Assembly: GCA_944392785.1 (NCBI GenBank)
Contig: CALXXW010000013.1
Coordinates: forward strand, 182,201-246,200
DNA: 64,000 nt
Source: an uncultured Alphaproteobacteria bacterium
GTDB lineage: Bacteria > Pseudomonadota > Alphaproteobacteria > CAAHEQ01 > UBA3637
Direction of reading: 5' to 3'
Notes under the pieces: generated by a model
Databases searched by the model: none
Seen by the model: the letters and a program-made list of their open reading frames with translations, nothing else
What the model was told of the DNA's origin: nothing
In this document: one piece after another, positions 1 through 64,000 of the stretch
Numbering within the stretch: the stretch's first letter is position 1
How the letters are laid out: every line of letters starts with the position of its first letter
Translations under genes and position numbers: made by a program

Positions 1-304
1 TTACGAGGCAGATGTCGGCGGCGCTTTGGCCCGCAATATCGGGAAAGAATGGATTGAACTGCTGGGTTGTGGTATGGTCCATCCGAATGTCTTAAAAAAT
101 TGTGGCTTGAATCCTGATGAATATCAAGGCTACGCTTTCGGTTGCGGTATTGACCGTTTTGCAATGTTAAAATACGGCATCCCGGATTTACGTGGTTTCT
201 TTGAGGCGGATATGCGTTGGATTAAGCACTTTGGCTTTTTACCCACAGATGTCCCGACAATTACGAATGGCTTATCAATGAACGGAGGAAATAAGAAATG
301 CTAG
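1..304 (+). CDS. pheS: phenylalanine--tRNA ligase alpha subunit, 3' partial (upstream part lies outside the window)
   Basis: C-terminal PheS motifs ([30 protein letters not shown]). The reading frame stays open to base 2. The stop overlaps the pheT start by 7 nt. Confidence 0.85.
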
Positions 305-2658
305 TTTCTTTGAAATGGTTGGAAAAGCATTTAGATACAACCGCATCTGTCTCGGAAATCGTCGAACGCTTGACGATGATCGGTTTAGAGGTCGAAGAAG
401 TCAAAGATCCATCGGCAGACTTAGCTCCCTTCATTATCGGTGAAATCAAAACCGTTATCCAACACCCAAATGCTGATCGATTAAAAGTTCTGACTGTTTG
501 GACCGGAACGGAAACACTGCAAATTGTTTGTGGCGCTCCAAATGTTCGTGTCGGGTTAAAGTCTATTTTGGCTCGTCCCGGAGATATCATTCCCAAGCTG
601 GGAACCAAGCTGGAAAAAGGGGTTATTCGCGGGGTTGAAAGTCAGGGCATGATGTGTGCGGAAGATGAATTGAATCTGGGAGAAGATCACACGGGCATTA
701 TTGAGCTTGAAACAGAGCTGCCTGCCGGCACACCAATAACGGATGTTATAAAAACCGATGTTATCTTGGATGTTAATGTCACACCTAATCGTCCGGACTG
801 TCTGGGCATTCGTGGAATCGCCCGAGATTTGGCCGCCACAGGGATTGGAACATTCATTCCCGAAAAACGGGAAAAATTAACAGATGCTTTCCCCTCCCCC
901 ATTCATGTTTCCATCACGGATAAGGCTTGTCATCACTTTGTCGGACGTTATATCCGCGGTGTTAAAAACGGCGAAAGCCCCACTTGGTTGAAAGAATTGT
1001 TATTATCCGTCGGCTTGCGCCCCATTTCGGCACTGGTCGATATTACAAATTACTTAAGCATAGGAGCTTGTCGTCCTCTCCATGTTTTTGATGCCGATAA
1101 AATTGTCGGAAATTTGGTTATTCGTTCGGCTCAAAATGGTGAAAAAATGATGGCTTTGGACGACAAAGAATACACTCTTTCCGAGGGTATGACTGTTATT
1201 GCCGACGATAACGGCGTTCAAAGTATCGCTGGTGTAATGGGCGGCACAGCAACCGCCGTGACGGCCGAAACGACTTGTATCTTTTTGGAATCGGCGTTTT
1301 TCACGCCGGAAAGCATCGCTCGAACGGGGCGCTTGCTCAACCTTGTATCCGATGCTCGCACACGCTTTGAGCACGGTGTGGATCCGGCCAGTTGCCGTTC
1401 GGGAAACGATCTGGCAACACAGTTGATTTTGGAACTGTGCGGCGGAGAGGCCTCGGCTCCTGTAGAAGCGGGTTCAGCACCCACAACACAACCGGAAATA
1501 ACTTTTGATTTTGGTTTGGTGGAAAAAATATGCGCTCTGTCCATTCCTCGGGAAGAAATGGTATCCATCCTGCAGGCGTTGGGTTTTGAGGTAGATCATC
1601 AACGTATTCGTGTCCCATCTTGGCGGGTCCATGATATAAAGCAACCTATTGATTTAGTGGAGGAAATTGTTCGAATTCATGGTCTTAACAATTTACCGGA
1701 AATGAAAATGAGATCGGAAACACTACCAACCGGCATGTTATTGCCTCATCAAAAACGGGAATCCATCGTCAGACGGACCTTGGCGGCTCGCGGTTTGAAC
1801 CAGGCCATTACATGGTCCTTTATGGATTCACGTTTAGCCCAGTATTTCGGTTCAAAAAATGTACGTATTGCCAATCCTATTTCCTCCGACTTGGATGAAA
1901 TGCGGCCCAGTTTAATCCCTAATTTATTGAGCGCCGTTAAGCGTAATCAAGATTATGGTATTAAGGATGTGCAATTATTTGAAGTCGGTCCCGAGTTCTA
2001 CTCGGCTATTCCCGGAGAACAGCGCATGGTCGCAGCCGGAGTTCGGGCCGGTTCTTGGACTCTGCGTCATTTCGCAGAGGCAACACGCCCAGTTGATGTG
2101 TTTGATGCCAAAGCTGATGCTTGGGATGCCTTATGCAGTATGAATGCCCCTCAAAATTTACAAGTCTTCCGAAATGCTCCGTCATGGTATCATCCGGGGC
2201 GTTCGGGCTCGTTCCAATTAGGGAAAAACATTGTCGCTGTTTTCGGTGAAATTCATCCCTCAATTTTAAAGGTTTATGACATAAAAACACCTGTTGTCGC
2301 TTTTGAGGTGTACATGGATGCTCTGCCCTTGCCTAAGCCCAAGGGAAAGACGATTAAGCCCTTAAAGCTTTCCAATTTGACACCTTTGACACGTGATTTT
2401 GCCTTTGTAATGGATAAATCTGTCGATGCGGCCAAAGTCATAGCGAGCATTCAAAATGTCAATCGAGACTTAATTAGCCATGTATCCGTTTTTGATGTGT
2501 ATGAAGGAGAACACCTACCGGAAGGCAAAAAACAGCTGGCTTTTCAAGTTGTCATCCAACCCGTTGATAAAACATTAACGGATAAGGAGATTGAGATTCT
2601 TTCAACACAAATCATCAATTTGGTGTCTCGCAACACAGGAGCAACTCTTAGAAGCTAA
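298..2658 (+). CDS. pheT: phenylalanine--tRNA ligase beta subunit
   Basis: 786-aa ORF directly after pheS. It has a tRNA-binding N-domain, B3/B4 and B5 regions and a C-terminal FDX-ACB-like domain. Confidence 0.9.
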
Positions 2659-2667
2659 CACTCTGAT

Positions 2668-2702
2668 AAAACGCAGTGATTCCCTAAATTGCTGCGTTTT
2701 TG
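2668..2702 (+). terminator. rho-independent terminator after pheT
   Basis: Hairpin ACGCAG...CTGCGT followed by TTTTT. Confidence 0.6.
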
Positions 2703-2773
2703 CTGCTCTGTCAGAACCCCATTGATTTTGGCGACCGAGGTCATGGGACAGCCTATTCGTTTAATATAAAAAA

Positions 2774-2797
2774 CAGCCTTTGGAAAAAGGCTGCTTT
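2774..2797. terminator. bidirectional hairpin terminator between pheT and tRNA-Val
   Basis: Stem CAGCCTT/AAGGCTG, loop TGGAAA. A-run on one side and T-run on the other. Confidence 0.55.
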
Positions 2798-2803
2798 ATC
2801 ATT

Positions 2804-2877
2804 GGTGGGTGCGACAGGGATTGAACCTGTGACCCCTACCGTGTGAAGGTAATGCTCTCCCGCTGAGCTACGCACCC
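2804..2877 (-). tRNA. tRNA-Val (anticodon CAC)
   Basis: Cloverleaf on the minus strand with acceptor GGGTGCG/CGCACCC, D-loop TAGCTCAGCGGGAGAGC and T-loop GGTTCAATCC. Anticodon loop is TTCACAC and the 3' CCA is encoded. Confidence 0.85.
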
Positions 2878-2952
2878 CAAGTTCAATGGAAGAGTTTATA
2901 CACCGAACTCAAAAAGATGTCAAGAAAAAAAGCAATATTTTTTGACTTTTTC

Positions 2953-3897
2953 TTATGACTCTCTTTGTCTGTTTATCTGATACGCCGTAAAAAACAGGGA
3001 AAGACTACCATGCCCATAACTGGGAATAATCCGAAAATCGGCTTTTGGAAGAACCTTGGCCAATTCATACGCTTGTGATACAGGACAACACATATCCAAT
3101 CTGTTATGTAAAATAACCGTTGGAATATGCCGTATTTTATCAGCGTTTTGCAACAACTGATTGTCTTTTAAGAAATACTGATTTCGATCATAATGCAGGA
3201 AAATACGATGAGATAATACCGCTTGAGGCGTCACCTCCACCGGCGAGAAAGTCACCTCTTTGGAACCAATCGCATATTCCAAGCCACGATAATAACGCAA
3301 AGCTTTTTCTTGATCTTTTACATCCTTTGAAAAAATCAAATTATAGAAATAAGCCGCCGGCGTTTGTGGCGCCGCCATTTTTTCCAATTGCTCCCAATAG
3401 TCGGCATAAAATAAAGGAACAACCGGCGATAAACAGGCACTGTCTTGAGAACGCCCCAAAAAGATACTATTAACGAAAATTCGCTCTACCCTATCCGGAT
3501 ACGTCTCGGCAAACAATAAGGCCAATGTCGCTCCGAAAGAGCCGCCCGACACAGTGATTTTTTCCTGAATACCTAAATAATCTAACAGATGTAAAGCATC
3601 CTGTAAGGTATCTTGAGATGTGTTTTTATAAAATGGATCTTCTGCTGTTGATTGACCACATCCTCTTTGATCGAACAGTAGGACGCGATGCGTCTTTAAA
3701 TTAAAAATAGAGGCATTTTTCGCTTTGGCACCCCCTCCGGGACCACCGTGAAAAAAAAGAACGGGACGACCATCCGGATTGCCTATATCCATATAGTGAA
3801 TCTGATGACCATCGACACATGGTAAAAACCCTTCGGCCCGTGGTTTAAGATATGTTTGACGCAACTTAAATAAAAAAATCTGAAAACGTCTTATCAT
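2953..3897 (-). CDS. pip: proline iminopeptidase (alpha/beta hydrolase, S33)
   Basis: HGGPGGG oxyanion motif, GGSFGATLAL nucleophile elbow and a length typical of Pip. The start is chosen at the ATG preceded by AAAGGA; the track ORF extends to 3960. Confidence 0.8.
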   Translation of the reverse strand: MIRRFQIFLFKLRQTYLKPRAEGFLPCVDGHQIHYMDIGNPDGRPVLFFHGGPGGGAKAKNASIFNLKTHRVLLFDQRGCGQSTAEDPFYKNTSQDTLQDALHLLDYLGIQEKITVSGGSFGATLALLFAETYPDRVERIFVNSIFLGRSQDSACLSPVVPLFYADYWEQLEKMAAPQTPAAYFYNLIFSKDVKDQEKALRYYRGLEYAIGSKEVTFSPVEVTPQAVLSHRIFLHYDRNQYFLKDNQLLQNADKIRHIPTVILHNRLDMCCPVSQAYELAKVLPKADFRIIPSYGHGSLSLFFTAYQINRQRES

Positions 3898-4043
3898 GAT
3901 TCCTTTCCCCTTTTCTGGTCTTGGAAGGGCGATAACAATAACAGAGGAAAAACGCAACATACGCTCCCACCAAGCTTATACACCCATGTCCAACAACCCT
4001 ATGATATATTTTTTTAAGTCGAATGTCAAGCCCCAAAACATTT

Positions 4044-5231
4044 TTACCCTTTGCTTCGTTTATTTTGAACAGACGCCACCCATACCGGAGACAATGTCTT
4101 GCGGTCTGAATTGTTAGCCTCACTTAGACCACGCTTAGATTTTACCATCTTATCATGTTGAATGATTGTCGCTAATAATGGTTTTTTTTTAGACTCTTTC
4201 ACTAACGTTGCCATCAATTCTTTATTTTGAGAAAAAGCAATCAGAAGCTGATTTTTCAAGGATTCTTTTCCCTCGGCGACGACTTTATCCCCTTCGCTTG
4301 TCCATGTGTAAACGGCACGGCTATCATTTTGCTGGTGTCTGAGCATATCAATCATGGCAAATATCTCCGCTATCGTTTCTATTGACCCATATGGAGAAAA
4401 AGGATCTTGGATAAGATATTGTTCCAAAACAGGCTCAACTATGGCATGCGTATCATGCTCCATATAACCAACCTTTTTGTAGTTCTTCTGCTGTGCTTTT
4501 TGGGAAAAACCAATGCCGGAAAATGTAAAAATATCCTTTAGCCCATCCATAACAAAATGACTGGTTTCACCCACGAAATTATTTTTATTTCGAAAGGCGT
4601 GCGAAACTTCGGGGACAAAATCAGAAACATCATTAATGTATATATGTCCTCGACCGCCGGGAGAATAATTAGAGCGCCGGTGATTTAACAAGCTGGCTGT
4701 CCAAGAGTTGTCATCTTTCGTGTATGAGATTCTCGGGTTGCCCGAAGCATCCAATATGTCGTAAATCCGTCCCTGTATATCTTCTTTTTCTCCACTCGCC
4801 AACGGATTAGTGGATAAATACTCTGCGGCATCTGCTATGATTTTTTGCTCATACTCTGTATAGGGATTATCTTTGGGTAATTGCGTATCCTTGGATTTGG
4901 CGGAAATTTTTTCTTGAGCCGCCATAACATCGCCATAGTTAAAATTCCTTTTACCGTCTTGCGTGATTAAACCTAATGTTTTCATAACGTACAACATATC
5001 GGGATGAACTCGAGTTTTTTGTTTTTGAAGCACCGTATAGGCTTGGAAAAAGCTTGGCTCCTCATGGGTATCCCTTTCAACCTGTGTCGCAACCGAGGCG
5101 TCCGATTCTGTTTCTGTAGCCGTTTCCGCACGAGCCTCTGTTCCAGCCAATCCCGCTGTCAGACCGGCTGTCAAAGCTGCCGCCTGAACCGTCTTTTGAA
5201 CCGATTTTTTTAATTTATCTTGTAATCCCAT
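4044..5231 (-). CDS. hypothetical secreted protein (cysteine-free, about 395 aa)
   Basis: The ATG at 5231 is preceded by GGAG. An N-terminal Sec-type signal (AALTAGLTAGLAGTEARA|E) is present. No recognisable domain and no Cys residues. Confidence 0.55.
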   Translation of the reverse strand: MGLQDKLKKSVQKTVQAAALTAGLTAGLAGTEARAETATETESDASVATQVERDTHEEPSFFQAYTVLQKQKTRVHPDMLYVMKTLGLITQDGKRNFNYGDVMAAQEKISAKSKDTQLPKDNPYTEYEQKIIADAAEYLSTNPLASGEKEDIQGRIYDILDASGNPRISYTKDDNSWTASLLNHRRSNYSPGGRGHIYINDVSDFVPEVSHAFRNKNNFVGETSHFVMDGLKDIFTFSGIGFSQKAQQKNYKKVGYMEHDTHAIVEPVLEQYLIQDPFSPYGSIETIAEIFAMIDMLRHQQNDSRAVYTWTSEGDKVVAEGKESLKNQLLIAFSQNKELMATLVKESKKKPLLATIIQHDKMVKSKRGLSEANNSDRKTLSPVWVASVQNKRSKG

Positions 5232-5435
5232 AACATTCTCCAATATCTTTCAAAGAAGGGTAAAATCTACTTTGCATAGTATAGCTATCTTTTTCTAATT
5301 CGTCAAATGGCAATACCAACCATCAAACACAAGACGGAAATCCTACACGAGATGGTGTTATAGGATATTGACCCGAGCACCAAAATGATATATCATGCTG
5401 AAGTGTAGGCATCACACGTCATTAAGGAGTAAAAA

Positions 5436-6287
5436 ATGCAACAACAGAATTGGCATGATATTATTTCGCAATTTGCCTCGGGACAGCAAAGAGTTTTAAG
5501 CGTTTTTAGGGAACTGGTCAAGACCTATCCTACAAGTAAAAGGCAGGAAGCTCTGCAATTAATGGAAGAAACAGCGGATGAAATGGAGCATCATGGATAT
5601 CACTCTTACCCTTATCACAATGATTTGAAGGAGGGATTAAGGAAACTGTTTGGACTATCTTCGCATACAGCGGAGGCTTTGATGATGAGCTATCAACTGG
5701 CAACACCAGCCACTCGCACAAAATTGAAAAAAGAGATGGAAAAAGGGTCTGATACACGGGCCTTTTCACCCTCTTTTTTGCGTCATACACCATCCATTAT
5801 ACATCGTGCCATTCTGAGAAACAAATTAAATCAATATGCAAATAAAATTCCTTCTTTGGGCAAACAAATTTTACGGATACAAACGCCTCCCGGAAGAGAA
5901 CTGACTTATCAGGATATAAATAGTCATCATCCTTTATGTGCGACATTTTTTCGTCTGGCACAGCTATCCTCGGACAAAAGACAACAAGTCATTCAACTTA
6001 TTCTTAACAGTCAACAGCTTACTCACCTATCGGATATTGACCGAGGTGTCTCCTATTTAGCGTTAAAATTATTACCATTCTTAACATCTGCTCAGCAGCC
6101 GACAAAACATTTACCGCAACAAAATGAACAAGCAGAAAACATAAAACAAACCTATAATACCGTGAAGGTTTTCGGATGGTGTTTGTTGACTCAAAATCCC
6201 TATGATCAAGATAGATGGATTAAATTAATGGAAATGAAGCCTCAAAACCAATTTATCGCGCGAGATTATGACTTTCAACATTGCTAG
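5436..6287 (+). CDS. hypothetical cytoplasmic protein
   Basis: 283-aa ORF divergent from the previous gene, followed by a terminator. No recognisable domain. Confidence 0.5.
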   Translation: MQQQNWHDIISQFASGQQRVLSVFRELVKTYPTSKRQEALQLMEETADEMEHHGYHSYPYHNDLKEGLRKLFGLSSHTAEALMMSYQLATPATRTKLKKEMEKGSDTRAFSPSFLRHTPSIIHRAILRNKLNQYANKIPSLGKQILRIQTPPGRELTYQDINSHHPLCATFFRLAQLSSDKRQQVIQLILNSQQLTHLSDIDRGVSYLALKLLPFLTSAQQPTKHLPQQNEQAENIKQTYNTVKVFGWCLLTQNPYDQDRWIKLMEMKPQNQFIARDYDFQHC

Positions 6288-6313
6288 AGCGATTAGCACC
6301 ATCCATGAAACGA

Positions 6314-6345
6314 AAAAGACAGGGGCGTTTCCTGTCTTTTTTTGA
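6314..6345 (+). terminator. rho-independent terminator
   Basis: Hairpin AGACAGG...CCTGTCT followed by a T7 run. Confidence 0.65.
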
Positions 6346-6412
6346 TTTTTTCCTTGATTTTCAAAAAAGGATACGATAGAATACTTCCATTCATTTGAGA
6401 AAAGGAAAAATC

Positions 6413-9016
6413 ATGTCAAAATATAAAGAAACAAAAGCGCTAGATGATAAATTTGACGCGGCTGCCATAGAAAAACGCAGCATGCAATTTTGGGAAGAAA
6501 CCGGCATTTATCAGTATGATAAAACAGCTCCTCGTGACAAAACATTTATTGTTGATACCCCTCCTCCGACCGTTTCTGGTTCATTGCATATCGGACATAT
6601 TTTTTCCTATACACAAGCCGATGTTATGGTTCGTTATCATCGCATGATGGGAAAATCTATTTTCTATCCCATCGGTTGGGATGATAACGGTTTACCGACC
6701 GAACGACGCGTTCAAAATTATTTCAATATTGCTTGCAATCCGGAAATTCCCTATGATCCGGCCTTTCGCCCCAAACATGACCCCAAATCCGATGCTCGGC
6801 GTCAAGATGTCTCGCGCCGAAATTTTATCGAAGCCTGTAATGAATTGGTGAAAATGGATGAGGCGGCTTTTGAAGATATTTTCCATCGGATCGGACATTC
6901 CTATGATTGGTCCTTGAAATATGCGACCATTGACGACATTTCCATTAAAGAGGCTCAGAAGTCTTTCCTGGATTTAGTAAAAAAAGGCATGGCTCGTTCC
7001 GTTGAGGCTCCTACCATGTGGGATATCACGTTTCAATCGGCTATTGCGCAAGCGGAAATAGAAGATCGTGAAACGGCTGGTTTCTTCCACGATATTCAAT
7101 TCACCGTCGAAGGAGACACTACCACTTTCACCATTGCCACAACTCGTCCCGAATTTCTGCCGGCATGTATCGCCGTCGTGGCACATCCGGATGATGAGCG
7201 CTATAAACCCTTCTTTGGTAAAAAAGCCATTGTTCCTATTTTTGATATTCCTGTTCCCATCGTCCCCTCCGAACATGCTGAGCCCGACAAAGGAACGGGA
7301 ATCATGATGGTTTGCACCTTCGGAGATGCGGCAGACGTTGCCTGGTGGAAACAATCCGGATTACCCATCAAACAAATTATTGGCTTAGACGGTCGCATTA
7401 TCAATCAGGAATATGGTCAAGGTAATTTCGTTTCCTTGAATCCGGAAAAAGCAAAAAACTATTATAATCAACTGATCGGTTTAAAGGTCAAAGATGCCCG
7501 TTCAAAAGTCGTTGAATTTTTACGTACTGAGAACAAGTTATTGGGAGAACCTAAACCATTAATGCATCCGGTAAAATTCTATGAAAAAGGATCTATTCCG
7601 CTTGAGTTTGTTTCATCACGTCAATGGTTCGTCTCCTTACTGGCTTATAAACAACAGCTATTGGAGATGGGACGAAAAATCAAGTGGACACCGGCTCATA
7701 TGCAAGCTCGCTATGAAGCATGGGTAGAGGGATTAAATCAAGATTGGTGCATTTCTCGCCAACGCTTTTTTGGTGTTCCCTTCCCGGTCTGGTATCCCAT
7801 TAACGACAAAGGTGTTATTAACTATGATGCTCCTATTTATGCCACACCAGATCAATTACCGGTCGACCCCATGACAGCTGTGCCGACCGGTTATACAGAA
7901 GCACAACGTGGTCAACCTAACGGTTTTATCGGGGATAAAGATATCATGGATACGTGGGCGACCAGTTCGTTAACTCCGCAGATTGCCATGGCTCATGCGC
8001 CGCAGGGACATCATTTGTCATTACCTTTTGATATGCGTCCACAGGCTCATGACATTATTCGCACATGGGCATTTTACACCATCATGAAGGCTTTTGCTCA
8101 TGAAGGAACTCTTCCTTGGAAAGAAGCTTTAATCAGCGGATTCATCCTGGATCCGGATCGCAAAAAAATGTCAAAATCTAAAGGCAATGTCATCACACCG
8201 ATAGATTTATTGGATAAACATTCCGCCGATGCTGTCCGTTATTGGGCTGCCCGCGCAAAAATGGGCATCGATACGGCCTTTGAAGAACAAATCATGGAAC
8301 AGGGTCGAAAGCTCTGTATGAAAATTTTCAATGCCAGTAAATTTGTCTTTATGATGGTTAAAAACGCGGGCTTATCCATGAATCAGAACTATCGTTTTGG
8401 CATCACGGATGACTTTGACAGAGCATGGGTCGCCCGTCTGGCTAATGTGGTCGAAGTGGCCAATAAAGCCTTTATGTTAAATGATTATGCTTTTGCCCTT
8501 GAGATGACGGAAAAATGTTTCTGGGACTTTTGTGATAACTATTTGGAAATTGTCAAAGGACGTGCCTATAGCCAAACACCGGCTTCAGCTGTCTCAACTT
8601 TAATGTTGACGATTGATACACTGATACGTTTGTTCGCACCTTTCTTAGCCTTTACGACCGAAGAGGTTTGGCAATCTCGCCCCTGGAGTCAGACAGAAAC
8701 TTCTGTCCATATTACCTCCTTCCCACAGGTTTCAGAGTTTGAAGGCTTGACCGGAGATATCCGTATTTATGAAAAAACACAGGAAGTAATCAACCTTATT
8801 CGAAAAGAGAAAGCCGAGCAAAAACGCTCCCTTAAAACACCTATCTTAGCCTTAACAATTCAGGCTGATGCTCCAACGATCTCTTTGTTGCACCCGGCCG
8901 TTCAGGATATTATCAATGCTTCAAATATCAAAGAAAATGCCTTTCGTTTTATCGAAGGGAACTCATTAAAACTGGATACTTGTATGCTTGGGGAAGATGA
9001 AAAAAAAGTCAAATAA
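6413..9016 (+). CDS. valS: valine--tRNA ligase (short type, no C-terminal coiled coil)
   Basis: PPPTVSGSLHIGH (HIGH region), ATTRPE...RYK...GK...IPIV..EHA..KGTG (a ValRS-specific block) and KMSKSKGN. The ATG at 6413 has an AAAAGGA RBS; the track ORF begins at TTG 6395. Confidence 0.85.
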   Translation: MSKYKETKALDDKFDAAAIEKRSMQFWEETGIYQYDKTAPRDKTFIVDTPPPTVSGSLHIGHIFSYTQADVMVRYHRMMGKSIFYPIGWDDNGLPTERRVQNYFNIACNPEIPYDPAFRPKHDPKSDARRQDVSRRNFIEACNELVKMDEAAFEDIFHRIGHSYDWSLKYATIDDISIKEAQKSFLDLVKKGMARSVEAPTMWDITFQSAIAQAEIEDRETAGFFHDIQFTVEGDTTTFTIATTRPEFLPACIAVVAHPDDERYKPFFGKKAIVPIFDIPVPIVPSEHAEPDKGTGIMMVCTFGDAADVAWWKQSGLPIKQIIGLDGRIINQEYGQGNFVSLNPEKAKNYYNQLIGLKVKDARSKVVEFLRTENKLLGEPKPLMHPVKFYEKGSIPLEFVSSRQWFVSLLAYKQQLLEMGRKIKWTPAHMQARYEAWVEGLNQDWCISRQRFFGVPFPVWYPINDKGVINYDAPIYATPDQLPVDPMTAVPTGYTEAQRGQPNGFIGDKDIMDTWATSSLTPQIAMAHAPQGHHLSLPFDMRPQAHDIIRTWAFYTIMKAFAHEGTLPWKEALISGFILDPDRKKMSKSKGNVITPIDLLDKHSADAVRYWAARAKMGIDTAFEEQIMEQGRKLCMKIFNASKFVFMMVKNAGLSMNQNYRFGITDDFDRAWVARLANVVEVANKAFMLNDYAFALEMTEKCFWDFCDNYLEIVKGRAYSQTPASAVSTLMLTIDTLIRLFAPFLAFTTEEVWQSRPWSQTETSVHITSFPQVSEFEGLTGDIRIYEKTQEVINLIRKEKAEQKRSLKTPILALTIQADAPTISLLHPAVQDIINASNIKENAFRFIEGNSLKLDTCMLGEDEKKVK

Positions 9017-9034
9017 ACTATGTCTTTGATAGGA

Positions 9035-9065
9035 AAACGCTCCGATATATTTCGGAGCGTTTTTA
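9035..9065. terminator. terminator after valS (possibly bidirectional with accC)
   Basis: Hairpin AAACGCTCCGA-tatatt-TCGGAGCGTTT followed by TTTT. Confidence 0.65.
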
Positions 9066-9154
9066 GTTGGCCTCAATTTTAAAAAATGATGAATGAACAC
9101 CATTTTCTGCTCTCTGAGGATTTTCCCTTTCAAGCAGTGTTTTGCTTTTCTACT

Positions 9155-10510
9155 CTAACTTTCTTCTTTGTGCATCCGTTCCAAGAAATGCTCTAGCCAG
9201 TGGATGTTATACTGACCATCAATAAATTCAGGATCCGAAATAATGCGCTGATGAAGCGGGATTGTCGTTTGAATCCCTTCAATGACAAACTCCTCCAAAG
9301 CGCGACGCAAGCGCATCAAAGCACCATTACGCGTGCGGCCATGCACAATTAACTTAGCCACCATGCTATCATAGTTAGGCGGTACCTGATATCCCGCATA
9401 CATGCCCGAATCCACACGCACATCCAATCCACCCGGAACATGCCATTGACCGATTCTACCGGGACACGGAATGAATGTTTCCGAATTTTCAGCATTGATA
9501 CGACATTCAATAGCACAACCGTTAAACTTAATATCGTCCTGTGTATATCCTAGAACAGCGCCACCGGAAACACGAATTTGATCACGCACAATATCAACTC
9601 CTGTCACCGCCTCTGTAATCGGGTGTTCCACTTGAACACGTGTATTCATTTCCAGAAAATAAAAACGGCCGTTTTCATACAAAAACTCAATTGTTCCCAC
9701 ATTGGAATAGCCCAGTTTTTTCATGGCATTTGCCGCAATCATGCCGATTTCTTTTCGTTGTTCGGGGTTTAAAGCGGGAGATGGAGATTCCTCCAACACT
9801 TTTTGATGATTCCGTTGCAGCGAGCAATCACGCTCTCCCAAATGCACGACATTACCGTAATTGTCTCCTAAAATTTGAATTTCAATATGACGTGGTGTTT
9901 GCAGGTACTTTTCGATATAAACCATATCATTGGCAAAAGAACTTTTGGCCTCATTTTTAGCCAAAGAAAAAGCCTCAGCCATCTCCGCGGCATTATGAGC
10001 AACCTTCATGCCCTTTCCGCCGCCTCCGGCAGCGGCCTTAACAATGACAGGATACCCGATTTTTTCACCCCACATAAGGGCGTCTTCAACGGTTTTGACC
10101 TCGCCATCAGAGCCGGGAATCACCGGCAATCCGGACTCAATCGCCGCCTTTTTCGCCGTCACTTTATCACCCATCATTCGAATCATTTTAGGACTGGGAC
10201 CGATAAAAGTGATTCCATGCGCTTCAACCATCTCAGCAAAATCAGCATTCTCGGATAAAAACCCATACCCCGGATGAATAGCGTCTGCTCCGGTTATCAA
10301 AGCCGCAGAAATAATAGCCGCTTTATTCAAATACGAATCTTTAGCCGGCGCAGGACCGATACACACCGCTTCGTCGGCCAGTTTAACATGCATGGCATTC
10401 GCATCAACCGTCGAATGCACCGCAACCGTTTTAATGCCCATCTCTCGACAGGCGCGATGGACACGTAAAGCAATCTCACCTCGATTGGCGATTAACACTT
10501 TTTCAAACAT
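9155..10510 (-). CDS. accC: acetyl-CoA carboxylase biotin carboxylase subunit
   Basis: 451 aa with an ATP-grasp fold. N-terminus MFEKVLIANRGEIALRV and the GGGGKGM glycine loop. Confidence 0.92.
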   Translation of the reverse strand: MFEKVLIANRGEIALRVHRACREMGIKTVAVHSTVDANAMHVKLADEAVCIGPAPAKDSYLNKAAIISAALITGADAIHPGYGFLSENADFAEMVEAHGITFIGPSPKMIRMMGDKVTAKKAAIESGLPVIPGSDGEVKTVEDALMWGEKIGYPVIVKAAAGGGGKGMKVAHNAAEMAEAFSLAKNEAKSSFANDMVYIEKYLQTPRHIEIQILGDNYGNVVHLGERDCSLQRNHQKVLEESPSPALNPEQRKEIGMIAANAMKKLGYSNVGTIEFLYENGRFYFLEMNTRVQVEHPITEAVTGVDIVRDQIRVSGGAVLGYTQDDIKFNGCAIECRINAENSETFIPCPGRIGQWHVPGGLDVRVDSGMYAGYQVPPNYDSMVAKLIVHGRTRNGALMRLRRALEEFVIEGIQTTIPLHQRIISDPEFIDGQYNIHWLEHFLERMHKEES

Positions 10511-10513
10511 CTT

Positions 10514-10972
10514 TTATTCCACATTGAATAAGGGTTGATTATATTCTACGGGACTTCCGGATTCAACCAAGACTGCTGAGATTGTCCCGGCTTTATCGGA
10601 CTTAATCGGATTAAATGTCTTCATAGCCTCGACCAAACAGACCGTCTGACCGACCGAGACTTTATCACCGACCTTCACAAAAGCCGGCGAATGAGGGTCT
10701 TTTGAAAGATAAACCACGCCCACCATCGGTGAAACAATATGATTTTCCGGTTTTTTATCCGGCAAAGGAGCATTTCCCGTCACGGCAGGAACAGCCGGCG
10801 TAGATGGCACCATCGGGACAGCCGGGGCCGGAGCTGCGACAATTTCTGTAGCCGCTTTTGGACCCACGACCCGCAGATAGACGCCGTTTGCCTCATACTC
10901 GATTTCAGATAATTTGTTATCGTGCAGTAATTTTGCTAATTCTTCAATAGATTGCTTTTGTTCATTTTCCAT
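10514..10972 (-). CDS. accB: acetyl-CoA carboxylase biotin carboxyl carrier protein
   Basis: 152 aa with a Pro/Ala-rich linker and the biotinylation motif EAMKTFN. Lies 3 nt upstream of accC. Confidence 0.9.
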   Translation of the reverse strand: MENEQKQSIEELAKLLHDNKLSEIEYEANGVYLRVVGPKAATEIVAAPAPAVPMVPSTPAVPAVTGNAPLPDKKPENHIVSPMVGVVYLSKDPHSPAFVKVGDKVSVGQTVCLVEAMKTFNPIKSDKAGTISAVLVESGSPVEYNQPLFNVE

Positions 10973-11075
10973 AATAACACCTCTGATATAAATAAACGTT
11001 ATTCTAACTTTCTACCTTATTTTTCACAAAAATGCAAGGCTTAAAAAAAGAATCTTTTATGACAGAGAATTTTCC

Positions 11076-11441
11076 TTAAACCGTACGGCCATAAATATCT
11101 TCATAACGAATGATATCGCTTTCATCCAGAGTTTGCCCTGTTTGCACTTCGATAAATGTCATGGGGACATCTGTGCGATTGGCGATACGATGTTTTTGCG
11201 CGATATCAATAAAAATATGTGTATTAGCCGGTGCTGACCAGATACGCTCTTCTAAGGTAATTTCTGCCGTTCCCGAAGCAATAATCCAATGTTCCGAGCG
11301 AAAACGATGCGACTGCAGTGACAAGACTCCCTTGGGATGAACAACGATTTTTTTGACAATGTAGGTTTCCCCAACGGCAATAACCTCCCATGTTCCCCAA
11401 GGACGTGTATCTTTATCTCCCACCTGATATGAAATAGCCAT
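11076..11441 (-). CDS. cupin domain protein (mannose-6-phosphate isomerase type II C-terminal-like)
   Basis: 121 aa with the double-stranded beta-helix motifs G..H.H....E and H...N. Confidence 0.6.
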   Translation of the reverse strand: MAISYQVGDKDTRPWGTWEVIAVGETYIVKKIVVHPKGVLSLQSHRFRSEHWIIASGTAEITLEERIWSAPANTHIFIDIAQKHRIANRTDVPMTFIEVQTGQTLDESDIIRYEDIYGRTV

Positions 11442-11474
11442 TTTGTATTTTCTCCTTTCAAATATAATAATCGA

Positions 11475-12014
11475 CTAAAGTCCCAACAAAGCACCGACAA
11501 CGCCGGCACCCAAAATATAAACCATCGGATTGAGTTTGAACATTAAGGAAATACCCAGACATCCCAAAAAAACAAGCACCGCACGCACATCGAAAGAAAC
11601 AACGTTATTTTTTGTAAAAACCAACAGGATAAAAGAGCAAAACACACCTATCATCAATCCGGCAACAGCGGCTTTAACTCCCGCAAAAACAGATATCGTC
11701 ACGGGATGCTCCTTTAATTTCGGCAGGACTTGCGACAGTAAAATAATCATCAAGATAGAAGGGGTAATAATTCCTAACGTTGCCGTTATAGCGGCCGGGA
11801 TTCCGGCTAACACGAACCCCGTATATGTGGCCATATTGACACCAAGAGCACCCGGCGTCATCTCAGCCAAGGCAACGATATTAGCCACATCAGCCGCCTG
11901 AATAACGGGATAAATCGTTGTCAATTCTTGCAAAAAAGGAATGATGGCCATACCACCGCCCATGACAAAAGCTCCCATATAGAAAAAACGCAAAAATAAA
12001 GCCAGATAAATCAT
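11475..12014 (-). CDS. chrA: chromate transporter ChrA-family half protein (SCHR)
   Basis: About 180-aa polytopic membrane protein with CHR-domain motifs (GGGMAIIP, GPGALG-like). The start ATG overlaps the upstream partner's stop as ATGA. Confidence 0.75.
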   Translation of the reverse strand: MIYLALFLRFFYMGAFVMGGGMAIIPFLQELTTIYPVIQAADVANIVALAEMTPGALGVNMATYTGFVLAGIPAAITATLGIITPSILMIILLSQVLPKLKEHPVTISVFAGVKAAVAGLMIGVFCSFILLVFTKNNVVSFDVRAVLVFLGCLGISLMFKLNPMVYILGAGVVGALLGL

Positions 12015-12550
12015 CTTAATTCTCTTTTCAATACAATCAGGTGCAAAGCCCCCAACATACCGGCTCCCACAATCGCCCAAATAGGAGATATCCCCAAAAC
12101 GTATAGCATAAATGTCGCACAAGCAATCAACCCCGTCAATAAGGAGGAAGCCGACGCTTTAATCAGTCGAGCGGCCATGGTCAAAATCAAAACAGCCGCG
12201 CCTATTCGAATACCGATCAAGGCGCTCATCATGAAGGGATGGTCGACCATTTGCTGCACAAAATGAGCCAATAGAATAATAACAACAACTGCCGGCAGTA
12301 TCAATCCCAGGGTTGCGATAACCGCCCCCCACGCTCCGGCACGTTTATACCCGATGAACGCCGTCAAATTAACGGATATAATACCGGGCAAACTTTGGCT
12401 TAAGGCATAATACTCGGACAATTCCTCCGCTTTCAGCCATTTTTTGCGAACGACACACCAGTCATACAAAAAAGCCATAATGGTATATCCGCCCCCAAAA
12501 GCAAACAAACCGATTTTGACACACGTATAAAACAAATCCCAATAAATCAT
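12011..12550 (-). CDS. chrA: chromate transporter ChrA-family half protein (SCHR)
   Basis: 179-aa membrane protein with the CHR motif FGGGYTIMAF. Forms a translationally coupled two-gene short-chain CHR pair. Confidence 0.75.
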   Translation of the reverse strand: MIYWDLFYTCVKIGLFAFGGGYTIMAFLYDWCVVRKKWLKAEELSEYYALSQSLPGIISVNLTAFIGYKRAGAWGAVIATLGLILPAVVVIILLAHFVQQMVDHPFMMSALIGIRIGAAVLILTMAARLIKASASSLLTGLIACATFMLYVLGISPIWAIVGAGMLGALHLIVLKRELR

Positions 12551-12695
12551 GTTTTCAATATAAAGGTTATTTTTAAATTTTTTATTAATGTTTTAAGAAA
12601 GATACCAAAAAAAAGCCTATAAAACCACTTTATACTTGAATTCCGGCAGAATGCGTTTTAAAGTAAGTATGCTGGAATGAAAAAATGAGGCTGAC

Positions 12696-14090
12696 ATGCT
12701 CTATTGGGGATTATTTTTATCTTTTGCCATATCTGTTCTGATTTATGCGTTTTATCCGTTCGGAGATAAGTTAAATGTCGAACGCCATCAAGCCGAAGCT
12801 TTAATCACAGCTTTTATCAATCAACACCAGGCCGCCAAAAATTATCTGGTACATGCGTTGCGGCTGCCGCCTCTCAACAACACCGGCATTGATGAAGGCT
12901 CCGAAGGTGTTGCCCTCTTTCCTCAAGAGCTGGATGATTTTATTCCGCCTTACATGGAAAGTGATCTATATCAGATTCAGGATAATAACGGAGAATTAAG
13001 AACGGCGTTGAATCCCGATCCGCAGAACAGCAACTATGTCGGAGGGGCTTTTTCCTCGGCTTTGATTTGTGTGAAACGCGATGACAGTAGCTTATCGCTC
13101 ATTCCGGATTACCACCTGACAAGTTGCCTAGACGGCTTGGCAGATCACCAATATATCATTACATACGGAGCTCGCCCCGAATGGTGGGACAATCAGACAT
13201 CCATCGAAATGAAAGGAACTTGGCGACATGCTGTTGCACGTATGACACATAATGCACCTAATTGCGGCACATTATTACATGATCCTAAAAACGGACAAAA
13301 AAACGGAGAACCCGTTTATTCTTTGGATAACGGGTATCGTATTTCGGTTGATATTGTCAACCCTCTGGTCACCCAAACACTTAAAAAAGCCGGTGTAAGC
13401 GGTGATTACATACATGACGATCTGATTGATTTATTCTTTTGCATTTCAGCCTATGGCGATCTTTATGTCCCGGGCGCTCTGTATCACTATGATGCAAACA
13501 GTAATACCCGAGAAGGATACAGTGAAACAGCCTCCCGTTGGACAAACTTGGGAACTGTTGGCGGAACATTATCGGCCCGTGTCGATAAACAGGGTTTACA
13601 ACCGACCTCCCGCCTAGATACGGGAATAACACTTAACCCCTATACAAACTATACCTTGACTCTGGTCATGCGCACAACGGATACACAAAACAACAAAACA
13701 TTAACCAGTGGTTTTCCAATCTTAACGACCGACAATCAGACGGATTTATACATTGCCGGACAGACAATTAACATGACCACGGCATCCTCTCGCCGAAACG
13801 ATATGGTGTCCATAACCTATGTCAATGACATAACAACGGGAGAAGGACGTCTCTATGTCAACGGGGAACCGGTTAAAACATTGACGGGAACAGAGCGAAC
13901 GGCTATCAGCGGGACTCTGTTCTTAGAGGCAACGAACACGCGCTTCTTCAACATCAAGTATTATGACACCGTTTTAGAAGAAGACTTTGTCTGGCAGAAT
14001 TATAAATGGGACAAACGCCGCTACAACATTCGCTTTAAAAATAAACGTAAAGTGGAGTATATTCACCGCAATCCCAATGACAAAGCTTAA
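12696..14090 (+). CDS. hypothetical membrane-anchored protein with C-terminal concanavalin-A/LamG-like lectin domain
   Basis: 464 aa. A 22-aa N-terminal hydrophobic segment is followed by an amphipathic, pilin-like helix. The C-terminal beta-rich region carries RLYVNGEPV and GTLFLEA motifs typical of LamG jelly-rolls. Confidence 0.6.
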   Translation: MLYWGLFLSFAISVLIYAFYPFGDKLNVERHQAEALITAFINQHQAAKNYLVHALRLPPLNNTGIDEGSEGVALFPQELDDFIPPYMESDLYQIQDNNGELRTALNPDPQNSNYVGGAFSSALICVKRDDSSLSLIPDYHLTSCLDGLADHQYIITYGARPEWWDNQTSIEMKGTWRHAVARMTHNAPNCGTLLHDPKNGQKNGEPVYSLDNGYRISVDIVNPLVTQTLKKAGVSGDYIHDDLIDLFFCISAYGDLYVPGALYHYDANSNTREGYSETASRWTNLGTVGGTLSARVDKQGLQPTSRLDTGITLNPYTNYTLTLVMRTTDTQNNKTLTSGFPILTTDNQTDLYIAGQTINMTTASSRRNDMVSITYVNDITTGEGRLYVNGEPVKTLTGTERTAISGTLFLEATNTRFFNIKYYDTVLEEDFVWQNYKWDKRRYNIRFKNKRKVEYIHRNPNDKA

Positions 14091-14149
14091 GTTGGGTTGA
14101 AAAAAATAATGACCTATCGTATAATCAAGAAATAAGGAGACGATACAAA

Positions 14150-16111
14150 ATGATAAGAGATACAAATGAGCGCGGAGCAATCATGCTAGAGGTTATTGCC
14201 GTCTTGGCTTTAATTGGCGCAATGGGAACCCTGCTTTTTCGTCAAGTGTTGATGCGCAATCAAGAAGTCGACAATGTTAATATGGCAACCGAAGCACGTA
14301 TCATGAAGGAAAGTACTTTGGCCTATATTCAGGCTGATCGCGCTCTTTTACTTCAAAATACGACCTTAAATCCTCCTGACGGAAACGGGGGTTGTATCGT
14401 TCCCAACCAAGATGACGTTGCCGCCTTTATCCCGGACGGATATGTTGAGCTCAATTCGAGCGATCAATTCGAAGGCATTATAGATTACTACAACATCACG
14501 CTCTGTTCGTATAAGCCAACAGATGAAACGGAACCCGTTATGTATGGAATCATCGTTCCCAAAGCAGAACTCTTACCCTCGGAAATGAACCTAAAACGCG
14601 CTTCACGCGTGGCTGCTCTGATCGGATCGGGTGGTGGTGTTTGGCCCAGTCAAAACGAAGAACTCAGCGGAACGATGGGAGGCTGGCATTTACCGCCGGA
14701 TGGTCTGACTTATCCCGGCACTCCGACGTTTGTCGCTATTACGGGAATGGATATTTTTGTACCGGAACCGGAAAATTTACAGCAGTTAACAACGCTTAAA
14801 TTACAGCTGGATGATGATGCCAAGTTCACAAATTTACATGCCTCTGATTTCTTGTCCGTGGGCGCGGCAACCAATAATTGTTTTCGCAATGTGGGGACCG
14901 TCGATAAGCCCGAGTATGAAATCTTGCGCCCGGGGCAACGCAACAGCGATACAGGAGATATTTGTGATCCTCTCTTTTGGGTGGGAACGGTCGGAGCAAA
15001 CACAACCGAAGACCACTCAATACACGGACATGTCTATGCGAAACAAAACATGTATATCGGGCGAAAAAATCAAGCCAATATCCACGCTATTGCCTTAGAA
15101 AATGAAACGGCTAAAGGCGGACGCATTACCGTTTTTGATGATACAGGACGACAACGTTTGGTTATTGATGGCTCCGGCCGTCTGTTGGGCGGTATAGCCG
15201 CTAACACATCCGATATAGAAGATGACAGAAATGCCACTTTGATTCTAAAGCCCGGTAATTTACAGGATAACCTCAGTAAAGAATCCGCCAGTTTGACATT
15301 GCGCAGTTCAGATGAACAGGATGATTTGGAAATCAAAGACGGTCGCATTGTTGTGGCTCGTCAAACGCCCGATAAACTGGCCGAAAGTGCCACAACATCC
15401 TATCAACTGGATCCGGCCCATACATCGGTTGTCAACGAAATTCGGTTGGCTGCTCGAGGCGGTGCTCGTCTGAGCGATTTATTACCCAATTACATTTCTA
15501 AAACTATGGAAGCCATCACATCCAGCGGAACGGGTGCGTATTCCGAGCACACTCAAGCCGTCCCGACCTGTCCGAAAGGATATACGGCAGCCCTTATGGT
15601 CACACCGACACGTTGGGACACATCTCGTTTATCCGAGATTGATATTTCACATCAACGACGTTTAAATATCGATAATTTCTTTGTCAATGCTCCCGCAGAC
15701 GGAGGAACGGCTTATTTAAAGCGGCAGTCTGATGATAATAATGACCTGATAGATGAAGAAATCATCATCAAAAAAGAAGATAAGCGAGCCGATGACACAA
15801 CGCCCAAAATCAAAATGGAAAAAGCGCGCCTGGCTATTATGATTGATGAGGAAGATCCTCAAAACACGGCCGCTTTGGATACACAAAAGACCGGCTCTTC
15901 TTGGACCATTCGAATGGGTTATGTTGATGATAACAACCAATGGAGCGGCTCGGTGCAAGACACCATATCCGCCGTTGTTCAAACTTTCTGTGTCTATGAT
16001 CCGACCGCACATGAAGGAAATGCCAATCGCATTCCTTGTCCGGAACGTAAGACCGGTAGCCTTTGTCCCGCCGGCTGTCATGAAGATAACGGCATTTGCT
16101 ATAAGGATTAA
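14150..16111 (+). CDS. large type IV pilin-like protein (prepilin-type N-terminal cleavage/methylation motif)
   Basis: 653 aa with an AAGGAGA RBS. The leader MIRDTNERG is followed by AIMLEVIAVLALIGAMGTLLF (G at -1, E at +5). The C-terminus has a Cys-rich disulfide region. Confidence 0.6.
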   Translation: MIRDTNERGAIMLEVIAVLALIGAMGTLLFRQVLMRNQEVDNVNMATEARIMKESTLAYIQADRALLLQNTTLNPPDGNGGCIVPNQDDVAAFIPDGYVELNSSDQFEGIIDYYNITLCSYKPTDETEPVMYGIIVPKAELLPSEMNLKRASRVAALIGSGGGVWPSQNEELSGTMGGWHLPPDGLTYPGTPTFVAITGMDIFVPEPENLQQLTTLKLQLDDDAKFTNLHASDFLSVGAATNNCFRNVGTVDKPEYEILRPGQRNSDTGDICDPLFWVGTVGANTTEDHSIHGHVYAKQNMYIGRKNQANIHAIALENETAKGGRITVFDDTGRQRLVIDGSGRLLGGIAANTSDIEDDRNATLILKPGNLQDNLSKESASLTLRSSDEQDDLEIKDGRIVVARQTPDKLAESATTSYQLDPAHTSVVNEIRLAARGGARLSDLLPNYISKTMEAITSSGTGAYSEHTQAVPTCPKGYTAALMVTPTRWDTSRLSEIDISHQRRLNIDNFFVNAPADGGTAYLKRQSDDNNDLIDEEIIIKKEDKRADDTTPKIKMEKARLAIMIDEEDPQNTAALDTQKTGSSWTIRMGYVDDNNQWSGSVQDTISAVVQTFCVYDPTAHEGNANRIPCPERKTGSLCPAGCHEDNGICYKD

Positions 16112-16129
16112 ATAAGAGGATATGTCTTT

Positions 16130-16160
16130 TAAAAAGCCACATAATGTGTGGCTTTTTTAT
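16130..16160. terminator. bidirectional terminator between the pilin-like operon and prfC
   Basis: Hairpin AAAGCCACA-taat-GTGTGGCTTT flanked by A- and T-runs. Confidence 0.65.
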
Positions 16161-16228
16161 CAGAAAGATAACTCCCCCTCTTTATCAGAGAGATGGTTTT
16201 CCCACTTGATCGTTTTTCCGAAATCGTT

Positions 16229-17812
16229 TTATTCCTTAATTTTTAGGAATGAGATTTTGGGAAAATCTTCAATTGCTTTATTCAAATGCCAGGCATTACG
16301 AGTCAAAAAGACCGGTGCACCATCATGATCCACGGCCATCGTTGCATGATTAAGGGCGATAAATTTATCTATATCAGCCTTTTCCCCCGCTATCCAACGC
16401 GCCGTAAAGTAAGTTGTTGGTTCAAAAATAACCGGCACATCAAACTCCGTTCGAATCCGATCGGCCAATACTTCAAACTGTAAAGCCCCCACAACACCGA
16501 CAATCCAATCCGAACCGACGGTCGGTTTAAAAACACTGGCGCCCCCTTCTTCAGCTATTTGCTCCAGAGCTTTACTCAGATGCTTGGCCTTTAATGGGTC
16601 AACCGCCCTGACTTTTTGCAACAGCTCCGGCGCAAAAGAAGGTATCCCCTTAAACATCAAAGACTCCCCTTCGGTAAAGGTATCTCCAATGCGAATACCG
16701 CCATGGCTGGGCAATCCAATAATATCACCGGCATAGGCCTCTTCGGCCAATTCGCGATCTTGAGCCAAAAACATGACCGGGTTATGAATAATCATCTGTT
16801 TTTGCGTGCGTTGATGCCACAATTTCATGCCACGTTTGAAGTGCCCTGAACAAACACGCATAAACGCAATTCTATCCCTATGCTTCGGATCCATATTCGC
16901 TTGAATTTTAAAAACAAACCCCGTGACTTTTTCTTCATCCGGTTTCACAGAACGTGTCACCGTCGTTTGCGGTCGCGGGGAAGGAGCAAAGGAGACAAGA
17001 GCATCCAAAAGCTCTCTCACCCCAAAATTATGAATGGCCGAACCAAAGAAGACAGGTGTTTGATATCCCTCTAAATAAGCCGTCTCATCAAAAGGCTTAC
17101 ACAGCGCCCGTACCATTTCCACGCCTTCACGCAAATTTTTCACCAAATCGCTCGGCAATAGCGCATCCAAACGCGCATCATCAATTCCTTCAATGATTTC
17201 TCCGATAGCGGGCAAAGCTCCTTTGTCTGTTTTTTCGAATAAATTCAATCGATCTTGACGCAAATCAAAACATCCCTTAAAGTCTCGCCCCATACCAATC
17301 GGCCACGCACAAGGAGACACCTCTAAAGCCAAAGTTTGCTCAATTTCCTCCAGCAGCGCAAAAGGATCTTGACCATCTCGATCTAACTTATTGATAAATG
17401 TCACAATCGGAATATCACGTAGTCGGCATACCTCAAAGAGCTTTTTCGTTTGAGCCTCAATCCCTTTGGCGCAATCAATAACCATCACCACTGAATCAAC
17501 GGCTGTCAAAACACGATAAGTGTCCTCAGAGAAATCCTCATGTCCCGGTGTATCCAAAAGATTAAACGAACACCCGCCATATTCAAAACTCATCACGGAC
17601 GAAGCCACCGATATACCACGCTCTTGCTCGACCTTCATCCAATCGGATCGAGCCCGTCGATTTTCCCCGCGTGCCTTAACCGCGCCAGCTTGATTAATGG
17701 CTCCGCCAAAGAGCAACAACTTTTCCGTTAACGTCGTTTTACCGGCATCCGGATGCGAAATAATGGCAAATGTTCGGCGCTTTTGGGCTATTTTTTTTAA
17801 CATCTCAGACAT
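16229..17812 (-). CDS. prfC: peptide chain release factor 3
   Basis: 527 aa. N-terminus RRTFAIISHPDAGKTTLTEKLLLFGGAI, which is the RF3-specific G-domain. Confidence 0.92.
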   Translation of the reverse strand: MSEMLKKIAQKRRTFAIISHPDAGKTTLTEKLLLFGGAINQAGAVKARGENRRARSDWMKVEQERGISVASSVMSFEYGGCSFNLLDTPGHEDFSEDTYRVLTAVDSVVMVIDCAKGIEAQTKKLFEVCRLRDIPIVTFINKLDRDGQDPFALLEEIEQTLALEVSPCAWPIGMGRDFKGCFDLRQDRLNLFEKTDKGALPAIGEIIEGIDDARLDALLPSDLVKNLREGVEMVRALCKPFDETAYLEGYQTPVFFGSAIHNFGVRELLDALVSFAPSPRPQTTVTRSVKPDEEKVTGFVFKIQANMDPKHRDRIAFMRVCSGHFKRGMKLWHQRTQKQMIIHNPVMFLAQDRELAEEAYAGDIIGLPSHGGIRIGDTFTEGESLMFKGIPSFAPELLQKVRAVDPLKAKHLSKALEQIAEEGGASVFKPTVGSDWIVGVVGALQFEVLADRIRTEFDVPVIFEPTTYFTARWIAGEKADIDKFIALNHATMAVDHDGAPVFLTRNAWHLNKAIEDFPKISFLKIKE

Positions 17813-17941
17813 GAATGATACCTTATTCTTTCCATAAAAAGTGGCATGAGTATATCAAAGCTTGTAAAAAAAATCAATGTTTTTTCATAAAATGCTTTCT
17901 TTTTGGAGCAAAATATGTTATACAATCTTGTCTATCAGGAT

Positions 17942-18025
17942 GCGGGCGTGGTGGAATGGTAGACACGACGGTCTTAGAAGCCGTTGCCGAAAGGCGTGGG
18001 AGTTCAAGTCTCTTCGCCCGCACCA
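17942..18025 (+). tRNA. tRNA-Leu (anticodon TAG)
   Basis: Class II tRNA with a long variable arm. Anticodon loop is CTTAGAA, acceptor is GCGGGCG/CGCCCGC, and CCA is encoded. Confidence 0.85.
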
Positions 18026-18061
18026 ATTCGAAAGGTCTCTGACCGCTATATAATATAAGGA

Positions 18062-19381
18062 ATGGAAATGACAAAATCTAAATTAGCTCATGAATTACAT
18101 GTTAAAATTCCGGCAGTTGAGTTTGCTGCCAAGATGGATGCTAAACTGGCCGAAATACAAAAAGAAGCCAAAATTCAAGGCTTCCGACCGGGTCAAGCCC
18201 CGATGAATCTGATTAAATCTAAGTATGAGAGCGCCGTTAAGGGCGAAGTGTTGGACGCTATCGTCAACGAGTATATAACTAAGACGTTTCATGAAAACAA
18301 AATCCGTCCTGCTTTGCGTCCTCAAGTCGAATTGACCGTTTTTGAAGACGGTAAAGATATTGAGTTCAAAGTTAATGTTGAGGCTCTTCCGACAATCAAA
18401 CCGGCCGAATTAAAAGATTTAGAAATTCAAAAATTGGTTGCAGATGTCACGGATGATGATGTCGGCAAAGCGTTGGATAAATTAGCGGCTTCCAGAAAAA
18501 CAACCGAAGTCATCAACGAAAAACGTCCAACGAAAGAAGGAGATGTTGTTGTCATTGATTTTGTCGGTTCCATTGACGGGAAAGAATTTCGGGGCGGCAA
18601 AGGAAATGATTATTACCTAGCTTTGGGTTCAAACACTTTTATCCCCGGATTTGAAGCTCAGTTGGTTGGAAAAAACATCGGGGATCATGTAGATGTTTCC
18701 GTGACCTTCCCGGATAACTATCATGCCAAAGAACTTGCCGGCAAACAGGCTTTGTTCAAAGTTGTTTTAAAAGAATTACGTCAGTTTAAAACTCCGGAAA
18801 TCAATGACGATTTTGCCAAACAATTCGGCGCGGATGGCTTAGAAAAATTAAAAGGAATGATCCGTGACGAGCTGGACAAAGAATATAAAACCATTGCTCG
18901 TCAACATGCAAAACGTGCCCTACTGGACGTCTTAGCCGAGAAACATTCGTTTGAAGTCCCTGAAGGAATGGTGAATTTAGAATTTGATGCCATCTGGAAA
19001 CAGTTCGAAGATGCCAAAAAAGCAAATCAGTTGGACGAAGACGAAAAGAAAAAATCAGATGATGAATTGAAAAAAGAATACCGTGCCATTGCTGAACGTC
19101 GTGTACGTCTGGGACTTTTGTTGGCTGAAATAGCCAATGAACACAAAATTGTCTTGACTCAGGACGATTTAACCAACGCTATTATGGCCGAAGCACGTCG
19201 CCTGCCCGGACAAGAGAAAATGGTATTCGAATACTATCAAAAAAATCCTAAGGCCTTAGATGCCTTGCGAGCCCCCTTGTTCGAAGAAAAAGTCGTTGAC
19301 TTCATCTTGGGCGTTGTCAAGTCCACCGAAAAGAAGCTGTCCGCAGAAGAGCTTTACGCTTATAACCCGGACAAAAAATAA
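18062..19381 (+). CDS. tig: trigger factor
   Basis: 439 aa with an FKBP-type PPIase middle domain (VVVIDFVGSIDGKEFRGG). Confidence 0.9.
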   Translation: MEMTKSKLAHELHVKIPAVEFAAKMDAKLAEIQKEAKIQGFRPGQAPMNLIKSKYESAVKGEVLDAIVNEYITKTFHENKIRPALRPQVELTVFEDGKDIEFKVNVEALPTIKPAELKDLEIQKLVADVTDDDVGKALDKLAASRKTTEVINEKRPTKEGDVVVIDFVGSIDGKEFRGGKGNDYYLALGSNTFIPGFEAQLVGKNIGDHVDVSVTFPDNYHAKELAGKQALFKVVLKELRQFKTPEINDDFAKQFGADGLEKLKGMIRDELDKEYKTIARQHAKRALLDVLAEKHSFEVPEGMVNLEFDAIWKQFEDAKKANQLDEDEKKKSDDELKKEYRAIAERRVRLGLLLAEIANEHKIVLTQDDLTNAIMAEARRLPGQEKMVFEYYQKNPKALDALRAPLFEEKVVDFILGVVKSTEKKLSAEELYAYNPDKK

Positions 19382-19468
19382 GGAATCGGGTGAATGTCGA
19401 AACAGCTGTCTTTTAACACATACATGCCTAGGTACTTTTCGGCATTGACGGGGACAAAAGAAGTCTTG

Positions 19469-19497
19469 TTTGACGTTCATCCTATCCATTCCTACTA
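19469..19497 (+). promoter_or_regulatory. putative sigma70 promoter in the tig-clpP spacer
   Basis: TTGACG-N17-TACTAT about 260 nt upstream of clpP. CTTG and CCATTCCT elements nearby could alternatively form a sigma32-type promoter. Confidence 0.35.
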
Positions 19498-19755
19498 TAA
19501 AAGGCTTATATCCTTACTTCGGGGTTATTTGAGAGAGAAGGATGTCTTTCTGTTGAAAAAGACTCGGTCAGATAATGATCGAGTGCTTTTTCTTTTTTCG
19601 AAAATCTATGGAATCCTCTTTTACTTTAACTTCCATATGAATTCGCTTCTCTTTTTGAATAAAAAGGTTATACCATCGCAATGCCCTATCCCGCACAGGG
19701 GTGTGTATTATTTATAAGACAAGCCTCTTGAGGCACAACAACAAGGAGAGATAAA

Positions 19756-20364
19756 ATGCAGATTTTTGATAATACCTTAGTTCCAACCGTCATCGAACAA
19801 AGCGGCCGTGGAGAACGCGCTTTCGATATTTATTCGCGTTTGTTGAAGGAACGTATTGTCTTTTTAACCGGGGCCGTCAATGATGAGGTCGCCAGTCTGA
19901 TTTGTGCTCAACTGTTGTTTTTAGAGGCAGAAAATCCGACAAAAGAAATCTCTTTTTATATCAACTCCCCAGGCGGTGTTGTCACGTCCGGATTAGCCAT
20001 TTTGGACACAATGAATTATATTCGTTGCCCTGTTTCAACCGTTGTTATGGGGCAAGCGGCCAGCATGGGCAGCTTATTGCTGACATGTGGGGAAAAAGGA
20101 CGACGCTTTGCTCTGCCTAATGCACGCGTTATGATCCATCAACCCTCCGGTGGTTTCAGCGGACAAGCAACCGATATGGAAATTCACGTACGTGAAATTC
20201 TATCTATCAAACGACGTCTCAATCAAATTTACGTCGAACGGACAGGACAAACGCTCGAAACCATTGAAGCCGCTATGGAACGCGACAACTTTATGACAGC
20301 AGAAGAAGCAAAATCTTTTGGCCTAATCGATGAAGTTATTACGCAAAAACAAACTGAAAAATAG
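19756..20364 (+). CDS. clpP: ATP-dependent Clp protease proteolytic subunit
   Basis: 202 aa with catalytic Ser in GQAASMGS and His in VMIHQP. Confidence 0.95.
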
Positions 20365-20373
20365 GAGATTTCC

Positions 20374-21657
20374 ATGTCAACAGATAATAAAAACAACGGC
20401 CTTATTTGCTCATTTTGCGGAAAAACACAAAACGAAGTGCGTAAGCTCATTTCCGGACGCTCTTTAACGTCATCTGGCGGTAAGATGGAAATGGTCTTTA
20501 TTTGCGATGAATGTATCGAGCTCTGCAACAGCGTCATTCAAGATGAATTTCAAAAAAAGGATATCCCAGCGTCTGCCGAACAACTCACATTAAAAACACC
20601 GCAGGAAATCAATGCAGTTCTAGATCAATACGTTATCGGACAGGAACGGGCTAAAAAAGTCCTTTCCGTAGCTGTCTACAACCATTATAAACGTTTAAAT
20701 GCCAAGGTTAATTCTGCCGATGTAGAGATTGAAAAATCCAATATCCTGCTTTTAGGCCCGACAGGTTGTGGCAAAACACTGCTGGCTAAAACACTGGCCA
20801 GAATTCTGGATGTCCCTTTTGCCATTGCTGACGCTACGACTTTGACAGAGGCCGGATATGTCGGTGAAGACGTGGAAAATGTGGTGTTAAAGCTCTTACA
20901 AAATGCCAATTATGATGTCAAAAAGGCCGAACGCGGCATTATTTATATTGATGAAATTGATAAAATTTCGCGTAAATCCGATGGCCCCTCCGTGACACGA
21001 GATGTTTCGGGTGAAGGTGTTCAACAGGCCCTATTAAAATTGATGGAGGGAACGGTAGCCTCCCTTCCTCCCCAAGGCGGGCGTAAGCACCCCAACCAGG
21101 AATATATTCAGGTAAATACTCAAAATATCTTATTTATCTGTGGCGGTGCTTTTGCCGGTCTGGACAAAGTTATCGCACAACGCGATACAGCTTATTCGGT
21201 TGGCTTTGGGGCAACCGTAAAAGATAAGTCAACACTAAAGACCGGAGAGTTATTGGCAAAGGTGGAACCCGAGGATTTATTACATTACGGTCTCATCCCG
21301 GAATTTATCGGACGTTTGCCCATGATTGTATCCCTGGAAGATTTGGATGAAAAAGCTTTGATTCAAATTTTAACAGCTCCCAAAAATGCCCTTGTCAAAC
21401 AATATCAGGCTCTCTTTCAAATGGAGGGGGTTCAACTGACTTTGACCGATGAAGCGCTTGTTGCCATTGCAAAGCAGGCTCTTGAACGTAAAACAGGGGC
21501 GCGAGGCTTACGCTCTATCATGGAAAATGTCTTGATGGATGTGATGTATGACTTACCGACCATGGCTCACTTAAAGGAAGTTCTTATCGGTGCTGACGTT
21601 ATCACGGACGGAGCAAAACCTACTTTTGTCTTTGAAGAGTCTTTAAAGTCAGCTTAA
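20374..21657 (+). CDS. clpX: ATP-dependent Clp protease ATP-binding subunit ClpX
   Basis: 427 aa with an N-terminal C4 zinc finger (CSFCGK...CDEC), Walker A GPTGCGKT and the GYVG pore loop. Confidence 0.95.
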
Positions 21658-21736
21658 GGCACTAAATTATCCTTGTCAAAAAAGGCTTTTCGGAATATAA
21701 TAGAAGATAGGAAAATCTTGTCTGGGGAGAAGTTAT

Positions 21737-22534
21737 ATGACGATAAAGTCTTTTTTAAAAACCATTGTACCCGTCGGTGTTATGACAGGCTCTGTTTTTC
21801 TGAGTGGTTGTCATCGGGGAGATAAGTCTTACTCGGATGTTGTCAAACCCTCTCAGAAAGCACCATCGACTTTACTTGCCGTTAATACCCAGGCAGAAAT
21901 AGAGGTGGCACGTACCGAGGCTATCTATAAAGCCATCCAAAAGATTGAGGGCGCATTCATTTCTTATTTACCCTTTCCATCGGCAGACGGAAAAATTCGT
22001 GTCGGTTTTGGTGTCCCTATTTCAGAGGAAGCTTTTTTAAAAACACAATTCTATCAACAAACAAAGAAGGGCGCGCTCCCCTATCCTCTGGCAGACAATC
22101 CCATTTTGCTCAATCAATTAAAAACAAAGGGGCAAACGGGAAAAATCCGTTTGCGTGATAAGGAAATTCGCCAACTGACAAAAGCATGGATATCTGAAAC
22201 TTACCCTCAAATCAAACAGACGCTCCCTTGCCTTGATCAACTGCCGATTTCAACGCTTGCCGCAATTATGTTGCTGGAGATGAACAGTGATTCTATACAC
22301 ATACCTGCCTCACCTTTGAGGGACTTGGCGCAAGGGGGGGTGGATTTAGAGAAAAAACTAGAAGTTTTTTTACCGGCTCAACTCTCTCCCAACGACGATG
22401 TGATTCCTCTTCCCTCTTCAAGTCGCTCTCCGAAAGTCTTCGAAAAAGCGCTTGTCACTATTTTGCGGCACAATAAAATACCGCATGTACCCCCTCAATA
22501 CATTCCCAGGCAAGTCCCGGACAATCAACGTTAA
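21737..22534 (+). CDS. lipoprotein with phage-lysozyme (GH24)-like N-terminal motif, paralog 1
   Basis: Signal peptide with lipobox LSGC. EG-x4-Y-x5-DGKIRVGFG and AAIMLLEM resemble T4 lysozyme EG...Y.D.EG..TIGIG and ALINMVFQMG. Confidence 0.5.
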   Translation: MTIKSFLKTIVPVGVMTGSVFLSGCHRGDKSYSDVVKPSQKAPSTLLAVNTQAEIEVARTEAIYKAIQKIEGAFISYLPFPSADGKIRVGFGVPISEEAFLKTQFYQQTKKGALPYPLADNPILLNQLKTKGQTGKIRLRDKEIRQLTKAWISETYPQIKQTLPCLDQLPISTLAAIMLLEMNSDSIHIPASPLRDLAQGGVDLEKKLEVFLPAQLSPNDDVIPLPSSSRSPKVFEKALVTILRHNKIPHVPPQYIPRQVPDNQR

Positions 22535-22546
22535 GGAGGCGAATTT

Positions 22547-23314
22547 ATGTCATTAAAATCTAAAATCAAAACATTTTTACCTATCGGTTTATTGGCTGCA
22601 ACAACGGCCTGGACGGCACAAAACTATCTTCAGACAGACTCTGCTTCACAGAACGAGTCCATAACGGCCCATCAATACCCTCCTGTCATTGAAACGCTTT
22701 ACCAAGAAATCTGTCAAATGCCCGAGGCCTTTATATCAACACATCCTTATGTAGACAGAAACAATGTGTTGCGTGTTGGATTTGGAACTCCCCTGGAAGA
22801 AGAGGAAATCAACGTGACTCATTTTTACCACGAGACTCCCCAAGGCGTACGCCCCTACCCTCAAAAAGAAAATTGGCAACTTGTCGACCATTTATATAAA
22901 AATGGGCAATCGGCCGATATTTTCATTCCCCGAGAGGAAATTGAACTTCTGACCAAACGTTGGCTGCATAAAAACTATGAAAAGCTTCAAAAGATATTAC
23001 CTGAAATAGGACAATTTTCACCGTCTAAACAAGCGGCACTGATGTTGTTGGAGATGACAGAACAATCCATCACGCGCGATGGCACTTTTATCGGCCTTTT
23101 TAAAAAAGCTCTTAAAACGGATCATTACATGGGGTTAGTAGCTTACATACATTTGTCACCTCGCATACATATGGTGCAGGGAAAGGAACAACTGTTGGTC
23201 TCGTCAAAAACCGACTCGTTGGAAACGGCTTTAATTATGCGTCTGACACAGCCGAATCAAGCGCATGCAGCTTTGACAAATCAACTGGCAATCAAGCAAC
23301 AAAACTCTCGATAG
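22547..23314 (+). CDS. secreted protein with phage-lysozyme (GH24)-like motif, paralog 2
   Basis: Tandem paralog sharing the EAFIS...RVGFG.P.EE...FY..T..G..PYP and AALMLLEM blocks with the upstream gene. Confidence 0.5.
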   Translation: MSLKSKIKTFLPIGLLAATTAWTAQNYLQTDSASQNESITAHQYPPVIETLYQEICQMPEAFISTHPYVDRNNVLRVGFGTPLEEEEINVTHFYHETPQGVRPYPQKENWQLVDHLYKNGQSADIFIPREEIELLTKRWLHKNYEKLQKILPEIGQFSPSKQAALMLLEMTEQSITRDGTFIGLFKKALKTDHYMGLVAYIHLSPRIHMVQGKEQLLVSSKTDSLETALIMRLTQPNQAHAALTNQLAIKQQNSR

Positions 23315-23550
23315 CCCGGGTGGAGACGATACATCTCTTGTAGGCATTCAATAAGACTCTAAATCCGGCCTTATATGTTAAGGCGTTCGACTCGCCTATA
23401 TCGAATATAGGGATGACTCAAAAATGAGAGCTTCTTTTAAAAGAGAGTATAAACAAGGCACTTCCTCTTAAGAAGAGCAGACGCATGATAAGATTTTATA
23501 TAAAAATAGCATATAAAAAGACGAAGCACAAAAAGGCTTCGCCTCTATCT

Positions 23551-23627
23551 TGGTGGGTGTGGCAAGACTCGAACTTGCGACCTTTACGATGTCAACGTAA
23601 CGCTCTAACCACCTGAGCTACACACCC
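23551..23627 (-). tRNA. tRNA-Val (anticodon GAC)
   Basis: Minus-strand cloverleaf with acceptor GGGTGTG/CACACCC, anticodon loop TTGACAT and encoded CCA. A hairpin terminator lies downstream at 23523..23545. Confidence 0.85.
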
Positions 23628-23753
23628 TTATCATGGATAAGTGTTTTTCTTGTACACGATTTTTAAAAAAAATGCAAGTCTTTTTTCAAAAAAAAATAAA
23701 AAAACAGCTTTTAGAGGAAAATACCCAACTGATAGCTTAGCTCTTGCCCTCCC

Positions 23754-24971
23754 TTATTGATAACGCAAAGCTTCAATAGGATCCAACTTCATGGCCTTGA
23801 CCGCCGGCATAAGCCCCGACGCAACACCGACAATAACAGCTACTGAAATTGAAATGACAACGGACCAAATAGAAATCGGAACCTCCTTTTCGAAAAAGAC
23901 ACCCGCGATTTGAGACAACACAACACCCAGAATCATTCCGACAAAACTTCCCATAAAAGAAATAATAACCGACTCGGTCAAAAATTGCGCCATAATCCAA
24001 CGATTCGGAGCCCCCAAGGCTTTACGTGTACCAATTTCACGCGTTCTCTCTGTCACGGAAACAAGCATCATATTCATAATTCCAATACTGCCCACGATTA
24101 GAGAAATCGATGCAATCGCCGCCAACAGCAAGGATAAAATCAACCCAATACTGCGCACTTTTTCCACCATATCCGTCATCAACCTTACCGTAAAATCATT
24201 ATCCGTTCCTTCTTTTAAACGGTGTCTGGCTCTTAATTGATACTCAATCCGGCGTGCAACAGACTCCATCCGATCCTCAGATGACACCTTGACAAATGCA
24301 ACATCTGTATAGTTGGGACGCGGAGAACCACGTAATCGTTGACGTAATGTTGTGACGGGCATCATAATAATGTTATCTTGATCATCTCCCATCATCCCAT
24401 CGCCTTTTTCTTTCAACACACCAATCACTCGAAAAGGTTGCCCTTTCAAGCGTAATGTTTTACCAATCGGATCTTGCAGTCCGAATAATTCGTTCACAAT
24501 GGTTTGACCAATTAAAACATAAGGACGTCCGGAACGCTGATCTTTATCTGTCCATACGCTTCCGGATTCAAGCTCCCAGTTCCCGACCTCTAAGTAATCC
24601 GGATTTGTTCCCAACACGCTGACGCCATAATTATTTGAACCATAAACAGCCTGAACCGCTGCATTCACAATATAAGAAGCCGTATCAACATCTTTTAACT
24701 TTTTCAACGAGGTCACATCATCAAACGTGACACTGGGACGTCCACGCCCTCCACGAACACCACCGCTCACCGTTTCAGCCGGTCCGATGATAATTAAATT
24801 CGTTCCCATGGAATCAAAAGTTCGTGTAATTTCATTTTGAACCGTTTGACCGGCCGCCACCATCATCACAACAGCAGCTACACCGATCATAATCCCAAGC
24901 ATTGTCAAAAATGTTCGAAGCTTATAAGCTGAAATAGAAATCCATGCTTCTCGCAAAATTTGATAAATCAT
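23754..24971 (-). CDS. ABC transporter permease, FtsX/MacB family
   Basis: 405 aa with an N-terminal TM helix, a large periplasmic MacB-PCD-like domain and a C-terminal FtsX 3-TM bundle. Confidence 0.85.
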   Translation of the reverse strand: MIYQILREAWISISAYKLRTFLTMLGIMIGVAAVVMMVAAGQTVQNEITRTFDSMGTNLIIIGPAETVSGGVRGGRGRPSVTFDDVTSLKKLKDVDTASYIVNAAVQAVYGSNNYGVSVLGTNPDYLEVGNWELESGSVWTDKDQRSGRPYVLIGQTIVNELFGLQDPIGKTLRLKGQPFRVIGVLKEKGDGMMGDDQDNIIMMPVTTLRQRLRGSPRPNYTDVAFVKVSSEDRMESVARRIEYQLRARHRLKEGTDNDFTVRLMTDMVEKVRSIGLILSLLLAAIASISLIVGSIGIMNMMLVSVTERTREIGTRKALGAPNRWIMAQFLTESVIISFMGSFVGMILGVVLSQIAGVFFEKEVPISIWSVVISISVAVIVGVASGLMPAVKAMKLDPIEALRYQ

Positions 24972-25717
24972 GCCAGAATCTCCTTATTATAATCAGCGCG
25001 TAAACCATCGTACTCTTTACATCCGTCATTAATTTTAATCATCCGTTTGGCATAGTCCGCCACATCATCCTCATGCGTCACTAACACGATTGTAATGCCT
25101 TGAGCATTTAAACGCGTAAAAAGCTCCATGATTTCATCTGATGTTTTAGAATCCAAATTCCCTGTCGGTTCATCTGCAAAAATAATGGCCGGATTGTTAA
25201 TCAAAGCCCGCGCAATGGCAACACGTTGTTGCATTCCGCCGGAGATTTGAGTCGGTAGACGATTTTCATACCCCTTCAATCCTACCACCTGCAGCATTTG
25301 AACAGCACGCTCATAGCGTTCCGTTTCTCCCACACCCTGATAAATTAAAGGCAATGAAACATTATCTGCTATGGTTCTTTTCATCAATAAATTGAAGTTT
25401 TGAAAGACAAATCCTATTTCCTGTCCTCGAATTTGTGCCAATTCTTCATCTGTTTTATCCGCAATGGACTTCCCCGATAAAATATACATACCCGAGGTCG
25501 GACGGTCCAAGCACCCCAAGATATTCATTAACGTCGATTTTCCGGAGCCGGAATGCCCCATAATGGACACGAACTCGCCCGAAAAAATTTGAAACGAAAT
25601 GTGTTTCAAAACAGATTGACTGGCCCCCCCCATCATGTAATAAGTCTTTGAAAGGTCCTTCACTTCAATAACAGGAGTACGATCAGATTTTTTTTGTGTC
25701 GTTAACTTCGCCATCAT
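24968..25717 (-). CDS. ABC transporter ATP-binding protein (MacB/LolD-type)
   Basis: Walker [10 protein letters not shown], signature SGGMQQR and Walker B IIFADEP. Confidence 0.9.
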
Positions 25718-26841
25718 TTGGAACGTTTACGCCCCCCAATCGCCTCTAAAATGACTTCATCATTTTCGTTCAAGCCCTCTTGAATTTCAACCGAGGTCAA
25801 ATCAGCCAAGCCTTTCTTAACAACACGCGGAACAATACGACCGTTTTCAAACAGATATACAACATCTTCATTCTTTTCGGGATCAGCCGAGACACGCTCA
25901 TGAATAGTCGCCCGAACAACAGCCGAAGGCTTATATTGAAACGCCATCGTCGGCAATGTCAACACATCTTTAGCCTCTGCCACTCGCACCGTCACGGAGG
26001 CCGTCATACCGGGAAGTAATTTACGACTGGAATTATCCACTTCAATAACAACCGTATACATAACAACATTCGACTCCTCTGTCGGCGATAACCGCACCTG
26101 GCGAACGATTCCCGGAAAACGATCGTTGGGATACGCATCTACAGTAAATGTGACTGGCATTTGTGTTGTAATGGCTCCGATATCCGCCTCGGCTACACTG
26201 GCTTCTATTTGCATCTTAGACAAATCTTCGGCTAAAGTAAAAAGTGTCGGCGTAGATAAACTGGCGGCTACGGTTTGCCCTTCTTCTACCTCTTTCGAAA
26301 TAATGGTACCGGAAACCGGTGAAGTAATGCTGGCATATCCGAAATTACGCTCGGCTTTATTATATTCGGCCTGAGATGTCAACACATCGGCCTTGGCTTC
26401 TTCCAAAGCAATTTCAGCTTCTTCCAAAGAGGCTTTTGCCACCAGCTTGTCCTTAAATAACTTTTCGATCCGTGAATAATTCAAACGCGCGATTCGTTCT
26501 TTGGCCTTAGCAAGCTCTAACCGAGCTGCCGCATCATTCTTATTTTCGACCAACACAGCCGTATCCAGCATAGCCAACAACTGTCCTTCTTTGACTTCAT
26601 CATTATAGTCGACCAAAACTTGCTCAATAATACCGGAAACTTGCGTTCCTACCGTGATCGTATTAATCGGTTGTATCTTACCCGAAGCCGTAATTTCGTA
26701 AACAACATCTCCTCTTTCAACGGCAACCATTTCAAAGTCTTCGGGTGTCAACCCCTGTTTCTTGCGCTGCATGGACACAACACCGGCTCCAATCACAACA
26801 ATCAATACAGCCATTAAAAACAACTTCATCTTTTTTTTCAT
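25714..26841 (-). CDS. efflux periplasmic adaptor (HlyD/MacA family membrane fusion protein)
   Basis: 375 aa with an N-terminal anchor, a coiled-coil hairpin and lipoyl/beta-barrel segments typical of membrane fusion proteins. Confidence 0.85.
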   Translation of the reverse strand: MKKKMKLFLMAVLIVVIGAGVVSMQRKKQGLTPEDFEMVAVERGDVVYEITASGKIQPINTITVGTQVSGIIEQVLVDYNDEVKEGQLLAMLDTAVLVENKNDAAARLELAKAKERIARLNYSRIEKLFKDKLVAKASLEEAEIALEEAKADVLTSQAEYNKAERNFGYASITSPVSGTIISKEVEEGQTVAASLSTPTLFTLAEDLSKMQIEASVAEADIGAITTQMPVTFTVDAYPNDRFPGIVRQVRLSPTEESNVVMYTVVIEVDNSSRKLLPGMTASVTVRVAEAKDVLTLPTMAFQYKPSAVVRATIHERVSADPEKNEDVVYLFENGRIVPRVVKKGLADLTSVEIQEGLNENDEVILEAIGGRKRSK

Positions 26842-26842
26842 A

Positions 26843-28201
26843 TTAAAATCTCCCTATAGCACGATATAATGTCGATTTACTGGTCAACACGCCATAAAAT
26901 GCCACAATCACATCCGTACGCGCCGTCGCCAGCTGAGACCCTGCCGTTAATAAATTTAAAATACTTTCCTGTCCAATCTGATATGAAGCAAAGGCTACAC
27001 GCTCATTTTCAACGGCACTTTCTAAGGCCTTTTGTGTAATGGCATACGAAGAAATAGCCGTCTGATAGTTTTGATAAGCCGACCAAACTTGATTGCGAAT
27101 ATCATCCGCCGTCGCAGCTAAATCTAACGCCGCTTGATTATACCGAAAGCGAGCGGCAGAAACATTATATGTATTCGAAAAACCCATAAAAATAGGTATG
27201 GATAAAGACACCCCTATGGATGAGCTGAGCTGATAATTTGTCCGATGTTTCCACGCATCATCATATCCGGCACGTGCCGTGGCAGAGACAGAGGGCAACC
27301 CCTCGGAACGTGCAATGTCAATAGCTTTTTCAGCCGCCAACAACGTACTCCGTTTACTTTGCATTTCAGGGCGCGCGGTCAAAGCTACCTCCATCATTTC
27401 AGACACCGTCATATCCGTCTCCAACTGCGTAATATCGCGATCTTTCGGCGGAGGAGCCAATGTAAACGGCGTATCCGGCGGTAAATTCAATAACACAGCC
27501 AAAACACCCGCATTTTGCTTCACGGCATTTTCAGCTTGAACGACTGTCAAACGAGACTGTTCATAGGTTGTTTTAGCCAACAACTGATCGCTGGCCGAAA
27601 CAAGCCCTAATTCGAAACGTCGAACAGACTCTTCATAAGACTTTTTAAATGAAGCCTCACTGGTACGCGCGCTTTTTAAAACTTCCTCAGCACTCAACAA
27701 ATCAAAATAGGCCGTCGTAATTGACAACACCGTATCTCGCAAGGTCGCATTGTAGGTGAACTGAGCCGCATCCAGATAAGCTTTCATCTGATCAACTTGA
27801 GCGGAACGCCCACCGAAGTCATACATCAACCAAGACAAAGCCACATTTGCCTCATAAGGCTCCTCCTGGCGTCCATGTTCACCCTGCTCCCGTTGATGAG
27901 AGGCATTTAATCCGGCCGATGCCGTGATGTCCGGAAGATATGATGACCGAGAAGCGCCATAAGAAGCCTCAGACTCCTTCACGGACATGTAGCTACGGCT
28001 CAAAGTGGGATTATTGCAAATACCGATTTGTATCAGTTGGATCAAATCGATCGCTTCTTCTCCGATTTTTGCATCCAAACAATCGGTCGGGGCCTTTGCT
28101 CGATAAACAGAAAAAGGATCCAATGCCAAAGCCGGCACAGCCACAAGTGCCAGCATACACCCCACAAACATTGCCCTATACTTAACAAGTTGTTGTTTCA
28201 T
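26843..28201 (-). CDS. TolC-family outer membrane efflux protein
   Basis: 452 aa with a signal peptide and two repeated OEP halves. First gene of the OMP-MFP-ATPase-permease operon. Confidence 0.8.
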   Translation of the reverse strand: MKQQLVKYRAMFVGCMLALVAVPALALDPFSVYRAKAPTDCLDAKIGEEAIDLIQLIQIGICNNPTLSRSYMSVKESEASYGASRSSYLPDITASAGLNASHQREQGEHGRQEEPYEANVALSWLMYDFGGRSAQVDQMKAYLDAAQFTYNATLRDTVLSITTAYFDLLSAEEVLKSARTSEASFKKSYEESVRRFELGLVSASDQLLAKTTYEQSRLTVVQAENAVKQNAGVLAVLLNLPPDTPFTLAPPPKDRDITQLETDMTVSEMMEVALTARPEMQSKRSTLLAAEKAIDIARSEGLPSVSATARAGYDDAWKHRTNYQLSSSIGVSLSIPIFMGFSNTYNVSAARFRYNQAALDLAATADDIRNQVWSAYQNYQTAISSYAITQKALESAVENERVAFASYQIGQESILNLLTAGSQLATARTDVIVAFYGVLTSKSTLYRAIGRF

Positions 28202-28359
28202 CTGTCATCTCCTTACCCTGGAATACACTTAGCTTTAACACACTTATGGTCGGCTCGTCAAGAGAAGTTTTTAAAAACATCCCAAAAAGAAAAAAAATCT
28301 TGTCTTTCCCGTGAAACTCGGCTATAGTTTCAAACAGGACCTAAGGTAAGGAGAAACAG

Positions 28360-28746
28360 ATGGAAAAAATGATACATCAGTTAGAGCATCTTTTACAAGA
28401 GGCTCAAAATCCAAAGCTTTTGTGGGAAGAAATGCAGATCGTTTCCAAAAAAGCCTTTGATTTACAAGACAAAATAATGGCAGAATTAGAAAAGATTGAA
28501 AAAAATGAGCAAGATATTGAACGTGTCCAGGCTCTTTTTGATTTGCGTGAGAACGTTTGGGATATCATGACACAGATAGCGACGCGTGAATTGGCCGTTA
28601 AAGAAAAAACGCATCATCCCAAATCACCCTCTCGACACGAAGCAGGCTGTATGTGTCACGACCCAGAAAACTCAAAAAAAACAGAACACTCCGCTTGCTG
28701 TCACCATTGCCATGAAAAGGAAAAACCATCATGCCAAAAGAAATAA
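28360..28746 (+). CDS. small hypothetical protein with C-terminal Cys/His cluster
   Basis: 128 aa with a helical N-terminus. The C-terminus reads HEAGCMCHDPENSKKTEHSACCHHCHEKEKPSC. Overlaps the xseB start. Confidence 0.45.
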   Translation: MEKMIHQLEHLLQEAQNPKLLWEEMQIVSKKAFDLQDKIMAELEKIEKNEQDIERVQALFDLRENVWDIMTQIATRELAVKEKTHHPKSPSRHEAGCMCHDPENSKKTEHSACCHHCHEKEKPSCQKK

Positions 28747-28979
28747 ACCACATGTCCTTTGAGGAGGCCATGGCCGAATTGGAAACCATCGTACGCCAAT
28801 TAGAAAACGGTAAAGTGCGTTTGGATGATGCCGTTGCCGCCTATGAACGAGGCATACAACTGAAAAATTTTTGTGCTGAAAAATTAAATGATGCCAAATC
28901 GAAAATCGACAAGCTGATTATAGGAACAGATGGGACTCCCATTGGGATGGAGGCTTTTGATGACGAACTCAACAAATAG
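28731..28979 (+). CDS. xseB: exodeoxyribonuclease VII small subunit
   Basis: SFEEAMAELETIVRQLENGKVRLDDAVAAYERGIQL. The true start may be the Met 7 codons downstream. Confidence 0.85.
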   Translation: MPKEINHMSFEEAMAELETIVRQLENGKVRLDDAVAAYERGIQLKNFCAEKLNDAKSKIDKLIIGTDGTPIGMEAFDDELNK

Positions 28980-29865
28980 CCCCTCTTTCCAACAAGCTTT
29001 ACATCAGGCTCGTCTTGAAACAAACACACTGTTAGAGACTCTGCTTCCCCTACCGACAGGGTATGAGAAACGTGTGGTAGAAGCCATGCGCTATGCGGCT
29101 ATCGGAACGGGAAAAGCCCTCCGACCTTTTCTTGTCCTGACCATTGCACGGTTATGTCATCTATCCTCAATCACGGCCAGTCGTATCGCCGCCGCATTAG
29201 AGATGGTTCATACCTATTCTTTAATTCACGACGATTTACCAGCCATGGATAATGATACTATGCGACGAGGGAAACCGACGGTCCATATCGCCTTTGATGA
29301 AGCAACGGCCATTTTGGCGGGAGATGCTTTATTGACACAAGCTTTTGATATTCTGGCGGCACCCGAAACACATCCTCATGCCGAGATTCGTTGTCTACTG
29401 GTTCAAAATTTGGCTCAAACAGCCGGAAAAAATGGCATGATCGGTGGACAGATGTTGGATTTAATCGGTGAAAAAACAACATATTCGTTGACGGAAATAG
29501 AACGCATGCAAGCCTTAAAGACCGGGGCTTTACTATGGTATGCTTGTTTGGCTCCGGCAATGGCGGCAAAAGCTTCCAAAAGCACTCAAGCGGCTCTTGA
29601 ACAATACGCTCGTGCCATCGGACTGTTATTCCAGATTACCGATGATATTTTAGACATTGAAGGCTCGTCGAAAACAATGGGTAAAACTTTGGGTAAGGAT
29701 ATAACCGCCCATAAGTCGACTTTTGTCTCTCTGTTAGGCATGCCAGATGCAAAAAAATTGGCTTTAGAGCTAGAGCAACAAGCCTTAGACGCCCTTGAAC
29801 CTTTTGGCGAAGAGGCTAATCTTTTGCGTGAAACCGTCAGATATATCATGGAAAGGGATAAGTAG
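28960..29865 (+). CDS. ispA: farnesyl diphosphate synthase / geranyltranstransferase
   Basis: First and second Asp-rich motifs (LIHDDLPAMDNDTMRRG, FQITDDILD). The ATG overlaps the end of xseB; the track ORF begins earlier at 28930. Confidence 0.85.
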   Translation: MTNSTNSPSFQQALHQARLETNTLLETLLPLPTGYEKRVVEAMRYAAIGTGKALRPFLVLTIARLCHLSSITASRIAAALEMVHTYSLIHDDLPAMDNDTMRRGKPTVHIAFDEATAILAGDALLTQAFDILAAPETHPHAEIRCLLVQNLAQTAGKNGMIGGQMLDLIGEKTTYSLTEIERMQALKTGALLWYACLAPAMAAKASKSTQAALEQYARAIGLLFQITDDILDIEGSSKTMGKTLGKDITAHKSTFVSLLGMPDAKKLALELEQQALDALEPFGEEANLLRETVRYIMERDK

Positions 29866-30536
29866 TGTCAAAAAAGTTGATGTCCGTTTCGGAAAGAGAG
29901 GCCTTTTGGAAAGCTCTGGCCAAGGCTTACCCCGACCCACAGTGTGAGTTAATTTGGAAAACGCCTTTTGATTTGGTTATGGCTATCATCTTATCGGCAC
30001 AAAGTACGGATAAAAACGTTAACCGTGTCATGCAAAAATTAAGACCTGTCGCCTCAACGCCCGCTGAAATCGTCGCTTTGGGGGAAGAAGGCATCAAGGT
30101 TTTCACCAAACACATCAACTATTACAACAACAAAACCAAAGCTATTGTGGCTCTGGCTAAAACGCTGCTGGAAAACTATCACGGTGAAATGCCCCGAGAT
30201 TTTGACACACTAATCACCTTACCGGGAATTGGGCGAAAAACAGCAAATGTTTTTTTGAATGTTCTGGAAGGGGCTCCGACAATAGGCGTAGACACCCATG
30301 TGTTTCGGCTTTGTCATCGCTTAAAAATCTGCACAGGGAAAACGCCGGCACAAATTGAGGCCAAATTAAATCGTTTGGTTCCCGACGAAATAAAATCTTC
30401 GGTCTGTCTTGCTCTTGTTTTACACGGGCGCTATATTTGCACGGCACGCAAACCCTTGTGTGACAGGTGTCCGCTGTGGCATGTGTGTCAAGCCGATGAA
30501 AGGAAAGAAAAATGCGGCGTTGGTTCGGATTTATAG
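29865..30536 (+). CDS. nth: endonuclease III
   Basis: HhH-GPD motif (LPGIGRKTANV) and a C-terminal [4Fe-4S] cluster loop C-x6-C-x2-C-x5-C. GTG start with an AAGGGA RBS. Confidence 0.88.
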   Translation: MSKKLMSVSEREAFWKALAKAYPDPQCELIWKTPFDLVMAIILSAQSTDKNVNRVMQKLRPVASTPAEIVALGEEGIKVFTKHINYYNNKTKAIVALAKTLLENYHGEMPRDFDTLITLPGIGRKTANVFLNVLEGAPTIGVDTHVFRLCHRLKICTGKTPAQIEAKLNRLVPDEIKSSVCLALVLHGRYICTARKPLCDRCPLWHVCQADERKEKCGVGSDL

Positions 30537-32032
30537 TCCTTCTTTTTTTCTGTTGTTCACTACGAGCGCAAGATTTCAGCGAAGCCTCTTTACTCAATCC
30601 GGCTAATCGAGATACCCAAAAAAATCTGAATATCTTTACCGGAAAACCCATTGTTTATATCAACGCGGGGACCAAAGCACAGCCTGACTCGTCGCTGATA
30701 GATACGGCAGCCCTTTTACCGCCGCCCAGACTGTCATCACCCCCGCAGGAAATCACGCTGACAACACCATTTAAAAATACCATTACAACGGCGTTTACAC
30801 CTCAAACAACCGATTTTGTTTTTATTATTCAAATTTTGGATAATCACGATATGGTTGTCGAAGAGCGCTTTCAATTTATCTCAACGAATGATGCTTTTCC
30901 TTTTACACGCGTCTTATTGAGTGGTGATAAAACGGTTGAATTAATGGCTGCCACACAGAACGGGCACTCTTTCCCTCTTTATCAGGAAAAAACACGTGAT
31001 GGTATTCTATTTGGCAGTCAACAACCTTTCCCTAAAGGAGTTCATACGCTAATGCTGCGCTATCGTGTTAAAGATGCGTTAACGCAAGGACATGCCACAA
31101 CCGCTTTGGATTGGAACTTAACGGGGACGGCATGGCCTTTTCCCATCAATAATACCGCTGTGTTGGTCTTATTTCCCAAGCAAACAAACGTCTTTCAAAA
31201 GGAAATCCGCTTTGGAACAAATGACATGCGTTTTGACGATGCCTTCACCGTTCAAACGGATATAGAAGGGAATCAACTCTATCTGTTGAATCAGCTTTTA
31301 CCGGCTTATGCCAATATACGACTTTTAACCACGTTTGACAGAATGGAACTGCCACCTAAAACGTGGGATGATTTTTGGAGAGAGCACCTTGAGCTATTAG
31401 CCGGCGGAATTATCGTTTCATGTCTGTTGGGATACTTCATATTAACGGCACTCAGTTTGGTATATGAACGTCTGCCCAAGCTTTCTCACTTTAAAACGGC
31501 ACGCTTCAATCCCTTTGTCTGGACGCGAGCCATGGGTTATCGTATTACATTAAAAGATGTTTACAATACCTTAAAAATAAACCATAAAAAGATTTTATCC
31601 ATGATTGAGAAAAATCATATTCTTCGTCTTATCGCTTGGGGAAGTATCCGGCTGTATGTTTTTATACGGTTAACAGCCGAATATACTATCGGAACACTGC
31701 TGATCTTGTTATTAAGCGCCCAGATGACCCACGATCAAGATGTTTTTTTGAGTTCCTTTTTCTGGAGTACTCTCAGCTGTTTTTCGATGGTTGCTATTTA
31801 CGGATTGTATCTTATTCGTTGCCAAACAACGTTAAAACGACAGGCTATTCAAATGAAAGAAATTTTGATGTCCGAACAAACGATATTGCAGCTAACGCCT
31901 TCAGAGATGAAAAAAATACTGCCGATTATTGCCGCCATGCGTTTAGAGACTCAGTGGATGGCTCGGTATAATACGTATCATACCACGGAAAAAGATTTTT
32001 TTAACATTGACGAAACAGCCAAAAACGTATAA
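30512..32032 (+). CDS. hypothetical membrane protein (signal peptide, extracytoplasmic domain, C-terminal TM helices; DUF2207-like architecture)
   Basis: 506 aa. N-terminus MRRWFGFIVLLFFCCSLRA, with three hydrophobic helices in the last 200 aa. Confidence 0.5.
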   Translation: MRRWFGFIVLLFFCCSLRAQDFSEASLLNPANRDTQKNLNIFTGKPIVYINAGTKAQPDSSLIDTAALLPPPRLSSPPQEITLTTPFKNTITTAFTPQTTDFVFIIQILDNHDMVVEERFQFISTNDAFPFTRVLLSGDKTVELMAATQNGHSFPLYQEKTRDGILFGSQQPFPKGVHTLMLRYRVKDALTQGHATTALDWNLTGTAWPFPINNTAVLVLFPKQTNVFQKEIRFGTNDMRFDDAFTVQTDIEGNQLYLLNQLLPAYANIRLLTTFDRMELPPKTWDDFWREHLELLAGGIIVSCLLGYFILTALSLVYERLPKLSHFKTARFNPFVWTRAMGYRITLKDVYNTLKINHKKILSMIEKNHILRLIAWGSIRLYVFIRLTAEYTIGTLLILLLSAQMTHDQDVFLSSFFWSTLSCFSMVAIYGLYLIRCQTTLKRQAIQMKEILMSEQTILQLTPSEMKKILPIIAAMRLETQWMARYNTYHTTEKDFFNIDETAKNV

Positions 32033-32054
32033 AATACACACAAAGGAGTAAAAA

Positions 32055-32501
32055 ATGGCTTGGACAGATGATAAAATTAAGCAACTCAAAAAACTATGGA
32101 GTAAGGGGAAAAGCACGGTTGAAATCGCTAAAGAGCTAGGTATTTCCAAAAATGCCGTTGTTGGAAAAGTACATCGTCTTGAATTAAAAAACAGACCTTC
32201 TCCGATTAAGAAAAAAGAAGGAATAGCACGGACACCAACGGCCAAAAAAAAACAAAACATGACGCTGATGGATTTACGCATCAACTCGTGCCGCTGGCCG
32301 ATCGGAGACCCCAAGGAGCCCCATTTCCATTTTTGTGGTGCAGATACGGCTCTTGGAAAACCATACTGTCCGGCACATTGCAAAATTGCTTACACCTCTC
32401 TGAAAGAGCTGGCCACTCAAAATGCGAAGGCAGCTGAATCCGCTCAAGATTCCTCGGCTGCAGAGCCTCAACTGACGGAAAAGACGGACTCGACCCCATG
32501 A
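32055..32501 (+). CDS. gcrA: cell cycle regulator GcrA
   Basis: MAWTDDKIKQLKKLWSKGKSTVEIAKELGISKNAVVGKVHRL and the C-terminal CRWPIGDP...FCG...C motif. Confidence 0.9.
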   Translation: MAWTDDKIKQLKKLWSKGKSTVEIAKELGISKNAVVGKVHRLELKNRPSPIKKKEGIARTPTAKKKQNMTLMDLRINSCRWPIGDPKEPHFHFCGADTALGKPYCPAHCKIAYTSLKELATQNAKAAESAQDSSAAEPQLTEKTDSTP

Positions 32502-35260
32502 CAGAAGACCTTTCATCCAAAACATTATGTCTTGTTGATGGATCCGGCTATATTTTTCGAGCATTCTATGCGTTGCCGACAATGACACGTCAGGATGGGA
32601 CCCCTGTCAATGCCGTCTATGGTTTCATGACCATGCTGATGAATTTGACTGAGGAAAATGCCTATTCTCATATCGTTGTCGTATTTGACGCCAAACGACG
32701 GAATTTCAGAAATGATTTTTATCCGGCATATAAGGCAACTCGACGCGAAACACCGCCCGAGCTTATCCCTCAGTTCCCTCTTATTCGTCAGGCAACTGAA
32801 GCACTCAACATCCCCTGGATTGAACAAGAAGGATTTGAAGCTGATGATTTAATTGCAACTTATGCACGCTTGGCAACCGAAGCCGGTTGGCAGGTACATA
32901 TCATTTCGGCCGATAAAGATTTGATGCAGCTCATGCGGCCCATGGTTTCTTTATACGACCCTATGAAGAAAAAGGAATTAAGCGAAGCCGATGTGGCGGC
33001 AAAATTTGGCGTGACACCGGATAAAGTCGTAGATGTCCAAGCGCTGATGGGAGATTCAACCGATAATGTACCGGGCGCAACAGGTATTGGCCCCAAAACG
33101 GCGGCAGAATTAATCAATCACTATGGTTCCGTAGAAAATTTACTGGACAATCTTGATACGATTTCCCTTCCTAAACGACGCGAAGGAATTTTACGAGACC
33201 GAGACCAAATCCTGATTTCAAAACGCTTGGTCAAACTGGAGGATCATGCCCCGGTTCAAGAATCTCTTGACACTTTTCAAGCACGCCAACCAAACAAAGA
33301 AAAACTTCTGGCTTTTCTGGATGAAAATCAATTCAAACGCCTTATATCCAAGGTGCAACCGTGGTCAGAACGACGCTCACGGGTGTTAGAGGCACAAGCT
33401 CCCTCTGCCAATGTCCAAGAAACATATGAGTTAATACAGGATGAAGCACAGCTACAGCATTGGATTGATATCATAAAAACAAAAAAACAAGTTGCGCTTG
33501 ACACCGAAACAACCGGGTTAAATCCTTTAAAAGCACGTTTGGTTGGTTTTTCACTTTGCTATGAGGCCGGGAAAGCCTGCTATGTGCCATTGCGTCACGG
33601 GGCACTGGATGAAGGCGAACAACAAGCCAATCTTTTTGATACCCCCTTGCCTTCACGCCCGAAACAGATCCCCGTTCAACGTGCGCTGCAACTGTTGCGT
33701 CCCATACTGGAAAATACGGAGATTTTAAAAATCGGTCACAACATCAAATACGACATGCAAATTTTTGCGAATGAATATGGATGTCTGAACATCACACCGA
33801 TTGCTGATACCATGGTCATGAGCTCTGTTTTGGATGGTTCACAACACCGCCACAATTTAGATGATTTGGCTTTGCTGTATTTTAACCATCAAAACATTCT
33901 TTATAAAGACGTGTGCGGATCGGGACGAACAAAGTGTCGCTTTGATGAGCTTCCTCTGGAAAAAGCCTGTCCTTATGCGGCCGAAGATGCAGATATGACT
34001 TGGCGCTTGTATACGCTTTTAGCCCCACGCCTTCAAGGAAACGACGCTCGTGTTTATACAGAATTAGACCTGCCGTTGATACCTATTTTAGCCCGCATGG
34101 AAAGGTGCGGCATTTTGGTCGACCGAACACATTTGATACAGGTAGACCAATTATTTTCTCATAAATTAAACATGTTAACAAAAGAAATTCACCTTTTGGC
34201 CGGCGAGGAATTTAACATTAACTCTCCGGCGCAGCTGGGGGTCATTCTGTTCGAAAAGCAAGGACTGAGTGGTGGGAAAAAGAGTGCCAACGGGGCTTGG
34301 ACAACAGATGTAAAAGTGCTGGAAACTTTGGCAGCCGAAGGGTCTAAGTTAGCAGAAAAAGTTTTGGAATACCGTTCTTTTTCTAAATTAAAAAGCACTT
34401 ATGTTGATGCCTTGTTGGCTTTATCTCATGATGATCCGCGAATACATACATCTTTTTCTTTAACGGCAACCAACACGGGACGTCTGGCCTCTTCCGATCC
34501 CAACTTACAAAACATTCCCATACGGACAGAGGACGGGAAAGAAATCCGACGTGCCTTCATTGCCAAAAGGGGCTATAAACTGTTGGCCGCAGATTATTCT
34601 CAAGTAGAGTTGCGATTGATGGCCGAGGTGGCAAATGTCACAGCATTAAAGGAATCCTTTTTAAAAAACGAAGATATTCACGCTCGAACAGCGTCTCAAA
34701 TTTTCAACATTCCTCTGGATAAAGTTGACAGTGATATGCGGCGTCAGGCAAAAGCTATCAACTTTGGGATTATTTACGGCATGTCGCCTTTTGGTTTGGC
34801 ATCTCAACTCAACATTCCGAAAGCAGATGCAAAACGCTATATTGATGCCTATTTTACCGAGTACCCCGAAATAAAAACCTACATGGATGAAACAACGCGA
34901 TTTGCCGAAGAAAATGGTTTCGTTATGACTCCTTTCGGGCGACGTATCTACCTACCGGATATACATAACAAGGCGACAAAAGCTTTTGCTCTACGGTCGG
35001 CCATCAACGCTCCGATCCAAGGGGGAGCCGCCGATATTATCAAGAAAGCCATGATAGATGTATCAGCCGCTTTAAAGAAGGCCGGATTAGACGCCTCTTT
35101 ACTACTGCAAGTCCACGATGAGTTGGTGTTTGAAGTGGCGACCTCGGACGTAGAAGCGGCCACCGCTCTTATCAAAGACAAGATGGAACATGCCTCGCGA
35201 CAAAGTATTCCCCTTATCGTCGAGGTCGGGGTTGGAGATAATTGGAAAGAGGCACATTAA
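32498..35260 (+). CDS. polA: DNA polymerase I
   Basis: 920 aa comprising a 5'-3' exonuclease, a 3'-5' exonuclease and the polymerase motifs (DYSQVELR, QVHDELVFE). Confidence 0.95.
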   Translation: MTEDLSSKTLCLVDGSGYIFRAFYALPTMTRQDGTPVNAVYGFMTMLMNLTEENAYSHIVVVFDAKRRNFRNDFYPAYKATRRETPPELIPQFPLIRQATEALNIPWIEQEGFEADDLIATYARLATEAGWQVHIISADKDLMQLMRPMVSLYDPMKKKELSEADVAAKFGVTPDKVVDVQALMGDSTDNVPGATGIGPKTAAELINHYGSVENLLDNLDTISLPKRREGILRDRDQILISKRLVKLEDHAPVQESLDTFQARQPNKEKLLAFLDENQFKRLISKVQPWSERRSRVLEAQAPSANVQETYELIQDEAQLQHWIDIIKTKKQVALDTETTGLNPLKARLVGFSLCYEAGKACYVPLRHGALDEGEQQANLFDTPLPSRPKQIPVQRALQLLRPILENTEILKIGHNIKYDMQIFANEYGCLNITPIADTMVMSSVLDGSQHRHNLDDLALLYFNHQNILYKDVCGSGRTKCRFDELPLEKACPYAAEDADMTWRLYTLLAPRLQGNDARVYTELDLPLIPILARMERCGILVDRTHLIQVDQLFSHKLNMLTKEIHLLAGEEFNINSPAQLGVILFEKQGLSGGKKSANGAWTTDVKVLETLAAEGSKLAEKVLEYRSFSKLKSTYVDALLALSHDDPRIHTSFSLTATNTGRLASSDPNLQNIPIRTEDGKEIRRAFIAKRGYKLLAADYSQVELRLMAEVANVTALKESFLKNEDIHARTASQIFNIPLDKVDSDMRRQAKAINFGIIYGMSPFGLASQLNIPKADAKRYIDAYFTEYPEIKTYMDETTRFAEENGFVMTPFGRRIYLPDIHNKATKAFALRSAINAPIQGGAADIIKKAMIDVSAALKKAGLDASLLLQVHDELVFEVATSDVEAATALIKDKMEHASRQSIPLIVEVGVGDNWKEAH

Positions 35261-35278
35261 CCCGTGCCTCATCCTTTT

Positions 35279-35980
35279 TTAGTAATCATCATTTGGAATA
35301 ATCGGTGTCACAACTCGTTTGGTCGTTTTTTTCGGTGGCCTTGATTTAATATCCGGAACCATTTGCGTAATGGTGTCATACATTTCTTTCAGGCCCGTTG
35401 CATAAAGATGATCGGCCGATGGAACCATACGATATTCGACATGTACAAAACGATGACTTCCTAACTGTTCGGCCAACATGGCAACCGAAGATTCATCAAC
35501 AATGGTATCTTGTCCGCCTTGTACAATCAAACCCGAAGCCGGACAGGGTGTTAAAAAGGTAAAATCATACAAGTTGGTCGGCGGCGTCACAAAAACAAAA
35601 CCTTTGATTTCCGGACGGCGCATCAACACTTGGGCTGCAATCCATGCTCCAAAAGAATAGCCGGCAATCCAACATTGATTTGATTCCACATCCATATTTT
35701 GAAGCCAATCCAAAGCAACAATAGCATCTGCCAATTCGCCGGCACCGGAACCATCCATCTCTCCTTGAGAAGCCCCAACACCACGGTAATTAAAGCGCAA
35801 TGCCGAAAATCCCATATTGACAAAAGCCTGAAACAAAGCGTAGGTCACACGATTATTCATCGTTCCGCCCTGTGTCGGGTTCGGATGCAAAATCAACACC
35901 ATCGGTGCTTTGGGGTTTTCCGAGCGGTGAAAACGCCCCTCTAGCCGTCCGACAACCCCGTTAAAAAAAACTTCTGCCAT
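35279..35980 (-). CDS. alpha/beta hydrolase family protein
   Basis: 233 aa with nucleophile elbow GYSFGAW. Lies convergent to polA. Confidence 0.7.
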   Translation of the reverse strand: MAEVFFNGVVGRLEGRFHRSENPKAPMVLILHPNPTQGGTMNNRVTYALFQAFVNMGFSALRFNYRGVGASQGEMDGSGAGELADAIVALDWLQNMDVESNQCWIAGYSFGAWIAAQVLMRRPEIKGFVFVTPPTNLYDFTFLTPCPASGLIVQGGQDTIVDESSVAMLAEQLGSHRFVHVEYRMVPSADHLYATGLKEMYDTITQMVPDIKSRPPKKTTKRVVTPIIPNDDY

Positions 35981-36063
35981 CTACAAACTCCTTTCCTTGC
36001 CGATTGAAATATCACGTTTAATAAAGAGGTTATAATATTTTTAACAAAAATGCAAGATTTTTG

Positions 36064-36092
36064 TTGACATTTAGAAAAAGAAAGGATATAAA
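36064..36092 (+). promoter_or_regulatory. sigma70 promoter for tRNA-Met
   Basis: TTGACA-N17-TATAAA ending about 14 nt upstream of the tRNA 5' end. Confidence 0.55.
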
Positions 36093-36105
36093 GAATTCAA
36101 CCGAT

Positions 36106-36181
36106 GGCGGAATAGCTCAGATGGTAGAGCAGAGGAATCATAATCCTTGTGTCGGGGGTTCGATCCCCTCTTCCGCTACCA
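36106..36181 (+). tRNA. tRNA-Met (anticodon CAT; elongator, or possibly lysidine-modified Ile2)
   Basis: Cloverleaf with acceptor GGCGGAA/TTCCGCT, anticodon loop TCATAAT, T-loop TTCGATC and encoded CCA. A terminator hairpin follows at 36186..36218. Confidence 0.8.
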
Positions 36182-36540
36182 GTTGCCGGCGGTCCTTACT
36201 TGAAAGGGCCGCTTTTTTATAACACAAAATTCCCCTTCTTTCCTCGCCTATCCCCCAGAAAAGATGCGCACACCTTAACTCACAGCGGCCTTACCCCAGT
36301 AATAGTATCCCTCTTCTCTGATACTATCCTCCTTTTCCGCCAGAGCGTTTTTGCCTGTATAACACCCGTGAAAAGCTCTTTTTGCTTCGAACGATTGCGG
36401 TCAATCGCCCCTCCCATGCTTGGAAACCCCCTTTCCGAACTTCCCCATGCCCTATGCATATAAAAGTCCTCGGCGGATTTTGAAAAGAAATTGAGAGGGA
36501 TTGCTTGACTTTCCTTTTTTAATTATTTATAGTTTTTCTT

Positions 36541-37680
36541 ATGAAACAAACACAAAGCGGAAATCATTTAACCGTCGACTTGGAACAAAAAGGAAATGTT
36601 CTCGTGTTAAATTTAGCGGGAGATTTTCATCAGTTTGAAGCGGCCCCCAAAGCTCATGAAATCATTCATAAGATCCGTCAAGTTCATCCCCAAAAGCTGA
36701 TCGTGCAGGATAATGGTATCGGCAGTTGGGATTCATCTTTATTGGCCTTACTCTATCAACTGCTTCAAGCCCTTCAACCGACAAACATTACCGTTGAAAC
36801 AGACGCTTTACCCCAGGAATTATCACATCTGTTGACATTGGCCTTTTCGGTGGATCGCCACCCCAAACGCCCATCTGTAAAAGATTTCGGTTTTTTGGGT
36901 AATATCGGAAATGCGTGTTTGAATCTCTATCAACCTATCCGTCAGGGTGTCAGCTTTTTGAAGCAAGTTGGCTTTTCATTAGGACGTTGGGCCCAAGGAA
37001 AAGCGATTATGCGTCCCGTTGACTTTTGGTTTGCCTTACAAGATTGCGGCCCGAATGCTCTGGGAATAGTGGCTTTAATCAGCTTTATGGTTGGCTTGAT
37101 TTTGGCTTTTGTCGGCGCTATTCAGCTCAAATCTTTCGGGGCACAGATTTATGTGGCCAGTTTGGTCGCCATTGGCATGACGCGCATTATGGGAGCTATT
37201 ATGGTCGGAATCATCATGGCCGGCCGAACAGGCGCTTCTTATGCGGCAACCATCGGAACGATGCAAGTCAATGAAGAGTTGGATGCCTTGCAGACCATGG
37301 GGATTCCGCGCTCTGATTTTTTGGTGTTGCCGCGAGTCCTAGCGTTAAGTTTAACAATGCCGCTGTTAACATTACTGGCCGATGTCATGGGCATGATCGG
37401 GGGCGGTGTCGTTGGCATTTTTATGTTGGATATTTCTCCTTCGGAATACTGGAAGTATTCAATGGATGCCTTTGATATTACCAACTTTTTAGTTGGTGTC
37501 TTTCATGGCCTTGTTTTCGGTATTATTATTGCGCTGTGCGGGTGCTATTACGGCGTCTTTTGCGGACGAAGTGCTGATAGTGTCGGACGCGCCACAACAC
37601 AAGCCGTCGTCAGTGCTATCGTCTGGATGATTGTCATGACAGGCCTGATTACTTGGGGATGTGAGGCCTTAGACATATGA
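36541..37680 (+). CDS. mlaE: MlaE-family ABC permease with N-terminal STAS (MlaB-like) domain fusion
   Basis: The C-terminal 260 aa align with the MlaE permease. The N-terminal ~115 aa resemble an anti-sigma-antagonist/STAS fold. Confidence 0.75.
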   Translation: MKQTQSGNHLTVDLEQKGNVLVLNLAGDFHQFEAAPKAHEIIHKIRQVHPQKLIVQDNGIGSWDSSLLALLYQLLQALQPTNITVETDALPQELSHLLTLAFSVDRHPKRPSVKDFGFLGNIGNACLNLYQPIRQGVSFLKQVGFSLGRWAQGKAIMRPVDFWFALQDCGPNALGIVALISFMVGLILAFVGAIQLKSFGAQIYVASLVAIGMTRIMGAIMVGIIMAGRTGASYAATIGTMQVNEELDALQTMGIPRSDFLVLPRVLALSLTMPLLTLLADVMGMIGGGVVGIFMLDISPSEYWKYSMDAFDITNFLVGVFHGLVFGIIIALCGCYYGVFCGRSADSVGRATTQAVVSAIVWMIVMTGLITWGCEALDI

Positions 37681-38444
37681 AACAATATCCGCAAATTCAA
37701 GTTAAAAACCTGACCGTCGCCTATGATGATTTTGTGTTGTTAAAGGATGTTCACTTTACCGTTAATAAAGGCGATATCTTTATCATTATGGGAGGATCCG
37801 GATGCGGAAAAAGCAGCCTGCTGCGTGTCATGACAGGCTTGACTCCGGCGAGGGGACATGTTTTCATCGGCGGTATTGATATGCTTTCTGCCGACACCAA
37901 AACAAAAACCGTTTTAATGCAAAAAGCGGGTATCCTTTATCAAAGCGGGGCTTTATTCAGCTCTATGACACTTGCCGAAAACATCGCCCTACCGCTTCAA
38001 CAATACACCGATTACTCACCGGAGACAATTCAAGAGCTGGTGTCCATGAAATTAGCTTTAGTCGGTCTGAAGGGTTTTGAGGACTTCTACCCCTCTGAAA
38101 TCAGCGGAGGAATGAAAAAACGAGCCGGCCTTGCTCGTGCTTTAGCTCTTGATCCGGATATTGTTTATTTTGATGAACCTTCTGCAGGGTTAGATCCCAT
38201 CAGCTCTCGCCTTTTAGATGATCTCATTTTAGATATCAATCAAAGCTTGGGAACGACAATTGTCATCGTCACGCATGAATTGGCTTCTATTTTAGCAATT
38301 GGGACAAATTCTATCTTTCTGGACGCAGCGTTAAAGGGGGTCAGCGCACAAGGCAATCCCAAAGAGCTCTTGAAAAATCCTCCCAATGAAACCGTTGCCG
38401 AATTTTTAACACGAGGAGAAATACATGCCAAAAGAACCAAATAG
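37677..38444 (+). CDS. mlaF: MlaF-type ABC transporter ATP-binding protein
   Basis: Walker A GGSGCGKSS, signature SGGMKKR and Walker B VYFDEP. Confidence 0.85.
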   Translation: MKQYPQIQVKNLTVAYDDFVLLKDVHFTVNKGDIFIIMGGSGCGKSSLLRVMTGLTPARGHVFIGGIDMLSADTKTKTVLMQKAGILYQSGALFSSMTLAENIALPLQQYTDYSPETIQELVSMKLALVGLKGFEDFYPSEISGGMKKRAGLARALALDPDIVYFDEPSAGLDPISSRLLDDLILDINQSLGTTIVIVTHELASILAIGTNSIFLDAALKGVSAQGNPKELLKNPPNETVAEFLTRGEIHAKRTK

Positions 38445-39228
38445 AAAACTAATCGGTCTGTTTGTTATCATCGGTCTTATCTTATTTTTAGGTATCGTCG
38501 GTCAGTCCATTATTTCCAGGATTTTAACAGACAAAAAACATGTTGTTGTGATGTATTTTAACGAATCTATTAAAGGCCTAAACGTGGGGTCTCCGGTTGT
38601 TTTTAACGGCGTTGAAATCGGTAAGGTTATTCGAATAGAGCTTTTGGGAGACCCAACCACCATGACATTTAAGGTGCCGGTCTATGCACAATTAACGCCT
38701 ATGAAAAGCATGAATCAACGCCCTTTCGATGCCGATAGGTTATGGCAAAAAAAATCAACCTTGAACCTGTTGATTGAAAAGGGTTTACGAGCGCGTTTAT
38801 TAACACAAAGCTATTTAACGGGACAGTTGATGATTGAATTAAGTATGATGCCTAATACGCCCGAAGATATGTATCGGAACCCCTATGATATTGCTCATGA
38901 AATTCCCGAAATTCCAACGGTCTTGTCTCCTGTCGGAGAGCTGTCAAAAGGACTTCAGGATATCCCCTTAAAACGTTCCATTGAAAAACTGGAAAAAGTC
39001 CTGGATAACATCGCTCAGTATCTACCCATTATGATGCCGGCTTTAACCAAAACAACCCAAAACCTGGAACAAATTACCGTGGCAATCGTCCCGGCCATGG
39101 ATCCCACCTTGAATACTTTGAATCAAACGCTATATGATATCTCAGACGCAGCCAACTCTTTACGAAATCTCACGGATTATTTAGAGCGTCATCCGGAATC
39201 TTTGTTGCGAGGAAAAGGAGATAATTAA
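38425..39228 (+). CDS. mlaD: MlaD/MCE domain periplasmic substrate-binding protein
   Basis: N-terminal TM anchor followed by an MCE domain (VMYFNESIKGLNVGSPVVFNGVEIGKV). Confidence 0.8.
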   Translation: MPKEPNRKLIGLFVIIGLILFLGIVGQSIISRILTDKKHVVVMYFNESIKGLNVGSPVVFNGVEIGKVIRIELLGDPTTMTFKVPVYAQLTPMKSMNQRPFDADRLWQKKSTLNLLIEKGLRARLLTQSYLTGQLMIELSMMPNTPEDMYRNPYDIAHEIPEIPTVLSPVGELSKGLQDIPLKRSIEKLEKVLDNIAQYLPIMMPALTKTTQNLEQITVAIVPAMDPTLNTLNQTLYDISDAANSLRNLTDYLERHPESLLRGKGDN

Positions 39229-39229
39229 C

Positions 39230-39811
39230 ATGAAAAAATATCTATCGATTATGGGGCTGACCTTACTGTTAAGCGCTTGCTTCGGCGGTCAGACACCTCC
39301 AGCCCAATTTTATACCCTTATGAACGATGTATCGAACATTACTTCTCATCAAGCTCATTTTCTTCTGGGGGTTGAACGCGTTCGGATTCCTCAAAGCCTT
39401 GAACGTCCTCAAATGATTACCTCCAAACCGGACTCTCCCGATATTCATGTGTCGGAGATGAATCGTTGGGTAGAACCGTTAAATGCTCTGATTCAACGCA
39501 CGTTGATTTTGGATCTGGGAACAGCTCTGCCCAATGCCGAAGTAAGACAACGGAACTTTAGCCGTAATACGTTCACCTATATTTTATCCGTTGACGTTGT
39601 GCAATTAGAGGCCTTTTTAGGTGACAAAGTCTCCTTGTTAGCTTGGGCTACGATACAAGATGCCAGCGGCCATGTGATTTCTCGCATAAAAATTCAGGAG
39701 AGTGTTGCCATTGGCCCCTCCTATACCGACATGGCTCGCGGACAAAGCATACTCATCGGACGTATGGCAGAAAAAATAGCCGGCTCTTTGATAAAAGAGA
39801 CAAATAAATAG
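39230..39811 (+). CDS. ABC-type transport auxiliary lipoprotein
   Basis: 193 aa with lipobox LLLSAC. Last gene of the Mla-like operon. Confidence 0.65.
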   Translation: MKKYLSIMGLTLLLSACFGGQTPPAQFYTLMNDVSNITSHQAHFLLGVERVRIPQSLERPQMITSKPDSPDIHVSEMNRWVEPLNALIQRTLILDLGTALPNAEVRQRNFSRNTFTYILSVDVVQLEAFLGDKVSLLAWATIQDASGHVISRIKIQESVAIGPSYTDMARGQSILIGRMAEKIAGSLIKETNK

Positions 39812-39848
39812 TTGAGGACTTTTTTTTGAGAGAAATCTCCCATTTGCA

Positions 39849-39877
39849 TTGACAAAAGGAGGTTTTTTTCCTATACT
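39849..39877 (+). promoter_or_regulatory. sigma70 promoter for rnpB
   Basis: TTGACA-N17-TATACT ending about 6 nt before the RNase P RNA 5' end. Confidence 0.6.
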
Positions 39878-39882
39878 GTTGA

Positions 39883-40251
39883 GGTCAGACGGTTGGGTAA
39901 TCGCTGGTACATTATAATGGTGTATCGGAGGAAAGTCCGGGCTTCACGGGAACACGATACTGGATAACGTCCAGGCAGGGTGACCTGACGGAAAGCGTCA
40001 CAGAGAACATACCACTCAAGCATGCTTGAGAAAGGGTGAAAAGGCAGGGTAAGAGCCTACCGCGTCTCTGGCGACAGAGACGGCACGACAAACCCTATCG
40101 GAAGCAAGACCAAAAAAAGAGGGACAACAGATTGGTTGTAAAAGGAGTGTTCCTGCTCTGCCCTCAAGAGGTGGGTTGCTAGAGGTAGTCAGTAATGGCT
40201 ATCCCAGACGAATGATTACCAAGACAAAACCCGGCTTATAGACCGTCTGAC
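39883..40251 (+). ncRNA. rnpB: RNase P RNA, bacterial type A
   Basis: GGAGGAAAGTCCGGGCT (P4 5' strand), ACAGAACCCGGCTTA (P4 3' strand) and a terminal P1 helix GTCAGACGGT/ACCGTCTGAC. Confidence 0.9.
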
Positions 40252-40302
40252 ATTAATACAAAAACGCACATGCCCATAGTTTTTCAAACGGTTCTTAAAA
40301 GC

Positions 40303-41052
40303 CTACTTTACTTTATGAGCCGTTGAACGAGAAGCGACTGTTTGATGTGACGGACGCTTTTGAGAAGAAGACGCGGTTTTTGTTGAAGAAGACGAATGGT
40401 TGGCGGGTTTTCTGCTTTTTTCCGGATTAACGATACCGGTTGACAACACGATTTTTAATGCTTCATCCACACTAAGATTCAAAGCGATAACATCTTTTTG
40501 AGGGACATAAATCAAAAAGCCAGATGTCGGGTTAGGTGTTGTCGGGACATAGACACTTACCAATTCATCTTCGACCTTATCTTGAATGCCGTCATAGACA
40601 GGCCCCGTCAAAAAGGCAATCGTCCAAAGCCCCTTACGTGGATACTCAATCAGGACCGGATGACGAAAAGCGGCATTTTGTCCGGCTCCGAATAACGTTT
40701 CAAAAATCTTGCGAAATGTCGAATACACCCCAGATATAATCGGCATTTTAGCAATCAGATAGTCCCCTATGGCCATCATCGTACGACCGACCCAATGAGC
40801 GGTCAGCCATCCAATAAAAATTAAGCCTAACAATAACAGCAGAACACCAAGCCCCGGTAATCCATACGGCAAATAAGTTGCCGGATGATATGTCTCCGGA
40901 ATCAAAGAGAGAATGTTTTTATCAACCACCAAAAACAACTGAATAGCCAAATAAAAGGTGATGGCTACCGGTGCGGTCACCAAAATCCCTGTCAGCAAGT
41001 ATCTCTTGAGGGTTTGCAAAGTGCTGGATGAGGTGTTTTGATGCTTGTTCAT
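40303..41052 (-). CDS. DUF502 family membrane protein with Ser-rich C-terminal tail
   Basis: Two N-terminal TM helices and a conserved DUF502 core. The C-terminal 50 aa are low-complexity Ser/Thr/Lys. Confidence 0.7.
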   Translation of the reverse strand: MNKHQNTSSSTLQTLKRYLLTGILVTAPVAITFYLAIQLFLVVDKNILSLIPETYHPATYLPYGLPGLGVLLLLLGLIFIGWLTAHWVGRTMMAIGDYLIAKMPIISGVYSTFRKIFETLFGAGQNAAFRHPVLIEYPRKGLWTIAFLTGPVYDGIQDKVEDELVSVYVPTTPNPTSGFLIYVPQKDVIALNLSVDEALKIVLSTGIVNPEKSRKPANHSSSSTKTASSSQKRPSHQTVASRSTAHKVK

Positions 41053-41139
41053 GATACTTTCTCTCTGTTTTCTCCCTCAAGATAACGAAGAAGCTATCAA
41101 ATGTCAAAGAAAAAAATATGATAAAGATATATTTTCTTC

Positions 41140-41168
41140 TTGACAAGAAAAAGAAAATAGATTATAAA
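41140..41168 (+). promoter_or_regulatory. sigma70 promoter for rplU-rpmA
   Basis: TTGACA-N17-TATAAA. Confidence 0.55.
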
Positions 41169-41204
41169 CATAGCTCTATTTCATAAGTTTAAAGGGATAA
41201 AAAA

Positions 41205-41504
41205 ATGTTTGCAGTAATTAAAACAGGCGGAAAACAATATAAAGTTCAGAAAGATTCTGTCATTGTGGTTGAAAAATTAGCAGGCGACGCCGGTTCGAAA
41301 ATTACTTTCGATACCGTGTTAATGGTCGGTGATAAAGTTGGAACACCTACCGTTGACGGCGCGACCGTTTCTGGGGAAATCGTCAAACAAACACGTGGAG
41401 AAAAAGTGATTATCTTTAAGAAAATTCGTCGTCATGGATATCGTCGGAAAAAAGGACACAAACAGGATTTAACTGTCGTTCGTATCACAGAGATAAAGGC
41501 TTAG
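41205..41504 (+). CDS. rplU: 50S ribosomal protein L21
   Basis: [15 protein letters not shown]-terminus. Confidence 0.95.
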
Positions 41505-41549
41505 GATATCTTTTTCCGTTTCGTTCAATTAGATTAAGGAGAATTAAAA

Positions 41550-41807
41550 ATGGCACATAAAAAAGCAGGCGGTAGCACAAAAAACGGGCGTGACTCTGAA
41601 GGACGGCGCTTGGGACTTAAAAAATCCGGCGGTCAATCCGTTATTGCCGGCAATATCATCATTCGCCAACGGGGAACTGTGTACCGTGCCGGTGAAAATG
41701 TGGGCATGGGTAAAGATCATACCTTGTTTGCAACCGCTGACGGTATTGTCCAGTTCAAACATGGCGCTATGGATCGCGTCTATGTTTCTGTTGTCTCGGC
41801 CGAGTAA
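41550..41807 (+). CDS. rpmA: 50S ribosomal protein L27
   Basis: [17 protein letters not shown]-terminus. A terminator lies at 41825..41858. Confidence 0.95.
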
Positions 41808-42086
41808 ACAGACTATTCTGATAAAAAGCCCTCTTGATTTTTTCAAGGGGCTTTTTTATTCGTATGTTCCTATACCACTGGGGGCATGTGTCCGTTATCA
41901 TATCCCTTTCCAGAGGACAAATGATGTGGTTTTCTTTTCTCTCTGATACATAAGAGATCGCTTGCCTACTCAAAGCAGATGCAAGACTCTCTCTTATGTA
42001 TCATTGATATGAGTTCGTAGATTTTTGACACAAAGCTTGCTTGTCGAGGAAAAAGAGATTGACTTTTCTCTTTTTTTAAAGGATAA

Positions 42087-43455
<1,369 letters not shown>

Positions 43456-43467
<12 letters not shown>

Positions 43468-44562
43468 ACTTTCCCGGCTAAAAATATCCCGGATAATGAT
43501 ATTAACCCACGCATCAACGTTAAATGCAACATGGTGATTGGGGGCGTTTTGAATGAAATCGGATAAACAGGTCTGGTACTGGTGATATACCTCGTCCGGC
43601 ATCTGCTTGAGATAAACATATAAAGCCTCTTCGCTTTCAAAATCCGCTCGATTGATAAAACAGCCCTGAGGTATGTAGTTAGAGACATCCGGAGCCCCTA
43701 AATAAACCGGCACAGCGCCTGTTTCTATACCATCGATGATTTTTTCAGAAACATATCCCGAATGAATGGCATTTTCATATGCCAGAAAAAACTTCGTATG
43801 ACGCATGACATCTGATTTAGAGGCGATATATCCTTTATAAACGGTTTGAAAATTTTTCACCCCTTGGGGAGACAGTTCATTCTTTAATCGCTCCCAACCA
43901 CGACCATAAAGAGCAAAATCCTCCGGATGATTTTCAATCAAATACTTGGCTGTTTGACGACGTGCCTGATAGTTAGATTTATTATTATAGTGATTCGATA
44001 ATACCATTGAAATCAGGGTTTTGTTTGCGTGAGCTGCAGAGTCTGTTTCTGATATTATTTTATCTTGTTTTCGAAGGGGATGAGGTATCGGCAACCAAGC
44101 ATAAATACCCTCCCCTGCAATATTATTTTTTTTAATTAAATCAGTATCATATGTCCAGATACGTTTAAATGTCTTAACCGCCTGCTCTTGCGTAAAAGAG
44201 GGCCAGGAAAAGGGCGTCTCAAGTAAATACAAATATACGGGTTTTCCCGGAGGAAGATTTTTGGGGCATTTAGAAACACAGAAAACCAGATCACTTTGTT
44301 CAGAAGAGTATACTTGCTGTGTTTGCAACAGATAACCATGCCTTAAAAAAGCTTTTTGAAGAGCCGACCAAAAGGGGCTACTAAAAATATCTTGAGCTCC
44401 ATCTCGCCAAGAAAACAATAAAGCTTTTTTGAGCGGCCCCCGAGGCGGTATATCCGACAACAACCGAGCCGTTTCAAGCTCCATGACAAAACAAAAGCCT
44501 AACCATACCCAAAGCAATAGAAGAATACCGCACATAACATGCCATAACGATTTATTTTTCAT
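43456..44562 (-). CDS. glycosyltransferase family 10 (alpha-1,3-fucosyltransferase-like), N-terminal membrane anchor
   Basis: HTKFFLAYENAIHSGYVSEKIIDGIETGAVPVYLG matches the FxLxFENSxxxxYVTEKxxD...P(V/I)YxG signature of GT10 fucosyltransferases. One N-terminal TM helix. Confidence 0.65.
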
Positions 44563-44566
44563 ATAG

Positions 44567-45055
44567 TCATCTTTTTCCGTTGTTATAGTGAGCTAACACT
44601 CTTTGTTTATCCCGGTTCCAATCGCGTTTTTTAATATCTTCACGCTTATCAACCGTATGTTTACCGGTTGCAATGGCTATCCGAACTTTAACAAGTCCTC
44701 TTTGATTAAAGTACATATCTAAAGGAACGACGGTCTTTCCTTTTTTTAGTAAGGCATCGTGAATTTCTTTCAATTCTCTATGCTTTAATAACAGTTGACG
44801 CGGACGTGTGGCGCTTTGCTCAATAAAACCACCTCTGGCATAGGCATATTCCATAATATGAGCGTTTACCAGGTAGAGCCCCCCATCCTTTTCAAAGGAA
44901 GCATAGCTTTCCGCAATAGTTGCATGACCCGCGCGCAATGATTTTACCTCACCACCTGTCAGAACGATTCCCGCTTCATATGTTTCGTTAATAACGTAAT
45001 TAAAACGTGCTTTACGATTGGTGGCAATTGTCCCTGTTGAAATCAATGTCTTCAT
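44567..45055 (-). CDS. smpB: SsrA-binding protein
   Basis: 162 aa. NRKARFNYVI, GGEVKSLRAGHATIAESYA. Confidence 0.92.
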   Translation of the reverse strand: MKTLISTGTIATNRKARFNYVINETYEAGIVLTGGEVKSLRAGHATIAESYASFEKDGGLYLVNAHIMEYAYARGGFIEQSATRPRQLLLKHRELKEIHDALLKKGKTVVPLDMYFNQRGLVKVRIAIATGKHTVDKREDIKKRDWNRDKQRVLAHYNNGKR

Positions 45056-45064
45056 TTTTCTACC

Positions 45065-46714
45065 TTATAGCAAACTTAAAAAAAAGTCAAGATGAACCTT
45101 TAAACATCTTTGCTCCCAAGCAGAAAGTGACGGCCAAATGTCTTGCATAATCCGCTGATGATAAGAACACAGCCATCTCTTTTCATCCCGTGTCAATAAA
45201 GTCGAATCAACCAGTCGCGCATCAAAGGGAATCAATAATAAATTTTGAAATTTTAACCATCCTTTCGACGCCGGAACGGTCAATAACATATTTTCCAAAC
45301 GAATGCCAAAACCGTTTATCTCATCATATACGGCCGGTTCATTTGAAAAAACCATGCCTGCCAACAAAGGCGTTTGACTTTTTTCATGAATAATCGGCGG
45401 CATTTCATGAACGGCCAGGCACATCCCTATTCCATGCCCTGTCGCATGTAAATAATCGACACCATCGGCACGTAAAAAAGCATGAGCACGTGTATCAAGT
45501 CGAGCGGGCTTTTCTCCGACACGCACACAAGCAGAAGCCAAGGCAATATGTCCCTTTAACACTTGCGTATAACGCCGACGCATCAAACACGTCGGCTCTC
45601 CAACGGCAATGGTCCGTGTCATATCGGTCGTACCATTCAAATACTGGCCCCCTGTATCGACCAAAAACAACGGAGCTTGTGACAAATAAGTATTGGCCGC
45701 AACATCTGTATGATAATGCGCCAGCGCTGCATGTTTACCTACGGCCGCTATGGTTTCAAAGCTATCCCCCAAATAAAGGGGATTTTCCGAACGTAAACGA
45801 ATTAAATAAGCGGCAGCCTCTTGTTCGGTTGCGGTTGATTTATGTGTTTCAACCCATGCCAGAAAACGACATACAACCAGACTTTCAAAGAGGCAGGCTT
45901 CTTGAATAGCGGCAATTTCCGTTTTATTTTTAATACTTTTTAAGGCAGAAATAATATCCGGTATATTTTTAAGAGTGGCTCGGTGACGTAAATCCTCTAT
46001 CAGAGCAATCGGTGTCATAGAAAAATCAATCCCCAGTGTCAATCCCGATAAATCCGATGCAGACTCCAAAGACTGATATCGTCCGTCGGAAAATAAAACG
46101 CCGCGTTCATATACAACCGGATAGGCAGGCACACGACGGCTACGACGATTTAACAACCAAGATGTATTTTCGGGATTTGTCATGACAAAGGCATCTATGC
46201 CTTTTTGCCGAATATAAGCCGCAACAGTCATACATTTATCCGAAGCAGAGGCCCCGGCATATTTTTCCGGATAAAGAAAAACATCTTTTTCTTGATTAAA
46301 AGAGGATTTTCCAAAAAGCTCTATTGTCTCTGAATCGCTGATGGGTATCAAAATTGCTCCCGTCTCTTGCAGGCGATCGATTTCAGCCGGCGTATGTGTC
46401 CAGGGTTGATACAAGACTTTTTTCCCGACAGCATGTTCCGAAAGCCACAAAAAAGGTGTCGTCTCGGTCGGCACCTCAAAAACCTCTGCCGTCGTTTCTG
46501 TCTTAGCCTCAATCGTATATCGCGCATCAACGAATAAAATCAGTCGATCCGGCAAAATGATGGCTAATCCTGCCGAACCTTTAAACCCGGATAGAGTTGC
46601 CAATCGACCGGCCTCCGGCGGATAATACTCCCCCAGAAAAGAATCCGTTCGCGTCAACAACATCATATCCGCTTTTTTTGTCTTCAAAAAAGCCTGTAAA
46701 CACTGCCGCATCAT
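45065..46714 (-). CDS. pepP: Xaa-Pro aminopeptidase (M24B, creatinase N-domain)
   Basis: M24 metal ligands HGIGMCLAVHE and NEPAVY. The start is chosen at the ATGATG that overlaps the prmA stop; the track ORF extends to 46810. Confidence 0.75.
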   Translation of the reverse strand: MMRQCLQAFLKTKKADMMLLTRTDSFLGEYYPPEAGRLATLSGFKGSAGLAIILPDRLILFVDARYTIEAKTETTAEVFEVPTETTPFLWLSEHAVGKKVLYQPWTHTPAEIDRLQETGAILIPISDSETIELFGKSSFNQEKDVFLYPEKYAGASASDKCMTVAAYIRQKGIDAFVMTNPENTSWLLNRRSRRVPAYPVVYERGVLFSDGRYQSLESASDLSGLTLGIDFSMTPIALIEDLRHRATLKNIPDIISALKSIKNKTEIAAIQEACLFESLVVCRFLAWVETHKSTATEQEAAAYLIRLRSENPLYLGDSFETIAAVGKHAALAHYHTDVAANTYLSQAPLFLVDTGGQYLNGTTDMTRTIAVGEPTCLMRRRYTQVLKGHIALASACVRVGEKPARLDTRAHAFLRADGVDYLHATGHGIGMCLAVHEMPPIIHEKSQTPLLAGMVFSNEPAVYDEINGFGIRLENMLLTVPASKGWLKFQNLLLIPFDARLVDSTLLTRDEKRWLCSYHQRIMQDIWPSLSAWEQRCLKVHLDFFLSLL

Positions 46715-47580
46715 CAGCTCTCCCGCGCCACCACCAACGTGCTCCATCCTCTGATGCGATATCGACGCACGAATCGAAGCCCTATATCGGTATGAGCCTT
46801 TAATACCCAACGCTCTTGCCGGACCAAAAAGCCGGATAGAATCGCCTCTCCCCCCACCGTTAAATGAGCCTTGAGATCCGATGCCATATTCATCAGAGGT
46901 CGAGCCAAAATATTACAAAAAATCAAATCATATTGTTTTGATACCTCTTGATAACCATCACTTCGCCACACATGCACCAAATTTTCCACACCGTTATCTC
47001 GGGCATTACACAAGGCGACTCGGACAGATTCCTCATCAATATCAACGGCATCTACCGGACGCCGAAACGTTTTGGCATAAGCCATGGCTAAAATACCCGA
47101 ACCACATCCGACATCTAAAACACAAGCCGGTTTTATGTCCAGTTCATTTAACGCCAATAGACATCCATGCGTGGTCTGATGCTCCCCCGTTCCAAAAGCC
47201 GTTGCGGCATCAATTCTGAGAGGAATTTTATCCGCAGGTATTTTGTCATGGATATGAGAGCCATAAATAAAATATCGACCAATTGTCATTGGTTGAAAAC
47301 TTTGATAACTTTCCTGTAGCCAATTTTTATCCGGCATAGCCTGAAGCATATAGTCCGGAACGGGAATATGCGCTAACTGCGCCGCTTTCTGCATAAGAAT
47401 TTTTATCATATCCGCCGCCGGCTGACCTTCAAAAATCATCTGCATTTCCCAGCGACCTTTGTCGGGTCCTGTTTCCAAAAGAACCGTTAAAATAGCACCG
47501 GCAACCTCAGAAAACACGTCTTCAAAAACACTGACAGCTGAGGCCGGTAAAATTATTTTTAAATCGTAATTCAGAGCCAT
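46714..47580 (-). CDS. prmA: ribosomal protein L11 methyltransferase
   Basis: FGTGEHQTTHGCL and the SAM motif VLDVGCGSGILAMAYA. The ATG at 47580 is preceded by GGAGG. Confidence 0.85.
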   Translation of the reverse strand: MALNYDLKIILPASAVSVFEDVFSEVAGAILTVLLETGPDKGRWEMQMIFEGQPAADMIKILMQKAAQLAHIPVPDYMLQAMPDKNWLQESYQSFQPMTIGRYFIYGSHIHDKIPADKIPLRIDAATAFGTGEHQTTHGCLLALNELDIKPACVLDVGCGSGILAMAYAKTFRRPVDAVDIDEESVRVALCNARDNGVENLVHVWRSDGYQEVSKQYDLIFCNILARPLMNMASDLKAHLTVGGEAILSGFLVRQERWVLKAHTDIGLRFVRRYRIRGWSTLVVARES

Positions 47581-47599
47581 TTGTCCTCCTTGTTGTGGA

Positions 47600-47628
47600 A
47601 TTTTAAGGCCGTTTATCCGAAAATGCAA
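47600..47628 (-). promoter_or_regulatory. sigma70 promoter for prmA-pepP
   Basis: On the minus strand, TTGCAT-N17-TAAAAT, then about 10 nt to a GGAGG RBS. Confidence 0.55.
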
Positions 47629-47681
47629 GTAAAAACAACCGACGGGGAAACCGTCGGTTGCATTGAGAAAATATATTCTCG

Positions 47682-48599
47682 TTAAATTTTATTTTCCTCC
47701 GTGCTTGGTTGCGCCAATAAACGAATGTTAAAATAACGCAACAACGGCACCGCAATATAAATAGATGAGTAAGTACCAAAAACGGTCCCTAACAACATAG
47801 CCAACGAGAAGCCCTCCAAAGCTTCACCTCCTACAAACAACAGAACAACAATAACAGACAGGGTCGTCAAACTGGTTAAAATTGTTCGTGAAAACGTCTC
47901 ATTGATACTTTTATTTAATATCTCATCCACAGACATGCGGCGATATTTGCGTAAGTTTTCCCGTATCCGATCGTAGGTCACAATCGTATCATTACAGTCA
48001 TATCCCGCCAACGATAGCAGACCCGCGACAACAACCATATCAAAATCCCATCCGAAAAAAGCAAAAAAACCAACGACAATAATCAAGTCATGCACAAGCG
48101 ATAACATGCAGCCGATGGCAAAAGGCCACTCAAAGCGAAACCAAATATACACCGAAATTGCTAACAAAGCCAACACGGTGGCCAACAAGCTTTTTTCTTT
48201 CAATTCTTGTCCGACACTGGGCCCCACAACCTCTGCCTGAGTGATTTGAAAATCAGCGCCCAAGGTCTCACGCACACGGTTAATCAAAACAGCACTGGTT
48301 TGTGTTTCATCCGGTTTAGCCTGAATCATGATTGTTGTTCCCTCTAAACCCGCCGATTGGATGGTCAAACCGTTTAAAAAACCAAGACTTTGACGCACCT
48401 TCTCCATATCAATGGGTTGCTCTGATGTAGCTTCAATCGATACACCGCCTTCAAAATCAATTCCGTAGTCCAACCCTTTGATAAAGAAAGAAGCTATTGC
48501 TACAATCAACAACAACGCAGAAAAAGCAAATGCCAGTTTATATGTTTTTAAAAAATCAATTTTCAGTTCTTTTTTAGCGAATAATTTAAACATGTTCAT
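47682..48599 (-). CDS. secF: protein translocase subunit SecF
   Basis: 305 aa with six TM helices in SecDF topology. Confidence 0.9.
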   Translation of the reverse strand: MNMFKLFAKKELKIDFLKTYKLAFAFSALLLIVAIASFFIKGLDYGIDFEGGVSIEATSEQPIDMEKVRQSLGFLNGLTIQSAGLEGTTIMIQAKPDETQTSAVLINRVRETLGADFQITQAEVVGPSVGQELKEKSLLATVLALLAISVYIWFRFEWPFAIGCMLSLVHDLIIVVGFFAFFGWDFDMVVVAGLLSLAGYDCNDTIVTYDRIRENLRKYRRMSVDEILNKSINETFSRTILTSLTTLSVIVVLLFVGGEALEGFSLAMLLGTVFGTYSSIYIAVPLLRYFNIRLLAQPSTEENKI

Positions 48600-48609
48600 T
48601 TCTTCCTTT

Positions 48610-50178
48610 TTATAAATTGACTTTTGTCGGTTTAACGACTTTCAACCAGGCCGCTAATAAAACTTTAGCCACAAAAATCGCCGCAAACAGTGTCGTCACC
48701 AGACCAAATGCCAGAGTGACACCGAATCCACGCACCGGCCCTGACCCCAACAGGAACAAAAATGCCGCCGCAAATAAAGTCGTCAACTGACCATCAAAAA
48801 TAGCCGAGAAAGAGCCGGCAAAACCTTTTTTTACAACTTCTGCCGGATGTGTTGTCCCATGCAGCATCTCTTCTTTCATCCGTTCATAGACCAAAATATT
48901 CGCATCCACGGCCATTCCTAACGTTAAAGCAATTCCCGCCAATCCCGGCAACGTCAGCGTTGCACCGGTCAAGCTTAACAAAGCCAATAACAAGATACCA
49001 TTAACAAACAAAGTAATGTCCGCGATAATCCCAAAGAAACCATATATCAGAATCATCACGGCAAAGACAACCACTAAACCTATTAAGCAAGCGGTTGTCC
49101 CCGCCTGAATAGAGTCTTCTCCGAGACTGGGACCGACTACACGCTCCTCAACCACCAACAACGGAGCCGGCAAAGCACCCGAGCGCAATAACAATGCCAG
49201 ATCATTGGCCGATTGAACGGTGTAATTACCCGTGATAACTCCCTTACCCCCCGTGATGGGTGAATTAATGGTCGGGGCACTGATAACTTTTCCATCCAAA
49301 ACGATGGCTAAACGCCGTCCGACATTATCACGCGTCGCGGCAGCAAAACGCTTGGCTCCCAGCGATTTAAAACTGAAGGACACACAGGGATTCCCTTGTT
49401 CATCATAGGTTCCTCGTGCATCTTCCAAACTCTCGCCACCGACAACGACGGAGCGTTTCAAAACGATGTATCCTGTTTCATCTCCCGTCATCAACATGGA
49501 ATCCGGAGAAATACGCCCCATTTGAGCCATTTGCGGCGTCGTTTCTTCATCTACCAAGTGAAAAGCCAGCTTAGCTGTTTTTCCCATCAAGGCTTTAATT
49601 TCGGAAGGATCCTGCACTCCGGGTAATTGAACGACGATGCGATCAATTCCCTGCGGATGGACTTGAGGCTCTTTGGTTCCCAACTCATCGATACGACGAC
49701 GCACAATCTCTACGGACTGCGCTACCGCTTGTTGTTTCATTTTATCCAATGCTTCTTGAGTATACTTGACCCTCAACAAGCCATTTTCATTCTGGATATC
49801 CAAGGCAACGTTTTCTTGCTTGCGAATAATCTCTCGCGCATCATTGACCTGTCCGGCATCCGTGATTTTTAATTGCATAACACCATCCGCGACCGTCAAA
49901 CCGGAGTATCTGATTTTTCCTTCACGCAAAGCCGAACGAGAGACATCTGCCAAAGCCTGTAATTTTTCTTCGACCAAGGCACGCGAATCTACCTCCATCA
50001 ACAAGTATGACCCACCTTGTAAATCAAGTCCCAATGTAATGGGTTTTAACCATTCCTTGACGGCGGGGGACCAGCGCTTATATGTTTCAGCCGGCACAAA
50101 ATTCGGCAGGGCAAACACAAACCCCAGGGCAACAATAACGCCGATCAGAATCGTCTTTATTCTTGAGTATCCAAACAT
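48610..50178 (-). CDS. secD: protein translocase subunit SecD
   Basis: 522 aa with a large periplasmic P1 domain and a conserved C-terminal TM bundle. Confidence 0.9.
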   Translation of the reverse strand: MFGYSRIKTILIGVIVALGFVFALPNFVPAETYKRWSPAVKEWLKPITLGLDLQGGSYLLMEVDSRALVEEKLQALADVSRSALREGKIRYSGLTVADGVMQLKITDAGQVNDAREIIRKQENVALDIQNENGLLRVKYTQEALDKMKQQAVAQSVEIVRRRIDELGTKEPQVHPQGIDRIVVQLPGVQDPSEIKALMGKTAKLAFHLVDEETTPQMAQMGRISPDSMLMTGDETGYIVLKRSVVVGGESLEDARGTYDEQGNPCVSFSFKSLGAKRFAAATRDNVGRRLAIVLDGKVISAPTINSPITGGKGVITGNYTVQSANDLALLLRSGALPAPLLVVEERVVGPSLGEDSIQAGTTACLIGLVVVFAVMILIYGFFGIIADITLFVNGILLLALLSLTGATLTLPGLAGIALTLGMAVDANILVYERMKEEMLHGTTHPAEVVKKGFAGSFSAIFDGQLTTLFAAAFLFLLGSGPVRGFGVTLAFGLVTTLFAAIFVAKVLLAAWLKVVKPTKVNL

Positions 50179-50196
50179 ATTTTTTCCTTTCCTCGA

Positions 50197-50553
50197 TTAC
50201 TTTTTAGATGCAGCCTTATCAATCAGCACCTGAGACACATAGCCGCGCAAGACGGTTAAATGAACGTTATGACCGACATCAACAATCAATTTATCCGCCG
50301 ATGGCACATCTATGACGGTGCCGACAATCCCGGCGATAACCACCCGAGTTCCTTTGATAATCGCATTTAACTCTGCCTCGTGCTGTTTTAAACGTTTTTG
50401 TTGTGGTCGAATCAGTAAGAAATATACGATGGCAATAACCAGAGCAAACTGAAGAATCAAGGCCCCTAAACCACCGGAAGCGGAAGCCGTTGCTGCCGTC
50501 GTATCCAGTGTTTGAGCAAATGCCGATGAAATAAACATATTAAACCTCCTCAA
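50197..50553 (-). CDS. yajC: preprotein translocase subunit YajC
   Basis: 118 aa. IVYFLLIRPQQKRLKQHEAELNAI. Confidence 0.85.
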   Translation of the reverse strand: MRRFNMFISSAFAQTLDTTAATASASGGLGALILQFALVIAIVYFLLIRPQQKRLKQHEAELNAIIKGTRVVIAGIVGTVIDVPSADKLIVDVGHNVHLTVLRGYVSQVLIDKAASKK

Positions 50554-50627
50554 AATAATTTATAGAATATCTATGCACATTTTAAAGCAAAAAGCAACTC
50601 TTTTTTAAAAAAGAATCATGTTTTTAT

Positions 50628-50656
50628 TTGACAATAACCGTGGCTGTCGCTATACT
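50628..50656 (+). promoter_or_regulatory. sigma70 promoter for ettA
   Basis: TTGACA-N17-TATACT. Confidence 0.6.
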
Positions 50657-50739
50657 GATACCCAAAATTTATGTAGTGGCTTCAACGAATTTTGGCGGAT
50701 ACACCGCGTAAAATGAATGATGATGTTTAAGGAGTAAAA

Positions 50740-52416
50740 ATGCCAGCCTATCAATATATCTATGTCATGAAAGATTTATGTAAAACTTTTCCGGGCGGAA
50801 AAGAGGTCTTGAAACATATTTGGCTCAGTTTTTTCCCCGGCGCCAAAATCGGCGTTTTGGGTCCTAATGGCGCCGGCAAATCGACTTTGCTGAAAATTAT
50901 GGCCGGTTTAGATGAAGATTTTTCAGGCGAAGCCTGGGCCGCTGAGGGCGTAAAAGTCGGATATCTACCTCAAGAACCACAACTTGACCCAAATAAAAAT
51001 GTTATGGAAAATATCATGGATGGTGTGGGTCCTGTGCGAGACTTGATGCGTCGTTTTGAAGAAGTTAATATGGCTTTTTCCGATCCCGAGGCAGATATGG
51101 ATGCGCTTCTTGCCGAACAAGCAGAGCTGCAGGAAAAAATTGATGCTTGCAACGGCTGGGAGCTAGAACGCACCATAGAAATTGCCATGGATGCCTTGCG
51201 CTGTCCTCCGGCAGATGCCGATGTTTCCAAATTATCCGGCGGTGAAAAACGTCGTGTCGCCTTGTGCCGACTGTTGCTATCCAAACCGGATATGCTGTTA
51301 TTAGATGAACCGACAAATCATTTAGATGCCGAATCTGTCGCTTGGTTGCAAATCTATTTGAAGAACTACCCCGGAACAGTCGTTATGATTACGCATGACC
51401 GTTATTTCTTGGACAATGTGACAGGTTGGATTTTAGAAATGGATCGTGGCGAAGGCATCCCCTTTGAGGGTAATTATACCAGTTGGCTGGAGCAAAAAAA
51501 TAAACGATTGGAACAAGAACAAAACGCCGAAAACAATCGGCAAAAAATTCTTGCTCAAGAATTAGAATGGGTTCGGCAATCTCCCAAAGCTCGGCAAGCT
51601 AAGTCCAAAGCACGTATCACAGCCTATGAAGAGTTGCTGAAAAAATCTGTGGAAAAGGCTCCTGATGCCGGTCAAATCATCATTCCTCCCGGTCCCAGAC
51701 TGGGCAATCTGGTGCTGGAGGCAGAACATCTTTCCAAAGCGTTTGGCAACAAACTGTTGTTTGATGATTTATCTTTTCGTCTGCCGGCCGGAGGCATTGT
51801 CGGGGTCATAGGTCCTAACGGAGCCGGAAAAACGACCCTAATGCGTATTATTACGGGGCAAGAAAAACCGGATGGCGGAACGTTTAGAATAGGAGAAACA
51901 GTCAAATTGGGGTATGTGGATCAATCCCGAGACGCTTTGGACGATTCAAAAACGGTATGGCAAGAGATCTCGGGGGGAATGGATATTCTCACGCTGGGAA
52001 AACGAGAAGTCAATTCACGCAGCTACGTCTCTCAATTTAACTTCAAAGGAGCCGACCAACAAAAGAAAGTCGGCGTGCTATCAGGTGGCGAGCGCAACCG
52101 TGTCCATATGGCTAAAATGCTAAAATCCGGCGCAAATGTCTTATTGTTAGATGAGCCGACAAATGATTTGGATGTGGATACCTTACGAGCGCTGGAAGAG
52201 GCTTTAATGGACTTTCCGGGATGTGCCGTGATTACATCTCATGACCGATGGTTTTTGGATCGTTTGGCGACACATATTTTAGCTTTTGAAGGAGATAGTC
52301 GCGTTGTCTTTTTTGAGGGTAATTATGCCGAATACGAAGCCGACAGACATCGGCGTTTAGGAACAGATGCCGATCAGCCTCATCGCATTAAATATAAACC
52401 GATTGAACGACAATAA
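50740..52416 (+). CDS. ettA: energy-dependent translational throttle protein EttA (ABC-F)
   Basis: 558 aa with two ABC cassettes and N-terminus [49 protein letters not shown]. Confidence 0.9.
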
Positions 52417-52511
52417 CGGTAGAGTCAACATAGCCTTTAGGATGGAGAAAATACAGCAACTCTTGACAGATACGCGTTTCATGTTATCCTAAAACAAAAG
52501 GGGGAAGTAGC

Positions 52512-52763
52512 ATGACGATAAAGAGATCTTTAATGCCTTTTTTGGCTTTAGCGGCGGTAATGCCGTTGTATACGGGTTGTCAGACGACCCGTGAGACAGG
52601 TTCTAAGATTGGGTGCTCTCTTAAAACGGCCGGTTCAGAAATTGTTGATTTTTTCGATTTTTCAGCCACCTACGTCCCTAAAAGCAAAGAGGAATATGAA
52701 ACAATTATATTCCATCAAAAGCGGGCGATGGCGACGTGGGGCCCTTTGGATCACTCACGCTAA
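52512..52763 (+). CDS. small putative lipoprotein
   Basis: 83 aa with a signal peptide and lipobox LYTGC. Promoter-like TTGACA-N16-TATCCT upstream. Confidence 0.4.
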   Translation: MTIKRSLMPFLALAAVMPLYTGCQTTRETGSKIGCSLKTAGSEIVDFFDFSATYVPKSKEEYETIIFHQKRAMATWGPLDHSR

Positions 52764-52883
52764 AAAGTCCCGTATCGGCCGCACCGGGAATAGGCTTTTT
52801 CAGAACGGGACGACAGCAAATAAACCCTAAAGATACCACTAAAGAGATACTTAAAGAACAGATTAAAACCCTTTCTAATAAAA

Positions 52884-53786
52884 TCATTTTTTCTTCCTTT
52901 CAAATGCGTTATTCATACGTCCGTGATTGGCTAAATAAATACCCATTAAGATAATACTGCCTCCAACCAGTTGCAGGCGATGAATCGGTTCATGCAGAAA
53001 CAAAAAAGCTTCCAATGTGCTGAAAATCGGCATCAGGTAATAGACAAGGCTTAGTCGAACACTATCAACTTTTTGAAGAGCAATATTCCACAACAGATAT
53101 GCCAAAACCGAATTGACAATTCCCATATAGAGAATGATTAAAATAACATCCCAATCTATATAGGTCATTTTTAACGGATGTATAAGAGTCTCGTGCACAA
53201 ACATAGGCAGACATGAGAGAGCTCCTATCAGTATCGATAAAGAAAGCATCGTCACTTGACGATATCCCGAATGATGACAAGAAACCAAATAGCTATAAAA
53301 CCCAAAGGAAACCGCCATTAAAATCATCCAAAGATGTCCGCTTTGAAAAGAAAATGATGTTATTTTGCCTTTTAACACTATCATTAAAACACCTAAAATG
53401 GCTAAAGTGATTCCCCTGATTTGTACTTTAGAGACAGGTATATGACCTAAAAAATGAGCAAATAAAATTAAAAAGACAGGGCCTGTCACCGAAATTAAAG
53501 CCATATCAATAGCCGGCAATGTATAAGCAGCATAATACACACAGGTGTTGCTGAATGTGATACCAATCAGAGCCAATGCTAACACCAGACGCCACTGTCG
53601 ACAAAACAACCGACGATGTTTCCAAATTTTTCGGAACGTGAACGGAAGCAGACATATAGCCGCAATCATCCAACGAAAAAAAGAAATCTGCCACGGCATT
53701 AAAACACCAACTAAATGACTGCCAAAAATCACATTAAAGCTCCAAAAAAAGACCGCTAAAATGCCCAAACCATAATATTTCAACAT
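52884..53786 (-). CDS. DMT superfamily transporter (EamA family)
   Basis: Ten predicted TM helices with duplicated EamA halves. The start is chosen at the internal Met with an AGGAAG RBS; the track ORF extends to 54032. Confidence 0.7.
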   Translation of the reverse strand: MLKYYGLGILAVFFWSFNVIFGSHLVGVLMPWQISFFRWMIAAICLLPFTFRKIWKHRRLFCRQWRLVLALALIGITFSNTCVYYAAYTLPAIDMALISVTGPVFLILFAHFLGHIPVSKVQIRGITLAILGVLMIVLKGKITSFSFQSGHLWMILMAVSFGFYSYLVSCHHSGYRQVTMLSLSILIGALSCLPMFVHETLIHPLKMTYIDWDVILIILYMGIVNSVLAYLLWNIALQKVDSVRLSLVYYLMPIFSTLEAFLFLHEPIHRLQLVGGSIILMGIYLANHGRMNNAFERKKK

Positions 53787-53946
53787 TTCTACCACTTCCT
53801 GACGGTAATGATATAGGGCAAAAAAAACGTATTGCATCCCTCTGTAAAAAAAACATGTCAAAAGTCGATGACCCTCTTTACTTCCAGAAGAGATTATCCT
53901 TATACTGTATCTTGTTGATGAACTTTTGATCATAAGAGGAAAGAAA

Positions 53947-55110
53947 ATGAAAAAAATTCTTTTATGTTGTGCCACAGCCCTTCTGTTTTGCTCTTCCGCC
54001 AAGGCAGCCACACAGCCTTCAGAACAACCCATAGCGTCGTTCGCTCAACGTTATCAAAACGTTAAGAATGAACTGGACACGGCGCATGGCCTGAGTTATT
54101 CTTTAGATATATCCGGCATGATGCAACGGGGCGCACCTAATGGTAAGGGGACCTCTTGGCAAACGATAGCTTATGGGACAACGAATTGGGATATGTTTCG
54201 ATCTTCTCGCTGGGGAAGCGGTTCATTTCAAGCGGCCTATACGGCCGTGCGTTATGGCGGTATCAACGGAAATATATTGGGGAATCGTCTGAACATCATC
54301 ACGGGTCTTAATGACTATACCACAGCGTTGAATAATTTTAATCAACTGACATACACACATACGTTTGCCGGACGGGCCGATATATTATCCGTCATGTTAG
54401 GACAATATCCCATTTCAAACTTTGATGGCGGTGATTATAACAGCAATCAACAAATTAATTTTATCAATGAAGCCCTCAGCCAAAATGCCTCCAGCGCTTA
54501 CTCTATAGCCAGCCTGGGTGGGGCATTGACTTTGGCTCCCTCTAACACGGTTAATATCAGCATCGGCGCACAAAACGCTAATAACGTGAGCGGAGAAACA
54601 ATCAGCCTCAATAAGTTTGGAAAAGGACGCTTTACCAGCTTTGTCAACCTACTGTGGACCCCCTCCTTCCATGGACTGCCTGGGCAATATGGCTTTGTTT
54701 TATATGATCAACCCTATGTGCCGGAACAGCCTATGCATACAAAAGGGTGGAGTGTCAATCTGCAACAGGCCATCTCATCAAAAATAACGCTCTTCGCGCG
54801 GGCTAACGGGACCAATCAATCGCTGGAAAGCATTCGCCAATCCTATGTACTGGGAGGTGTTTTAAATAATCCTCTTAACCGTAACGAATTGGATCAAATC
54901 GGATTGGCCGCTGCTTTTAATAAACTCAATCGAAAGGTTAACGGTAATCAGACACGCTCTTGGGAAAATGTGATAGAGGCCTATTGGGCCTGGGGATTCT
55001 CTGACTTTTTAACACTGACACCGGATATACAAGTCTATCTTAATCCCGGAGAGGACCCTCATCAAAAAACCGCCGTTGTGACATCCTTACGAGCAACATT
55101 GATGTTCTAA
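53947..55110 (+). CDS. outer membrane beta-barrel porin, OprB-like (carbohydrate-selective porin family)
   Basis: Signal peptide MKKILLCCATALLFCSSAKA, alternating amphipathic beta-strands, a PDIQVYLNPG motif and a C-terminal Phe. Confidence 0.6.
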   Translation: MKKILLCCATALLFCSSAKAATQPSEQPIASFAQRYQNVKNELDTAHGLSYSLDISGMMQRGAPNGKGTSWQTIAYGTTNWDMFRSSRWGSGSFQAAYTAVRYGGINGNILGNRLNIITGLNDYTTALNNFNQLTYTHTFAGRADILSVMLGQYPISNFDGGDYNSNQQINFINEALSQNASSAYSIASLGGALTLAPSNTVNISIGAQNANNVSGETISLNKFGKGRFTSFVNLLWTPSFHGLPGQYGFVLYDQPYVPEQPMHTKGWSVNLQQAISSKITLFARANGTNQSLESIRQSYVLGGVLNNPLNRNELDQIGLAAAFNKLNRKVNGNQTRSWENVIEAYWAWGFSDFLTLTPDIQVYLNPGEDPHQKTAVVTSLRATLMF

Positions 55111-55243
55111 CATGTCCAACAACAAAATCCCTCTCGATTCGTAGAGTGTTATATCGTTTGTTAATAAGCTAAAAAAAGCTCATGTGCCTTGAAAGCATCT
55201 GAGCTCATTTTTACAACGCCCTATTTCCAAACGATTTGTCCCT

Positions 55244-55993
55244 TTAAAGAGGCGTTAAAATAGACGGCGTTATCTGAAAAGCATCAATCAAAGATTGTAT
55301 CTCATTTGTCTGTTTCTTTCCTGTCCAAATAGCACGTATCATAACATTTTTGGGAGAATTTTCAAAATTAACAAACTCTATAACATCTGCGCGGTATCCG
55401 TTATTTTCCAAGACATTGGCACGCAAGGCATCTGTCAACAAGGCTGCAAAACGCTCCTTCAACAAACCATACTTTAAAATAGGATCCAGCATCTTATTTT
55501 GTATTTGTTTTGCCAACTCCTTATGACAACAAGGAACAGATAAAATCAACTTAACTTGATTTTTCATAGCGTATTTCAAAACGATATCAGTTGCCGTATC
55601 ACAGGCATGTAAGCTCACCACAACATCCACACCTTGACCGTAGTTGTAGGCAGCAATATCACCTTCGATAAAATCCATTTCTTGAAATCCCAAACGCTGT
55701 TTAATTTGTGTGCACTTTTGAATAACATCTTTTTTCAGATCGACACCAATCACATGACACTCTTGCTGCCGAATTTCTTTCATAAAATAGTACAACACAA
55801 AAGTCAAATAAGATTTACCGCAACATAAATCCAAAATCGTCCAATGTTTTTTGGGAGGTAATCGATTCATGGCATCATTCAAAATAGCCAGAAAATTATT
55901 AATTTGAATATATTTATCTCTTTGATTTTTAAAAACATTACCATTCCTATCCATAACACCTAGTTCTATTATAGCTTTCCCCTTTTCTGACAA
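55244..55993 (-). CDS. class I SAM-dependent methyltransferase
   Basis: Motif I ILDLCCGKSY and an acidic residue at the end of beta-2 (GVDL). Confidence 0.6.
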   Translation of the reverse strand: MSEKGKAIIELGVMDRNGNVFKNQRDKYIQINNFLAILNDAMNRLPPKKHWTILDLCCGKSYLTFVLYYFMKEIRQQECHVIGVDLKKDVIQKCTQIKQRLGFQEMDFIEGDIAAYNYGQGVDVVVSLHACDTATDIVLKYAMKNQVKLILSVPCCHKELAKQIQNKMLDPILKYGLLKERFAALLTDALRANVLENNGYRADVIEFVNFENSPKNVMIRAIWTGKKQTNEIQSLIDAFQITPSILTPL

Positions 55994-56040
55994 GATGGGT
56001 GTTATTATGTCATAAAAAGGGGATGAAAGCCAGTCTTTTT

Positions 56041-57507
56041 TTAAATATGTATCAAACCACGGAAAAAGGCATACAGAGCCACAACGGCAATCAACAAAAT
56101 AACAGCCGCCAGCACTTTTTCCGAGCGAGACAACAATGGTCCCTCCATACCGTGTTTATGATTTTCCCATTGTGTCCACAGATAAATTGGTAGACCCAAA
56201 GCGATAAATACCACGGCCATCATCAAATAGGTAAGACCGGCGGCATACATTAACCACACCGCATATACACTGCCCAAAATGCCGGTTAAAACCGCCGAAA
56301 ATCGACTCAACCCCAACGTCATGGGAAATTCGTGATCTTCACAAATCTTCCACAGGTATAAGCAAGAGGTCAAATACGCCGGTAGCACCATAACTCCCGT
56401 AATTGATAGCATCGTATTCCAAGCATTATTCGAAAAATAAACCAATAACATGGCAAGTTGCATTAAAAGACTTGTCATCCAAAGAGAAACTTGAGGTGAT
56501 CCGGCTTTATTTTCACGCTCAAAAATTTCCGGGAACGAGCTCTTTTGAGCCATGGCATATGGCATTTCCGCCGTAATAATTGTCCATGATAACCAACTGG
56601 CTAAAATCGCAATAATCAACCCGGCATTCATCAACCACGCTCCCCATGGACCAACGATTTGCTCTAAAACACCGGCCGTGGAGGGATTCGGAATGGCTGC
56701 CAATTGAGGTTGAGTCATGTACCCAAAAGGCAAAACAGATAGTAAAATATAGATCCCCAAACAACCTAAAAACCCTAATATGGTTGCTTGACCGACCGCG
56801 GCTTGTGACTGAGCACGACCCGATAAAACGACCGCACCTTCAATGCCGATAAAGGACCAGAGCGTCACAAGCATCGTGCTTTTAATTTGTGTACCGACAT
56901 CACCTAAGTGTCTCAAGTGTTCACCCCAAAAATTCATATCGAATTTTGAGGCTTTAAAAACAAACGCAACAATAATAATGAAGATAATAAGGGGAACAAT
57001 TTTGGTGATAGTTGCGACCAAATTAATACGTATAGCTTCTTTGACACCACGTAGGACCAAAAAGTTAAAGAACCAGATTAACAAAGAGCCTCCCACAATA
57101 GAGGCTAAATTATTTCCTCCCGTAAAAGTGCCCGGAAAAAAATAATTGAGAGCGTCCATCGTAATAACGGCATATCCGACATTTCCAAAAATTTGACATA
57201 ACCAATAGCTCCAACCGATATTAAATCCTAGGTAATTGCCAAATCCGGCACGAGCATACAGATAAATACCCGATGTTAAATCTGGCTTAGCCAACGCCAA
57301 AATACGAAATGTATTAGCAATAAAATAAATACCCAACCCTGTGATAAGCCATGCTAAAATAACGGCTCCAGCTGATGCTGAAGCCGCCATATTTTGCGGT
57401 AACGAGAAGATTCCTCCGCCAATCATAGAGCTGATAACAACCCCGGCAAGACCTAAAACACCCAGCTTACCGGCTTTTGATATTTCTTTGTGTTGTTTTT
57501 TAAGCAT
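56041..57507 (-). CDS. ArcD/AaxC-family basic amino acid antiporter (arginine:agmatine or arginine:ornithine)
   Basis: 488 aa with 12-13 TM helices and the ArcD signature GGGIFSLPQNMAASA. Confidence 0.8.
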   Translation of the reverse strand: MLKKQHKEISKAGKLGVLGLAGVVISSMIGGGIFSLPQNMAASASAGAVILAWLITGLGIYFIANTFRILALAKPDLTSGIYLYARAGFGNYLGFNIGWSYWLCQIFGNVGYAVITMDALNYFFPGTFTGGNNLASIVGGSLLIWFFNFLVLRGVKEAIRINLVATITKIVPLIIFIIIVAFVFKASKFDMNFWGEHLRHLGDVGTQIKSTMLVTLWSFIGIEGAVVLSGRAQSQAAVGQATILGFLGCLGIYILLSVLPFGYMTQPQLAAIPNPSTAGVLEQIVGPWGAWLMNAGLIIAILASWLSWTIITAEMPYAMAQKSSFPEIFERENKAGSPQVSLWMTSLLMQLAMLLVYFSNNAWNTMLSITGVMVLPAYLTSCLYLWKICEDHEFPMTLGLSRFSAVLTGILGSVYAVWLMYAAGLTYLMMAVVFIALGLPIYLWTQWENHKHGMEGPLLSRSEKVLAAVILLIAVVALYAFFRGLIHI

Positions 57508-57574
57508 TTTTTTCCTTTCAATAATAGAGACAACAGCTTAAAAGCTCACATATTTTCCAAAAGCTCTTTGAACG

Positions 57575-58162
57575 TTATTTTTTGACATTGACTGCCGGTG
57601 CATAATCAAAATTTAAAAATCCGAGCGCTGTCAATGAATACCCAAAAGCCTGTGTGATATTGACAAAATTATGATAAAATTGAAAATCGCTATGTTTCTC
57701 AACATGGCGAATATCCAGCTCATGATTCAATGATTTTGTCAACCACATTTCAGCATGTGCTTTTGCAATATCGTCATCGATAAAAGTATCAAAAAATTCA
57801 ACATACTCAGCAGCCCAACCGCCAATAAATTTACCTTTTTTATCCTTGCCCCACACAATGCCGACACCTGTGGCAATAGCTTTATGATCCGTGTTTTTAG
57901 CACCGTGACCGGCCATGATAACTTCCAAAACAGCACCATGTTTAAAATTCTTTTCAACCTGTTCTACCGGCACGATATTTCCAAACAACTCCGGTGGCAA
58001 GACCGATGTATACGGCACGATATTAAAATCTTGGATTTTGGCTTGCAATAACGCCGAATCATAGCAGAATGTTTCAAATGGTTGCGGTGGGATACCATCA
58101 TCTGATTGACCGGCTCCACCGGTATGAAAAGCAAGTGTGGGATATCTTGTTCCGACTGTCAT
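57575..58162 (-). CDS. pyruvoyl-dependent arginine decarboxylase (PdaD/AaxB family)
   Basis: 195 aa, the same length as Chlamydia AaxB. The predicted self-cleavage site is Thr52|Ser53 (PYT|SVLPP), matching the AaxB proenzyme. Confidence 0.7.
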
Positions 58163-58351
58163 ATTTTCCTCCTTATAAAAAATTGATTGATAATTTCAGG
58201 CTATAAAAGCCCATGCCTGGCATATAAGATGTTTTTTTCTAAAGGACAATCTAACCAAAAGACCTAACAAAAAGGCGATATTGATAAAAAAAATCTACCG
58301 CTTATGTGTAGAGATGTGTTTCATTTTTATTGAGAAAAAAGGAGAAAAGCC

Positions 58352-58696
58352 ATGAAAAAAACACTATTATGCAGTCTGATCGTCACAGCTTTTTTGACAA
58401 CGACTGCCCATGCAGAAACATTGGTCGGTCAAGTTGAAGACATTCAAGGAAACACCCTTATTCTAACGACTGAGGACGGACAAACAAAAACATTTAAAAC
58501 CTCTGATGATACACATTATCGCAAAAAGAAAATGAAAAAAGAGCACAAGCTAAAACGTGGAAAAATGTCACCGGCCAAGGCTGTCGGCTATGAGCCCATG
58601 GTGGAGGAAGATGACTGGATCGAGTTAATCTATACTCCCTCTACCCAACAACTCGATGCCGAAGAGGTCCAAAGTATTACGGTCTATGATGATTAA
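58352..58696 (+). CDS. small secreted hypothetical protein
   Basis: Signal peptide MKKTLLCSLIVTAFLTTTAHA, a Lys-rich central patch and a terminator at 58719..58750. Confidence 0.5.
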   Translation: MKKTLLCSLIVTAFLTTTAHAETLVGQVEDIQGNTLILTTEDGQTKTFKTSDDTHYRKKKMKKEHKLKRGKMSPAKAVGYEPMVEEDDWIELIYTPSTQQLDAEEVQSITVYDD

Positions 58697-58894
58697 ATTA
58701 AATCACAAAAAATCTCGAATCCCTCTCTTGGAAAAGAGAGGGATTTATTTCATGCGGTTTTCCTCAAAAAATCAGAAAAAAAACAGTTCATCTTTCAAGA
58801 CACGGGATATCATATATACGTGTGAGTGATTACGCAACTTTTACGCTGTTTGACGTGTCATAAAAAAATCCCTCTTGAAAAAGAGGGATAAAGA

Positions 58895-58970
58895 TGGTGC
58901 CTGGGGACGGGATCGAACCGCCGACACAGGGATTTTCAGTCCCTTGCTCTACCAACTGAGCTACCCAGGC
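58895..58970 (-). tRNA. tRNA-Phe (anticodon GAA)
   Basis: Minus-strand cloverleaf with acceptor GCCTGGG/CCCAGGC, anticodon loop CTGAAAA and encoded CCA. A hairpin terminator lies at 58862..58893. Confidence 0.88.
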
Positions 58971-59225
58971 TATTGCCTTGGGGAATCTTATACACGAAAA
59001 AAAAATAAATGTCCAGCTTTTTTTTCATAAAAACACATTTTTTATCAAAATAATTTTTTATACGCCCACAGATATCACTCAGCATCCCCCGTTCCCCTTT
59101 GTCCCAAGCACAACATTTTTGATTCTCTTGAACCAGATAACCCCTTTACACCAGAGGTATATTTGTCTTCACAGAAAATATCCACAAAATCGCTTATATC
59201 AAGACATCACCCCAAAGCCGTGTTT

Positions 59226-60398
59226 TTAAGGGGAGGAAAACACCGGTTTTTCCTTGGGGACATCCGGTATTTTAGATGAGGAATCACCCGTTTTTTTGGA
59301 GCTCTTATCTTGTTTTGAAGTTGTAGATGATATCGTCGAAACAAGAGGTTCTGATTGCTTTTGCGACGCTGATTTGACCGCCACCGGTTGCTTTTGTTGT
59401 GCAACACTTCGGCTGAGGGGTTTTAAGCCTTTTCGAATCCGACGCCAGTTTTTAACATTCCATTGATGTTCTTTATAGGTTTCCGCAAAAACATGTCCTC
59501 CGGTTCCGTCTGCAACGAAATAAATGTCTTTTGTTTCCATCGGGTGCAAAACAGCTTGTAGCGATTTATATCCCGGGTTTGAAATCGGACCATCGGGTAA
59601 TCCGTAAATGACATAGGTATTATAGGGGTGTTGATACCGCAAATCCGCATATGTCAAACTTCTATTCAAATCTAAACGCCCGTTTGTCACGGCATAAATC
59701 ACCGTTGGATCAGACTGCAAGCGAATATTCTGTTCTAAGCGATTGATAAATACCGAAGCAATATGAGCACGTTCACGATCTAAAGACGTTTCCTTTTCAA
59801 CGATTGAAGCCATAACGACAGCCTCTTTCACATCACGAAAAGGCAGACCTTCGGCGCGGGTCGGCCACAGCTCTTCCAATGCTCGTCTCATAGCATTTTG
59901 CATACGCCGAATCATGGACTCTTTTGTGTCACCATAGGTGTAGTGATACGTATCCGGAAGCAATGTCCCATTTCGTGGAATGTGCTTCACTTCACCCTCC
60001 AGTCCCCTCATTCCATCCATTAAGGCCACTATCTGAGCAGATGTCAGCCCTTCAGGAACAACCAAACGTCGAACGACCGTATTTCCGCCGATCAAAATGT
60101 TCATAACCATTTTGGCGCTGGCGCCCCGTGGAAAAGAATACTCCCCAGCCTTCAATTTTTCAGCATTTCCGCTGGCACGCGTGCCTAAAACAAAAATGGA
60201 CGGACTGGCAATCACGCCTTCCTCATGCAACAGCGCAGCGACTTGTTTTAATCCTTTTCCCTTAGGAATGACCACTTCCTTACGCTCTGTCAAGGGGCCT
60301 TCGGCAACGAACTGATTATAGGTTGTAAAAACACTGCCGCCAATCAAAGACAGAACAAAAAATAGGATAAAGAAATAAATAAAGACACCGCGCCGCAT
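59226..60398 (-). CDS. mltG: endolytic murein transglycosylase MltG (YceG family) with disordered C-terminal tail
   Basis: N-terminal TM helix and a YceG domain. The last 70 aa are Ser/Lys/Gln-rich low complexity. Confidence 0.85.
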   Translation of the reverse strand: MRRGVFIYFFILFFVLSLIGGSVFTTYNQFVAEGPLTERKEVVIPKGKGLKQVAALLHEEGVIASPSIFVLGTRASGNAEKLKAGEYSFPRGASAKMVMNILIGGNTVVRRLVVPEGLTSAQIVALMDGMRGLEGEVKHIPRNGTLLPDTYHYTYGDTKESMIRRMQNAMRRALEELWPTRAEGLPFRDVKEAVVMASIVEKETSLDRERAHIASVFINRLEQNIRLQSDPTVIYAVTNGRLDLNRSLTYADLRYQHPYNTYVIYGLPDGPISNPGYKSLQAVLHPMETKDIYFVADGTGGHVFAETYKEHQWNVKNWRRIRKGLKPLSRSVAQQKQPVAVKSASQKQSEPLVSTISSTTSKQDKSSKKTGDSSSKIPDVPKEKPVFSSP

Positions 60399-60408
60399 GC
60401 TGAAACGC

Positions 60409-61659
60409 TTAGACTTTCTTGAAAATCAAGGTACCGTTAGTCCCGCCAAATCCGAAAGAGTTAGAGAGTGCCACACGAACTGTTTTTTCTTTTGCTACAT
60501 TTGGAACCAAGTCAAAGCCCTCTGTTCCCTCTTCTGGATTTTCCAGGTTAATGGTCGGAGGTAAAACGCCGGTATTGATTGCCATCAGAGAATAGATTGC
60601 CTCAACCGCCCCGGCAGCTCCCAATAAATGCCCGATAGCCGATTTTGTGGAAGACATTGATACCTTGGTATCACCGAACAAAGCCTTAACGGCATTAAAT
60701 TCAACCATATCGCCCAAAGGTGTAGAGGTTCCATGCGCGTTGATATAGTCCACATCTTCCGGATTTAAACCGGCAGCTTTTAAGGCACCTTTCATTGCGC
60801 GAAAGCCGCCATTACCACCCGGTGCCGTAATATGATGCGCATCACCCGTCATAGCATAGCCGACAACTTCACCATAGATTTTAGCACCGCGAGCTTTGGC
60901 ATGTTCATATTCTTCCAACACGACCACACCGGCTCCTTCCCCCATAACGAAACCGTCACGTCCTTTATCCCAAGGGCGAGAAGCATGCGTCGGATCATCA
61001 TTATAGGAGTGAGAAAGAGCCTTGGCTTGAGAAAATCCGGCAATACCCAAAGGACAGATAGCCGCTTCTGCTCCGCCGGCCACCATCACATCAGCCTCAT
61101 TATTTCGAATAATCCGTGCGGCATCTCCGATAGAGTGTGTGCCGGTTGCACAAGCTGTCACGATCGAGTGGTTAGGCCCCTTTAACCCATATTTAATAGA
61201 CACGTGCCCTGAGATTAAATTAACCAGAGAAGACGGGATAAAAAAAGGTGACAACCGACGCGGTCCTTGTTCATGGACCAAGATAGCACCTTGTTCGATT
61301 GTTTGTAATCCGCCGATTCCCGAGCTGATTAAGACACCGGTCCGCTCTTGTTCTTCTTCTGTCTGAGGGACAAAGCCAGAGTCTTCAATAGCATCTGTCG
61401 CAGCCGTTAATCCATAGAGGATGAACGGATCGACATGGCGTTGCTCTTTTGGAGACATAATTGAATCGGGCTGAAAAGCATCGGCTTCATCTCCCACAGG
61501 AATCTGACCGGCAATTTGGCACACAAAATTTGTCGTATCGAAAGTCTTAATTTTTGAAATTCCGGATTTCCCGGCCGTAATTTTTTCCCAGTTTTTTTGG
61601 ACACCTCGTCCCAGAGGCGTTAACATTCCCATACCGGTAATTACAACACGTCTAGTCAT
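60409..61659 (-). CDS. fabF: 3-oxoacyl-ACP synthase II
   Basis: 416 aa with the Cys-His-His triad context (ACATGTHSIGDA, HGTSTPLGD, GHLLGAAGA). Confidence 0.92.
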   Translation of the reverse strand: MTRRVVITGMGMLTPLGRGVQKNWEKITAGKSGISKIKTFDTTNFVCQIAGQIPVGDEADAFQPDSIMSPKEQRHVDPFILYGLTAATDAIEDSGFVPQTEEEQERTGVLISSGIGGLQTIEQGAILVHEQGPRRLSPFFIPSSLVNLISGHVSIKYGLKGPNHSIVTACATGTHSIGDAARIIRNNEADVMVAGGAEAAICPLGIAGFSQAKALSHSYNDDPTHASRPWDKGRDGFVMGEGAGVVVLEEYEHAKARGAKIYGEVVGYAMTGDAHHITAPGGNGGFRAMKGALKAAGLNPEDVDYINAHGTSTPLGDMVEFNAVKALFGDTKVSMSSTKSAIGHLLGAAGAVEAIYSLMAINTGVLPPTINLENPEEGTEGFDLVPNVAKEKTVRVALSNSFGFGGTNGTLIFKKV

Positions 61660-61759
61660 TTATTTTTTCCTTTTCCTCAATTATCTCTTCAAAAAAAGAG
61701 ACGCCACCTAAAGCTCAACAGCTGAAGAAGCGGCGTCTTTCATGAATTACAGCTGCAAA

Positions 61760-61993
61760 TTAAACTTGCTTTTCAATAAAGTCAATTGCATCTTTTACCG
61801 TACGAATTTTTTCGGCGGCGTCGTCTGGGATAGAGCAGCCGAATTCTTCTTCGAAAGCCATAACCAACTCGACTGTATCCAAACTGTCGGCACCCAGATC
61901 ATCGATAAAGCTAGATGTTTCTGTCACTTTAGCTTCATCCACTCCCAAATGTTCAACAACAATTTTCTTTACGCGTTCTGCAATATTACTCAT
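61760..61993 (-). CDS. acpP: acyl carrier protein
   Basis: 77 aa with the phosphopantetheine site [14 protein letters not shown]. Confidence 0.95.
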
Positions 61994-62121
61994 GATAAAA
62001 TTTCCTTTTCTATTAAAATGATGTTTGTCATACTTGACGAAAACAAAGTGGTTTTAGCATATTTTTTTTGTTTCGGCAAGCCTTTTTTTCTTTTTTTCGA
62101 TAATGAGTTTCATTTTTTCAA

Positions 62122-62859
62122 TTAAATCATTACCATACCACCGTTCACATGGATAGTTTGACCGGTGATATAAGCGGCCTCATCGCTGGCCAAAAAGACG
62201 ACGGCATTCGCGATATCCTCGGCTGAGCCCAAGCGCGCCATAGGAATTTTTTTCAGCAATGCTGCCTTAGCATCTTCCGGCAAAACATCCGTCATTGGTG
62301 TTTTGATAAATCCCGGAGCCACGCAGTTAACCGTAATTCCTCGGCTGGCTAATTCTTGTCCCATGCATTTAGACATGGCAATTAAAGCGCCTTTTGAAGC
62401 GGAATAGTTTGCTTGACCGGCATTTCCCATGACACCGACAACGGAAGCCATTCCGATGATGCGACCAAAGCGACGTTTCATCATTCCCGGCATAACGGCT
62501 CGAGCCAAACGGAAACCGGCCGTCAAGTTGATATCCAAGACTTGTTGCCATTGTTCATCTGTCATGCGCATGGACAAGCCATCTTTTGTGATACCGGCAT
62601 TATTGACCAAGATATCAATTTTACCCATATCCGCCTCAGCCTGTTTCACCAAGTTTTTTAAACTTTCTGCATCAGTCAAGTTTGCCGAATAGACGAAGAC
62701 CCGTTCTCCCAACTCGGCCTTAAATGCATTCAATGTATCCATATTCATATCTGTCAAAGCCAGCGTTGCTCCCTGTGCGTGCAACTTTTTAGCGATCTGA
62801 CGACCGATTCCACCGGTTGCACCCGTCACTAACGCTGTTTTTCCTGTAAAATCTAACAT
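62122..62859 (-). CDS. fabG: 3-oxoacyl-ACP reductase
   Basis: SDR with TGATGGIG and the YSASK active site. Confidence 0.92.
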   Translation of the reverse strand: MLDFTGKTALVTGATGGIGRQIAKKLHAQGATLALTDMNMDTLNAFKAELGERVFVYSANLTDAESLKNLVKQAEADMGKIDILVNNAGITKDGLSMRMTDEQWQQVLDINLTAGFRLARAVMPGMMKRRFGRIIGMASVVGVMGNAGQANYSASKGALIAMSKCMGQELASRGITVNCVAPGFIKTPMTDVLPEDAKAALLKKIPMARLGSAEDIANAVVFLASDEAAYITGQTIHVNGGMVMI

Positions 62860-63407
62860 CTTTTCTCCTTTTATTATAGATAAGAGGTTTTTTTTATAAC
62901 ACCCCTTTAGGTAAAAATCAACCTCTTTTTGAATTTGTCATAAAAATGTCGTGTTTATGATGACAGAGATTGATGACACAGATACATATCCAACCTTAAC
63001 AAGCCTTTTCAAAGGGTGAGAACGCCTGGCCAGCTTAACGCAGAGTATCCGGGCCAAGTCTGGGGGTGGGAAGACTTAGGAACTAATATCCTCTGGCGAC
63101 TGACAGATTCCTTTCTCTTCTGCTTTTATCTCCCCATAGAGCTTATCTGACTGGCGCATAGGTTTTGTGGGTTATTTTGAGGAATAGAGAGCAAGACAAG
63201 ATACAAGCGTTATGGTTTCTTGTTTCCCAAATAGCCTTCACGGGACCCAGGTTGCCTCCCGTCTTCTGTGACTAACGCGCAGCAGATCCTATAGGTTATA
63301 CTCTGTGCGGTGTGCGCAACCGCCGGCCTGCTGCAGCTGTTTTATTTGACAGATCGGGCGTTAAAGGGGGATAAAGCCCCCCTTTAAGCCCGACCAGAGC
63401 CCCGGGG

Positions 63408-64000
63408 TTAGGAGCATTTCTTTGTCCTGGCATCCCATCTCCCATGACACGATTTGCACTTCTCTTGGGTATTTAAACTGCTGGAACTTAAACTTGTCGG
63501 ACATCTATAACAATAGCTTCCATTCATATACCGTGGTGTGCCACTCTTATCACACTTGGCACATTCGGCCTCCGTCGCTTCATAGCCATATGAAGTGCTG
63601 CAGCTGCGGCAAGAGCCATCAGAACTCAAAAGTCCATCAGGACAATATCCTGGTAGAATACAATAACCGTTTCTCATCTCGCGTGGGGTGCTGCTCTTAT
63701 CACACTTGGAACATTCGGCTTCTGTCGCTGAAACGCCAGAATAATAGCTGCAGCTGTAGCACCCGCCAGAATCACTCAAAAATCCATCAGGACAATAGCC
63801 TGGTATAATACAAAACCCGTTTCTCATCTCGCGATTCAAACACTTGGCACATTCGGCCGCGGTCGCTGAAGGGCTAGATGAATCGCTGCAGCCCCAGCAA
63901 GCGCCAGAGGTATCCTGGAACTGATTCGCTCCACAGTTAATTAACCCACAATAGTCACCAAACATTTTGCGGGGAGTGCTACTGGCATCACACTGGGCAC
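63408..64000 (-). CDS. secreted-type cysteine-rich tandem-repeat protein, 5' partial (continues beyond the window end)
   Basis: At least three ~45-aa repeats (ATEAEC-KCDKS-TPREMRNGYC-PGYCPDG-C-SCS). The frame remains open and repeat-like (QCDASSTPRK) up to base 64000. Confidence 0.55.
   Translation of the reverse strand, partial: AQCDASSTPRKMFGDYCGLINCGANQFQDTSGACWGCSDSSSPSATAAECAKCLNREMRNGFCIIPGYCPDGFLSDSGGCYSCSYYSGVSATEAECSKCDKSSTPREMRNGYCILPGYCPDGLLSSDGSCRSCSTSYGYEATEAECAKCDKSGTPRYMNGSYCYRCPTSLSSSSLNTQEKCKSCHGRWDARTKKCS

Follow-up and report, generated by a model that had tools for sequence, protein, structure and literature searches.

A probably exported hydrolase-like candidate and a valS-linked orphan encoded divergently between valS and tRNA-Val in uncultured Alphaproteobacteria

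Between a pip-like gene and valS, an uncultured Alphaproteobacteria bacterium carries two divergent genes, which an earlier note on this DNA had read as a secreted and a cytoplasmic protein inserted there as an accessory islet. What might the two proteins do, do they belong together, and is the locus a mobile acquisition? We addressed these questions in a stretch of 64,000 nt (the window; contig CALXXW010000013.1, positions 182,201 to 246,200), in which all coordinates below are given. Genes A and B are real genes and chance ORFs are ruled out, since both are kept as ORFs in several genomes and their dN/dS is well below 1 (approximately 0.11-0.15 in A, 0.18-0.24 in B, dS being close to saturation). 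Our preferred reading, to which we assign a probability of about 0.4, is that A is a Sec-exported, probably metal-dependent hydrolase of the envelope or peptidoglycan and that B is a fast-evolving cytoplasmic protein linked to valS. We infer the export, metal binding, hydrolase activity and substrate of A, along with any role of B.

Protein A: N-terminus, conserved residues and phage relatives

Gene A occupies 4044..5231 on the minus strand (stop codon 4044-4046, ATG 5229-5231). The mechanical ORF starts at a TTG (4044..5243, minus strand, 399 aa); we place the start at ATG 5231 given that a matching Met opens 11 out of 11 close homologues in the alignment, and a GGAG Shine-Dalgarno sequence is found at 5238-5241, 6 nt 5′ of this ATG. 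From this start the product has 395 aa and no Cys, just as first described.

The N-terminus (residues 1-35, 5127..5231, minus strand) resembles a signal peptide in both sequence reading and hydrophobicity scan, with MGLQDKLKKSVQKT followed by VQAAALTAGLTAGLAGT and EARA, and a predicted cleavage after residue 35, between ARA and E. Its n-region, MGLQDKLKKSVQKT, is net positive (four Lys and one Asp) and its h-region, VQAAALTAGLTAGLAGT, comprises 17 Ala/Leu/Gly/Thr-type residues of moderate hydrophobicity (best 15-aa Kyte-Doolittle mean of 1.38). In 12 of 12 orthologues the A-x-A site reads A-R/K-A with E after it, and the same 12 share M1, L7, K8, Q12, K13, T14, A19, L20, G27, E32, A35 and E36. 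Such conservation is unusually high for a signal segment and atypical of a plain Sec signal. The Sec signal proposed at the outset is supported by its charged n-region and A-x-A site, the h-region being only moderately hydrophobic. More distant members of the family present classical signal peptides, a lipobox (P0024, LVSGC) or TM anchors (P0033, P0038 and P0044); taken together with the charged n-region, the h-region and the A-x-A site, these indicate that A is very probably exported. We discounted a PHROG 1320 match to residues 1-55 (E 0.003), which we put down to the signal peptide or to low complexity.

A variable, acidic Thr/Glu-rich linker follows (residues 36-65, 5037..5126, minus strand), with low conservation and length variation in the alignment and pLDDT < 50 in the full-length model. 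The folded domain, modelled as a segment of residues 66-352 (4176..5036, minus strand), is predicted confidently (pLDDT 85.5) and is ordered as strands, an ExxH helix and an ExxxH helix.

An exhaustive HMMER search over 1.84 billion proteins returned 35 representatives of the A family at E<=0.001, mostly chromosomal genes of Alphaproteobacteria MAGs, each bearing its own N-terminal extension; the genes next to family members in bacteria differ from one locus to another and give no clue. Only five residues are invariant across alignments of 32, 37 and 26 sequences, whose most distant members are approximately 18-25% identical to A: E208, H211, Y251, E258 and H262. The first two belong to motif 1, E208-V-S-H211 (ExxH; 4599..4610, minus strand, codons GAA GTT TCG CAC), which in the predicted structure sits on the helix after a small beta-sheet and is a candidate for catalytic base plus metal ligand. 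Y251 is encoded at 4479..4481 (minus strand). The remaining two belong to motif 2, E258-H-D-T-H262-A-I-V-E266-P267 (ExxxHxxxEP; 4431..4460, minus strand, read from codons), which offers further candidate metal ligands: in the model E258, H262 and E266 lie on the second helix, 47 residues downstream of motif 1. Position 267 is a nearly invariant Pro, and most sequences have E, Q or a similar residue at position 266.

Is this a known family? Scans of Pfam, NCBIfam, PHROG and PADLOC gave no match for A or B, in line with what the earlier note had said of both proteins, and 37 A-family plus 6 B-family members scanned individually at permissive E-values showed no recurring family. Profiles of peptidoglycan hydrolases and binding domains (SLT, Amidase_2/3, M15, M23, NlpC/P60, LysM, PG_binding) matched neither A nor its 37 family members. 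PDB sequence-profile searches using three A alignments and the B alignment produced no true match; what came up were spurious hits to the N-terminal helices of ACE (E of approximately 0.3), distant from the ACE active site. Comparison of the A domain model with PDB folds yielded weak zincin-like matches only, none of them convincing, and neither fold nor profile similarity to any zincin family was significant. The zincin signature HExxH itself is not found: in A and its relatives P, A, I, D, E or S precedes E-x-x-H, and the first His is missing in all members. Within the window, no paralogue of A or B was found elsewhere.

Phage proteins add context to the core. A segment of about residues 150-275 of A (4407..4784, minus strand), delimited by family-profile hmmsearch/hmmalign against phage ORFs, is shared with very large proteins of phage virion blocks, in which it is N-terminal. 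There it is fused to PG_binding_1 (P0032), to LysM and a PHROG L-Ala-D-Glu-peptidase-like segment (P0046), to SLT (in L015) or to LysM and Amidase_2 (in L013). P0046 is encoded on a crAss-like contig (L011) whose gene order is CrAss_Ring_2, CrAss_Ring_1, a 119-aa protein, a 1521-aa protein and then P0046. In PhiCrAss001 the order is R1 (gp43), the muzzle protein (gp44) and cargo protein C1 (gp45) (PMC10172136), so that P0046 holds the place of C1, an equivalence that is positional only. A tblastn search with A and with a phage-type core against 50,697 GenBank phage records returned no match, which also speaks for no sequence similarity between P0046 and gp45. The large upstream protein is homologous across L011-L015 and L018. 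The 290-aa proteins encoded upstream of phage A-domain genes are homologous to the C-terminal part of the 1521-aa muzzle-position protein and are not ring proteins; no Pfam hit was obtained for the proteins encoded beside the phage genes.

These fusions point to the cell envelope, most probably peptidoglycan peptides, as the putative substrate of A, and the gene position of the core on the crAss-like contig, that of the first-ejected cargo protein, likewise suggests a wall enzyme. In the mechanism that we propose, A would be exported by Sec to the periplasm or envelope, where its folded domain, the founder of an uncharacterised hydrolase-like family, would hold a divalent metal through H211 and H262 together with E258 or E266. 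E208 would serve as general base and Y251 would stabilise the transition state, in a zincin-like arrangement that dispenses with the first His of HExxH. For the bacterium, A would then be an enzyme that remodels or lyses the wall, with a sigma-70 promoter of its own. Whether the entire core (ExxH ... Y ... ExxxHxxxEP) defines an undescribed, zincin-like but HExxH-less family of metal-dependent wall hydrolases, spanning the first-ejected proteins of crAss-like gut phages and exported proteins of uncultured, gut-type Alphaproteobacteria, is a broader proposal that we put forward tentatively, as possible.

The phage fusions link the core to wall-degrading modules and not to an activity; it could instead bind, scaffold or aid ejection. 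A would in that case be exported and non-catalytic, its core a binding or scaffolding module (e.g., for peptidoglycan or another envelope component) with a structural role in the envelope; in phages, it would position lytic modules or aid channel formation. No catalytic family or fold was matched, genuine lytic domains (SLT, Amidase_2) already stand beside the core in the phage proteins, and the cargo proteins of PhiCrAss001 were proposed to form a trans-envelope channel, not to be enzymes (PMC10172136). Against this, the sole invariant residues are Glu, His, Tyr, Glu and His, with i/i+3 and i/i+4 pairs on two helices, a pattern typical of metal or catalytic sites and not of binding surfaces. 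The company of other lytic domains is also no obstacle to catalysis, as multi-enzyme lysins combining several hydrolase modules are common. Altogether, we regard a non-catalytic A as unlikely and keep the metal-dependent hydrolase as the better account of the invariant residues.

Protein B, a basic protein upstream of valS

The product of gene B (5436..6287, plus strand) is 283 aa long, counts 30 Gln, 13 His and 3 Cys among its residues, and has a net charge of +8 and a mass of 33 kDa. It is predicted to be cytoplasmic, having no signal peptide and no hydrophobic segment (best 19-aa window 0.87), and thus answers well to its initial portrayal as a His/Gln-rich cytoplasmic protein. Searching 5.8 billion proteins retrieved as homologues only P0012-14, P0048 and a tandem paralogue in L005, confined to four lineages, and a scan of JGI metagenomes found nothing. 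Beyond the absence of family and PDB matches, neither an HTH nor a regulator family was detected. A small protein of 115-121 aa located downstream of A in relatives was considered as a relative of B and rejected (hhalign probability <=1%). On present evidence, B is a lineage-specific orphan gene.

Two features of B stand out. The first is a His/acid-rich motif, ADEMEHHGYHSYPYHND (residues 47-63; 5574..5624, plus strand; alignment A2), of which A47, D48, E49, M50, E51, H52, H53, G54, Y55, P59, Y60, H61 and D63 are invariant in the three orthologues of that alignment. It is largely present in the L007 orthologue (alignment A4) and not retained in the two L005 paralogues. The second is the His-Cys end (..QHC; 6276..6284, plus strand, from the alignments), which corresponds to HCCCCE, HYCC, CCCCY and HPCYE in orthologues. 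For this C-terminus we discarded a lipidation motif of eukaryotic type (CaaX or Rab-like CC) as unsupported, given that the window protein ends in a single Cys and that there is no sign of an intracellular lifestyle or a translocation system.

The His/acid motif and the His/Cys tail may bind metal, and one could take B for a protein of the cytoplasm that binds metal through His and Cys, be it a metallochaperone, a metal buffer or a redox sensor, and that is tied to valS or metal homeostasis and not to A. Besides the conserved ADEMEHHGY..PYH.D motif and the C-termini in HC, HCCCCE, HYCC and CCCCY, this would agree with the constant place of B immediately upstream of valS on the same strand, ValS being of a zinc-dependent class I synthetase family. 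However, the two L005 paralogues do not both retain the His motif and the Cys tail, homology to metallochaperone families is lacking, and a terminator and a separate promoter-like site lie between B and valS. Such a metal-handling role tied to valS or metal homeostasis seems unlikely to us, and we retain the more modest description of B as a fast-evolving valS-linked protein with possible metal binding.

Control region, neighbourhood and the question of an islet

The divergent control region (5232..5435) measures 204 bp from ATG to ATG and 192 bp from the TTG, close to the 190 bp given before, and the promoter scan places two divergent sigma-70-like promoters in it: TTGACG-17-TATACT for A (5306..5278, minus strand) and TTGACC-17-TATCAT for B (5368..5396, plus strand). 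B has an AAGGAG Shine-Dalgarno sequence at 5424-5429 (plus strand). The A-side promoter hexamers (GTCAA and TATA blocks) and both Shine-Dalgarno sequences are kept in four genomes. Between B and valS there is an intrinsic terminator (6312..6342, plus strand), with a stem of 14 bp, 4 of them G-C, and a T-run after it; its fold energy is −17.2 kcal/mol with a z-score of only −1.5, which makes the word "strong", by which the earlier note had qualified it, somewhat generous. This terminator and a promoter-like site of its own part valS (6413..9016, plus strand, start taken at ATG 6413, MSKYKE...) from B, and in every genome with B, valS lies directly downstream of it on the same strand.

On the other side of the pair, the tRNA-Val(CAC) gene (2803..2877, minus strand) shares the strand of A in all relatives and follows it after about 65 bp, and its adjacency to A is kept in 8 out of 8 related loci examined. 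In the window, a pip-like alpha/beta hydrolase gene (2953..3960, minus strand; 218 bits against TIGR01249, short of its 259.75 cutoff, plus a hit to Abhydrolase_1) stands between the two. The tRNA-Val promoter occurs twice there: copy 1, TTGACA-17-TATCAT (4001..4029, minus strand, from the promoter scan), is now upstream of pip, and copy 2, TTGACA-17-TATAAA (2895..2923, minus strand, aligned with the spacers of five relatives), is directly upstream of tRNA-Val. Downstream of A, pip is missing in seven related loci and present in a 98%-identical strain (L020). By its absence in related loci and the promoter copies that flank it, pip is a recent, window-specific insertion between A and tRNA-Val. 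The claim that the pair had been inserted between pip and valS is hereby reversed.

The order valS-B<->A-tRNA-Val(CAC) is kept in L001/L006, L007 and L005, with A at 74%, 55% and 43% identity, respectively, and valS-B-A-tRNA-Val is also present in L020. Comparison across relatives, which the earlier note had recommended, also shows B missing in three lineages that have A (L003, L008 and L009), where tRNA-Thr occupies its place. No integrase or transposase was identified among adjacent ORFs, called or scanned, and flanking repeats at A/B are short and weak, none of them long. The sole duplication at the locus, that of the tRNA-Val promoter, brackets pip and not A/B. GC content is slightly lower at the locus than in its neighbours (0.36-0.43 vs 0.43-0.50). 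A and B are restricted to one clade of uncultured Alphaproteobacteria. With its conserved synteny, no mobility genes identified among adjacent ORFs and no long flanking repeats, the A/B locus is by these comparisons a conserved chromosomal neighbourhood, not the accessory islet once suggested.

Do A and B nevertheless work together? They could form a functional pair, with A as enzyme or effector and B as its chaperone, modulator or immunity protein, or with B as transcription regulator of A. The divergent arrangement, approximately 150-200 bp apart, is kept in four genomes while identity falls to 43% for A and about 20% for B; B shares its basic character (+8) with many DNA-binding proteins; and at the protein level the flanking housekeeping genes, valS included, change more slowly than either gene. 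An obligate pair is unlikely given that A is found without detectable B in the three lineages with tRNA-Thr in its place, and as B always precedes valS directly, the adjacency to A may be plain synteny. The several roles open to B fit it poorly as well: it has no HTH or regulator family, its want of a signal peptide leaves no room for periplasmic immunity, and its size (33 kDa) and basic charge set it apart from secretion chaperones. In the loci inspected, no gene of a secretion system was recognised beside the pair. More widely, no T3SS, T4SS or T6SS component was recognised among the genes called around the pair or in the scanned subset of window ORFs, and, as regards transport, the window yielded just an efflux set of MacB/HlyD/OEP type, about 20 kb from the pair. 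We consequently give the pair reading little probability, its effector/modulator and enzyme/chaperone versions having gained no positive evidence; the only constant partner of B is valS, immediately downstream, and B is probably no obligate partner of A.

That A is a phage remnant, a domesticated or decaying virion lysin module left with B as mobile-element cargo without present role, is highly improbable, for although the core is shared with virion proteins of uncultured phages and the locus lies between tRNA-Thr and tRNA-Val, classical integration targets, no phage, integrase or transposase genes were identified nearby and no long flanking repeats were found, A is under purifying selection (dN vs L001 as low as that of valS, 0.16 vs 0.17), its promoter, Shine-Dalgarno sequence and signal peptide are kept across at least 7 lineages, most of its family lies on chromosomes of Alphaproteobacteria MAGs and has N-terminal extensions particular to each member, and the 50,697 GenBank phage records hold 0 matches.

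Significance and likeness to known systems

Should the core of A prove to be a new hydrolase family, the repertoire of enzymes acting on peptidoglycan and the envelope would gain a class: crassviruses would have in it a new enzymatic means of penetrating the envelope, and bacteria a new class of autolysin or antibacterial enzyme. It would also lend a testable function to the N-termini of the large proteins that some uncultured crAss-like phages eject, phages whose crossing of the envelope has so far only been modelled, and allow the annotation of "hypothetical proteins" from a little-known clade of uncultured Alphaproteobacteria. Independently of function, the locus analysis replaces the islet reading by one in which pip is the variable element, inserted with a promoter duplication upstream of tRNA-Val.

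Among known systems, effector-immunity or effector-chaperone islet pairs are alike in comprising two adjacent, unannotated, fast-evolving genes, one of them exported; A and B differ in having no secretion-system linkage and no island hallmarks, in their conserved synteny and in the persistence of A alone in three lineages. The putative active site invites comparison with zincin metallopeptidases of gluzincin type (e.g., M32 carboxypeptidases, the C-terminal effector domain of VgrG2b, ArdC/SprT-like domains and PPEP), from which A departs by having no HExxH. Similarly to known peptidoglycan hydrolases (SLT/GH23, Amidase_2, Amidase_3, M15, M23 and NlpC/P60), A is predicted to be extracytoplasmic, and in phages its core is joined with such modules; unlike the LAS/M15/M23 enzymes, with their H-x(n)-D...H-x-H or ExxH motifs, A has no conserved upstream His-Asp. 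With respect to virion proteins, the window A is a 395-aa, chromosomal, signal-peptide-bearing protein without phage neighbours, and with respect to crassvirus gp45 it has no similarity to GenBank phages, cultured crassviruses included if, as one would expect, the set holds them. Its phage relatives, on the other hand, are built much like ejected or internal virion proteins, such as T7 gp16 with its lytic transglycosylase domain and C1 (gp45) of PhiCrAss001, combining an N-terminal A core with wall modules.

Gene definition and locus order

The ORF of gene A (4044..5243, minus strand) begins mechanically at a TTG. Since all 11 database homologues start at the Met equivalent to ATG 5231 and a GGAG lies 6 nt upstream of this codon, its product was taken as 395 aa, with 0 Cys. 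Gene B lies on the plus strand (5436..6287), and its 283-aa product (30 Gln, 13 His, 3 Cys; net charge +8) lacks a hydrophobic segment. An earlier note, made from the sequence alone, had put both ORFs at these positions and described a Cys-free ~395-aa protein beside a His/Gln-rich one of 283 aa, all of which stands. Conservation as ORFs elsewhere and dN/dS of about 0.1-0.2, with dS near saturation, show that A and B are real genes. The shared divergent control region proposed in that note was recovered by a promoter scan as two divergent sigma-70-like promoters in the A/B intergenic region, with the A-side hexamers and both Shine-Dalgarno sequences kept in four genomes. Its terminator after B was also located (6312-6342, plus strand) as a hairpin, its stem 14 bp long, followed by a T-run; a promoter-like site accompanies it between B and valS.

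The same note saw A/B as an islet inserted between pip and valS, a view overturned by related loci. The homologues come from uncultured Alphaproteobacteria MAGs, and the order valS(-) B(-) A(+) tRNA-Val(CAC)(+), mirroring the window, is kept in L001/L006 (A 74% identical to that of the window), L007 (55%) and L005 (43%). In L003, L008 and L009 (A 48-49% identical) B and valS are both absent from the site, and tRNA-Thr(GGT) lies in their place about 160 bp upstream of A. In 7/7 relatives (L001, L003, L005-L009) some 65 bp separate A from the tRNA-Val(CAC) after it, a spacer containing a conserved TTGACA-17-TATAA promoter and no pip. In the window and the 98%-identical strain L020 a pip-like alpha/beta hydrolase (2953-3960) separates A from tRNA-Val (2803-2877), with copies of the tRNA-Val promoter on both its sides (4001-4029 and 2895-2923); thus pip is the insertion, not A/B. 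Neither an integrase among the adjacent ORFs nor long flanking repeats turned up around A/B, the GC difference from the surroundings is small, and the remaining window ORFs that were scanned are ordinary housekeeping genes. Two further large plus-strand ORFs (12696-14090, 464 aa; 14150-16111, 653 aa) had no Pfam match at E<=1e-5.

valS (6413-9016) and tRNA-Val(CAC) share one small neighbourhood in the window, L001, L005, L006 and L007, which may be chance or may hint that valine-decoding genes are kept together. Absent from the window but conserved in L001/L006/L007 is a 115-121-aa protein encoded after tRNA-Val (L006 11472-11837, for example), some 280-290 bp downstream of A; hhalign detected no relationship to B (probability 1% or less).

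The protein A family and its phage members

Where a Sec signal was attributed to A, the N-terminus shows an n-region rich in Lys, an h-region of 17 Ala/Leu/Gly/Thr residues and an A-R/K-A|E site (ARA|E in A) invariant in the homologue alignment. Hydrophobicity of the h-region is only moderate (Kyte-Doolittle mean 1.38, best 15 aa); export itself is a well-founded inference from sequence. Residues 1-35 (5127-5231) are conserved far above the adjacent mature region, with 12 positions invariant in orthologues as distant as 43% overall identity. Generic Sec signals are not usually so conserved, and an additional recognition role could lie behind it. A short conserved basic tail closes A (4047-4100) and many family members (database proteins P0015-P0036), e.g. 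..LSPxxVAxxQNKRSNG in orthologues and ..AAKTR, ..RKTGRSG or ..HHGGGGSR in other members.

As first noted, neither protein has a recognisable family: A matched nothing in Pfam, NCBIfam, PHROG, PADLOC or PDB sequences (profile searches and member-by-member scans, permissive thresholds), and B no family, PDB sequence or defence system. HMMER, run exhaustively over 1.84 billion representative proteins, returned 35 for A at E<=0.001, mostly hypothetical proteins from Alphaproteobacteria MAGs. Classical signal peptides in many members, a lipobox in P0024 and a TM anchor before the domain in some support an extracytoplasmic location for the family. In alignments of 26-37 sequences that reach down to about 18-25% identity with A, invariance is limited to five residues: E208 and H211 (ExxH), Y251, and E258 and H262 (ExxxH, usually extended by xxxE/Q-P). 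A confident AlphaFold2 model of residues 66-352 (pLDDT 85.5, pTM 0.85; 37-sequence alignment) predicts three short strands, the ExxH helix and later an ExxxHxxxE helix. Neighbourhoods of the bacterial genes are heterogeneous (Lnt, NfeD/Band_7 and RecJ among them) and unhelpful for function.

Distant members are encoded on viral contigs and are very large. P0032 (882 aa, JGI metagenome) is internally duplicated, each of two copies of about 400 aa joining the A core to PG_binding_1; P0046 combines the core with LysM and a segment matching a PHROG annotated L-Ala-D-Glu peptidase, the L015 protein with an SLT lytic transglycosylase, and the L013 protein with LysM and Amidase_2. On the P0046 contig the preceding genes match CrAss_Ring_2 and CrAss_Ring_1, followed by those for a 119-aa and a 1521-aa protein, the latter homologous to the large proteins that precede the A core in L012-L015 and L018. 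A ~1500-aa protein followed by an A-core protein forms a syntenic block in L011 (5439-14701), L012-L015 and L018; the larger protein is sometimes split, its C-terminal ~290-aa piece separate, the block comes after CrAss ring genes in L011, and these proteins have no Pfam annotation. PhiCrAss001 has R1 (gp43), then the muzzle (gp44), then cargo protein C1 (gp45); C1 has been proposed to be the first to enter the host envelope on ejection (PMC10172136). The viral block matches this muzzle-then-cargo order and, by gene position, the phage members would be cargo or ejection proteins that carry wall-degrading modules. At BLAST sensitivity the A domain was not found in any cultured or GenBank phage.

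Candidate roles of A and B

We propose, with a probability of roughly 40%, that A is an exported metal-dependent hydrolase of an envelope polymer. Once exported by Sec and cleaved at ARA|E, it would hold a divalent metal in its domain via H211, H262 and either E258 or E266, with E208 as putative general base and Y251 as candidate transition-state stabiliser; the substrate would most likely be the peptide part of peptidoglycan. The main alternative, which we consider unlikely, is that the core has no catalytic activity and serves for binding or as a scaffold.

B is an orphan gene. Its only relatives are four database proteins and the second L005 paralogue, all of the same clade, and a JGI metagenome scan found none. 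Conserved in orthologue alignments are the motif ADEMEHHGY..PYH.D and the segment GLS.HTAEAFMMSYQLATP, and valS lies directly downstream on the same strand in every genome carrying B. L005 has B in tandem duplicate (6092-7854; 278 aa and 302 aa), each copy sharing only about 20% identity with B of the window, although its valS is 78% identical; B evolves very fast. Only two readings of B have any support. The His/Cys-rich C-terminal ends (QHC, HCCCCE, HYCC, CCCCY, HPCYE) would suit a cytoplasmic metal-binding protein, a distinctly improbable role. Regulation of A by B belongs with the earlier idea of an enzyme/chaperone or effector pair, which as a whole has very little likelihood; an obligate pair, enzyme/chaperone or effector/immunity, is unlikely given that three lineages (L003, L008, L009) retain A but have no B.

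Relation to known systems

In its presumed working, A at best guess resembles the zincin-type metallohydrolases, but it lacks HExxH and has no significant fold or profile match to them. It may likewise act similarly to the lytic modules of ejected phage proteins, and it matches no known peptidoglycan hydrolase family. On these grounds A is best placed in an uncharacterised family of exported hydrolase-like proteins, a general kind already known, and the core common to it and crAss-like virion proteins gives a concrete lead, open to testing, towards an envelope-hydrolase family that may be new.

Follow-up and report, generated by a model that had tools for sequence, protein, structure and literature searches.

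The two adjacent genes analysed here encode P2, a member of a new family of putative TcpB/CofB-like tip pilins, and P1, its novel partner. We favour, with a probability of roughly 0.55, a reading in which P2 is the tip pilin of a type IVb pilus and P1 is a co-inherited, lectin-bearing partner at the tip; the two proteins probably make up the adhesive end of a pilus that is assembled by the products of genes located elsewhere in the genome. The genes occupy positions 12,696–16,111 of a 64,000 nt stretch of DNA (the window) from an uncultured Alphaproteobacteria bacterium (GCA_944392785.1 CALXXW010000013.1:182201-246200), and an ORF check in the window returned both ORFs with the coordinates and lengths that the original prediction, made from the sequence alone, had assigned to them (Table 1).

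Table 1. Features of the P1/P2 locus, in window coordinates
Feature	Position	Strand	Basis or remark
chrA-P1 divergent intergenic region	12551..12695	.	chrA on minus strand; sequence read
P1, 464 aa: putative uncleaved N-terminal anchor, Cys-containing N-module and LamG-like C-terminal domain	12696..14090	+	
P1 residues 1-56, hydrophobic segment then amphipathic helix	12696..12863	+	Met1 invariant; low-confidence model
P1 N-module, ~aa 1-261, conserved family core	12696..13478	+	Family alignments
P1 C-terminal ConA/LamG-type jelly-roll, ~aa 262-446	13479..14033	+	Laminin_G_3 and profile matches
P1-P2 spacer signals	14097..14140	+	Consensus matches only, putative
P2, 653 aa, modular, type IV pilin-like, predicted type IVb minor pilin architecture	14150..16111	+	
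P2 leader MIRDTNERG, predicted prepilin peptidase cut after Gly9	14150..14176	+	Gly9 invariant, 88 sequences; predicted cleavage
P2 pilin module, mature residues to ~aa 200	14177..14749	+	E14 invariant; model
P2 middle beta-rich domain, ~aa 240-348	14867..15193	+	Invariant columns; pLDDT 70-83
P2 conserved motif Y418...LDPAHTSVVNEIRLAARGGARLSDLLPNYI, aa 418-449	15401..15496	+	Invariant columns in alignment
P2 C-terminal beta-sandwich, ~aa 445-620, low-confidence insertions	15482..16009	+	
P2 Cys-rich tail, aa 614-653, five Cys	15989..16108	+	Family alignment
Bidirectional intrinsic terminator hairpin	16131..16158	.	11-nt perfect inverted repeat; sequence read

Genomic context and conservation of the gene pair

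The P1 ATG is preceded, at a distance of 5 nt, by a GAGG ribosome-binding site, and the P1-P2 spacer carries a promoter-like TTGAAA-17-TATAAT element (14097–14125, an 11/12 match to consensus, putative) together with a putative AAGGAG ribosome-binding site (14135–14140). The pair had been described as flanked by terminators. This holds downstream, where the hairpin AAAAAGCCACA-taatg-TGTGGCTTTTTT is common to P2 (plus strand) and prfC (minus strand), but not upstream: chrA and P1 diverge from a common promoter region between them, in which no terminator-like site was found, the sole inverted repeat being weak and 9 nt long. The proposal that the pair had been inserted between chrA and prfC is contradicted by its relatives, since adjacency to chrA is kept in loci L003, L007, L008 and L121, and the GC content is without anomaly. 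Conserved synteny and flat GC content together rule out horizontal insertion; judged from sequence, the pair belongs to the chromosomes of uncultured gut and rumen Alphaproteobacteria across the lineage and is not a mobile insertion.

A P1 gene lies beside P2 in 74 of 86 related loci from these uncultured gut and rumen bacteria, immediately upstream in 71, immediately downstream in two and 850 nt upstream in one, and 11 of the 86 P2 genes have no P1. The unit is conserved in more than 100 of their species, throughout in chromosomal housekeeping contexts that T4SS genes never adjoin. The gene that precedes P2 relatives encodes a homolog of the window P1 (E 3e-35), and alignments and related loci show variable C-terminal modules in both families, as expected for surface-exposed parts. 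A literature search on pili in this alphaproteobacterial lineage returned nothing relevant.

The original prediction regarded the pair as an orphan with no pilus machinery nearby, which is correct for the 64 kb window and incorrect for the lineage, in some members of which a machinery operon lies beside the pair. Among ~45 window ORFs scanned with Pfam, none was a T2SSE, T2SSF, secretin or peptidase gene, and the 10 kb upstream of the window hold housekeeping genes only, with no machinery or peptidase gene. The lineage possesses a compact type IVb operon (TcpQ, secretin, PilO, ATPase and platform), generally without pilin genes, and relatives of the source genome have such an operon devoid of them. 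Locus L050 carries TcpQ, Secretin, PAP_PilO, T2SSE and T2SSF, and in 28 further loci with the same compact operon pilin genes are absent. Because the operon carries no pilin genes, pilins encoded away from the machinery are the norm in this lineage. P1/P2 adjoin the operon in L050/L051, L058 and L100, that is, in 3–4 of ~115 loci, a frequency barely above chance for 20-kb neighbourhoods. The lineage also has a second pilin family with a P2-type signal (hhalign probability 95%), one member of which lies directly after the T2SSF gene of the type IVb operon in L050. A regular-expression search for prepilin peptidase in ~120 loci, a weak method that gives no proof of absence, produced no match.

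P2, a probable tip minor pilin

The N-terminus of P2 reads MIRDTNERG-AIMLE, with a 21-residue hydrophobic stretch (AIMLEVIAVLALIGAMGTLLF) after Glu14. Gly9 (Gly-1) and Glu14 (Glu+5) are invariant in 88 P2 homologs, an invariance that spans homologs only 30–38% identical and persists in ~1000-aa relatives, and a class III regular expression run over the six reading frames of the 64 kb window matched no ORF but P2. The claim of a canonical class III signal is thus upheld for Gly-1, Glu+5 and the hydrophobic helix but needs qualification elsewhere: Ala/Ser takes the place of Phe/Met at +1, the leader has a net charge of ~0, and the N_methyl (PF07963) and TIGR02532 HMMs matched neither the window P2 (at E ≤ 1) nor any of 34 P2 family members (at E ≤ 0.01), the sole signal-model match for P2 being ComGG (NF041014) with E 0.02, below its cutoff. 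A reading of the 'ERG[SA]xxxE' pattern as that of a Tad/Flp pseudopilin (TadE/F/G) was rejected because TadE and Tad_N gave no Pfam match and the lineage machinery is of the T4b type.

At 653 aa P2 is, as predicted, 4–5 times the length of a normal pilin. In an AF2 model a helix at residues 3–62 and strands to residue 197 are placed with pLDDT ~90; the pilin module so predicted comprises α1 with Glu+5 (E14) and a hydrophobic α1-N, then an α/β globular domain, with the long α1 on an antiparallel β-sheet that defines the pilin fold. The folds nearest to the model are the tip minor pilins TcpB and CofB, with TcpB the best Foldseek match and placed at the top independently by two structure-search methods. 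On the predicted structure, P2 is probably a type IV pilin-like protein of the tip minor pilin kind.

Beyond the pilin module, the middle domain contains conserved C244 and C272 and a CDPLFWV motif. The motif at aa 418–449, with invariant S426, L433, R436, G438, L441, S442 and L445, is together with the N-terminus the only region common to ~1000-aa relatives; distant P2 loci match, besides the N-terminus, only residues ~395–497. In the model the C-terminal β-sandwich appears to resemble the C-terminal half of TcpB and H-type lectins. The Cys-rich end had been likened to that of pilins, a comparison that does not extend to the family: the tail is variable, with Cys614 alone conserved, some homologs have no tail at all, and DUF7107-like Cys knots occur in the tails of five of 34 family members.

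The predicted P2 fold is closest to TcpB of the Vibrio cholerae TCP and to CofB/LngB of ETEC CFA/III and Longus, with no detectable sequence similarity to them; searched against all PDB sequences, the P2 family profile found no pilin match better than E=1. P2 is larger than TcpB and CofB, with relatives of up to ~1260 aa, and adds low-confidence insertions and the Cys-rich tail. The genes for TcpB and CofB lie inside the pilus operon by the major pilin, whereas P2 lies away from the machinery and near housekeeping genes and, in the few loci named above, adjoins the type IVb operon rather than forming part of it. The hosts differ likewise, P2 occurring in an uncultured commensal alphaproteobacterium and TcpB/CofB in enteric gammaproteobacterial pathogens, as do the partners, which are a putatively membrane-anchored P1 for P2 and the Sec-secreted CofJ or TcpF for the known systems.

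P1, a putatively anchored partner with a LamG-like domain

P1 begins with a hydrophobic segment from Met1 (MLYWGLFLSFAISVLIYAFY), followed by an amphipathic helix (AEALITAFINQHQAAKNY); Met1 is both the first possible start codon and invariant in the family alignment. A leader and Gly-1 were not found in P1, Glu5 occurs in none of 139 family members and GxxxxE near the N-terminus in one, while Arg22 and Asp24 are nearly invariant in the same 139. The absence of a basic n-region (K/R within the first five residues in only 4/139 members), the length of the hydrophobic stretch (20 residues) and the absence of a conserved AxA site in the family (Y, L, F, M or I frequently occupies positions 13 and 15) suggest that the N-terminus is an anchor and not a cleavable signal peptide. 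Even Cys counts in the 139 members point to an extracytoplasmic location. A model of P1 built from a 13-sequence alignment has a helix at residues 2–56 and is of low confidence (pLDDT 37).

P1 had also been called pilin-like. Its hydrophobic N-terminal helix is present, but the leader, Gly-1 and Glu5 are missing, and because hhalign comparisons with pilin families were not significant (6.3–6.5% for the P2 family, 0.2% for the second pilin family), the likeness reduces to a topological resemblance; by these comparisons P1 is no prepilin but a member of a distinct, uncharacterised family. GspK (T2SS GspHIJK; T4a PilX-type) resembles P1: both combine a hydrophobic N-terminal helix lacking Glu5 with a large additional domain. 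GspK, however, has the leader and Gly-1 of a genuine prepilin and is cut by the peptidase, whereas P1 has no leader and no detectable pilin homology.

The P1 N-module has four conserved Cys (C125, C144, C190 and C249) and a conserved His44, and no Pfam model matches it. Relatives of P1, collected by a representative-library search and with locally built HMMs, form 364 clusters in a library of 1.84 billion proteins and are mostly stand-alone forms of 210–290 aa; family size extends over 220–616 aa via modular C-terminal additions such as LamG, an accessory module that the short members lack. The more than 360 sequence clusters of P1-type proteins are all unannotated. InterPro-style searches would miss both P1 and P2, because no signature matches either.

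The C-terminus of P1 contains the motifs RLYVNGEPV and YKWDKRRYNI. Against Laminin_G_3 (PF13385) the window P1 scored 17.1 bits (E 0.0064), below the cutoff of 27.6 bits; among family members, 8/30 matched at E ≤ 0.01 (best E 5.9e-13), and the family profile searched against the PDB retrieved LamG-like jelly-rolls, including the HCN lectin-like domain of PMP1, tetanus toxin and 4qvs (E 8.6e-8 to 6e-4). The ConA/LamG-type C-terminus foreseen for P1 is thereby supported at family level, the level at which these profile matches indicate a real LamG domain. Modular type IV pilins, in which a pilin module presents a functional binding module, probably at the tip, have been described (PMC8179133). 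The concept of a binding module on a pilin is shared with Streptococcus sanguinis PilB (vWA module) and PilC (ConA-like lectin module), and PilC resembles the P1/P2 system in including a ConA/LamG-type lectin. PilC, however, carries its lectin as a fusion to the pilin, whereas here the LamG domain resides on the separate, leaderless P1 and not on the pilin P2.

Proposed role of the pair and alternative readings

We propose that P2 would be made as a prepilin, set in the inner membrane by its hydrophobic α1-N helix and cut after Gly9 by a prepilin peptidase. A type IVb machine encoded elsewhere (TcpQ lipoprotein, secretin, PilO, T2SSE ATPase and T2SSF platform) would use P2, which, by analogy with TcpB/CofB, may nucleate assembly and end at the pilus tip, where its H-type-lectin-like β-sandwich and variable Cys-rich tail would be exposed for binding. 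P1 would be held in the membrane by its uncleaved N-terminal helix and, outside the cytoplasm, would expose a module with disulfide bonds, joined in this clade by the LamG lectin domain; most likely it would associate with P2 and supply or tune ligand specificity at the tip, a putative partnership suggested by gene linkage and domain content. The core of the original idea, a tip adhesin or pseudopilus cargo relying on machinery elsewhere, is therefore retained for P2, probably as a tip adhesin, and not for P1, which is no prepilin; a new kind of surface display need not be invoked, since P2 fits within the T4b minor pilin model (TcpB/CofB).

For P1 other roles can be considered. It is possible, if only tentatively so, that P2 is a pilin and that P1 stays in the inner membrane as an assembly factor or chaperone, holding, orienting or trimerising P2 at the platform before initiation, or as a link to periplasmic glycan. 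The uncleaved anchor and absent class III features of P1, its undetectable homology to pilins and the tight P1-P2 gene coupling, which fits a chaperone-client pair, would all suit such a role, as would the commonest form of P1, a stand-alone N-module of ~220–290 aa, which implies that the lectin is dispensable. Assembly factors are, however, usually of constant size, whereas exposed adhesins typically show the kind of size range and modular additions found in P1; it is not obvious what an inner-membrane chaperone would do with a lectin domain, and the P2 genes that do without P1 (11/86) also argue against the idea. T4b minor pilins act at the tip to start pilus assembly, and Glu5 is dispensable in the tip-most subunit (PMC5207764). 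P1 might accordingly be imagined as a 'born-mature', leaderless pilin-like cap starting at Met1, a new class of type IV filament subunit, which we consider unlikely. With neither leader nor Glu5, such a cap could enter the filament only as the tip-most first subunit, with no need for the peptidase; Glu5-positive P2 would dock beneath it, and P1 would place a swappable module, e.g. the LamG lectin, at the extreme tip of the type IVb pilus. We give very little credence to P1 as a secreted cargo that is exported by Sec and docks an N-terminal peptide in the lectin-like tip of a P2 trimer: P1 is encoded with the minor pilin, as are CofJ and TcpF (PMC6048534), and the predicted P2 tip domain resembles the CofJ-binding H-type lectin, but the N-terminus described above, with its 20-residue hydrophobic stretch, no positively charged n-region and no conserved AxA site, offers neither the cleavable Sec signal nor the free docking peptide of CofJ/TcpF-type proteins.

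The PilV adhesins of the R64 (IncI1) thin pilus offer a further parallel: they are tip adhesin pilins, and the operon of their type IVb pilus contains PilN (lipoprotein secretin), PilO, PilQ and PilR-like components and occurs together with a T4SS. That P2, with or without P1, is a PilV-like tip adhesin of an R64-type thin pilus serving neighbouring type IV secretion (conjugation), with surface glycans of recipient cells rather than host tissue as its target, is improbable, since the pair occupies housekeeping chromosomal contexts across more than 100 species, with T4SS genes next to it in none of them. P2 is far from the operon, neither a shufflon nor multiple C-terminal cassettes or shufflon-like variable 3′ segments were seen, and the best structural matches are TcpB and CofB, although no PilV structure was among the matches. 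It is very unlikely that P2 is no filament subunit at all, its signal anchor resembling a class III signal by chance and P1/P2 being periplasmic or surface proteins unrelated to pili. The failure of the N_methyl/TIGR02532 HMMs, the lack of machinery in the window and the rarity of machinery adjacency are in keeping with that view, but without constraints from the peptidase and from assembly it is difficult to see why Gly-1 and Glu+5 would stay invariant across such divergent and long relatives; the signal shares homology with the one on pilins of the T4b operon, and TcpB came top in both structure searches.

For colonisation, type IVb pili are of key importance to enteric pathogens, and the one large minor pilin of such a pilus (TcpB, CofB) governs its initiation and retraction as well as secretion and adhesion. 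With P2 as a tip pilin and P1 as its partner, the TcpB/CofB architecture extends to widespread uncultured gut and rumen Alphaproteobacteria, through families without any database signature, and to a genome organisation in which pilin genes are kept systematically apart from the machinery operon. P1 represents a co-inherited partner family whose N-terminus looks like that of a processed pilin and has no leader. If P1 is a filament component, it would change the rule by which every subunit of a type IV filament is a prepilin; if it is not, tip pilins would still gain a new accessory factor, one that is a candidate for setting host or glycan specificity in a gut bacterium about which little is known.

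Organization and conservation of the P1/P2 locus

The two open reading frames of the original prediction, the lectin-bearing P1 and its pilin-like downstream partner P2, exist with exactly the coordinates and lengths claimed for them (see table). Two half-size chrA genes, divergent from the pair, border it on one side and a convergent prfC on the other, in a region of unremarkable GC content. A GAGG ribosome-binding site precedes P1, and the 59-nt spacer between the genes contains an AAGGAG ribosome-binding site as well as a promoter-like sequence close to consensus. The pair had been described as flanked by hairpin terminators; a hairpin is present downstream, but inspection of the intergenic sequence upstream of P1 identified no terminator. 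Relatives likewise have two half-size chrA genes (each of 179 aa in the related locus L003). As called mechanically in the window, the downstream chrA gene overlaps the upstream one by ~110 nt, probably reflecting an over-extended TTG start in the call.

Coordinates of features in the window and in related loci (L numbers)
Feature	Locus	Position (nt)	Strand	Remarks
P1	window	12696-14090	+	464 aa; ORF call
P2	window	14150-16111	+	653 aa; ORF call
Terminator	window	16131-16158	bidirectional	common to P2 and prfC; perfect 11-nt inverted repeat, flanking A and T runs
chrA, two genes	window	11475-12550	-	half-size
chrA, downstream call	window	11475-12122	-
P2 conserved stretch	window	15401-15496		P2 aa 418-449
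Fucosyltransferase gene	window	43456-44562	-	GT10 family
ORFs without Pfam match	window	4044-5243	-	E<=0.001, as for the next four
	window	5436-6287	+
	window	21737-22534	+
	window	22547-23314	+
	window	63408-63965	-
Second pilin family	L050	1076-1477; 13036-14454		examples; others too
	L004	20244-21386
	L020	17218-20265
	L029	1745-3913
ATPase-like ORF	L081	16900-17925		341 aa
T4SS genes beside pilus operon	L086	124-2862
	L097	726-1494
	L096, L098, L104, L105, L108, L113

Upstream of a P2 homolog with 36% identity lies a gene homologous to P1 (E 3e-35). When HMMs from the P1 and P2 alignments were run on 86 loci with a P2-family gene, a P1-family gene was found immediately upstream of P2 on the same strand in 71, immediately downstream in 2, and 850 nt upstream in 1; 11 loci had no P1-family gene although room was present. 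P1 and P2 are a conserved unit. Its carriers comprise >100 species, all of them MAGs of uncultured gut/rumen Alphaproteobacteria (hosts: human, sheep, yak, deer, buffalo, and rabbit), and its genomic contexts are housekeeping genes. The suggestion that the pair was inserted between chrA and prfC is not borne out by synteny: a neighboring chrA is found again in the nearest clade (L003, L007, L008, L121), as is a neighboring prfC in some of the distant relatives, which argues against recent insertion. Many Logan contigs with P2 homologs measure 29.5-30.4 kb; as one of them, L005 (29,680 nt), stops within ordinary chromosomal context, this looks like a size limit of the Logan source rather than a replicon size.

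Signal, family, and predicted structure of P2

P2 begins MIRDTNERG/AIMLEVIAVLALIGAMGTLLF (slash, predicted cleavage point after Gly9). Among its ~88 full-length homologs, which share only 31-40% identity, neither Gly9 (-1) nor Glu14 (+5) varies and the subsequent helix is strongly conserved; the motif is retained in distant ~1000-aa relatives. A class III motif regex applied to all six frames of the window returned one ORF only, P2, and none of the five sizeable window ORFs without a Pfam match has such a signal. The signal had been called canonical. Its Gly-1, Glu+5, and helix stand, but it is better described as divergent because it has Ala/Ser at +1 and a leader without net charge; the N_methyl and TIGR02532 HMMs matched neither the window protein nor the family members scanned. 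Profile comparison shows the P2 signal to be homologous (hhalign probability 95%, E 2.5e-8) to that of a second pilin family of the same lineage (G/RSMVEMLGVLAIIGVLS), one member of which lies directly 3' of the T2SSF gene in a pilus operon. P2 is a type IV pilin-like protein. Its Cys-rich end, compared in the original prediction with the disulfide region of pilins, proved variable, with only Cys614 conserved, DUF7107-type knots in some homologs, and no tail in others. The most conserved stretch outside the signal (LDPAxTSxMNDIRLxSRGGARLSDILPNYI) and the N-terminus are the only parts common to P2 and the ~1000-aa relatives; AlphaFold models this stretch at low confidence despite its conservation.

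In the AlphaFold2 model of P2 (alignment of 88 sequences; mean pLDDT 68, pTM 0.36), a helix (residues 3-62) packs on an alpha/beta domain extending to ~residue 200 (pLDDT ~90), followed by a beta-rich middle domain, a low-confidence region (349-445), and a confident C-terminal beta-sandwich. In a Foldseek search of the PDB, TcpB, a type IVb minor pilin of V. cholerae, ranked first; the entry covering the C-terminal half of TcpB scored a probability of 0.94. Because the structural match scores are modest, and the P2 family profile found no solved pilin similar at the sequence level among PDB sequences, we regard P2 as probably built like, and working like, a type IVb minor pilin, yet as a separate sequence family. 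[quoted passage not shown] The predicted C-terminal beta-sandwich of P2 appears comparable to this terminal domain of CofB.

The leaderless P1 family

No possible start codon precedes Met1 in the P1 ORF, this residue is invariant family-wide, and the protein starts straight with a 20-residue hydrophobic segment followed by an amphipathic helix. A library-wide profile search yielded 364 clusters, nearly all matches beginning at residue 1; most members stand alone and measure 210-290 aa. Across 139 members, Arg22 and Asp24 hardly vary, most proteins contain 4, 6, or 8 Cys, Glu5 is absent from all, basic residues close to the N-terminus are infrequent, and no signal peptidase I site is conserved. 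This pattern is consistent with an N-in signal anchor and an extracytoplasmic domain that contains disulfide bonds. The core matches no Pfam model and no PDB sequence, and profile-profile comparison with pilin families is not significant (0.2% for the second pilin family, 6.3-6.5% for the P2 family). The earlier description of P1 as pilin-like is thus reduced to a resemblance in topology: its N-terminus is hydrophobic but has neither leader nor Glu5, and, as judged from its sequence, P1 is not a prepilin.

The C-terminal third of P1 is a predicted ConA/LamG-type jelly-roll. The lectin-like assignment is supported at the level of the family, although the window protein alone falls under the Laminin_G_3 threshold: 8 of 30 members match this model (best E 5.9e-13), and the family profile, with E values of 8.6e-8 and 1.4e-7, matches the lectin-like HCN domain found in clostridial neurotoxins and a further protein of LamG-like type. 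The LamG part is accessory, short members being without it. Elsewhere, the window carries a GT10-family fucosyltransferase gene, which may be relevant to host-like glycan display.

Pilus machinery and possible roles of the pair

Pfam scans of ~45 window ORFs identified housekeeping functions only and no pilus machinery, as had been predicted for the 64 kb; the 10 kb upstream of the window gave the same result. A type IVb machine is present in the lineage. In the related locus L050, a P1-like/P2-like pair lies ~1.3 kb from an operon for TcpQ, a lipoprotein secretin, PAP_PilO, T2SSE, and T2SSF plus a 472-aa pilin; the same operon lies 440 nt from a P2-family gene in L058, and in L100 P2-like and P1-like genes follow the ATPase region on the same strand. 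Such adjacency is real but rare, and its statistical support is weak. An ATPase-based metagenome scan recovered 28 further pilus-operon loci. In the recovered loci the operon is a compact six-gene set without pilin or peptidase genes, so that pilins encoded elsewhere are the rule in this lineage. The second pilin family, independent of P2, is scattered round the chromosome; its span of 86 to 1015 aa indicates modular pilins, and its 133-147-aa members may be the major pilin. In locus L081, an ORF ~5 kb from a P2/P1 pair resembles the pilus ATPase in part (41% identity) and may encode a PilT-like or VirB11-like ATPase.

We propose that P2 would be cleaved after Gly9, pulled from the membrane, and built in as an initiating or tip subunit, its C-terminal domain exposed for binding and P1 acting together with it. 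P1 may itself be a tip component: it does not have Glu5, which the first subunit can do without (PMC5207764), and its modules are variable and adhesin-like; that it forms a leaderless pilin-like cap seems unlikely. P1 may instead be an inner-membrane assembly factor. By analogy, the pilus may also be an R64-like thin pilus serving conjugation, with P2 as a recipient-binding adhesin. In favor of this, type IV secretion genes (VirB4/TrbE-family ATPase, VirB3-like protein, TrbC/VirB2 pilin) stand divergently beside the type IVb operon in eight metagenome loci, an arrangement resembling that of IncI1/R64 plasmids, which combine a thin pilus with a conjugation system; in the loci examined, such genes never stand beside P1/P2.

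Large size and modular design are known and widespread among pilins (PMC8179133), and with TcpB/CofB as a direct functional template, P2 is not categorically new. What is new is a pilin family, in an uncultured gut lineage, that current signatures miss, the systematic placement of pilin genes apart from the machinery and, above all, an obligate, leaderless, lectin-bearing partner family, P1.

Follow-up and report, generated by a model that had tools for sequence, protein, structure and literature searches.

A tandem pair of exported proteins with a predicted, strongly diverged GH24 (T4-lysozyme-like) domain in an uncultured alphaproteobacterium

Two adjacent genes, located directly downstream of clpX, encode exported paralogues whose folded core is best read, from the predicted structures, as a strongly diverged two-lobe domain of the GH24 (T4/P22-lysozyme-like) type. 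Non-hydrolytic or strongly attenuated binding is the most likely activity of this domain because the Glu-Asp-Thr triad of the lysozymes is not retained in it. The explanation favored here, to which we assign a probability of about 55%, is a diverged GH24-fold family that binds peptidoglycan with attenuated or no hydrolysis and that was duplicated in this lineage; the ligand, the loss of hydrolysis and the physiological role are what we infer. The whole 64,000-nucleotide stretch of DNA that was analysed is called the window below, and all coordinates refer to it.

The gene pair and its expression signals

The pair and the signals around it are as follows.

21673..21701, + strand: candidate sigma-70-like promoter, TTGTCA-17-TATAAT, 11 of 12 consensus positions, in the 79-nt spacer between clpX and ORF1
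21737..22534, + strand: ORF1, predicted lipoprotein of 265 aa with a diverged GH24 (T4-lysozyme-like) domain
22533..22539, + strand: Shine-Dalgarno sequence AAGGAGG of ORF2, 7 nt ahead of the ATG and overlapping the ORF1 stop codon (read from the sequence)
22547..23314, + strand: ORF2, secreted non-lipidated paralogue of 255 aa with a diverged GH24-like domain like that of ORF1
23522..23541, + strand: terminator-like hairpin (consensus match only), about 200 nt 3' of ORF2, abutting an opposite-strand tRNA-Val(GAC)

No competing ORF of at least 60 aa is found in any other frame between 21737 and 23314. ORF1 and ORF2 are genuine tandem paralogues. BLASTP aligns them over 187 aa with 33% identity (E 7e-31) and global alignments give 30-31%, close to the 25-30% that an earlier sequence-only reading of this DNA had proposed for a diverged tandem duplication. 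The two-gene unit would be the product of a tandem duplication specific to this lineage.

Both genes are preceded by a Shine-Dalgarno sequence, which is GGGGAG in the case of ORF1. Since the genes are separated by only 12 nt and the Shine-Dalgarno sequence of ORF2 overlaps the stop codon of ORF1, a bicistronic unit is implied. The candidate promoter is only suggestive, because the scan that found it yielded no more sites than shuffled sequence. The spacer between clpX and ORF1 holds no terminator-like site, so that read-through from clpPX into ORF1 could also take place.

Export signals and the linker

Three features describe the N-termini of the two proteins.

21737..21811, + strand: ORF1 signal peptide and lipobox L-S-G-C, with Cys25 as the last codon (21809-21811) (sequence reading and regular expression)
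21812..21883, + strand: ORF1 low-confidence linker, aa 26-49, joining lipid anchor and folded domain (from pLDDT)
22547..22618, + strand: ORF2 Sec-type signal peptide, aa 1-24, ending AATTAWTA before the cleavage site and continuing QNY (N-terminal alignment; cleavage site placed by eye)

In ORF1, a lysine-rich n-region (K4/K8) and a hydrophobic core precede the lipobox L22-S-G-C25, which fits the lipoprotein pattern [LVI][ASTVI][GAS]C, and the +2 residue after the Cys is His, not Asp. The signal region of ORF2 contains no Cys and no lipobox, and its h-region ends A-W-T-A before the Gln. The assignment of an LSGC lipobox to the first paralogue and of a plain signal peptide to the second was therefore correct. 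The lipobox is present in ORF1 and three homologues, five other homologues carry a twin-arginine motif, SRR[SG]FL, and ORF2 has the Sec-type signal; by the sequence alignment, the lipobox Cys of ORF1 and its lipoprotein homologues is lost in ORF2.

Residues 1-49 of ORF1 are modelled with a pLDDT below 50. Seven amino acids differ between ORF1 and its L001 orthologue, four of them at residues 28-52, in or beside the linker, and 15 residues of the linker are missing from ORF2. As a lipoprotein, ORF1 would be anchored by the lipid on Cys25 and carry its GH24-like domain on about 25 residues of flexible linker, and ORF2 would be set free in the periplasm.

The predicted fold

The folded domains were placed as follows.

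21884..22336, + strand: ORF1 GH24-like domain, aa ~50-200
22667..23065, + strand: ORF2 confidently modelled GH24-like core, aa 41-173, containing E60, D70, R76-VGFG and AALMLLEM

Both proteins are predicted to have the two-lobe alpha+beta architecture of GH24, with an N-terminal helix, a three-stranded sheet and a long inter-lobe helix. In the model of ORF1, the first helix is followed by the three-stranded sheet bearing RVGFG, a family-specific beta-hairpin (FYQQT..PYP), the long inter-lobe helix and the AAIMLLEM helices. The C-terminal lobe is poorly predicted, its pLDDT staying under 50 from residue 204 onward in ORF1 and from residue 174 onward in ORF2.

A lysozyme-like fold that is an artefact of prediction, the true fold and function being unrelated and the motif resemblance due to chance, appears improbable, even though several observations speak for it. 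The alignments given to AF2 were shallow and overlapping (4 and 10 sequences), only one of the five ORF1 models is confident (mean pLDDT 55.8 vs 31-37), and the over-representation of T4 lysozyme in the PDB could bias the prediction. The profile-HMM libraries contain no match either. Against this, all five models of ORF2 agree, and two targets with 33% identity converge on one topology.

A comparison of sequence profiles that is independent of AF2 argues in the same direction. When the family was aligned with a verified GH24 alignment by hhalign, a score of 22.8 was obtained over 110 collinear columns, spanning the whole domain. This score was not reached by any of 100 column-shuffled controls (mean 11.5, sd 2.2, maximum 19.5). 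The signal is nevertheless weak (E 0.013, probability 3%, with probabilities of 1-9% across comparisons), and a GH24 assignment from the sequence profile itself is not obtained. The lipoprotein subgroup alone gives z 7.4 (P 0.0035), and its motif NAG.F..AA.E aligns with LN.GDY..AA of GH24. The C-lobe motif of these lysozymes, N-A-G-x-[FY]-x-x-A-A, is present in the distant homologues. The twin-arginine subgroup alone does not exceed the controls (z 1.1, its score being reached by 10 of 100 shuffles), which is a further point in favor of an artefact.

In these alignments RVGFG falls on the T-I-G-x-G hairpin of GH24, and AA[IL]MLLEM falls on the helix with the sequence DAL.S..FN.G or ALINMVFQMG. 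Both the T4-lysozyme-like fold and the T4L/GH24-like spacing of the two blocks, as anticipated in the sequence-only reading, are thus supported by the models and by an hhalign score above all shuffles. The domain would retain the GH24 scaffold of N-terminal helix, Gly-x-Gly beta-hairpin, long inter-lobe helix and hydrophobic helix lining the cleft.

The active site

The blocks AFIS, RVGFG-x-P, EE and AA[IL]MLLEM are exact in both paralogues, as had been noticed; the pattern E-[GA]-F-I-S-x-P that was written for the first of them fits neither sequence literally. ORF1 reads E71-G-A-F-I-S-Y-L-P...S82-A-D84-G-K-I-R88-VGFG and ORF2 reads E60-A-F-I-S-T-H-P-Y-V-D70-R-N-N-V-L-R76-VGFG. The distance from Asp to Arg is four residues in ORF1 (D84-R88) and six in ORF2 (D70-R76). 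When the paralogues are aligned on the invariant Tyr and AFIS, their Glu residues fall into different columns, with E71 opposite P59 and E60 opposite G72. The GH24 catalytic Glu meets E71 only if a two-residue gap is opened, and in strict register it meets Ala73. The triad was mapped on the twelve family members, ORF1 and ORF2 first, from the weak profile alignments (hhalign probability 1-9%) and the predicted secondary-structure register.

E71 column: E, P, S, D, P, S, S, S, S, S, S, S
Strict-register Glu column: A, A, C, G, C, S, C, S, S, S, S, S
D20 column: S, D, gap, Q, D, D, gap, D, D, D, D, D
T26 column: R, R, K, L, Y, R, K, R, R, R, R, R

Nine of the twelve members lack the Glu and have Ser or Pro in the E71 column; in a tenth the residue is Asp. 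An Asp is found in the D20 column of ORF2 (D70) and of seven homologues. ORF1 has S82 there, its D84 following two residues on; two members have a gap and then Glu, and one has Gln and then Asp. The Thr that stands two residues ahead of Gly-x-Gly in T4L (T26) is absent, its place being taken by Arg or Lys in ten of the twelve, among them ORF1 (R88) and ORF2 (R76), and by Leu or Tyr in the other two. A basic residue in this column, beside the Asp, suggests a salt bridge that fills the site of the catalytic water. The idea that the shared motif represents a conserved catalytic dyad is not supported.

The Glu-less members are under purifying selection, the twin-arginine subgroup having a dN/dS of 0.12-0.18 at dS 0.5-1.0. 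For the pair itself, the comparison with the closest strain (7:4 nonsynonymous to synonymous differences in ORF1 and 3:3 in ORF2) is uninformative because the differences are too few.

These observations bear on the possibility that the pair are active periplasmic glycosidases, either muramidases or lytic transglycosylases that use only a Glu, which would serve as housekeeping autolysins with E71/E60 as the acid, one tethered to the membrane and the other soluble. We consider this doubtful, though it deserves more weight than the other alternatives. The predicted fold is that of such enzymes, and both paralogues, unlike most members, have a Glu at the end of helix 1, one or two residues from the canonical position. 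The pair could be active because a shift of the loop could bring this Glu into the correct place. With the pair as well as with the whole family, hhalign sets E71 on the catalytic Glu by means of a two-residue insertion. In ORF2, Asp70 is in exact register with the GH24 Asp directly after strand 1, and E60 and D70 are 10 positions apart; in T4L, E11 and D20 are 9 positions apart and D20 also directly follows strand 1. Lipoprotein enzymes that cleave glycan, such as MltA-E, are common in diderm bacteria. The SpmX protein is weakly active in spite of changes at D20 and T26 as long as its Glu is retained (bioRxiv 10.1101/418723). Against an active enzyme, the Glu columns of the pair differ although no gap is needed to align the invariant Tyr and the AFIS block, the nine members lacking an acidic residue at this column are nonetheless conserved by selection, the T26 column is basic in most members, the D20 column of ORF1 is Ser, and no glycosidase family shows HMM-level similarity to these proteins. 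Of the earlier proposal of periplasmic muramidases, the GH24-like predicted fold has stood and the conservation of the Glu/Asp/Thr triad across the family has not.

Family and genomic neighborhood

As judged by sequence searches, the pair is part of an unannotated and very small family of proteins exported by bacteria, with about 12 cluster representatives among some 15 billion proteins. Word-index searches recovered seven proteins in total, and a profile search with HMMER, exhaustive over 1.84 billion representatives, added only five (E 2e-7 to 1e-5). Neither ORF1 nor ORF2 has a match in Pfam or NCBIfam at E<=10. All 12 members gave at most scattered chance-level matches in Pfam and PHROGs (best E 0.03), none of them to PF00959. 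Sequence searches of the PDB returned chance-level matches for ORF2 (E ~1) and nothing for ORF1 or for the profile of the family, and tblastn of family member P0010 found no match in 50,697 phage genomes. No further copies are present in the window, at the loci of the homologues or in the clpX neighborhood of 80 other genomes. The family alignment was also used to scan GTDB genomes, by patterns that came from the signal peptide and the beginning of helix 1, and no relative was found.

The suggestion that the proteins mimic lysozyme inhibitors, or are immunity proteins against muramidase toxins, gains some credit from their location, as MliC, PliC, PliG and many T6SS immunity proteins are periplasmic or lipoproteins, and from their degenerate catalytic residues. 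It is nonetheless very unlikely and was left unsupported. No inhibitor family is matched, because no Pfam family of any kind is, and the models predict the fold of the enzyme instead of the beta-rich folds of Ivy, MliC/PliC and PliG. No effector or secretion-system gene adjoins the pair or its distant homologues.

As had been proposed, the pair directly follows clpX: ORF1 starts 79 nt 3' of a gene with ClpX Pfam domains, upstream of which are tig and clpP. The other neighbors are the tRNA-Val and a MacAB-type efflux operon. The statement that lon usually occupies this place in related genomes holds loosely. A Lon-like ORF, called by a crude test of length and Walker A, is directly 3' of clpX in 30 of 58 sufficiently long loci from diverse bacteria, and none of these is a close relative, as the ClpX matches in the scanned GTDB genomes have at most 65% identity and come from many phyla. 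A replacement of Lon, which the post-clpX position might suggest, was rejected since the homologues are located elsewhere. The distant homologues adjoin recX and lptF/G, not clpX, and the position after clpX therefore carries no functional signal; no conserved neighbor points to a pathway. The GC content of the pair is 0.42-0.45 vs 0.435 for the whole window and is not anomalous. An origin from a prophage, or as the endolysin of a phage lysis cassette, was rejected on the chromosomal neighbors, this composition and the lack of holin or spanin genes. The window includes an MltG gene, so the host has peptidoglycan.

Comparison with known systems

The pair resembles the GH24 phage-type lysozymes (T4 gpe, P22 gp19, E. 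coli DLP12 RrrD and phage 21 R; PF00959) in the predicted two-lobe fold and the order of its elements, in the Gly-x-Gly hairpin (RVGFG vs T-I-G-x-G), in an aromatic residue of strand 1 (the Y18 column) and in the hydrophobic cleft helix (AAIMLLEM vs DALxSLxFNxG). The motif NAGxFxxAA is a likeness limited to the distant homologues. The differences are that HMM-level sequence similarity is not detectable for this family, that its Glu is not conserved and its Thr is replaced by Arg or Lys, the Asp being partly retained, and that the second Gly of the hairpin is followed by Thr, Val, Cys or Pro, whereas T4L, P22 and RrrD have His there. In the family, strand 3 is followed by an inserted beta-hairpin of about 25-30 residues, and the pair has an N-terminal export signal and linker as well as a long divergent C-terminal part. 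Unlike the phage lysozymes, the pair is chromosomal and lies outside a prophage.

Lytic transglycosylases offer another likeness, as the MltA-E lipoproteins of diderm bacteria are lipid-anchored in the periplasm and act on glycan strands, as ORF1 would. The lambda R transglycosylase is folded like T4L and requires no catalytic residue but a Glu.

The GH24 domain of SpmX from Caulobacterales (PDB 6h9d) is a lysozyme domain co-opted for a housekeeping role, with D20L, a free T26 and attenuated activity; its sequence is clearly similar to phage lysozymes and its catalytic Glu is retained and needed in vivo, loss of the Glu abolishing activity in SpmX and P22 lysozyme alike (bioRxiv 10.1101/418723). 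SpmX has intermediate and transmembrane domains, whereas the present family appears to be exported as a lipoprotein or via Sec/Tat, lacks a recognizable phage-lysozyme similarity and, in most members, lacks the Glu. A functional analogy only may be drawn with the LytM factors EnvC, NlpD and ActS, regulators of cell-wall hydrolases that are exported or lipoprotein pseudo-enzymes and have kept their fold but lost their catalytic residues (PMC8360153, PMC12440217). Their LytM/M23 fold is unrelated, and no partner hydrolase is evidenced for the pair.

Possible role in the cell envelope

By combining these observations, it is possible to outline how the favored diverged GH24-fold, peptidoglycan-binding family might act. 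The glycan strands of peptidoglycan would be bound in the cleft with weak or no hydrolysis, ORF1 doing so from its membrane tether and ORF2 serving as a soluble partner. The role of the pair would be in the organization or regulation of the cell wall rather than in lysis.

More tentatively, the family may form a pseudo-enzyme branch of the lysozyme superfamily, which has lost the Glu, reaches the periplasm by the lipoprotein, Sec or Tat route and functions as a peptidoglycan-binding tether or regulator. By analogy, the anchor, linker and glycan-binding domain of such an ORF1 could join the membrane to the wall in the manner of Pal/OmpA-like domains.

No long-standing question is opened by this finding, as diverged lysozyme-like envelope proteins are to be expected and the family is very narrow. 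If the favored explanation is correct, the family would represent, after SpmX, a second and more extreme case of a phage-type lysozyme fold turned to a cellular, non-lytic role, in which divergence has gone beyond recognition by sequence-profile libraries and the catalytic Glu has become dispensable. It would also provide a small set of natural variants of the T4-lysozyme fold with a remodelled active site, and would enlarge the set of cell-envelope proteins in an uncultured diderm lineage by one unannotated domain family.

The gene pair and its locus

The two adjacent open reading frames that a sequence-only reading had placed at 21737-23314 are found at exactly these coordinates, both on the + strand, and no ORF of at least 60 aa on any other frame overlaps them. 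The Pfam content of the three upstream genes (tig, clpP and clpX) was read on an almost identical contig.

Features of the locus
18062-19381, +, tig
19394-19717, +, 107-aa ORF between tig and clpP
19756-20364, +, clpP
20374-21657, +, clpX
21673-21701, sigma-70-like site TTGTCA-17-TATAAT, 5' of ORF1
21737-22534, +, ORF1, 265 aa
22547-23314, +, ORF2, 255 aa
23522-23541, hairpin abutting the tRNA gene
23522-23627, interval with this hairpin and tRNA-Val(GAC), the latter on the - strand, directly 3' of the pair
23754-28201, -, four-gene MacB-type efflux operon, convergent with the pair

GGGGAG stands 5' of ORF1. The ORF1 stop and the ORF2 start are 12 nt apart, and AAGGAGG lies 7 nt 5' of that start, an arrangement that suggests a single bicistronic unit. 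The hairpin could terminate transcription from both sides. The efflux operon encodes an FtsX/MacB permease, an ABC ATPase, a membrane-fusion protein and an OEP/TolC-like outer-membrane factor, which indicates that the host is diderm. The GC skew inside ORF1 and ORF2 (21750-22999) is -0.09 to -0.18 despite their + strand, while that of tig, clpP and clpX on the same strand is near zero or positive; the GC content of the same interval, 0.42-0.45, is unremarkable.

The remark that lon usually follows clpX holds loosely, since a crude test on 58 diverse genomes finds a Lon-like ORF there in 30, and is uninformative for the pair. None of the GTDB representatives returned, which span many phyla, exceeds 65% identity in ClpX. 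In exact-sequence look-ups the same genes are found only in metagenome assemblies (ERZ17292904, ERZ24773526 'BRZ_RH' and ERZ28614090 'ONAT22-1').

The 107-aa ORF is a gene call in all related contigs, has no Pfam match, and its translation is rich in F, L and Y, unlike protein; the 375 nt between tig and clpP may serve regulation instead of encoding a product. Three other ORFs of the window lack a family match over all or part of their length.

12696-14090, +, 464 aa, no Pfam/NCBIfam match
14150-16111, +, 653 aa, adjacent to the former, no Pfam/NCBIfam match
36541-37680, +, 379-aa MlaE-family permease

The permease matches its 260-position model from residue 162 onwards, and its N-terminal extension of about 120-160 residues matches no family at E<=1e-5.

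A narrow family

The tandem paralogy is real: BLASTP aligns the two products with 33% identity over 187 residues (E 7e-31). ORF1 carries a lipobox, L22-S-G-C25, preceded by a Lys-rich n-region. The n- and h-regions of ORF2 align with these residue for residue and ORF2 has no Cys, so that the lipobox belongs to the first paralogue only, as had been proposed. Identity is about 30% between the two paralogues and 16-24% between them and the rest of the family, so that the pair most likely goes back to a tandem duplication within this lineage.

Neither product matches a Pfam or NCBIfam model at E<=10. Sequence searches of the PDB had no match to ORF1 and, for ORF2, matches at chance level alone (E about 1), and a word-index search of 5.8 billion clusters returned only orthologues of 97-99% identity in the same gene context. 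Searching 1.84 billion representatives exhaustively with an HMMER profile added five distant homologues, 237-279 aa long and with E between 2e-7 and 1e-5, and the final profile search brought the family to 12 representatives. These divide into the window pair; a lipoprotein group (homologues P0010, P0011, P0012 and P0014); and six further proteins, five of which carry the twin-arginine signal SRR[SG]FL. Twin-arginine-group members of known location are single-copy. Four contigs share the order hsp33 (opposite strand), recX, twin-arginine homologue and convergent lptF/G.

Twin-arginine homologues, by contig
L003, 8001-8714
L005, 4784-5497
L006, 5317-6030
L007, 1548-2252

A location after clpX was considered as a family trait and rejected, since these homologues adjoin recX and lptF/G. 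Additional family copies are absent from the window, from the four homologue contigs and from the clpX surroundings of 80 other genomes. Among three twin-arginine-group orthologues (L003, L005, L006) dN/dS is 0.12-0.18 at dS 0.5-1.0, and the family therefore encodes constrained proteins; the window pair and its nearest strain differ by too few changes for an informative value.

Relationship to the GH24 fold

The 60 fold matches include Pesticin and a few others, and those that remain are mostly T4 lysozyme (T4L) fusion constructs; none is identifiable by its description as a GH19, GH22, GH23 or GH46 protein. Because T4L is over-represented in the PDB, an AF2-independent check was made at the sequence level, against a GH24 reference alignment built from sequences that had been confirmed in the PDB or by a RefSeq record. 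The family aligns to it with an hhalign score of 22.8 (E 0.013) over 110 collinear columns, and 100 column-shuffled controls give a mean of 11.5 (sd 2.2) and a maximum of 19.5. Taken separately, the lipoprotein group reaches z 7.4 (0/100 controls reach its score) and the window pair z 4.1 (1/100), and the twin-arginine group, at z 1.1, is not significant against shuffled controls. That the fold is an artefact of structure prediction is improbable.

In the hhalign alignment RVGFG falls on the T-I-G-x-G hairpin of GH24, AAIMLLEM on DALxSLxFNxG (ALINMVFQMG in T4L), and NAGxFxxAAxE of the homologues on LNxGDYxxAA. The T4L/GH24 fold assignment and block equivalences of the sequence-only reading therefore hold. 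The kinship is a remote one that profile HMMs do not pick up. A β-hairpin, FY..T..G..PYP, inserted after strand 3 is specific to the family.

The catalytic residues

GH24 enzymes retain the triad Glu11, Asp20 and Thr26, numbered as in T4L. Both P22 lysozyme and SpmX, a GH24-domain protein of Caulobacterales, become inactive when the Glu is lost (bioRxiv 10.1101/418723).

The blocks AFIS, RVGFG-x-P, EE and AA[IL]MLLEM are exact in both paralogues. The motif pattern proposed for them is not literally correct, as ORF1 reads E71-G-A-F-I-S and ORF2 E60-A-F-I-S; relative to AFIS and an invariant Tyr the Glu column differs between the two, as does the Asp-to-Arg spacing. A gap-free alignment to the E. 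coli lysozyme RrrD, and likewise alignment through the twin-arginine group, places Glu11 on Ala73 of ORF1 and Ala61 of ORF2. In hhalign of the pair or the whole family, Glu11 falls on E71 with a 2-residue gap, and E60 of ORF2 then lies on the following Gly column.

Residues of the 12 members at the catalytic columns
E71 column: E, P, S, D, P, S, S, S, S, S, S, S
Glu11, strict register: A, A, C, G, C, S, C, S, S, S, S, S
Asp20: S, D, gap, Q, D, D, gap, D, D, D, D, D
Thr26: R, R, K, L, Y, R, K, R, R, R, R, R

The family as a whole has thus not conserved the Glu-Asp-Thr triad, and the T4-lysozyme-like catalytic motif proposed earlier is unsupported in the form given. TSQSGMSLRPC, around the lost Glu, is invariant among the four twin-arginine homologues. 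In the ORF2 model strand 1 spans residues 64-69, D70 follows directly and R76 lies in strand 2, the geometry that D20 and T26 have in T4L. An acid in the D20 column is usually accompanied by a base in the T26 column, and the two may form a salt bridge where the catalytic water would otherwise sit.

An active site in the window pair alone is possible, because a Glu lies 1-2 residues from the canonical spot. That the pair act as a muramidase or lytic transglycosylase by means of E71/E60 seems rather unlikely.

Proposed function

MltG is encoded at 59226-60398, and the host thus makes peptidoglycan. Our favored reading, at a probability of roughly 0.55, is that the pair are exported GH24-fold proteins whose ligand is the glycan strands of peptidoglycan, which they would hydrolyse little or not at all. 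ORF1 would work on a lipid anchor and a linker of about 25 residues, and ORF2 would act as a soluble protein. A role as inhibitor or immunity protein is very improbable. The closest precedent is SpmX, which has kept its Glu and is still recognizable by sequence, whereas the family of the pair is not. This family adds to a known fold family a new variant that is very narrow and has diverged strongly.

Follow-up and report, generated by a model that had tools for sequence, protein, structure and literature searches.

The 64-kb stretch of DNA that we analyzed (the window) comes from an uncultured gut alphaproteobacterium and hosts an open reading frame of 368 amino acids on its reverse strand (43456..44562). 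Judged from its sequence, the encoded protein is a genuine member of CAZy family GT10, of the alpha-1,3/4-fucosyltransferase type, and belongs to an uncharacterised bacterial branch of this family. The gene is an old resident of its lineage, and nothing points to a recent origin or to one in eukaryotes. The explanation that we favor, and that we hold as a whole with slightly better than even confidence, is that of an anchored GT10 that fucosylates envelope glycans, is vertically inherited and lies last in its transcription unit.

Family assignment and active-site residues

A previous reading of the window from its letters alone (the sequence-only reading) had proposed a GT10 fucosyltransferase-like gene at this position. 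The Pfam search bears this out, as Glyco_transf_10 (PF00852) matches the protein with an E-value of 2.3e-17 and a score of 63.7 bits, compared to a curated cut-off of 23.9. The similarity is therefore far beyond chance in a profile search. The match is to the C-terminal domain of the family and covers residues 196-329 (43576..43977, reverse strand); no NCBIfam model matched the protein. When we used the protein as a phmmer query against the PDB sequences, it retrieved GT10 enzymes exclusively, namely human FUT9 (2e-12), mango FUT13 (1.5e-11), H. pylori FucT (1.6e-8) and A. thaliana FUT11 (8e-8). The modeled structure has a GT-B fold, with H. pylori FucT and human FUT9 as top structural matches.

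The motif FFLAYENAIHSGYVSEKIIDGIETGAVPVYLG, already reported in the sequence-only reading, is present at residues 258-289. Both alpha-1,3-fucosyltransferase motifs, defined as F-x-[LV]-x-[FY]-E-N-x...Y-[VI]-[ST]-E-K and P-[VI]-Y-x-G, occur within residues 258-291 as FFLAYENAIHSGYVSEKIID and VPVYLGAP, and they align with the equivalent motifs of FUT9, FUT13 and H. pylori FucT. This signature region (FFLAYENAIHSGYVSEKIIDGIETGAVPVYLGAP; 43690..43791, reverse strand) includes N264, Y270, E273 and K274, which pair in a direct alignment with N240, Y246, E249 and K250 of H. pylori FucT. In an alignment of 21 homologues (A1), these four residues are invariant, together with E263, P285, Y287, G289 and R201, and E115 is kept in at least 90% of the sequences. 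E115 lies in an LLETP motif (residues 113-117; 44212..44226, reverse strand) and is the putative catalytic base, as the putative equivalent of E137 in FUT9 (NL-E137-SP) and of E95 in the H. pylori enzyme, whose roles have been described (PMC12717137, PMC4202792). The alignment of this stretch is weak, with 5.3 bits between the profile 'flwllEsp' and 'WIWMNLESP' of FUT9. R201 would be the counterpart of R195 in H. pylori and of R202 in FUT9. With E95, R195, N240, Y246, E249 and K250 of H. pylori and E137, R202, N246 and K256 of FUT9 as reference residues, the window protein retains the donor-binding and catalytic residue set of GT10.

From the chemistry of the family, the window enzyme would be a catalytically competent inverting GT-B glycosyltransferase. 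E115 would take the proton from the acceptor hydroxyl, which would then attack C1 of GDP-beta-L-fucose, with the diphosphate held by R201 and K274 and the nucleotide sugar by N264, Y270 and E273. Both GDP-fucose as the donor and the class of acceptor are what we infer for this protein.

Gene neighbourhood and age of the locus

The genes obg (42105-43151) and rsfS (43105-43467) lie on the forward strand on one side of the GT10 gene, and smpB (44567-45055), pepP (45065-46810) and prmA (46714-47628) lie on the reverse strand on the other side. Open reading frames, Pfam and NCBIfam place all five neighbors as they had previously been described. While rsfS is convergent with the GT10 gene, with an overlap of 12 nt between the two 3' ends, smpB, pepP and prmA are upstream of it and co-directional. 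Only 4 nt separate the smpB stop from the GT10 start, and this gap contains no convincing terminator. A terminator-like hairpin (11 pairs, 7 of them G-C) occurs upstream of prmA at 47661-47635. GT10 is probably co-transcribed with smpB, pepP and prmA, in a single prmA-pepP-smpB-GT10 unit that would consist of 44567..47628 and the GT10 gene in last position. The 64 kb of the window yielded neither genes of the GDP-fucose pathway nor GT11, GT6 or further glycosyltransferases, and clusters for O-antigen or capsule were likewise not found; a GDP_Man_Dehyd match on FabG falls below threshold. We also considered a tmRNA-associated island beside smpB and rejected it, as the window has no tmRNA gene.

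The sequence-only reading had seen the gene as acquired, and as inserted in an otherwise conserved neighbourhood. Neither claim is supported by the comparison with related genomes and with the rest of the window. The order smpB-GT10-rsfS-obg-L27-L21 is repeated in a relative that has an intact GT10 with only 50% identity to the window protein and saturated synonymous sites. In more distant relatives, which were found through SmpB, smpB is not beside rsfS and is followed by differing genes, and in one of them by an N-terminally anchored GT6 and then an ankyrin-repeat gene. We also looked at 80 GTDB loci with GT10 relatives, and neither rsfS nor smpB was nearby in any of them. We therefore rejected the idea that GT10 had entered a conserved rsfS-smpB pair: the junction is variable, and the arrangement is lineage-specific and common to the diverged relative. 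The composition of the gene is native. Compared to the window, GC is 0.400 (z = -1.36), GC3 is 0.36 (z = -1.43) and the codon-choice likelihood has z = +0.74, all within the window range, so that we rejected a recent horizontal transfer by composition; the adjacent smpB has a similar composition. Together, the syntenic relative at 50% identity, the native composition and the variable junction indicate that GT10 is lineage-specific yet old. It would have been vertically inherited in this lineage of uncultured gut Alphaproteobacteria.

The gene evolves faster than its neighbors, with a dN of 0.47 compared to 0.09-0.25 (a rate given as 4-5 times faster). Within the species, we counted 5 synonymous and 7 non-synonymous differences in GT10 (pN/pS 0.38). 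A run of eight A on the coding strand (nt 430-437 of GT10; 44126..44133, reverse strand) is reduced to A7 in one of the five conspecific sequences, which splits the gene. This allele may be an assembly error; taken as it stands, the frameshift indicates that GT10 is dispensable at least sometimes. Since homopolymer runs of at least 8 are frequent, with 28 of them across the 64-kb window, the A8/A7 difference is weak evidence for phase variation, and apart from this one ambiguous case the window GT10 has no parallel to the poly-C phase variation of H. pylori. The split copy, the fast evolution and the absence of partner genes nearby would be expected of a gene that is decaying or has no function and simply persists behind smpB. 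This explanation is very improbable, because the window and three other conspecific assemblies have an intact GT10, every catalytic residue is kept, pN/pS is 0.38, and the orthologue has remained intact after long divergence.

The N-terminal segment and its clade

The protein starts with MKNK (an n-region of charge +2), followed by 23 uncharged hydrophobic residues (SLWHVMCGILLLLWVWLGFCFVM) and then by ELETARLL. The best 19-mer of this segment has a Kyte-Doolittle mean of 2.52. AlphaFold2 returns a single helix at residues 2-36, then a low-confidence linker (pLDDT around 63 at residues 31-40) and then the catalytic domain. The linker or 'stem', DIPPRGPL (approximately residues 37-44; 44431..44454, reverse strand), leads from the helix to the first beta-strand (KKALLFSW; residues 45-51). 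Signal and anchor calls rest on sequence heuristics, namely hydropathy, charge and cleavage motifs. Since motif inspection detected neither an A-x-A site nor a lipobox in the N-terminus, the window protein is predicted to have a signal-anchor (residues 1-27; 44482..44562, reverse strand). No heptad-repeat or amphipathic anchor follows the fold in the model, and the protein stops at residue 368, right past the last helix (349-361). The sequence-only reading was thus correct on both the single N-terminal hydrophobic helix and the lack of a Helicobacter-type C-terminal anchor. The H. pylori enzymes FutA, FutB and FucTa (GT10; PDB 2NZW, 5ZOI) are only about 17-18% identical to the window protein and have no N-terminal hydrophobic segment. 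[quoted passage not shown]

The same reading had called the anchor eukaryote-type, which implied a recent gain from a eukaryote with the type II Golgi anchor kept. The layout of tail, transmembrane helix, stem and catalytic domain is indeed like that of Golgi fucosyltransferases (PMC4202792). Moreover, FUT9 and FUT13 score slightly above H. pylori FucT in phmmer, and GT10s with a signal are over-represented in lineages whose intracellular life in eukaryotes is known. The tail and the helix are there; what is not supported is their eukaryotic origin, as the anchor is a trait of a bacterial clade. All close relatives of the window protein are bacterial and align over the full length with 25-50% identity, whereas FUT9 aligns over only about 110 C-terminal residues. 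The similarity to the Golgi enzymes (human FUT9, PDB 8D0O; plant FUT11 and FUT13) is confined to the C-terminal motif region, and eukaryotic fucosyltransferases are no closer to the window GT10 than Helicobacter FucT is. In addition, Golgi enzymes have stems of tens of residues, compared to about 8 here, and their conserved disulphide cysteines are absent from the clade. When the native composition and the locus shared with a relative at saturated synonymous sites are also considered, a recent gain from a eukaryote becomes most improbable.

In a neighbor-joining tree built from bacterial representatives only, the window gene falls in a clade of 33 representatives, 91% of which carry an N-terminal signal or anchor. 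Every clade representative examined has an equivalent segment, composed of a positive n-region (charge +1 to +8) and an h-region. Many of these N-termini resemble cleavable Sec or lipoprotein signals, with signal-peptidase sites in P0145 (...CIALA/DTPE), P0150 (...TIYA/SS) and P0009 (...AVSA/AS), and a lipobox in P0004 (IAAC). Among the GTDB loci, signal-like N-termini occur on GT10s of gut Alphaproteobacteria MAGs, Chlamydiae (6 of 8 loci) and Dependentiae, and are absent from those of Helicobacter/Campylobacterales, Verrucomicrobia, Bdellovibrio and Omnitrophota. The single cyanobacterial flag (L008) appears to be a false positive.

Sequence rules favor, with even or barely better than even probability, a catalytic domain outside the cytoplasm (N-in/C-out). 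The Golgi topology, too, would put the enzyme in the periplasm of a bacterium. To our knowledge, there is no GDP-fucose transporter for the periplasm, and no supply of GDP-fucose outside the cytoplasm is known. In the explanation that we favor, the uncleaved signal-anchor would tether the enzyme to the inner membrane, and the stem of about 8 residues would position the active site at the surface of the membrane, where lipid-linked or envelope glycans are found.

The N-termini of the clade may also suggest an exported, host-directed or host-dependent enzyme, with a Sec signal or signal-anchor, that would act either in the periplasm, at the surface of the cell or once released. Its GDP-fucose would come from a eukaryotic host cell and its targets would be surface or host glycans, which implies that the bacterium lives in close physical contact with eukaryotic cells. 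We consider this possible but doubtful. In its favor are the positive n-regions, the textbook cleavage sites and lipoboxes, and the taxonomic range described above. GT10 is also the last gene of an ABC-2 transporter operon at four loci. Three of these have an arylsulfotransferase gene nearby, two of the three (L094 and L006) have a clear signal-like N-terminus, and an OprB porin gene follows at one. The ankyrin-repeat gene after the GT6 gene of the distant relative points in the same direction. A functional precedent is Lst, the LOS alpha-2,3-sialyltransferase of Neisseria, an extracytoplasmic enzyme of the outer membrane that acts in host mimicry on host-supplied CMP-sialic acid (CMP-NANA; PMC4324315, PMC4668040). 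Lst likewise depends on a nucleotide sugar (Leloir-type), but it is of an unrelated family, uses a CMP-sialic acid donor and has a location shown experimentally, while that of the window GT10 is only predicted. Sialyltransferases of Pasteurella and Photobacterium carry N-terminal anchor or lipoprotein signals.

Against export, a cleavage site is lacking in the window protein itself, and extracellular GDP-fucose is not known to be available in the gut. Conserved cysteine pairs are absent from the mature domains, of which 14 have an even and 15 an odd number of cysteines; an even-cysteine bias was dropped as a sign of export because these counts are uninformative. The literature that we searched, a limited collection, describes no exported, periplasmic or N-terminally anchored bacterial GT10. 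Furthermore, there are membrane-associated enzymes of glycan synthesis for which simple topology rules gave a wrong answer, such as PglC with its re-entrant helix.

Acceptors and biological role

Both the location and the biological role of the window GT10 are deduced from its relatives and from the features above. Its most likely role would be to add fucose to a glycoconjugate of the bacterium's own envelope, forming a Lewis or histo-blood-group-like epitope. The synthesis of such a glycan is plausible, with indirect support from the GT10-GT11-GT6 fusions of the clade and from a GT6 at the locus of a relative. P0145, P0147 and L004 carry the three domains on one polypeptide, and GT10 adjoins GT11 in many other bacteria. 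We found no description of GT10/GT11/GT6 fusions in the same limited collection of literature. GT11 and GT6 act on Gal-terminated glycans. Known bacterial blood-group enzymes of these families include BoGT6a of Bacteroides ovatus, WbnI/WbwK of E. coli O86 and FutC of H. pylori. They belong to the same ABH/Lewis pathway, with folds and families other than GT10, and in the distant relative GT6 takes the place of GT10 after smpB. The characterised enzymes are cytoplasmic, encoded in O-antigen clusters, and neither signal-bearing nor fused. Of the surface-glycan modification by host mimicry put forward in the sequence-only reading, the Lewis-like role is thus plausible, and a recent acquisition is not supported, the gene being old and native. 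The absence of glycan-assembly genes from the window, the faster evolution and the one frameshifted assembly were counted against our best explanation.

GT10 now also includes protein O-fucosyltransferases, as FUT10 and FUT11 (POFUT3/4) modify folded EMI domains (PMC11949838, PMC12717137). The window gene is a lone glycosyltransferase without glycan-assembly neighbors, and members of its clade mostly sit amid housekeeping genes, as could be expected of such an enzyme. This activity is nevertheless improbable here, because the GT11 and GT6 fusions point to oligosaccharide acceptors and the best matches are FUT9, FUT13 and H. pylori FucT, in a comparison set without FUT10/11 structures.

The characterised bacterial Lewis-antigen fucosyltransferases that we know of are cytoplasmic and C-terminally anchored. 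A clade with Sec-type N-termini therefore poses a testable puzzle, that is, a GDP-fucose-dependent enzyme whose predicted side of the membrane is the wrong one. Should this prediction fail, the clade would be a further example of glycan enzymes that escape single-helix rules; should it hold, it would suggest that host nucleotide sugars are scavenged or that the donor arrives by a new route. An undescribed class of Sec-targeted, Leloir-type GT10, GT6 and GT10-GT11-GT6 enzymes may even assemble ABH/Lewis determinants outside the cytoplasm, which we regard as unlikely. Its range would be gut Alphaproteobacteria, Chlamydiae and Dependentiae, and its donors would be host-derived or supplied via the linked ABC-2 transporter. 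If true, these uncultured gut Alphaproteobacteria would live in intimate and perhaps intracellular association with eukaryotic cells. As natural fusions, the GT10-GT11-GT6 proteins could serve as one-polypeptide catalysts for ABH and Lewis glycans. Finally, if these poorly known gut Alphaproteobacteria mimic blood-group or Lewis structures, this could bear on how host and microbe recognise each other, for example through natural anti-A/B antibodies, lectins or norovirus-like binding.

Family assignment and history of the locus

The gene at 43456..44562 (-) is a single ORF of 368 aa with exactly these boundaries, and the motif quoted in the sequence-only reading, which had called it GT10-like, lies at residues 258-289. 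Its product scores 63.7 bits (E = 2.3e-17) against Pfam Glyco_transf_10 (PF00852), whose gathering score is 23.9, and a phmmer search of all PDB sequences returned GT10 enzymes as the only significant matches (human FUT9, 2e-12; mango FUT13, 1.5e-11; H. pylori FucT, 1.6e-8; A. thaliana FUT11, 8e-8). No NCBIfam model matched the protein. Since both the Pfam and the phmmer assignments to GT10 are significant, the original observation stands, and the protein shows every feature of GT10 membership that can be examined by computation. The assignment itself is not new, as the named homologues P0005 and P0017 are already labelled 'glycosyltransferase family 10 (domain-containing protein)'.

AlphaFold2, run with 21 homologues, gave a confident model (pLDDT 87, pTM 0.81) that consists of a helix (residues 2-36), a short low-confidence linker and two Rossmann-like domains. 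In the phmmer alignment, N264, Y270, E273 and K274 correspond to H. pylori N240, Y246, E249 and K250, and the same motif pairs residues of the protein with FUT9 N246 and K256; their counterparts in these two enzymes hold GDP-fucose and stabilise the transition state (PMC4202792, PMC12717137). These four residues, together with E263 and R201, are invariant across the 21-sequence alignment, and at least 90% of the sequences keep E115, which lies in LLETP. The family profile pairs LLETP with NLESP of FUT9, which contains the proposed catalytic base E137 (PMC12717137); because the alignment is weak over that stretch, we only infer that E115 may be its equivalent. Compared with three other conspecific assemblies, the gene carries 5 synonymous and 7 non-synonymous differences (pN/pS 0.38). 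We conclude that it encodes an intact GT10 enzyme, whose donor, GDP-fucose, and linkage type would be those of the family. In one conspecific assembly (L090:10494-11599), A7 replaces A8 (window 44126-44133) and splits the gene into ORFs of 168 and 183 aa; an error in the assembly, a genuine pseudogene or phase variation could each account for this.

The neighbours were correctly described in the sequence-only reading: the ORF listing and the Pfam and NCBIfam matches place L21, L27, obg and rsfS on the (+) strand and smpB, pepP, prmA, secF and secD on the (-) strand. The proposed insertion into a conserved neighbourhood did not hold up. The contig encoding P0002, a GT10 homologue with 50% identity, has the same order as the window (smpB, GT10, then convergent rsfS, obg, L27 and L21). 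Synonymous sites between the two genomes are saturated, with protein identities of 83% for SmpB, 87% for Obg, 68% for RsfS and 95% for L27. Given the shared order and this saturation, the gene must predate the deep split of the two lineages. In more distant relatives, with SmpB approximately 72-73% identical, prmA-pepP-smpB is kept and the downstream content varies: smpB is followed by GT6 and ankyrin-repeat genes in two loci (L083, L084), by three unnamed genes in two others (L085, L086) and by queA in the last two (L087, L088), and never by rsfS. The 'conserved neighbourhood' is therefore two blocks that no lineage but this one joins, with variable gene content where the smpB block ends.

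The composition of the GT10 gene (GC 0.400, GC3 0.36) and its codon choice are no outlier, being within the range of the 47 window ORFs compared and close to smpB. A Methyltransf_32-type methyltransferase (55244-55993 (-); GC 0.348, z = -3.2) and an EamA transporter (52884-54032 (-); GC 0.378, z = -2.2), the two lowest-GC ORFs of the window, are likelier candidates for foreign origin than the GT10 gene. The GT10 start lies 4 nt past the smpB stop and the sole convincing terminator-like hairpin on this strand is upstream of prmA, which suggests a prmA-pepP-smpB-GT10 unit with GT10 at its end. Elsewhere in the window, no Pfam family was found for five ORFs of 185-653 aa (12696-14090 (+), 14150-16111 (+), 21737-22534 (+), 22547-23314 (+) and 63408-63965 (-)), the third and fifth of which depart furthest from the usual codon choice (z = -2.4 and -2.2). 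A GcrA gene supports the alphaproteobacterial assignment.

An N-terminal segment shared within a bacterial clade

The protein begins with MKNK, followed by 23 uncharged residues, SLWHVMCGILLLLWVWLGFCFVM, and then by ELETARLL, as seen by hydropathy and charge analysis. Because neither an A-x-A-like site nor a lipobox was found in this N-terminus, it looks like an uncleaved signal-anchor. There is no C-terminal extension, and the heptad repeats and amphipathic helices that anchor H. pylori FucT at its C-terminus (PMC4202792) are absent; by its anchor the protein therefore falls outside the Helicobacter FutA/B type. The N-terminal helix without a Helicobacter-type anchor is thus confirmed.

The segment is not peculiar to this gene. 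Each close relative examined opens with a positively charged n-region (+1 to +8) and continues with 13-33 residues that are hydrophobic and uncharged. Start codons of the relatives were the annotated ones or the first ATG, and signals and anchors were called by simple rules of our own rather than by a trained predictor. In a neighbour-joining tree of 135 single-domain GT10 representatives, 91% of the 33 members of the protein's clade bear a signal-like segment. The other anchored sequences form several small separate groups, and 48 of 51 anchored sequences have an anchored nearest neighbour. Many clade members resemble ordinary cleavable bacterial signals, with cleavage-like sites in P0145 (MKRWLLCFLMMLVPCIALA before DTPE), P0150 (TIYA before SS) and P0009 (AVSA before AS), and a lipobox in P0004 (IAAC). 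In more distant GT10s (Helicobacter, Campylobacterales, Verrucomicrobia, Bdellovibrio, Omnitrophota and others) the first beta-strand comes at the very start of the protein; one of three cyanobacterial loci (L008) was flagged as signal-like and looks like a false positive.

The anchor had been called eukaryote-type, and the layout does resemble that of a type II Golgi enzyme. However, the protein differs from the Golgi enzymes in its stem, cysteines and relatives. Its closest sequences, both among 5.8 billion clustered proteins and among the 1.84 billion representatives, give full-length alignments at 25-50% identity and are bacterial wherever the source names them, and the nearest genomes are animal-gut MAGs of uncultured Alphaproteobacteria. 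The FUT9 alignment covers only about 110 residues of the C-terminal domain. Family-profile scores for plant (74 bits), human (74) and Helicobacter (70) enzymes are equal, as are structural scores; the stem is only approximately 8 residues, and cysteines show neither conservation nor even-number bias among the relatives compared. For these reasons nothing appears to link the anchor to a eukaryotic ancestor, and the evidence points to a bacterial origin of the layout, or at least to its spread among bacteria.

Side of the membrane

The positive-inside rule would place the catalytic domain outside the cytoplasm, as would the resemblance of many relatives to proteins with signal peptides. Yet GDP-fucose synthesis is cytoplasmic. 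A transmembrane domain is also missing from the bacterial enzymes of O-antigen unit assembly (PMC4202792). Three points count against export: no conserved disulphides were found among the relatives compared, no extracellular GDP-fucose source is known, and topology predictions from a single helix have failed for other glycan enzymes associated with membranes. Overall, we regard the two sides as about equally probable.

Three observations speak for export. Among the 80 loci on which the taxonomic pattern is based, signal-like GT10 N-termini in named GTDB loci occur in gut Alphaproteobacteria, in Chlamydiae (six of eight loci: L015, L043, L049, L054, L059 and L061) and in Dependentiae (L036), and were not found in free-living groups; further cases are unclassified (L031, L050, L053, L068 and L076). 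Chlamydiae and Dependentiae live inside eukaryotic cells. At four loci, whose GT10s share only 37-60% identity with one another, GT10 is the last, overlapping gene of an operon of ABC_tran, an unnamed membrane protein and ABC2_membrane_6 (PF06182). GT10 genes overlapping the end of such an operon were noted at L001:7522-11053, L006:2899-6398, L095:5533-9050, L096:4957-8474 and L094:569-4029, and the linkage persists between GT10s of no more than 37-40% identity. One to two genes downstream of GT10, L001, L006 and L094 carry an arylsulfotransferase gene (PF05935), which in L094 is followed by an OprB porin gene; a clear signal-like N-terminus is seen for L006 and L094. As a precedent, the sialyltransferase Lst of Neisseria sits in the outer membrane and draws on CMP-sialic acid of the host (PMC4324315, PMC4668040). 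The main rival is the strong version of export, an exported enzyme that depends on the host, which we consider rather unlikely. Near two of these operons lie CRISPR loci: type II CRISPR-Cas (cas9, cas1, cas2; L096:10903-15581) 2.4 kb downstream of GT10 in a gut alphaproteobacterial MAG, and a shortened copy with a 541-aa cas9 remnant on a related contig (L095:11350-12975).

Domain fusions and likely product

The 64-kb window holds no GDP-fucose pathway gene, second glycosyltransferase, or O-antigen or capsule genes. Clade members occur as lone genes or at the ends of transporter operons, not in O-antigen clusters. Three relatives, P0145 (886 aa; L094:1369-4029), P0147 (903 aa) and the GTDB locus L004 (10001-12730), combine an N-terminal signal, GT10, GT11 (alpha-1,2-fucosyltransferase type) and GT6 (blood-group A/B transferase type) in one polypeptide, each domain above its Pfam threshold. 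P0145 and P0147 are representatives of the window protein's clade, which these fusions therefore connect with H, A/B and Lewis determinant synthesis. Among other homologues, P0151 has the layout GT2+GT2+GT10, and P0148 carries a pair of GT10 domains.

At the position of the window GT10, a relative with SmpB 73% identical carries a GT6 followed by an ankyrin-repeat gene (loci L083:5341-7244 and L084:6503-7411). This GT6 starts with MKK and a hydrophobic stretch and shares 51% identity with the GT6 domain in P0145; in L084 a stop codon shortens the ORF to 302 aa from 360 aa. GT10 adjoins GT11 in many unrelated bacteria too. Because of the fusions, the GT6 at the same locus and this adjacency, the most likely product is Lewis or histo-blood-group-like fucosylation, probably of an envelope glycoconjugate. 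GT10 also includes protein O-fucosyltransferases (PMC11949838), and such an activity is a minor rival to the Lewis-type product.

In the literature searched, we found no description of a signal-bearing GT10 clade, its fusions or its genomic settings, and what appears to be new is this coherent clade with its fusion forms and genomic habits. Taken simply as a gene, the GT10 gene is ordinary, but its oddity is concrete and testable. The triple fusions would give gut Alphaproteobacteria a complete ABH/Lewis determinant synthase.
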